From assembly GCA_038893995.1 (NCBI GenBank), contig JAWAQK010000014.1, forward strand, positions 33,122-47,723: a DNA stretch of 14,602 nucleotides. Direction: 5' to 3'. Position numbers and translations under genes: made by a program. Positions 1-14,602 of the stretch are shown here, piece by piece. Each line of letters opens with the position of its first letter. The first letter of the stretch is position 1. The notes beneath the pieces are model-generated. The model made no database searches. It was not told where the DNA came from and saw only the letters and a program-made list of their open reading frames with translations. This stretch comes from Candidatus Thorarchaeota archaeon (GTDB taxonomy: Archaea > Asgardarchaeota > Thorarchaeia > Thorarchaeales > Thorarchaeaceae).

Positions 1-707
1 TCTCCATTTGCAAGTGGAACGTCATCAGCCAAGCATCTGGCCACGATTCTGGACAGCCGAGGGCCCATCTCGTCCTGACCGCGCAGGATGATCTGCGAGA
101 ACATGTCTCGCGCAGTCACAAATCCGATGACTACTCCCCTGTCAGTCGAGTGGTTGTTCAGAACAGTGAACCAGTGACTGACATTCTCGCCGGTAACAAT
201 CTCGGACGCTTGGCTGAGTTCCCACGAATGGAAACCATTCCTGAAGAAACGGAGTTGTTCTCCATTCCTCCCCGTATAGATACTCGTATCGTCATCCACA
301 CTCATCACAAACGTATCCATAGATGCGACACGGATATCTTGTCCGGATGTGTTCTTCAGCTGGACCACACAATAGTAGCCCGGTAGGTTGTTCAGCATGC
401 TGAGCCGCAGGTGCATCTCAGCACGACCATCTGGGGACACCATCCTCACAACGAGGGCCTTTCCTCGTCCCCTTTCATCTTCAAAGTCCACTGAGCTAAA
501 TCCTCTGTATGTCATGTATCTGGATTCGAACGACATCCCATCAGTGTTGACCCTCATGAAGGCACCGGAGAAACACATGATCCTCTCCTGCTCTTTTGTC
601 ATCATCAGGAGTCCTCGCTGTGTGTCTAGGAAGAGGGTCACCAGATCGTTAGACATCTTGATGGTAGACTCTCCGACCTCGAGTCGCGGAAACTTGTCGT
701 CCAGCAT
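1..707 (-). CDS. Alpha-galactosidase-like glycoside hydrolase (GH36-like), N-terminal part; runs off the window start
   Basis: Translated by hand, since it is absent from the ORF track. ATG at 707 opens a frame with no stop to position 1: MLDDKFPRLEVGESTIKMSNDLVTLFLD...QLRFFRNGFHSWELSQ...SHWFTVL...VVIGFVTARDMFSQI...ARCLADDVPLANG. The NGFHSW and GFVT segments resemble the N-terminal beta domain (NGWQSW-type) of Thermotoga GalA-like GH36 enzymes. The catalytic barrel lies outside the window. Confidence 0.65.
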   Translation of the reverse strand, partial: MLDDKFPRLEVGESTIKMSNDLVTLFLDTQRGLLMMTKEQERIMCFSGAFMRVNTDGMSFESRYMTYRGFSSVDFEDERGRGKALVVRMVSPDGRAEMHLRLSMLNNLPGYYCVVQLKNTSGQDIRVASMDTFVMSVDDDTSIYTGRNGEQLRFFRNGFHSWELSQASEIVTGENVSHWFTVLNNHSTDRGVVIGFVTARDMFSQIILRGQDEMGPRLSRIVARCLADDVPLANG

Positions 708-824
708 TCTGACCCCGCCCTGACCTGCCCACTGCTGTTCTTATTCTTTGCCCGGTATCTCCCATACATCTCTAGTGTTCGGGAGCGACCATTCGCTTTC
801 GCGGAGCATACGCCTCCTGCATAG

Positions 825-1490
825 CTAAGTACGATCGGCTTGTGTCAGGTCTCGAATCCCCTTGTAGCGTCTTGGTCCGCTTTCCTTACGGCTATCCGGA
901 CTATCTTCCCATCTCTTGGACTCCAGTTGTGCCCGTGAGAGATGTATCCACTCGTCCACACGTGGTTTCAACGTGGGATTTAGACTCAACGCAAGCTCTG
1001 CATAGGCGACCGCCCTCTCATGGTCTCCCTCAATGAAGTGTGCATTGGCATTGTTGTACAGGGCCTCTGCATAGTCAGGTTTCAGGGCGACTGCACGGCT
1101 GTAGGCCTTTATTGCCTCCTTCCCATCTGCAAGTCGAGAGTAGCAGTTGCCAAGGTTGTTCCAGGCCTCTGCATCGTCGGGTCTTATCTCAACGGCTCGA
1201 AGATAGCAGTCTAGTGCACCCTTGAAGTCCCGCATGTCGTAGAGGACATTTCCCTTGTTGAACCAGATCTCGAAAATCATGTTGTCAATCGCTAGAGCCT
1301 CGTTGTATGCTCTGAGAGACTCGTCGAGTCTGTCCAATAATGAGTATGCATAACCCAGGTTGTACCAGCCCTCCACACATTCGGGGTACTCCTTGACCAG
1401 ACTCTCAAGGTCCTCGACTGCAGACTCCACTCTCCCAGTCTCCAGTGCCTTGACAATCATCTCGAGTCTGGATTCCAGTCCTGATGGCAT
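825..1490 (-). CDS. Tetratricopeptide repeat (TPR) protein
   Basis: Contains 34-aa repeats with the TPR consensus: GWYNLGYAY, IWFNKGNVL, AWNNLGNCY, ALYNNANAH. Confidence 0.92.
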   Translation of the reverse strand: MPSGLESRLEMIVKALETGRVESAVEDLESLVKEYPECVEGWYNLGYAYSLLDRLDESLRAYNEALAIDNMIFEIWFNKGNVLYDMRDFKGALDCYLRAVEIRPDDAEAWNNLGNCYSRLADGKEAIKAYSRAVALKPDYAEALYNNANAHFIEGDHERAVAYAELALSLNPTLKPRVDEWIHLSRAQLESKRWEDSPDSRKESGPRRYKGIRDLTQADRT

Positions 1491-1513
1491 TGAGATGGTT
1501 CCTACGTATCACT

Positions 1514-1521
1514 GGATAAGG
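1514..1521 (-). promoter_or_regulatory. Putative TATA box of the TPR gene
   Basis: CCTTATCC on the minus strand, about 25 nt upstream of ATG 1490, consistent with a short-leader or leaderless transcript. Similar CTTAT/CTTAA cores occur before other genes in the window. Confidence 0.35.
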
Positions 1522-1724
1522 ATTGTGAAGCGGTCCTAGACCGTAAGGCAGATGGATGTCAAACTACGATCAGGCCACTCGATATGCCGGAGGACGAGAA
1601 CAGCCTCACTCAGCCAGAGTATGGTACAATCCGTAGTCGAGTATCTGGTATCTGGATGCGGTATCGGATCACATTGTGTATATCGTGCTGCCGTCCGAAC
1701 CGTGGGCATCCGATCTTTGGGAGG

Positions 1725-1889
1725 TCACACGATAGTCCAGTTTGGAAAGAGAGTTCCACAGGCAGGGCATGCTCTGGACTTCCAAGATGATGCGCAGCTG
1801 CCGCACAGTGAAAAGCCCTTCTTGCACTTTGCACAGACTGCTGTGTGTTTCACAAAACTGGACCCGCATTTGTCACATTTTCCTTGCAT
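1725..1889 (-). CDS. 54-aa zinc-binding protein with four CxxC pairs (C4C4 RING-like)
   Basis: Hand translation: MQGKCDKCGSSFVKHTAVCAKCKKGFSLCGSCASSWKSRACPACGTLFPNWTIV*. All 8 Cys fall in CxxC pairs. A TATA-like TCAAATA (1912-1918, minus strand) lies about 25 nt upstream. It is below the ORF-track length cutoff. Confidence 0.8.
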   Translation of the reverse strand: MQGKCDKCGSSFVKHTAVCAKCKKGFSLCGSCASSWKSRACPACGTLFPNWTIV

Positions 1890-2035
1890 GGTGCTCGGTC
1901 AGCGCCAGCCGTATTTGACCCTATCTTGTACGGCCCAGGAGTGAACAACGTGCAGAGGTTGCCGCACCACGTGCGTATGGACGTATGGTCCGACTGCGGA
2001 CAATCAGACCAGTCTCTCATTTGTATGAGCTGTGA

Positions 2036-3304
2036 TCACTGATCTGGCGGCCGTACCGGTTCAGGCCCCGCACGGACCTCAATTCCTCCCTCTTCTCTCC
2101 AGCTCTCTCTGACTAGAGACGTGACAATGGCTGATGCAGCTGTGACCCCCGCGACAAACAGGATAGAGATGTTCAGACCAAATGTATCACCGATGTATCC
2201 AAACAGTGCTGGCGCAAGAGCTCCTGGCACTGCGCCTACCGAGAATATGAGCCCAAATGCTAACCCGCGTCTGTGTGCTGGGCTCAGCTCCGTCTCCAGC
2301 GCCATTCCCGGCGGATCTCCCCAGTAGAACCAGAATCCAGTGGCGATGAGGACCAACGTCAGCATGACAAGGTCGAGCTCCAGATTCAGTAACAGTAGTG
2401 TTGGAATCATGAACGCACTTGACATGACGATGAATGGTACTCTCTTCTGCACCCTGTCCGACAGTGGTCCCGAGATGAATTCTGCGAGTATTCCTGAGGC
2501 AAGCATCACTGACGTCAAGATGCCAGCAAGCGAGGGGTCCATACCGCGTGATGAGGCCAGATAGAGAGGCATCAATAAGGTCATACAGCGGAACGGAATC
2601 CCCCTCAGACCTGAGAGAATTACGAGCAATGCAAAATCTCTGGTCCATCCCTCGACCTGTCTTTTCCCAAGGTTCGTGTTGTTCTCCATGACGCACTGGT
2701 CCGTCCCCCTCTTCATGGCTAGTAACAGTGGTACGAAGAGCACAATCCCAATGCCTCCAAGAGTGATGAATGCACCTTGCCAGGATCCCAACCAGACTAG
2801 CAGGAACACCCCCAGTGCAGGTACCAGCGCTGATCCGATGATCCCGCCCATTCCCTGAACTCCGGTCGCGAATGCCCTTCTCTGACTCGGGAATTGCTCT
2901 GCCAGGACTGGGAAGGCGCATGGATGATATGTCGCCGCGCCTATCCCAAGGACAATCTGGACGCAGAGTATGAACCAGAATGTGGTCGAATATGCGGTTG
3001 TCCAGAGCATCATGCCTGTGAGTAACACACTTGATGGTATGAGAGTCTTTCCCAATCCTCGATCAGACAGGGAACCTACGAGGAGATGCGATACTGTCAT
3101 CGAGGTGACCGCCGCACTTGCAATGATTCCCGACTCCGTGAGAGTCAGGTTCATGTCCATCCTGATGAGTGGTAACATTGGCGAGAGAGCACCCGTGTAT
3201 ACATGGTGCATGAAGTGCGCCACAGTACAGACCGCGAGAACAGTGTATGATGTGCGAAGTGCAATCTTCAATACGACCACACTCTGACGGCCCGTGACGC
3301 TCAA
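2036..3304 (-). CDS. MFS transporter
   Basis: About 12 hydrophobic segments, MFS motif A-like GSLSDRGLGK and GPLSDRVQKR, and a YHPCA/RRAFATG segment as in Fsr-like MFS proteins. The true start may be GTG 3280 or TTG 3271. Confidence 0.92.
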   Translation of the reverse strand: MSVTGRQSVVVLKIALRTSYTVLAVCTVAHFMHHVYTGALSPMLPLIRMDMNLTLTESGIIASAAVTSMTVSHLLVGSLSDRGLGKTLIPSSVLLTGMMLWTTAYSTTFWFILCVQIVLGIGAATYHPCAFPVLAEQFPSQRRAFATGVQGMGGIIGSALVPALGVFLLVWLGSWQGAFITLGGIGIVLFVPLLLAMKRGTDQCVMENNTNLGKRQVEGWTRDFALLVILSGLRGIPFRCMTLLMPLYLASSRGMDPSLAGILTSVMLASGILAEFISGPLSDRVQKRVPFIVMSSAFMIPTLLLLNLELDLVMLTLVLIATGFWFYWGDPPGMALETELSPAHRRGLAFGLIFSVGAVPGALAPALFGYIGDTFGLNISILFVAGVTAASAIVTSLVRESWREEGGIEVRAGPEPVRPPDQ

Positions 3305-3533
3305 TCAGGATGAATTAAGACAGCTGTTGCATGCAATGCGGACTACACTGATAAGACACGTAACTCACCGGGCGCTCATGATCGAGCGTTCTGTCGTGAG
3401 GGCGACATGTTTCGAACTCTGGTACTGTCATCGGATGGGATCTCACGACGAGTTGCGGGAAGCAACCCCAAGATACTCTTAGAGCTGAACTATGCCGCCG
3501 ACGCTCGTCTCACACAATAGAATAGATTGGTTT

Positions 3534-3567
3534 GCTGACAACAGTGGTATCACCCACCGTCGTCAGC
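3534..3567 (-). other. 14-bp RNA hairpin (3' stem of the S8 gene or part of an sRNA)
   Basis: Minus strand GCUGACGACGGUGG-GUGAUA-CCACUGUUGUCAGC pairs fully, with two G-U pairs that would be A-C mismatches on the plus strand. Confidence 0.5.
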
Positions 3568-3659
3568 GGTCCGACTTTGACTCAACCTATCCCTTCTCAT
3601 GCTTCCTTTAAACTCATCGAGTCACGGCAATCAAGGTGCACTTCAGTACACAATGAGGA

Positions 3660-5633
3660 CTAGATTTGGAGTATCCACCTAACTATGTTCATTGCAAGCG
3701 TCCTGTCGTACAGCGAAGAATACTGACCCCGCATCCCCCAGTTGTCGATGAAGAAATTGGTTCCTGAGACAACAATCCTTCCTCCACCGGCGTTCTCCAG
3801 ACATCCAAGGACTGACTTGGTATTGTGGGTGGCCAGGACTGTTCCACCAACTGGAACATTGATACTTGCTCCCAAGTAGTCAAACGAACTGACGCCAACT
3901 GTGACTGGATGCGGCATCAGTGTGGTCACGAGAACAGGGTCATCCTGAGCCGTGGCGATTGTATCGTAGTTCAGCGAGAACCCTGACCACTGTAGGAACT
4001 CATTGAGTGAATCTACGTCGAGGGAACGGTTGGATAGCGCGGCCACAAAGATTCCTCCTCCGTTCAAGAAGTAGTCACGGTACGCATCACGCTCTGACTC
4101 ACTGAACCTGATCGATACCTCGTATGGGTTGAATGGGTCTGTATCGTTCAGGTTCCAGACGCATGGGTCGAGTATTATCACTGCATCGAACTCGCTCAGT
4201 ACCGGAAGGGTAATGACAGACATATCCGTCAACTCAGTCACAGAGATTCCCATCGTGACAAGCTCGATGTAGAGTTCCTTGAACTGGCCGTAGGTTGAAT
4301 CAATATCCCATGATGTGTGTGCGAGATCAAACGCAACCCGGGCGATCGGGTCTACGACCTCCTGGTCAATTACAACCCTCAAGTCGTCGAGTCCATCAGC
4401 AGAGAGGGTGATGTTTGCCTTGTACCTCGTAGTTGGGCCCGTTGTCAGGTCCAGTGTGACTGGCAACAGTATAGTCTGGTTGACCTGGAACTGAGTGGGA
4501 ATAGTGACGAATCCCTCGGGATCTGCCGAAACACTTGTACTGAAGTTTAGGATGCCCGATGTGATGACGTTTAGGTTGAACGAGTAGATGTCCCCTCGAA
4601 AGAGTCTCTCAAAGTCAAGCGGCAGAGCCGCAGGAGCGACATATGCCAGTGCTGATCTTGAGCCCCCTGATACGATGCTCTCGACCAGATTCCTTGAATT
4701 CTGGAGATCCAGTTTCCCGGCGCCCACTTGGTATTCTGGGTATCCTGCGATGGGGCTGGCCCCCTTCATCAGTGCTGCCATCACTAGACCCGGTGTCCAA
4801 GTGGCACCTCTAGACCTTAGAAAGGTCACTAGTTCGGCCGCTGCAGCCGCGACCCTCGGTGCTGCAAAGCTGGTCCCCTCATACATATTCGAGCCAAAGC
4901 TGGTATACCCCTCGGCCATGATGTCCGGCTTCATGTAACGCCACCTGGTCGGGCCCAAGCTCGAGTATTGGGCGGGCCTCCCCAGATAGTCAAGAGCTCC
5001 TACCGATATCGCGTACTGCGAGATCGAGGGCGAGCTTATGCTCGAACCTGCTATACCCCCATCGCCAGCGTTACCAGCCGAGGCTACCACCACAACACCC
5101 CTTCTGAATGCCCTCTCGACTGCCCTGACTGATGAGTCACCTATCGCGGTAGGTCCACCAAGGCTGAGATTGATGACACTGCAACCTTGGTCGACTGCCC
5201 AGTCTACGGCCGCGGCGATGGCTGGTGGACTCGCCAACCCCTCTGCGCTTATGACCTTGGCATTCACTATGACGGCACTCGGACTATTCGACGCAATAAG
5301 GTTGGCCACAAGCGTACCGTGAGGAACCCCCTGAGGAGACGAGTCCGATGTAGACGGATCGTCGTAGCTGTATCCGTACTGCTTGAGAACGAAGCTCCTC
5401 TGTTCGGCCACACGTGCTCCCAAGGTGGCCGTGCTTACACCTGTGTCTATGACTGCAACCTTTGTGATCACTGGTACAACATTGATCATTGGGACCAACA
5501 GTATTCCGACCATGCCCGACAGCAAGATCACAGTCAGGCATATTGCAGCGACCTTTCGTCCCTCAGAAGAGTGTCTTGGCGGCTCGTTACCCCAATAATA
5601 GGGTTCCACGATAGCATGTATGTGCGGCGACAT
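3660..5633 (-). CDS. Membrane-anchored subtilisin-family (S8) serine peptidase with an Ig-like region and a C-terminal GIFT/DUF4350-like domain
   Basis: Catalytic motifs VAVIDTG, HGTLVA, ASAGN and GTSFAAP, plus an N-terminal hydrophobic helix (VAAICLTVILLSGMVGILLVPMI). The C-terminal alpha/beta domain reads VAFDLAH...NGGGIFV...HPVTVGV...GGRIVVSG. The ORF-track start at 5783 is probably too far upstream; ATG 5633 or GTG 5609 is likelier. Confidence 0.9.
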   Translation of the reverse strand: MSPHIHAIVEPYYWGNEPPRHSSEGRKVAAICLTVILLSGMVGILLVPMINVVPVITKVAVIDTGVSTATLGARVAEQRSFVLKQYGYSYDDPSTSDSSPQGVPHGTLVANLIASNSPSAVIVNAKVISAEGLASPPAIAAAVDWAVDQGCSVINLSLGGPTAIGDSSVRAVERAFRRGVVVVASAGNAGDGGIAGSSISSPSISQYAISVGALDYLGRPAQYSSLGPTRWRYMKPDIMAEGYTSFGSNMYEGTSFAAPRVAAAAAELVTFLRSRGATWTPGLVMAALMKGASPIAGYPEYQVGAGKLDLQNSRNLVESIVSGGSRSALAYVAPAALPLDFERLFRGDIYSFNLNVITSGILNFSTSVSADPEGFVTIPTQFQVNQTILLPVTLDLTTGPTTRYKANITLSADGLDDLRVVIDQEVVDPIARVAFDLAHTSWDIDSTYGQFKELYIELVTMGISVTELTDMSVITLPVLSEFDAVIILDPCVWNLNDTDPFNPYEVSIRFSESERDAYRDYFLNGGGIFVAALSNRSLDVDSLNEFLQWSGFSLNYDTIATAQDDPVLVTTLMPHPVTVGVSSFDYLGASINVPVGGTVLATHNTKSVLGCLENAGGGRIVVSGTNFFIDNWGMRGQYSSLYDRTLAMNIVRWILQI

Positions 5634-5755
5634 CGCAGCTATTCGGGAACAATTACACAAGAACATTCCTGTCCAGTTGGTAGAGTGGGTGATGTCGCGA
5701 AGCATCCCGACAACATTCAATAGCATACTGAACGACTTGGCTTGATGACAGGTTT

Positions 5756-5763
5756 GCTTATCT
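5756..5763 (+). promoter_or_regulatory. Putative TATA box of the ATPase gene
   Basis: GCTTATCT about 40 nt before TTG 5804, followed by a GAGGT RBS-like motif just upstream of the start. Confidence 0.3.
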
Positions 5764-5803
5764 GTGGCAACTGTTTCCCCCATAGACCGCCGAGGTAAGA
5801 GAC

Positions 5804-8689
5804 TTGCGTGAAGAATCCGATATTACTTCCAGGAGCTCTGACGTTCAGTATCATGCGATGACTCTAGACGAGGTTGCCAGGATCCTTTCTACAGACCCTG
5901 CAGTGGGTCTGTCCGGAGACGAGGCTCGTCGTCGTTACCTCATCCACGGTCCAAACGCAATTCCAAAGGCCAGGGGAAACTTCTGGCAGGTATACTTGGC
6001 TCCGATCTTTAACTGGCTGATCAACATATACCTGATAAGCTCATTCGCGCTCCTGATGATAGCCCTCCTGTTTCCGACTCCTGAGAACGACATCAGCCAG
6101 GCGATGCTGTGGCTCTCTGTTGTGGCAGTCAACTGCGTGGTCGCGATATTCCAACAGTTCAGGGCTCAGAAAAAGCTTGAGGCACTTGAAAGGCTGTCAG
6201 CCGGCGAGTCGAGGGTGATCAGATCCGGCCAGGAGGAGCGAGTCAGTCCGGTCGACATCGTACCCGGTGATATTGTACGGATCGAGCAGGGTGACCGGGT
6301 ACCAGCAGACGGTCGCCTCATCACATCGTCTAATCTTACGATCAATGAGGCATCATTGACAGGTGAGAGCATCCCTGTTGTCAAGGATCATACTGTCATA
6401 GCGGATCCGGACGCACCGCTGACGGACATGGTCAACTCGGTCTTTCTGGGTACGTATGTTGCCACAGGAACGGGAAGGTTCCTGGTCACCAGGACCGGAC
6501 CCAGGACTGAGATTGGAAGGATTCAGGGCGCACTGGCTGCGCTCAACACTGGCGACATTCCGCTGAGGAAGAAGGTCAATCAGCTTGCAAAGTACCTCGG
6601 ACTAATTGCAATTGTGTTGATGTTCCTGTCTGTGTTGTGGACACTGGTGGTAGTTCCACTCATCGTGTCCCAGACAATCATTCTGGACCCGCTGGCAATA
6701 TCGATTCAGCTCAGCGCCGGAATAAGTAACGCAATGACGATAATGCCAATCAATATCCCTCTCCTGACCACAATTGTACTTCTAACAGGCGTACTTGCAA
6801 TGGCCAAGAAGAAAGTCATAGTCAGGGACCTATCAGCTGTCGAGAGCCTCGGTCGTGTGAGTGTGATCTGCAGCGACAAGACAGGAACCATGACGCGGAA
6901 CGAGATGCAGGTCCGCCTGATATGGGACACTGTGAACCTCTACCACGTAGAGGGGGAGGGTTATTCGCCTGAGGGCGTCTTCAGCGTAGTGAATGAGGAT
7001 ACCGGCATGGGGACTCCATCTCAGGACCAGCTGAAGCCCATCAGGGTGTCTGACTACCCGGTCCTCACCCGGCTCCTCATCTGCGGCGCCATCAACAACG
7101 ACTCGGAGATCGACAGTACCCCAGAGGGTTCGAGCTGGCGACCGATGGGTGACCCAACAGACGCAGCCATATTGACGGCATTTCGCAGAGCCCAATTCGA
7201 CGAGAAACTGATTCGGGACCGCTTTCAGGTAATAGCTGACTTTCCATTCGATTCCTCACTCAAGCGCATGTCAAAGGTCTGTAGGGAAGATGGGAAGTAT
7301 GTCTCCTTTGTGAAGGGTGCCACAGAAGTGCTCCTCGGGAGATGCAGCCGTATCACCAGTGAGCGCGGACCGGTCCGGTTCACTGCGGACCTGCTGAGGC
7401 GGGTTTCCGAGCTCACAATGTCGTATTCTGAGAAGGGATACCGGGTGATATCGTTTGCATATCGTGACATGACTCCCAGCTCTGAAACATCTATTACGAG
7501 AGACGAGGCAGAGTCTGACCTGACCTACATGGGGTTCGTGTGCATAGTCGATCCGCCTCGAGAAGGTGTCCGTGATGCTGTAAGTGCGTGTCACAGCGCC
7601 GGAATTCAGGTCGTGATGATAACGGGCGACTCTGCTGGAACGGCGAAGACGATCGCGACCGACCTTGGTATCCTCTCGGACAACTCTCTGGTCGTAGAGG
7701 GTCGTGACATCGAGGACCTGACACCGGATGAGTTTGCAAGGGTCAATGTGTTTGCTCGCGTCAACCCTGAACACAAGCAGCTGATAGTCGAGAGGTACCA
7801 GGAGCAGGACAGAGTAGTCGCAATGACCGGTGACGGAGTGAACGATGCGCTTGCACTTGCGATGAGTGATACAGGCATTGCAATGGGTATCTCTGGGACA
7901 GATGTCGCCAAGGAAGCGGCCGATATTGTAATAGCTGACGACAGCTTCACCTCTATCGTAGAGGGTGTTCGTCACGGTCGTGGGCTCTTCTCAAAGATCC
8001 GCGCAATGGTCTACTTCTACGTGGCCATAAACGTCGCTGAAGCGATCGTGTTCTTCAGTGCTCTCCTGTTCATGCCAGTTGTGGACCTCTTCTACAACAA
8101 CTGGCAGAATCTCTATCTTGTTGTCACCACACACACGTTTCCTGGCCTAGCCCTAGTCTTCGACAAGGTGTCCCCACGTGTCATGCAAGAGAGACCACGA
8201 AACAGCGAGGAGATACTGACCCGGCCTTTGGTGAAGTTCATGGGGCTCAATATCCTACTGATGTCGTCTTGTATCGGTTTCGTATACTGGCTGACTGTGA
8301 CAGGAGTCTTTGGACCGGCGGAGGGCGAACTCCTCAGCACGGGCCGGTACTATGTACCCAAAGCCACTATCATGATGCTCACTGTCATCCTGATCGTGGA
8401 GAGCTCCCTGGTATTTGTGATAAGGAGGATCAATCTGCCCGTCACAACCGCTGTCCGAGAACCAGGCGTATTTCGATACATATTCCTCCTGTCCCTGATA
8501 TACTTGGCGCACCTGTTACTGATGTACGTGCCCGTTGTTCAGGACATCCTTCAGGCGCGTGGCCTTGTCTTCCGTTTCGTCCCGCTGACTGATATTGACT
8601 GGGTATTCTGTATAACTGTGGGATCTATTCCTCTGATCGGAATGGAACTCTACAAGAGGAGTCTCCGTCGAAGGGGCGTGACTCTGTGA
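5804..8689 (+). CDS. P-type ATPase, P2-like architecture, substrate unknown
   Basis: Motifs TGES (A domain), DKTGT (phosphorylation site, 6875), KGATE, DPPR, TGD and GDGVND, with about 10 TM helices. The transport-site residues are atypical (see findings). Confidence 0.95.
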   Translation: MREESDITSRSSDVQYHAMTLDEVARILSTDPAVGLSGDEARRRYLIHGPNAIPKARGNFWQVYLAPIFNWLINIYLISSFALLMIALLFPTPENDISQAMLWLSVVAVNCVVAIFQQFRAQKKLEALERLSAGESRVIRSGQEERVSPVDIVPGDIVRIEQGDRVPADGRLITSSNLTINEASLTGESIPVVKDHTVIADPDAPLTDMVNSVFLGTYVATGTGRFLVTRTGPRTEIGRIQGALAALNTGDIPLRKKVNQLAKYLGLIAIVLMFLSVLWTLVVVPLIVSQTIILDPLAISIQLSAGISNAMTIMPINIPLLTTIVLLTGVLAMAKKKVIVRDLSAVESLGRVSVICSDKTGTMTRNEMQVRLIWDTVNLYHVEGEGYSPEGVFSVVNEDTGMGTPSQDQLKPIRVSDYPVLTRLLICGAINNDSEIDSTPEGSSWRPMGDPTDAAILTAFRRAQFDEKLIRDRFQVIADFPFDSSLKRMSKVCREDGKYVSFVKGATEVLLGRCSRITSERGPVRFTADLLRRVSELTMSYSEKGYRVISFAYRDMTPSSETSITRDEAESDLTYMGFVCIVDPPREGVRDAVSACHSAGIQVVMITGDSAGTAKTIATDLGILSDNSLVVEGRDIEDLTPDEFARVNVFARVNPEHKQLIVERYQEQDRVVAMTGDGVNDALALAMSDTGIAMGISGTDVAKEAADIVIADDSFTSIVEGVRHGRGLFSKIRAMVYFYVAINVAEAIVFFSALLFMPVVDLFYNNWQNLYLVVTTHTFPGLALVFDKVSPRVMQERPRNSEEILTRPLVKFMGLNILLMSSCIGFVYWLTVTGVFGPAEGELLSTGRYYVPKATIMMLTVILIVESSLVFVIRRINLPVTTAVREPGVFRYIFLLSLIYLAHLLLMYVPVVQDILQARGLVFRFVPLTDIDWVFCITVGSIPLIGMELYKRSLRRRGVTL

Positions 8690-8780
8690 TTCACTAGTGG
8701 AAACATCTCGTGTCTTCACCGAGTCCGCCCTAGAGCTATCTTAATTGGCAGGATGTGTCCCCTGCAATTGGGTTTCGCTG

Positions 8781-9596
8781 TTGGGAAAAGTCACAACTCA
8801 CAAGATTCGAATGATGAAGCAGGACGGCCGGAAAATCGTCATGTTGACTGCCTATGACACTCCGACCGCAAGGATCCTGAGTAAGTGCGGAGTGGACATC
8901 ATTCTCGTCGGCGACTCGGTGGGAAACGTATTGCTTGGATACGACAGTACGATCCCAGTGACGCTTGACGACGTGATCTACCACTGCGCGGCAGTGGCCC
9001 GTGCCAGACCCAATAGCCTAATCGTTGGTGACATGCCCTTCATGTCCTGTAAGATCAGCAGGGAGCAGGCCCTTCGGAACTGTACGAGGATGATTCAAGA
9101 GGGCGGTGCTGAGGCAGTGAAGATAGAGGGTGGGTCACTGGTAGTACCGATAGTACGCGATGTTGTTGACGCAGGAATCCCAGTGATGGGGCACATTGGA
9201 TTCACACCCCAGTCGATCCACGAGTTTGGCGGTCACAGGGTCCAGGGACGGACCCGTGAGGCGGCAGAGTCTCTCGTACTACAGGCAAAGGCACTTGAGG
9301 ATGCAGGTGTGTTCTCCATAGTCATCGAACTAGTGCCGCACGAGACTGCCAGGAGGATAACTGAATCGGTCAGTGTTCCTACGATTGGAATAGGTGCAGG
9401 GCCCTACTGCGATGGTCAGGTGCTGGTACTGTGGGACATGTTGGGCCTAGAGGAGTTCAGACCACGATTCCTGAAGAGATACGCCGAGATTGGAAAGACG
9501 ATCGCAGACGCAGTCACCAGATTCTCGGATGAGGTGAGGTCTGGTGTCTTCCCAGATCTTGACCACAGCTTCGAGATGGATGTTGATCAGTCCTGA
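8781..9596 (+). CDS. panB: 3-methyl-2-oxobutanoate hydroxymethyltransferase
   Basis: Motifs MLTAYD, ILVGDS, DMPFMS, AVKIEGG, VMGHIGFTPQS and IGIGAG..CDGQVLV..DMLG. Start placed at TTG 8781 (MGKVTT...), because a TATA-like CTTAATT at 8740-8746 overlaps the ORF-track start at 8745. Confidence 0.96.
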   Translation: MGKVTTHKIRMMKQDGRKIVMLTAYDTPTARILSKCGVDIILVGDSVGNVLLGYDSTIPVTLDDVIYHCAAVARARPNSLIVGDMPFMSCKISREQALRNCTRMIQEGGAEAVKIEGGSLVVPIVRDVVDAGIPVMGHIGFTPQSIHEFGGHRVQGRTREAAESLVLQAKALEDAGVFSIVIELVPHETARRITESVSVPTIGIGAGPYCDGQVLVLWDMLGLEEFRPRFLKRYAEIGKTIADAVTRFSDEVRSGVFPDLDHSFEMDVDQS

Positions 9597-9620
9597 GTCT
9601 CTGGGAAGACCGTCGTAGCA

Positions 9621-9821
9621 TCATTCATCTATGACTCTATTCAGAGCCTCCACAAGCTCGTCTACAGGTATTCCATGGGCCAGCGCTCCCTGCTCTATGC
9701 TCTCGTATCTGGCCGCCATGCATCCGATGCAGTGGAGCCCGTACATCATGAACGTTCCCACTGTCTTGGGCCATCTTGCGACGACCTCTTGGATACTCAT
9801 CTTCTTGTGAATTGTGGGCAT
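9621..9821 (-). CDS. DUF1858 / hybrid-cluster-associated redox disulfide-like small protein
   Basis: Sequence IHKKMSIQEVV..WP.T...F..YGLHCIGC.AA.YESIEQGA.AHGI..DELVEALN matches the family pattern. ATG 9821 is preceded by GGAGGT, and a TATA-like CTTATAG lies at 9866-9872. Confidence 0.88.
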   Translation of the reverse strand: MPTIHKKMSIQEVVARWPKTVGTFMMYGLHCIGCMAARYESIEQGALAHGIPVDELVEALNRVIDE

Positions 9822-10018
9822 CTCGCTTACCTCCATTAACTATGGTTATTTAGGTCTCGGCGTCCCTATAAGACTTGTCATATGGTCGGAATGGGTTGCG
9901 AGAGCGATACATGGCTCCCAATGCTCATCTGTGCGCGGTCGTCAAGCTCCTCACGGGGTTTGGATGACACACGAACACAGTTCAAAAGACTCACGTGTGT
10001 TGATGTGCCGGTGATTGC

Positions 10019-11101
10019 ACGGACATCGTTCTACTGCTCATTGGGGCGGGGATCGCAGCCGGGTTTGCACTGATAGCACTAGCATTTTCCATTCAAGAGA
10101 GGAGGACTAACAAGAGGGCCCTTTTCATAAGAGAGGCCGCCTCCCTCGGGGTGATCACAGGAATAGGAAATATGCTGAAGGCCTTCTTTTCCAGCGGAGG
10201 TATCGAGTTTCATGCGTTGACAGTCATCACCCTGTCGGGCTGGACCGTAGTATTTGGGGCCATGGGTCTGTTCTTTGTGAGCTCCCGACGTGAGCTCCCA
10301 GAGTGGAGATCAGCGGGGTTCGTCTTGTGCGTAGCAGCATCCAGCATGACAGCGGGAGTGTTCACGATACTCGTATTCAATCAGACCATCTTCCCAACTG
10401 CGGTGTTCATCTGGAAATCTTCGTTCGACATATACGCTGCCCTGATCTTCCTGTACGGGGCAAGGGTCTACTTAGAGGCCAATAGACGATTCTCAGAACT
10501 CAGGAGTTCCTTGATGTCGTTGACACTGTCGACCATAACTGTGTCTTACGTTGCTAACGTTGTCCTCCATGAGATCCCCATCTTCACGGCAGGGCCGCTC
10601 CTCCCCGGCGTGAACATAGAGATGGTCCTGGACGTTGTTCGCATTGCTACCCTGCTTGCAATATGCGTTGCACTGATCACAGACCTCAACTACATGTACA
10701 GAGTCCCCATAGAGTTCTACGGAGTGTTTGCAATACTGGGTTCAGGAGTGTGCATATTCAGTCATTCCGAACAGGATGGGTCTGCAGATCCCAATCTCTT
10801 CTCCAGTGCACTTGTTGCAATAGGCAGCGTGCTCAAGGAGGGAACACGCTCGCAGGGACATCTAGTCCGAGTCAGTACCGCAGACCGTGAGATACTCATA
10901 GAGAGTCGGCCTGAGTATGACCTCATTGTGGCGGCCATCCTGGAGCGGAGTTCTCTCTTCCTGAGAAGGTCCACACAGATGTTTGCGGACATGTTCTGCT
11001 CTCGATTTGGAGAGGAACTGAAGAAGGAACCGAGTAGAATCGATGTGTTCAACGAGGCGGAAGATCTGGTCGAGATAGCATTTCCATATCTACATCGCTG
11101 A
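10019..11101 (+). CDS. Polytopic (probably 7TM) membrane protein with a C-terminal cytoplasmic longin/roadblock-like domain
   Basis: The frame stays open 44 codons upstream of the ORF-track start (10151) and adds a clear TM helix. The C-terminal ~130 aa (GVFAILGSGVCIFSHS..DPNLFSSALVAIGSVLKE...REILIE...AAILERSS.FLRRS...F) has longin-like beta-beta-alpha-beta-beta-beta-alpha-alpha patterning. The start position is uncertain. Confidence 0.75.
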   Translation, partial: TDIVLLLIGAGIAAGFALIALAFSIQERRTNKRALFIREAASLGVITGIGNMLKAFFSSGGIEFHALTVITLSGWTVVFGAMGLFFVSSRRELPEWRSAGFVLCVAASSMTAGVFTILVFNQTIFPTAVFIWKSSFDIYAALIFLYGARVYLEANRRFSELRSSLMSLTLSTITVSYVANVVLHEIPIFTAGPLLPGVNIEMVLDVVRIATLLAICVALITDLNYMYRVPIEFYGVFAILGSGVCIFSHSEQDGSADPNLFSSALVAIGSVLKEGTRSQGHLVRVSTADREILIESRPEYDLIVAAILERSSLFLRRSTQMFADMFCSRFGEELKKEPSRIDVFNEAEDLVEIAFPYLHR

Positions 11102-11407
11102 CGTGCTTCTATGTCCACGCGATGGGTGAAAGCCGAATTGCGCCCTGCTAGCGCTGACAAGCGTCGATGACCTGGGATGGCCACGCGAAACTGACCTATG
11201 GGAACTCGCTTCTTCGGTCATATCAATGATTCGTGCGAGCGAGCCCGACAAATGAGTGGGGCAGAAGGTAGGATGGCCTGATGCCACGCGGCATGGAGCC
11301 ACTCTGATTGGAGTCTCAAGTTGAATTGCAGGTCAGTCTGACAGACAGTGCATTGGGACTATCTCGGAGCATCGCCCTCTGTAGTAGGATGTTGTAGAAA
11401 GAGTCAG

Positions 11408-11439
11408 GGAGTCAGCAGTCAAGTCGGACTGCCAACTCC
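11408..11439 (-). terminator. 3' hairpin / putative terminator of the thiolase-DUF35 operon
   Basis: Minus strand GGAGUUGGCAGUC-CGACUU-GACUGCUGACUCC forms 13 bp with two G-U pairs. It lies 10 nt after the stop at 11450 and is followed by the pyrimidine-rich CUGACUCUUUCU. Confidence 0.5.
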
Positions 11440-11449
11440 AGGTATTGCT

Positions 11450-12124
11450 CTACTTCAGTGATCTGACCCATTCATACACGGGTTCACAGAGCTTCTTGAT
11501 TCGCTCTTTCTCCGGATTCATGGGCCCGGGCTTCCAGCCATCTGCAGGCTCGAAGTGGAAGTCAGTTATCGCCCCGCGTCTGTCCTTCTTGTCAGCCCAG
11601 ACGACCTTCACAGGCATACCAAACTCGGCATCCCATGGGTCTAGGCCTCTCAGCTCATTGGCCACTGCTGTCTTGCAGCCATCGATGACCACGTAGGCCA
11701 ACACGAAAGGCAGCCTCTTCAGTGAGGACTTCCCTGACCAGCCTGCAACAGTGAAAGTGTGCACATGCCCCTCTGGTTTGAGGCGGATCCATTCTGTCCG
11801 CTCAAGATTATCGTCAAGTCGCCAGCAGTTGACACGTGGCGGGAAGAACTTGTCACCACACTTCGGACATTGCGTCCCCCATAGCTCCCCGTCCAGGAAG
11901 CCCTTGCCCATCTTAGAGAGCTCTGAGAGTCTCCAGTAATAGAGCTGGTCGTAGTGTAGGTGAATCTTGAGCTGCTGCTCCTTGTCGTCCCACTCGTAAC
12001 CACAGAAATGGAATCCGTGCTCCCTGACATCGCCACGAAAGTCGTTCGCGCGGTTGACGTTGTATTCCACCTTGAGAGGGATCGGGTGCATTCTCGGATC
12101 GGTCTTCTTCTGCGTCATCGTCAC
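11450..12124 (-). CDS. Zn-ribbon + OB-fold protein (DUF35/ChsH2-like), thiolase partner
   Basis: Motifs CPKCGDKFFPPRVNC, EWIRL.PEG.VHTFTV, PFVLAYV.IDG and GMPVKVVW. The GTG start overlaps the thiolase stop (GTGA, 12121-12124); an alternative ATG is at 12118. Confidence 0.9.
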   Translation of the reverse strand: MTMTQKKTDPRMHPIPLKVEYNVNRANDFRGDVREHGFHFCGYEWDDKEQQLKIHLHYDQLYYWRLSELSKMGKGFLDGELWGTQCPKCGDKFFPPRVNCWRLDDNLERTEWIRLKPEGHVHTFTVAGWSGKSSLKRLPFVLAYVVIDGCKTAVANELRGLDPWDAEFGMPVKVVWADKKDRRGAITDFHFEPADGWKPGPMNPEKERIKKLCEPVYEWVRSLK

Positions 12125-13383
12125 GGCCTCCTTAGGATGAAGTTTGAGATGCTAGTACCTGTACCAGCATGACTGTTCACGAGTCCGGTATTGGCATCCC
12201 TGACGTAGGTCTTCGAACTCCGGTGCTTCTTTGGAATCATGTCTGTCAGCTGATAGTAGCACTCGATGGCTGACATGATTCCTGTCGCTCCGACTGGGTG
12301 TCCATAACCCATCAGACCCCCGCCTGGATTGACTGGTAGATCGCCCTCCATGAAGGTGCGTCTCTCGCGGACGAACTCTCTTATGTTGTCCTTGTCGCAC
12401 CAGTGCAGGGCCTTGTAGATCTGTACCTCTGAGCTGCTGAAGGCGTCATGTATCTCTGCGACATCTATCTCCTTGACGGCCCGTTTGTAATCTATTCCGG
12501 CCATGTCATAGGCCATCTCGCCAGACTTTCTGCAAGCTGCGAACTCAGTCATGTCAGGGTATCCCTTGCCATATTGCTCATCCCAACCAGGGAAGTTCAG
12601 CCTGTCTCCAGCCCTGATCGTACAACTGCTGAGTCCTGCTCCGTCGATGATCACGTACTTTCCATCGGCGTTCTTCTTTGCCCACTCCTCGCTGGTGACC
12701 AGGCAGAATGCTCCGCCCCTGCTCATTAGACAGCAGTCGTACCTCTTTATCGGATAGCTGATCATTCGACTGTTCATCACGTCATCGATGGTCAGATCCC
12801 GCTTGTATTCCTGATATTCGCCACGATACCATTGCGTCTTCTCATTGTCTACAGCGTTGTTCCGGTTCTTGATAGCAGCGAGGGCAAAGTCCTCCTCGGT
12901 CAGCCCGTTCTCCTTCATGAACTTGTAGGCCATGGCCGCATAGTAGATGGGGTATATTCCTCCGGCAAGTGCCTCGTAGCGAGTGTCAGACGCCAGAGCT
13001 ATGAACTCTGAACCCTGTGACTGTGTGACACTGTCCATGGTTTCCCATCCAGCCACGCCCACAACATCAAAGAGGCCAGACTTTACTGCGAGGAAGGCGG
13101 CATACAGTGCCGATCCTCCTGTGTTACCACCATTCTCCACACGGAAATGCGGCAGACCCACGAGTCCCAGATGGTCATGCACGATCCACTCGGGAGCCAG
13201 TTGCTTTCCGAAGTGAACCGAGAAGTGAGAATACACCATGAACTGCAGGTCTCGGAGATGAAAGTCCGGGATGTCCTGCTGGGTCTCGACTATGCAGTTT
13301 GCAATCATTGATTCGGGTTCAATGTGCATGGGATAGTCGAAGGGAGTCGCCGCACCACCTGCCAAACAGACTCTACGACTCAT
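12121..13383 (-). CDS. SCP2-type thiolase-family protein (nucleophilic Cys absent)
   Basis: Motifs RVEN, VAEIHDAF, LPVNPGGGL..GHPVGATG and DCC. It is translationally coupled to the DUF35 gene. Confidence 0.9.
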   Translation of the reverse strand: MSRRVCLAGGAATPFDYPMHIEPESMIANCIVETQQDIPDFHLRDLQFMVYSHFSVHFGKQLAPEWIVHDHLGLVGLPHFRVENGGNTGGSALYAAFLAVKSGLFDVVGVAGWETMDSVTQSQGSEFIALASDTRYEALAGGIYPIYYAAMAYKFMKENGLTEEDFALAAIKNRNNAVDNEKTQWYRGEYQEYKRDLTIDDVMNSRMISYPIKRYDCCLMSRGGAFCLVTSEEWAKKNADGKYVIIDGAGLSSCTIRAGDRLNFPGWDEQYGKGYPDMTEFAACRKSGEMAYDMAGIDYKRAVKEIDVAEIHDAFSSSEVQIYKALHWCDKDNIREFVRERRTFMEGDLPVNPGGGLMGYGHPVGATGIMSAIECYYQLTDMIPKKHRSSKTYVRDANTGLVNSHAGTGTSISNFILRRP

Positions 13384-13446
13384 CGCTACTCCGCTACCTC
13401 TCCGCCCAATGGGCGGCCAATACTGTACGCCGACGACTCTGCCGAC

Positions 13447-13454
13447 TACTTAAC
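13447..13454 (-). promoter_or_regulatory. Putative TATA box of the thiolase operon
   Basis: GTTAAGTA about 65 nt upstream of ATG 13383, the most TATA-like motif in this GC-rich upstream region. Confidence 0.3.
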
Positions 13455-13712
13455 AGCTTCGGCTGTCTGAGCACGACATCCCGCCACTACAACAGTTCAT
13501 CATCAGAACGAGATGTCCGAACATTGCGTTGGATGAATCCCGTCCACGACCACCATTCCAGTCAACATAGAGCAAGAATGGAGTTCGGATGGGGTTGACC
13601 GTTGCACAGGCCCGTAGTCAGTAACACCGGGGGGAACGGCCAGACGCAGAGTACACATGCGCTAGCCGTTACCGGCTGTTCTCCATGAACGTGAAGACCT
13701 ACCATGGGTGGG

Positions 13713-14060
13713 CTACTTGAACTGCCCCTTCACTGGCGGGGAGAATAACAGAATAAGCGTTAGGATTGACAGAACCTCTCCAACTATTAGGAACTCGATG
13801 AAGTCCGAGGTGATATAGAGCACAACTGCGGCGATGTTGAGAACGACTGCATAGTTCCACCACTCTGTCTTCAGCGTCCTTAGGTTCATCGCGACACAGA
13901 GAGCGGCCAGTGCGAGGACCGCACCTATTGCTGAAATGGCATTCTCCGAGATGTATAGTCCCAATGCTGCGGAAGCAAGTCCATTGACTGCATTTGCGAT
14001 CATAAGCGCAACAACGCCATTTACCGGGTTACCCTGTCTACTCTCTTCCATATTCAACAC
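13713..14060 (-). CDS. Small hypothetical 4-TM membrane protein
   Basis: Four hydrophobic segments ending in FSPPVKGQFK. The start is GTG 14060 or ATG 14051. Confidence 0.75.
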   Translation of the reverse strand: MLNMEESRQGNPVNGVVALMIANAVNGLASAALGLYISENAISAIGAVLALAALCVAMNLRTLKTEWWNYAVVLNIAAVVLYITSDFIEFLIVGEVLSILTLILLFSPPVKGQFK

Positions 14061-14473
14061 CGATTTTCCTTACGGAAGTGGAGAATCATCCTCTCCCGCG
14101 AAACCTACTGAACAGTTCCGAGATAAGAATATTCCAGTTGAAGGGGACAGAAGGGGGGTGTTCGAAAGGAGAATGACGTGATGGAGTCCTGCATGCCTGT
14201 CACGCACTGACCAGCATCACATCCTCACAATATCTGGATGACATGCCTACGTTCTGTAGTGAAACTCGAATCTCAGTCCGCGCTGACATGGCACAGACCC
14301 AATCTCACCGGTCCCTCGATGACCCCCCTCATCCAATTCCTCGGTCCTGTCGTGCGCGAAATATCCCCTCGGAAGAACGGGAAGACTGTACCAATCCACG
14401 TGAATGTACACCAGGATCCCCGTAGTCGACCTACTCCCATTCTGACCTGAACGCCCGTTGATCTTCGTATCGA

Positions 14474-14575
14474 AGGTCAGACTATTGACTGTCTGCTGTG
14501 TGAGGTTCAGGGGATCGCCAACAACGTTTCACACCAATAGTTTCAGGCCATCGACAGGATGCCTCATCAGGACCC
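14474..14575 (-). ncRNA. Candidate variant type I hammerhead ribozyme
   Basis: The order on the minus strand is GGGUC-CUGAUGA-stem II-(U)GAAA-stem III-GUC-(U)GACCU. It has two extra U residues relative to the consensus core. Confidence 0.25.
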
Positions 14576-14602
14576 GTCTAATGACAGCATTTCGGATCTG
14601 AC

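Follow-up and report, generated by a model that had tools for sequence, protein, structure and literature searches.

A deep, mostly Asgard-archaeal clade of P2-like P-type ATPases with a remodelled transport site

The P-type ATPase encoded in the stretch of DNA analysed here (the window, 14,602 nucleotides of a Candidatus Thorarchaeota contig) belongs, by sequence comparison, to a deep, monophyletic and mostly Asgard-archaeal clade that is undescribed as a family. Its scaffold is P2-like in profile scores and fold, with no special affinity to P4 or P5, and the changes in TM4 and TM6 are, judged from the alignments, conserved far beyond chance. Our best guess at the substrate is a cation other than Ca2+, either a His-liganded divalent metal or H+. 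The reading that we tentatively favour, at a probability of about 40%, is a non-Ca2+ single-site pump for a divalent transition metal (Mn/Fe/Co/Ni/Zn) with H+ counter-transport. The features of the window that bear on this reading are the following.

3660-5783, minus strand: S8 subtilase, divergently transcribed
5804-8689, plus strand: complete P-type ATPase gene, a single open frame
5981-6040, plus strand: TM1 (F60-S79) with the clade-specific residues Y64, P67 and N70, from the alignment to SERCA1a
6152-6169, plus strand: cytoplasmic end of TM2, QQFRAQ, with Q118 at the position of SERCA E109
6359-6370, plus strand: A-domain dephosphorylation motif TGES, intact, G187 and E188 invariant across all alignments
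6731-6766, plus strand: TM4 segment AMTIMPINIPLL, containing PINIP
6746-6760, plus strand: P315-I316-N317-I318-P319, the unwound part of TM4 (SERCA P308-E309-G310-L311-P312)
6875-6889, plus strand: phosphorylation motif DKTGT (D358), a sequence motif
7829-7846, plus strand: P-domain hinge motif GDGVND, followed by the clade-specific Leu683
8027-8041, plus strand: TM5 INVAE with N743 and E746, the retained site I ligands (SERCA N768/E771)
8120-8122, plus strand: V773 of TM6, replacing SERCA N796
8126-8143, plus strand: TM6 TTHTFP, with H777 (8132-8134) at the position of SERCA D800
8387-8404, plus strand: TM8 ILIVES with E866 (8399-8401), a position equated with SERCA E908 by the initial annotation
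8745-9596, plus strand: ketopantoate hydroxymethyltransferase (PanB)

The protein has 961 aa when read from the TTG at 5804 and 943 aa when read from the ATG at 5858, where the database record begins (M19). TTG is probably the start codon, since the N-termini of homologs align with the extra N-terminal stretch. The Pfam domains Cation_ATPase_N, E1-E2_ATPase, Cation_ATPase, Hydrolase and Cation_ATPase_C were found, along with the superfamily motifs (DKTGT, a TGES-type A domain and TGD / GDGxND in the P domain), and the superfamily model TIGR01494 (HAD-IC) scores 267.5 bits against a cut-off of 62.3. At all clade loci read, DKTGT lies exactly 43 residues C-terminal of PINIP. We predict a catalytically competent ATPase on a 10-helix P2 scaffold of the SERCA/SPCA/LMCA1 type; the intact TGES, DKTGT and GDGVND motifs had been recorded before, and their coordinates were confirmed.

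The residues of the transport site were equated by HMMER alignment to SERCA1a and LMCA1, which pairs I316 with E309, N317 with G310, N743 with N768, E746 with E771, V773 with N796, T776 with T799 and H777 with D800 of SERCA1a. The SERCA-type site II ligands E309, N796 and D800, the last of which bridges both Ca2+ sites in SERCA, are lost and replaced by I316, V773 and H777, and the same holds clade-wide. Kept are the site I ligands N743 and E746, and E866 in TM8, a column where Glu is also found in the canonical paralog of this genome. The entry path has changed as well: in TM1, Q/K, A, F/L and N take the place of the SERCA acids E51/E55/E58/D59, P67 stands where 92% of PEGL pumps conserve Gln, and Q118 in TM2 replaces a Glu present in 98% of them. 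Position 777 is His in 33 of 34 clade representatives and Asp in 93% of PEGL pumps, and the position of Leu683 is Pro in 96% of PEGL pumps. The positions that distinguish the clade from PEGL pumps lie mainly in TM1, TM2, TM4 and TM6 and include the entry path and site II. The initial annotation had described an Ile at the E309 position, N796 to V and D800 to H, the retained TM5 pair and TM8 Glu, QQFRAQ in TM2 and an abolished Ca2+ site II, all of which the alignment bears out. It had also listed T799 as kept, which is right for this protein and its close orthologs but not for the clade as a whole, where a hydroxyl occurs at this position in 15 of 34 representatives.

Residue counts and trees were based on the same 34 representatives (33-65% identity), which are monophyletic with a support of 100 in both FastTree and IQ-TREE and nest among PEGL-type P2-like pumps. 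P315, a hydrophobic residue at 316 and E746 are present in all 34, E866 in 32, N317 in 31 and N743 in 30; in some members the second Pro is missing (PINIV, PVNLV) or Ser replaces Asn (PVSIP, PWSFP). We define the proposed clade by P-hydrophobic-N-hydrophobic-P/V in TM4, His in TM6, N..E in TM5, Glu in TM8 and monophyly relative to PEGL pumps, and the present ATPase has the whole set. The TM4 block and T775/T776/H777 do not vary among 46 orthologs at 57-64% identity. Of the 150 best representatives of clusters at 50% identity, about 45 carry the P-hydrophobic-N-hydrophobic-P motif together with the TM6 His, down to 33% identity. PINIP and TTH, for which a homolog check had been proposed, are thus not private to this sequence. 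A clade HMM scores 1325 bits on this ATPase and 856 on the best paralog.

The DNA pattern for PINIPLLTT was found in at least 147 of 400 genomes of the same phylum and in at least 66 of 85 genomes of its own family, with 0 control hits. Seven bacterial matches in the genome-collection scan were taken as chance matches because no DKTGT followed downstream. The clade is represented in Thor-, Loki-, Hel-, Heimdall-, Hod-, Hermod- and Odinarchaeota and Atabeyarchaeia, with further members in some Kor-, Bathy- and Nitrososphaeria archaea. The near-universal presence in some families looks more like housekeeping than metal resistance, a point against a metal pump. The gene is also present in the cultured Lokiarchaeum ossiferum and is therefore amenable to experiment. 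Databases label clade members as 'Ca2+-transporting ATPase' or 'cation-transporting'. In the literature searched we found no description of the clade, an older 'FUPA' label for a Korarchaeota member being possible, and the motif strings PINIP and PINLP returned unrelated words only.

Every NCBIfam equivalog cut-off was missed by a wide margin. The best-scoring of these models is TIGR01522 (PMR1/SPCA-type Ca2+/Mn2+; 472.9 bits, cut-off 798.3), with TIGR01523 (P2D ENA-type Na+/K+ efflux; 425.6 bits, cut-off 645.05, matched in one stretch over residues 15-824) as the second best; lower scores were obtained with TIGR01116 (P2A SERCA-type; 422.9 bits, cut-off 703.4), a model that gives 629 and 610 bits for the canonical paralogs of this genome, and with TIGR01524 (P3B Mg2+-ATPase MgtA; 314.6 bits, cut-off 610.75). 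PMR1/SPCA-type pumps have a single site II built on the PEGL Glu and the TM6 Asn/Asp, and in the HMMER alignment these residues are replaced in this ATPase. Domain order, the 10-TM scaffold, the TM5 N..E and the TM8 Glu are shared with P2A pumps (SERCA1a, SPCA1/PMR1, Listeria LMCA1), whereas PINIP in place of PEGLP, the two TM6 replacements and the missing TM1/TM2 entry-path acids are not. With the clade conserved and no equivalog cut-off reached, the initial view of an uncharacterised P-ATPase subfamily is strengthened, and so is the suspected mis-annotation as a Ca2+ pump, given the labels of the members and the erased site II.

The AF2 model used was built from a 79-row alignment (pLDDT 88.3, pTM 0.83); a model from the 46 close orthologs was poor (pLDDT 69, pTM 0.47) and was left unused. 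The 79-row model has a helix break at 314-316, corresponding to the usual TM4 unwinding, and TM1 kinks at residues 65 and 70. The 50 best Foldseek matches in the PDB are all P2 pumps (TMq up to 0.78), the nearest folds being SERCA, SPCA1, LMCA1, PfATP4 and Na,K-ATPase, and the best PDB sequence matches are LMCA1 (1e-114) and SERCA (1e-107). In a whole-PDB fold ranking PfATP4 comes out on top (9n10, Z 33.5, rmsd 3.9 over 735 residues) and the proton pump AHA2 is among the best (5ksd, Z 30.0); P4 and P5 structures rank below P2 and P3, with Z 25-28 for P4.

Alongside this ATPase the genome encodes a canonical pump with IPEGLP/..TD.., one with VPEALA/..TD.. and a separate MgtA-like pump (contig C3), so that Ca2+ and Mg2+ roles are already covered. 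The genome also has two CPC-type P1B metal pumps, which speaks against a further metal pump. The S8 subtilase lies upstream on the opposite strand in all 23 loci that carry it and PanB downstream on the same strand in 20 loci; the S8 subtilase/MFS/PanB synteny was seen in Thor-type loci only, and we consider the subtilase to be probable genomic context and PanB probable lineage synteny rather than a functional link. A single-TM protein of about 650 aa, absent from this genome, is encoded just downstream of the pump in 10 loci. A YhhN-family membrane protein lies 95-135 nt upstream on the same strand in five Heimdall/Hod loci, a CDP-alcohol phosphatidyltransferase takes this place in one, and a gene with a SUOX-fold Mo domain is found near the pump in seven loci; each of the neighbours YhhN, SUOX-fold Mo domain, Lon and M29 occurs in sub-branches only. 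A MocA-like gene was rejected as partner, being part of an adjacent Cox/Xdh-like cluster. The Korarchaeota loci and the locus of a distant member have no neighbours in common with other clade loci, and no partner gene is conserved across the clade in the loci compared over lineages. No metal-responsive regulator, metallochaperone or metal-binding domain was found near or fused to the pump in any lineage examined, again a point against a metal pump.

A possible mechanism for transition-metal transport can be outlined from the residues that remain. Removal of site II (E309 and N796 to hydrophobic residues, D800 to His) and neutralisation of the cytoplasmic entry funnel (E51, E55, E58, D59 and E109 to Q/K, A, F/L, N and Q) would leave a single pocket where SERCA has site I, with N317 (TM4), N743 and E746 (TM5), H777 (TM6) and E866 (TM8) as its lining. 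We infer that these five conserved polar residues form the binding site, with a geometry modelled by homology to SERCA alone. A normal Post-Albers cycle would run through phosphorylation of D358 and TGES-dependent dephosphorylation and may move one small non-Ca2+ cation per turn; the metal would be bound by the His, two Glu and two Asn, and H+ would be counter-transported on the carboxylates. Since site II is erased and the other site holds a His, the cargo is very probably one other than Ca2+. A near-invariant His among Glu and Asn ligands is typical of transition-metal sites (ZIP, CDF, the HEGxT of P1B-4), and to our knowledge such a His has no counterpart in the Ca2+, Na+, K+ or Mg2+ sites described for P-type pumps. 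Two observations weigh against a metal: the entry funnel is neutral or slightly basic, which is unexpected if it is to attract a divalent cation, and a His/Glu pair could carry protons equally well.

A proton pump, or an H+-coupled pump for monovalent cations, in which H777 together with E746/E866 would be a protonatable centre shifting its pKa between E1 and E2, appears unlikely, although several traits of P3A pumps (AHA2, Pma1) recur here. In the plant P3A H+-ATPases such a centre consists of D684/N106/R655, and we take AHA2 D684 to stand at the position of SERCA D800, that is, of H777. The hydrophobic residue at the E309 position of a P-x-x-x-P TM4, present in all 34 representatives, would play the part that it has in P3A (PIAMP/PVGLP), there is no longer an acidic cation funnel, the fold match to AHA2 is good, a housekeeping-like distribution suits a bioenergetic role and cation-specific partner genes were not found. 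P3A membership nevertheless fails because the essential, P3A-defining TM6 Asp is absent, being His here; moreover, TIGR01647 (P3A H+-ATPase) gives 325.2 bits against a cut-off of 615.5, below the P2 models, no TM5 Arg or Lys is conserved as built-in counter-ion among the 34 representatives, and the clade nests among PEGL pumps. We are equally doubtful of a hard-cation pump (Ca2+, Mg2+ or Na+/K+) working through a remodelled site I alone, possibly in reversed direction. The equivalents of N768, E771 and E908 are kept, the best HMMs are PMR1-, ENA- and SERCA-type and the top fold match is the Na+ pump PfATP4; the likeness to P2D/ENA-type pumps, PfATP4 included, was judged by score and fold, and the TIGR01523 score stays below its cut-off of 645. 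Such a pump would have to do without E309, N796 and the bridging D800 throughout the clade and would use a His, no usual ligand for Ca2+, Mg2+, Na+ or K+, in a genome where canonical Ca2+-type and MgtA-type pumps coexist. A precedent is given by the P6 pump CtpE of Mycobacterium, which lacks the TM6 Asp and yet imports Ca2+ (Palmgren, 2023; PMC10654040). CtpE likewise represents a prokaryotic P2-like branch recognised by a replaced TM6 Asp and sets a precedent for a new family name, but it is bacterial and has PEGL with a TM6 Ile, whereas the archaeal clade lacks PEGL and has a TM6 His, which sets it apart from P6 as described (PMC10654040).

It is improbable that the pump has abandoned metal cations and uses a neutralised route along TM1/2/4/6 of the P2 scaffold for a lipid head group, an oxyanion, or an organic cation such as a polyamine, with P-I-N-I as a hydrophobic gate like the P4 P-I-S-L and with His and Glu neutralising each other. 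The TM4 pattern P-I-[S/N]-[L/I], whose gate residue is Ile, resembles that of P4 pumps (ATP8A1, Drs2, Neo1), although P3A pumps have a hydrophobic residue there too, and acidic ion ligands in TM4 and TM6 are missing here as in P4 pumps; the variants PINIV, PVNLV, PVSIP and PWSFP, the neutral funnel, and the YhhN, CDP-alcohol phosphatidyltransferase and SUOX-fold neighbours point the same way. P4 membership fails, however, because the A domain has TGES and not DGET; furthermore, the TM5 N..E and TM8 Glu are kept, a search for a Cdc50-like partner found none, the lipid and Mo genes neighbour the pump in single lineages only, and the MocA-like gene is part of the Cox/Xdh-like cluster. P5 pumps have the TM4 motif PP(E/A)LP, unlike PINIP. 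Affinity to P4 and P5 was judged by HMM scores with a paralog control and by the fold ranking, in which both fall below P2/P3: TIGR01652 (P4 lipid flippase) gives 113.7 bits (cut-off 431.25; 105 and 89 for the PEGL paralogs of the same genome) and TIGR01657 (P5) 225.6 bits (cut-off 618.25; paralogs 250 and 236), no better than ordinary P2A paralogs. The initial annotation was thus right that neither P3A nor P4 fits, but the bearing on P4/P5 origin that it proposed finds no support in these scores, in the P2-only Foldseek matches or in the position of the clade among PEGL pumps. Were a large cargo true, the pump, sitting in the closest archaeal relatives of eukaryotes, would be a prokaryotic analogue of the eukaryotic 'giant-substrate' P4/P5 pumps, though descent of these from it could not be demonstrated. 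It is very improbable that the pump is degenerate, hydrolysing ATP without vectorial transport, for example as sensor or scaffold: nothing specific favours this, lost canonical ligands could mean lost transport, but the remodelled TM residues are strongly and specifically conserved over deep divergence, a pattern that speaks for a defined binding site under selection.

The classes of P-type ATPases are told apart by the residues of the transport site. A specialist review of 2023 recognised P1-P5, added P6 and predicted more prokaryotic families (PMC10654040). The clade described here is a concrete candidate for a further family, being deep (down to 33% identity) and monophyletic, with a coherent rewrite of site and entry path. 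Its members are common among the archaea most closely related to eukaryotes, and annotation routinely mistakes them for Ca2+ pumps. Asgard archaea have been stated to universally encode Ca2+-ATPases, which was taken as support for Ca2+ signalling (PMC7997004); the labelling as Ca2+ pumps may have fed this statement, the clade membership of the proteins counted there being putative. Once identified, the substrate would extend a textbook superfamily by a new specificity and would correct transport reconstructions for Asgard genomes.

The longest frame in the window (5804-8689, forward strand) is stop-free over 961 residues and encodes a P-type ATPase with the full P2/P3-type Pfam architecture (Cation_ATPase_N, E1-E2_ATPase, Cation_ATPase, Hydrolase, Cation_ATPase_C). 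The public record starts at ATG 5858 (943 aa), but the 18 residues between TTG 5804 and this codon align with the N-termini of orthologs (consensus M-S-x-E-D-A-I-T ... Y-H), so the longer form is probably the real one; residues are numbered from TTG 5804. All motifs read in the initial annotation were re-located in the window at the positions it gave, on the forward strand:

6152-6169, forward, QQFRAQ (TM2)
6359-6370, forward, TGES
6746-6760, forward, PINIP (TM4)
6875-6889, forward, DKTGT
7829-7846, forward, GDGVND
8027-8041, forward, INVAE (TM5)
8126-8143, forward, TTHTFP (TM6), with His777 at 8132-8134
8387-8404, forward, ILIVES (TM8)

Its residue equivalences to SERCA in TM4, TM5 and TM6 also hold, since the HMMER alignment to SERCA1a and Listeria LMCA1 places PINIP on PEGLP, INVAE on SNVGE and LVVTTHTFP on VNLVTDGLP. 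The pairs (pump/SERCA) are I316/E309, N317/G310, N743/N768, E746/E771, V773/N796, T776/T799 and H777/D800.

A word-indexed search with the pump yielded over 120 proteins with identities of 57-64%, nearly all from Thorarchaeota or Promethearchaeota MAGs and labelled either "Ca2+-transporting ATPase" or "cation-transporting P-type ATPase". MPINIPLL is kept in all of them, and an alignment of 46 close orthologs shows no variation in the TM4 block, N743, E746, T775-T776-H777 and E866, so PINIP and TTH are not private to this sequence. An exhaustive HMMER scan covered 1.84 billion cluster representatives; among the best 150, about 45 (33-59% identity) carry P-[IVFWL]-[N, rarely S/M]-[ILF]-[P/V] in TM4 together with x-H-x-x-P in TM6, and the remaining pumps all have a PEGL-type TM4 and the TM6 Asp. 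In 34 full-length representatives of the clade, Q117, P315, a hydrophobic residue at 316 and E746 are present in 34/34, H777 in 33/34, E866 in 32/34, N317 in 31/34 and N743 in 30/34. The PINIP/His observation is therefore real and defines a clade; the Thr at the T799 position (T776), present here and in the close orthologs, is not conserved across these representatives. Compared with 102 PEGL pumps, the clade is set apart by Y64, P67 (SERCA Q56), Q118 (SERCA E109), N317, L320, L321, T328, V338, R351, L683, H777 and R875. With the loss of the SERCA entry-path acids E51, E55, E58 and D59 added, the rewrite extends beyond two residues and spans both site II and the acidic path by which ions enter from the cytoplasm.

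The 34 representatives are monophyletic with support of 100 both in FastTree (141 rows) and in IQ-TREE (LG+G4, SH-aLRT, 64 rows), nested among PEGL-type P2-like pumps; their weak grouping with the long-branched MgtA-like paralog (SH-aLRT 84) is unreliable. Named members belong to Thor-, Loki/Prometh-, Hel- and Odinarchaeota and to Korarchaeota. PINIPLLTT, searched as a degenerate DNA pattern, matched 147 of 400 genomes of the phylum and 66 of 85 of the window's own family, both lower bounds because variants such as PINLP escape the pattern; several other families are near saturation, some genomes hold two copies, and the reversed-pattern control gave 0 matches. With one genome per species (185,579 species), at least 119 stretches matched, and 72-73 of the 80 inspected prove to be P-type ATPases, in which DKTGT follows at exactly 43 residues and TM6 carries the His wherever the locus includes it. 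Their sources are Thor, Hermod, Heimdall, Hod, Odin, Promethearchaeota (among them the cultured Lokiarchaeum ossiferum B35), Atabeyarchaeia and LC30; further ones lie in two Nitrososphaeria MAGs, in one Bathyarchaeia MAG and on one "Aerophobetes"-binned contig. This contig (NJBP01000013.1, locus L025, "Candidatus Aerophobetes bacterium Ae_b3b") is the sole bacterial-labelled one with true members, explained either by mis-binning of archaeal DNA or by horizontal transfer; of its two copies, one has Val for the otherwise invariant TM5 Glu (INIVV). Seven other bacterial matches were rejected as chance matches. Tandem paralogs, for example PINLP beside PINIP, occur in Loki- and Heimdall-type loci:

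L026, 1093-3933, forward, adjoining the PINIP gene
L025, 6305-7999, reverse
L087, 4610-7492, forward

A confident model of the pump (pLDDT 88.3, pTM 0.83, 79-row alignment) has TM4 unwound at 314-316, as is usual. The best 50 Foldseek matches in the PDB comprise only P2 pumps (SERCA, SPCA1, LMCA1, Na,K- and H,K-ATPase; TM-score <=0.78). Against representative structures, Z was 33.5 for PfATP4, 31.3 for SPCA1, 30.6 for SERCA2, 30.3 for LMCA1, 30.0 for AHA2, 29.5 for MgtA, 29.0 for PMCA, 28.2 for H,K-ATPase, 25-28 for P4 flippases, 27.5 for P5B, 21.9 for P5A and about 21 for P1B, adjacent ranks being almost tied and dependent on conformational state. The fold is thus P2 and the catalytic motifs are intact, while site II and the acidic funnel are lost.

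The pump passed the NCBIfam superfamily model TIGR01494 (267 bits, cut-off 62) and missed every specific cut-off widely (score/cut-off: PMR1-type 473/798, ENA-type 426/645, SERCA-type 423/703, PMCA 399/507, Na,K/H,K 365/946, P3A 325/616, MgtA 315/611, P5 226/618, P1B 223/346, P4 114/431). It lacks what defines P2A (E309, N796, D800), P3A (the TM6 Asp), P4 (DGET) and P5 (PPxLP), and it differs from P6/CtpE, which keeps PEGL and has a TM6 Ile. The view that it is neither P3A nor P4 was thus borne out, and that of a new subfamily mis-annotated as a Ca2+ pump gained support from the conserved monophyletic clade, the missed cut-offs and the Ca2+-ATPase labels. The suggested bearing on the origin of P4 and P5 pumps found none: two canonical paralogs encoded in the same genome, used as controls, gave similar scores (P5 250 and 236; P4 105 and 89), so the clade is no closer to these two families than any P2A pump is.

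No neighbour is common to the whole clade across Thor, Heimdall/Hod, Odin, Atabey, LC30, Promethearchaeota and Loki-type loci, and no Cdc50-like or beta-subunit-like partner occurs in them. The pump's neighbours in the window are a divergent S8 subtilase, an MFS transporter and, on the downstream side, PanB, an order that recurs in Thor-type loci only; the divergent subtilase-pump pair (start codons about 20-75 nt apart) is kept in 23 of them. In Heimdall/Hod loci the pump is preceded, 95-135 nt upstream on the same strand, by a membrane protein of the YhhN family (TMEM86 lysoplasmalogenase family), whose slot is taken in one Hod locus by a CDP-alcohol phosphatidyltransferase-like gene; in this one lineage they may form a lipid-related operon with the pump. 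A SUOX-fold molybdopterin domain protein (about 190 aa; its best match in NCBIfam is MsrP, below cut-off) occurs at 56 nt to 2.7 kb from the pump, variously arranged, in seven loci of Odin, Atabeyarchaeia, LC30 and some Promethearchaeota. A protein of about 650 aa, with a single TM helix at its N-terminus and a weak match to Pfam E3_UFM1_ligase (24 bits), follows the pump with a 13-61 nt gap or overlapping in 10 Thor-type or "Promethearchaeota"-labelled loci; tblastn found no copy in the window's genome, where PanB directly follows. Lon and M29 peptidases are neighbours in one sub-branch. Upstream of the pump in the Hermod/Hod loci L016, L019 and L034, subunits of about 755, 155 and 275 aa stand with a MocA-like cytidylyltransferase, a cluster that would be Cox/Xdh-like judging from subunit sizes only.

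Neighbouring genes of the pump
Window, 3660-5783, reverse, S8 subtilase
L038, 5873-6583, reverse, YhhN-family
L074, 4044-4739, forward, YhhN-family (also L019, L034, L076)
L065, 3518-4234, reverse, CDP-alcohol phosphatidyltransferase-like
L027, 2814-3383, forward, SUOX-fold
L042, 4963-5532, reverse, SUOX-fold
L054, 2519-3112, forward, SUOX-fold
L060, 5186-5767, reverse, SUOX-fold (also L055, L077, L072)
L008, 10921-12921, about 650 aa
L011, 9941-11887, about 650 aa (also 8 more loci)

Five conserved polar residues remain in the membrane: N743, E746 and H777, which align with the SERCA ligands N768, E771 and D800; N317, which falls on the non-ligand G310; and E866, putatively equivalent to SERCA E908. 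Together they would make up one occluded site, in an enzyme that would follow a normal Post-Albers cycle. In our preferred reading, at a probability of roughly 0.4, the pump moves a cation other than Ca2+ and its near-invariant His marks a divalent transition-metal site; however, metal regulators and chaperones are missing near the pump, its distribution is housekeeping-like and its own genome already has two P1B pumps. That His and Glu instead carry protons, making it an H+ pump, is less likely but a serious rival, and equally so is a hard-cation pump on a remodelled site I, for which CtpE offers a parallel. A lipid, organic or anionic substrate would fit the P4-like PINI, the neutral entry funnel and the lineage-restricted lipid-gene neighbours, but these are the only hints, and we consider it improbable, more so than proton or hard-cation transport.

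The clade is absent from a 2023 review of the superfamily, which recognises P1-P5, puts CtpE forward as P6, draws attention to CtpH/I and considers further prokaryotic families likely (PMC10654040), and its motif was not found in the literature searched. Orthologs of a putative Ca2+-ATPase (TC 3.A.3.2.21) were reported in all five proteomes of an Asgard transportome study (PMC7997004). The window's assembly (2.33 Mb, 91% complete, window on contig C14) encodes seven P-type ATPases: besides the pump, the two P1B pumps of CPC type, a canonical IPEGLP/NLATDGFP pump, a VPEALA/NLVTDGLP pump, an MgtA-like pump (TPELLPM/NNLLYD) and a paralog on contig C29 (15652-18516, forward) with canonical IPEGLP and an odd TM6 (WVNLAATGLTD), apparently without Asp at the D800 position, which recalls P6/CtpE in keeping PEGL and losing the TM6 Asp. 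The coexistence of ordinary Ca2+ and Mg2+ pumps in the same genome argues that the clade pump has a role distinct from theirs.
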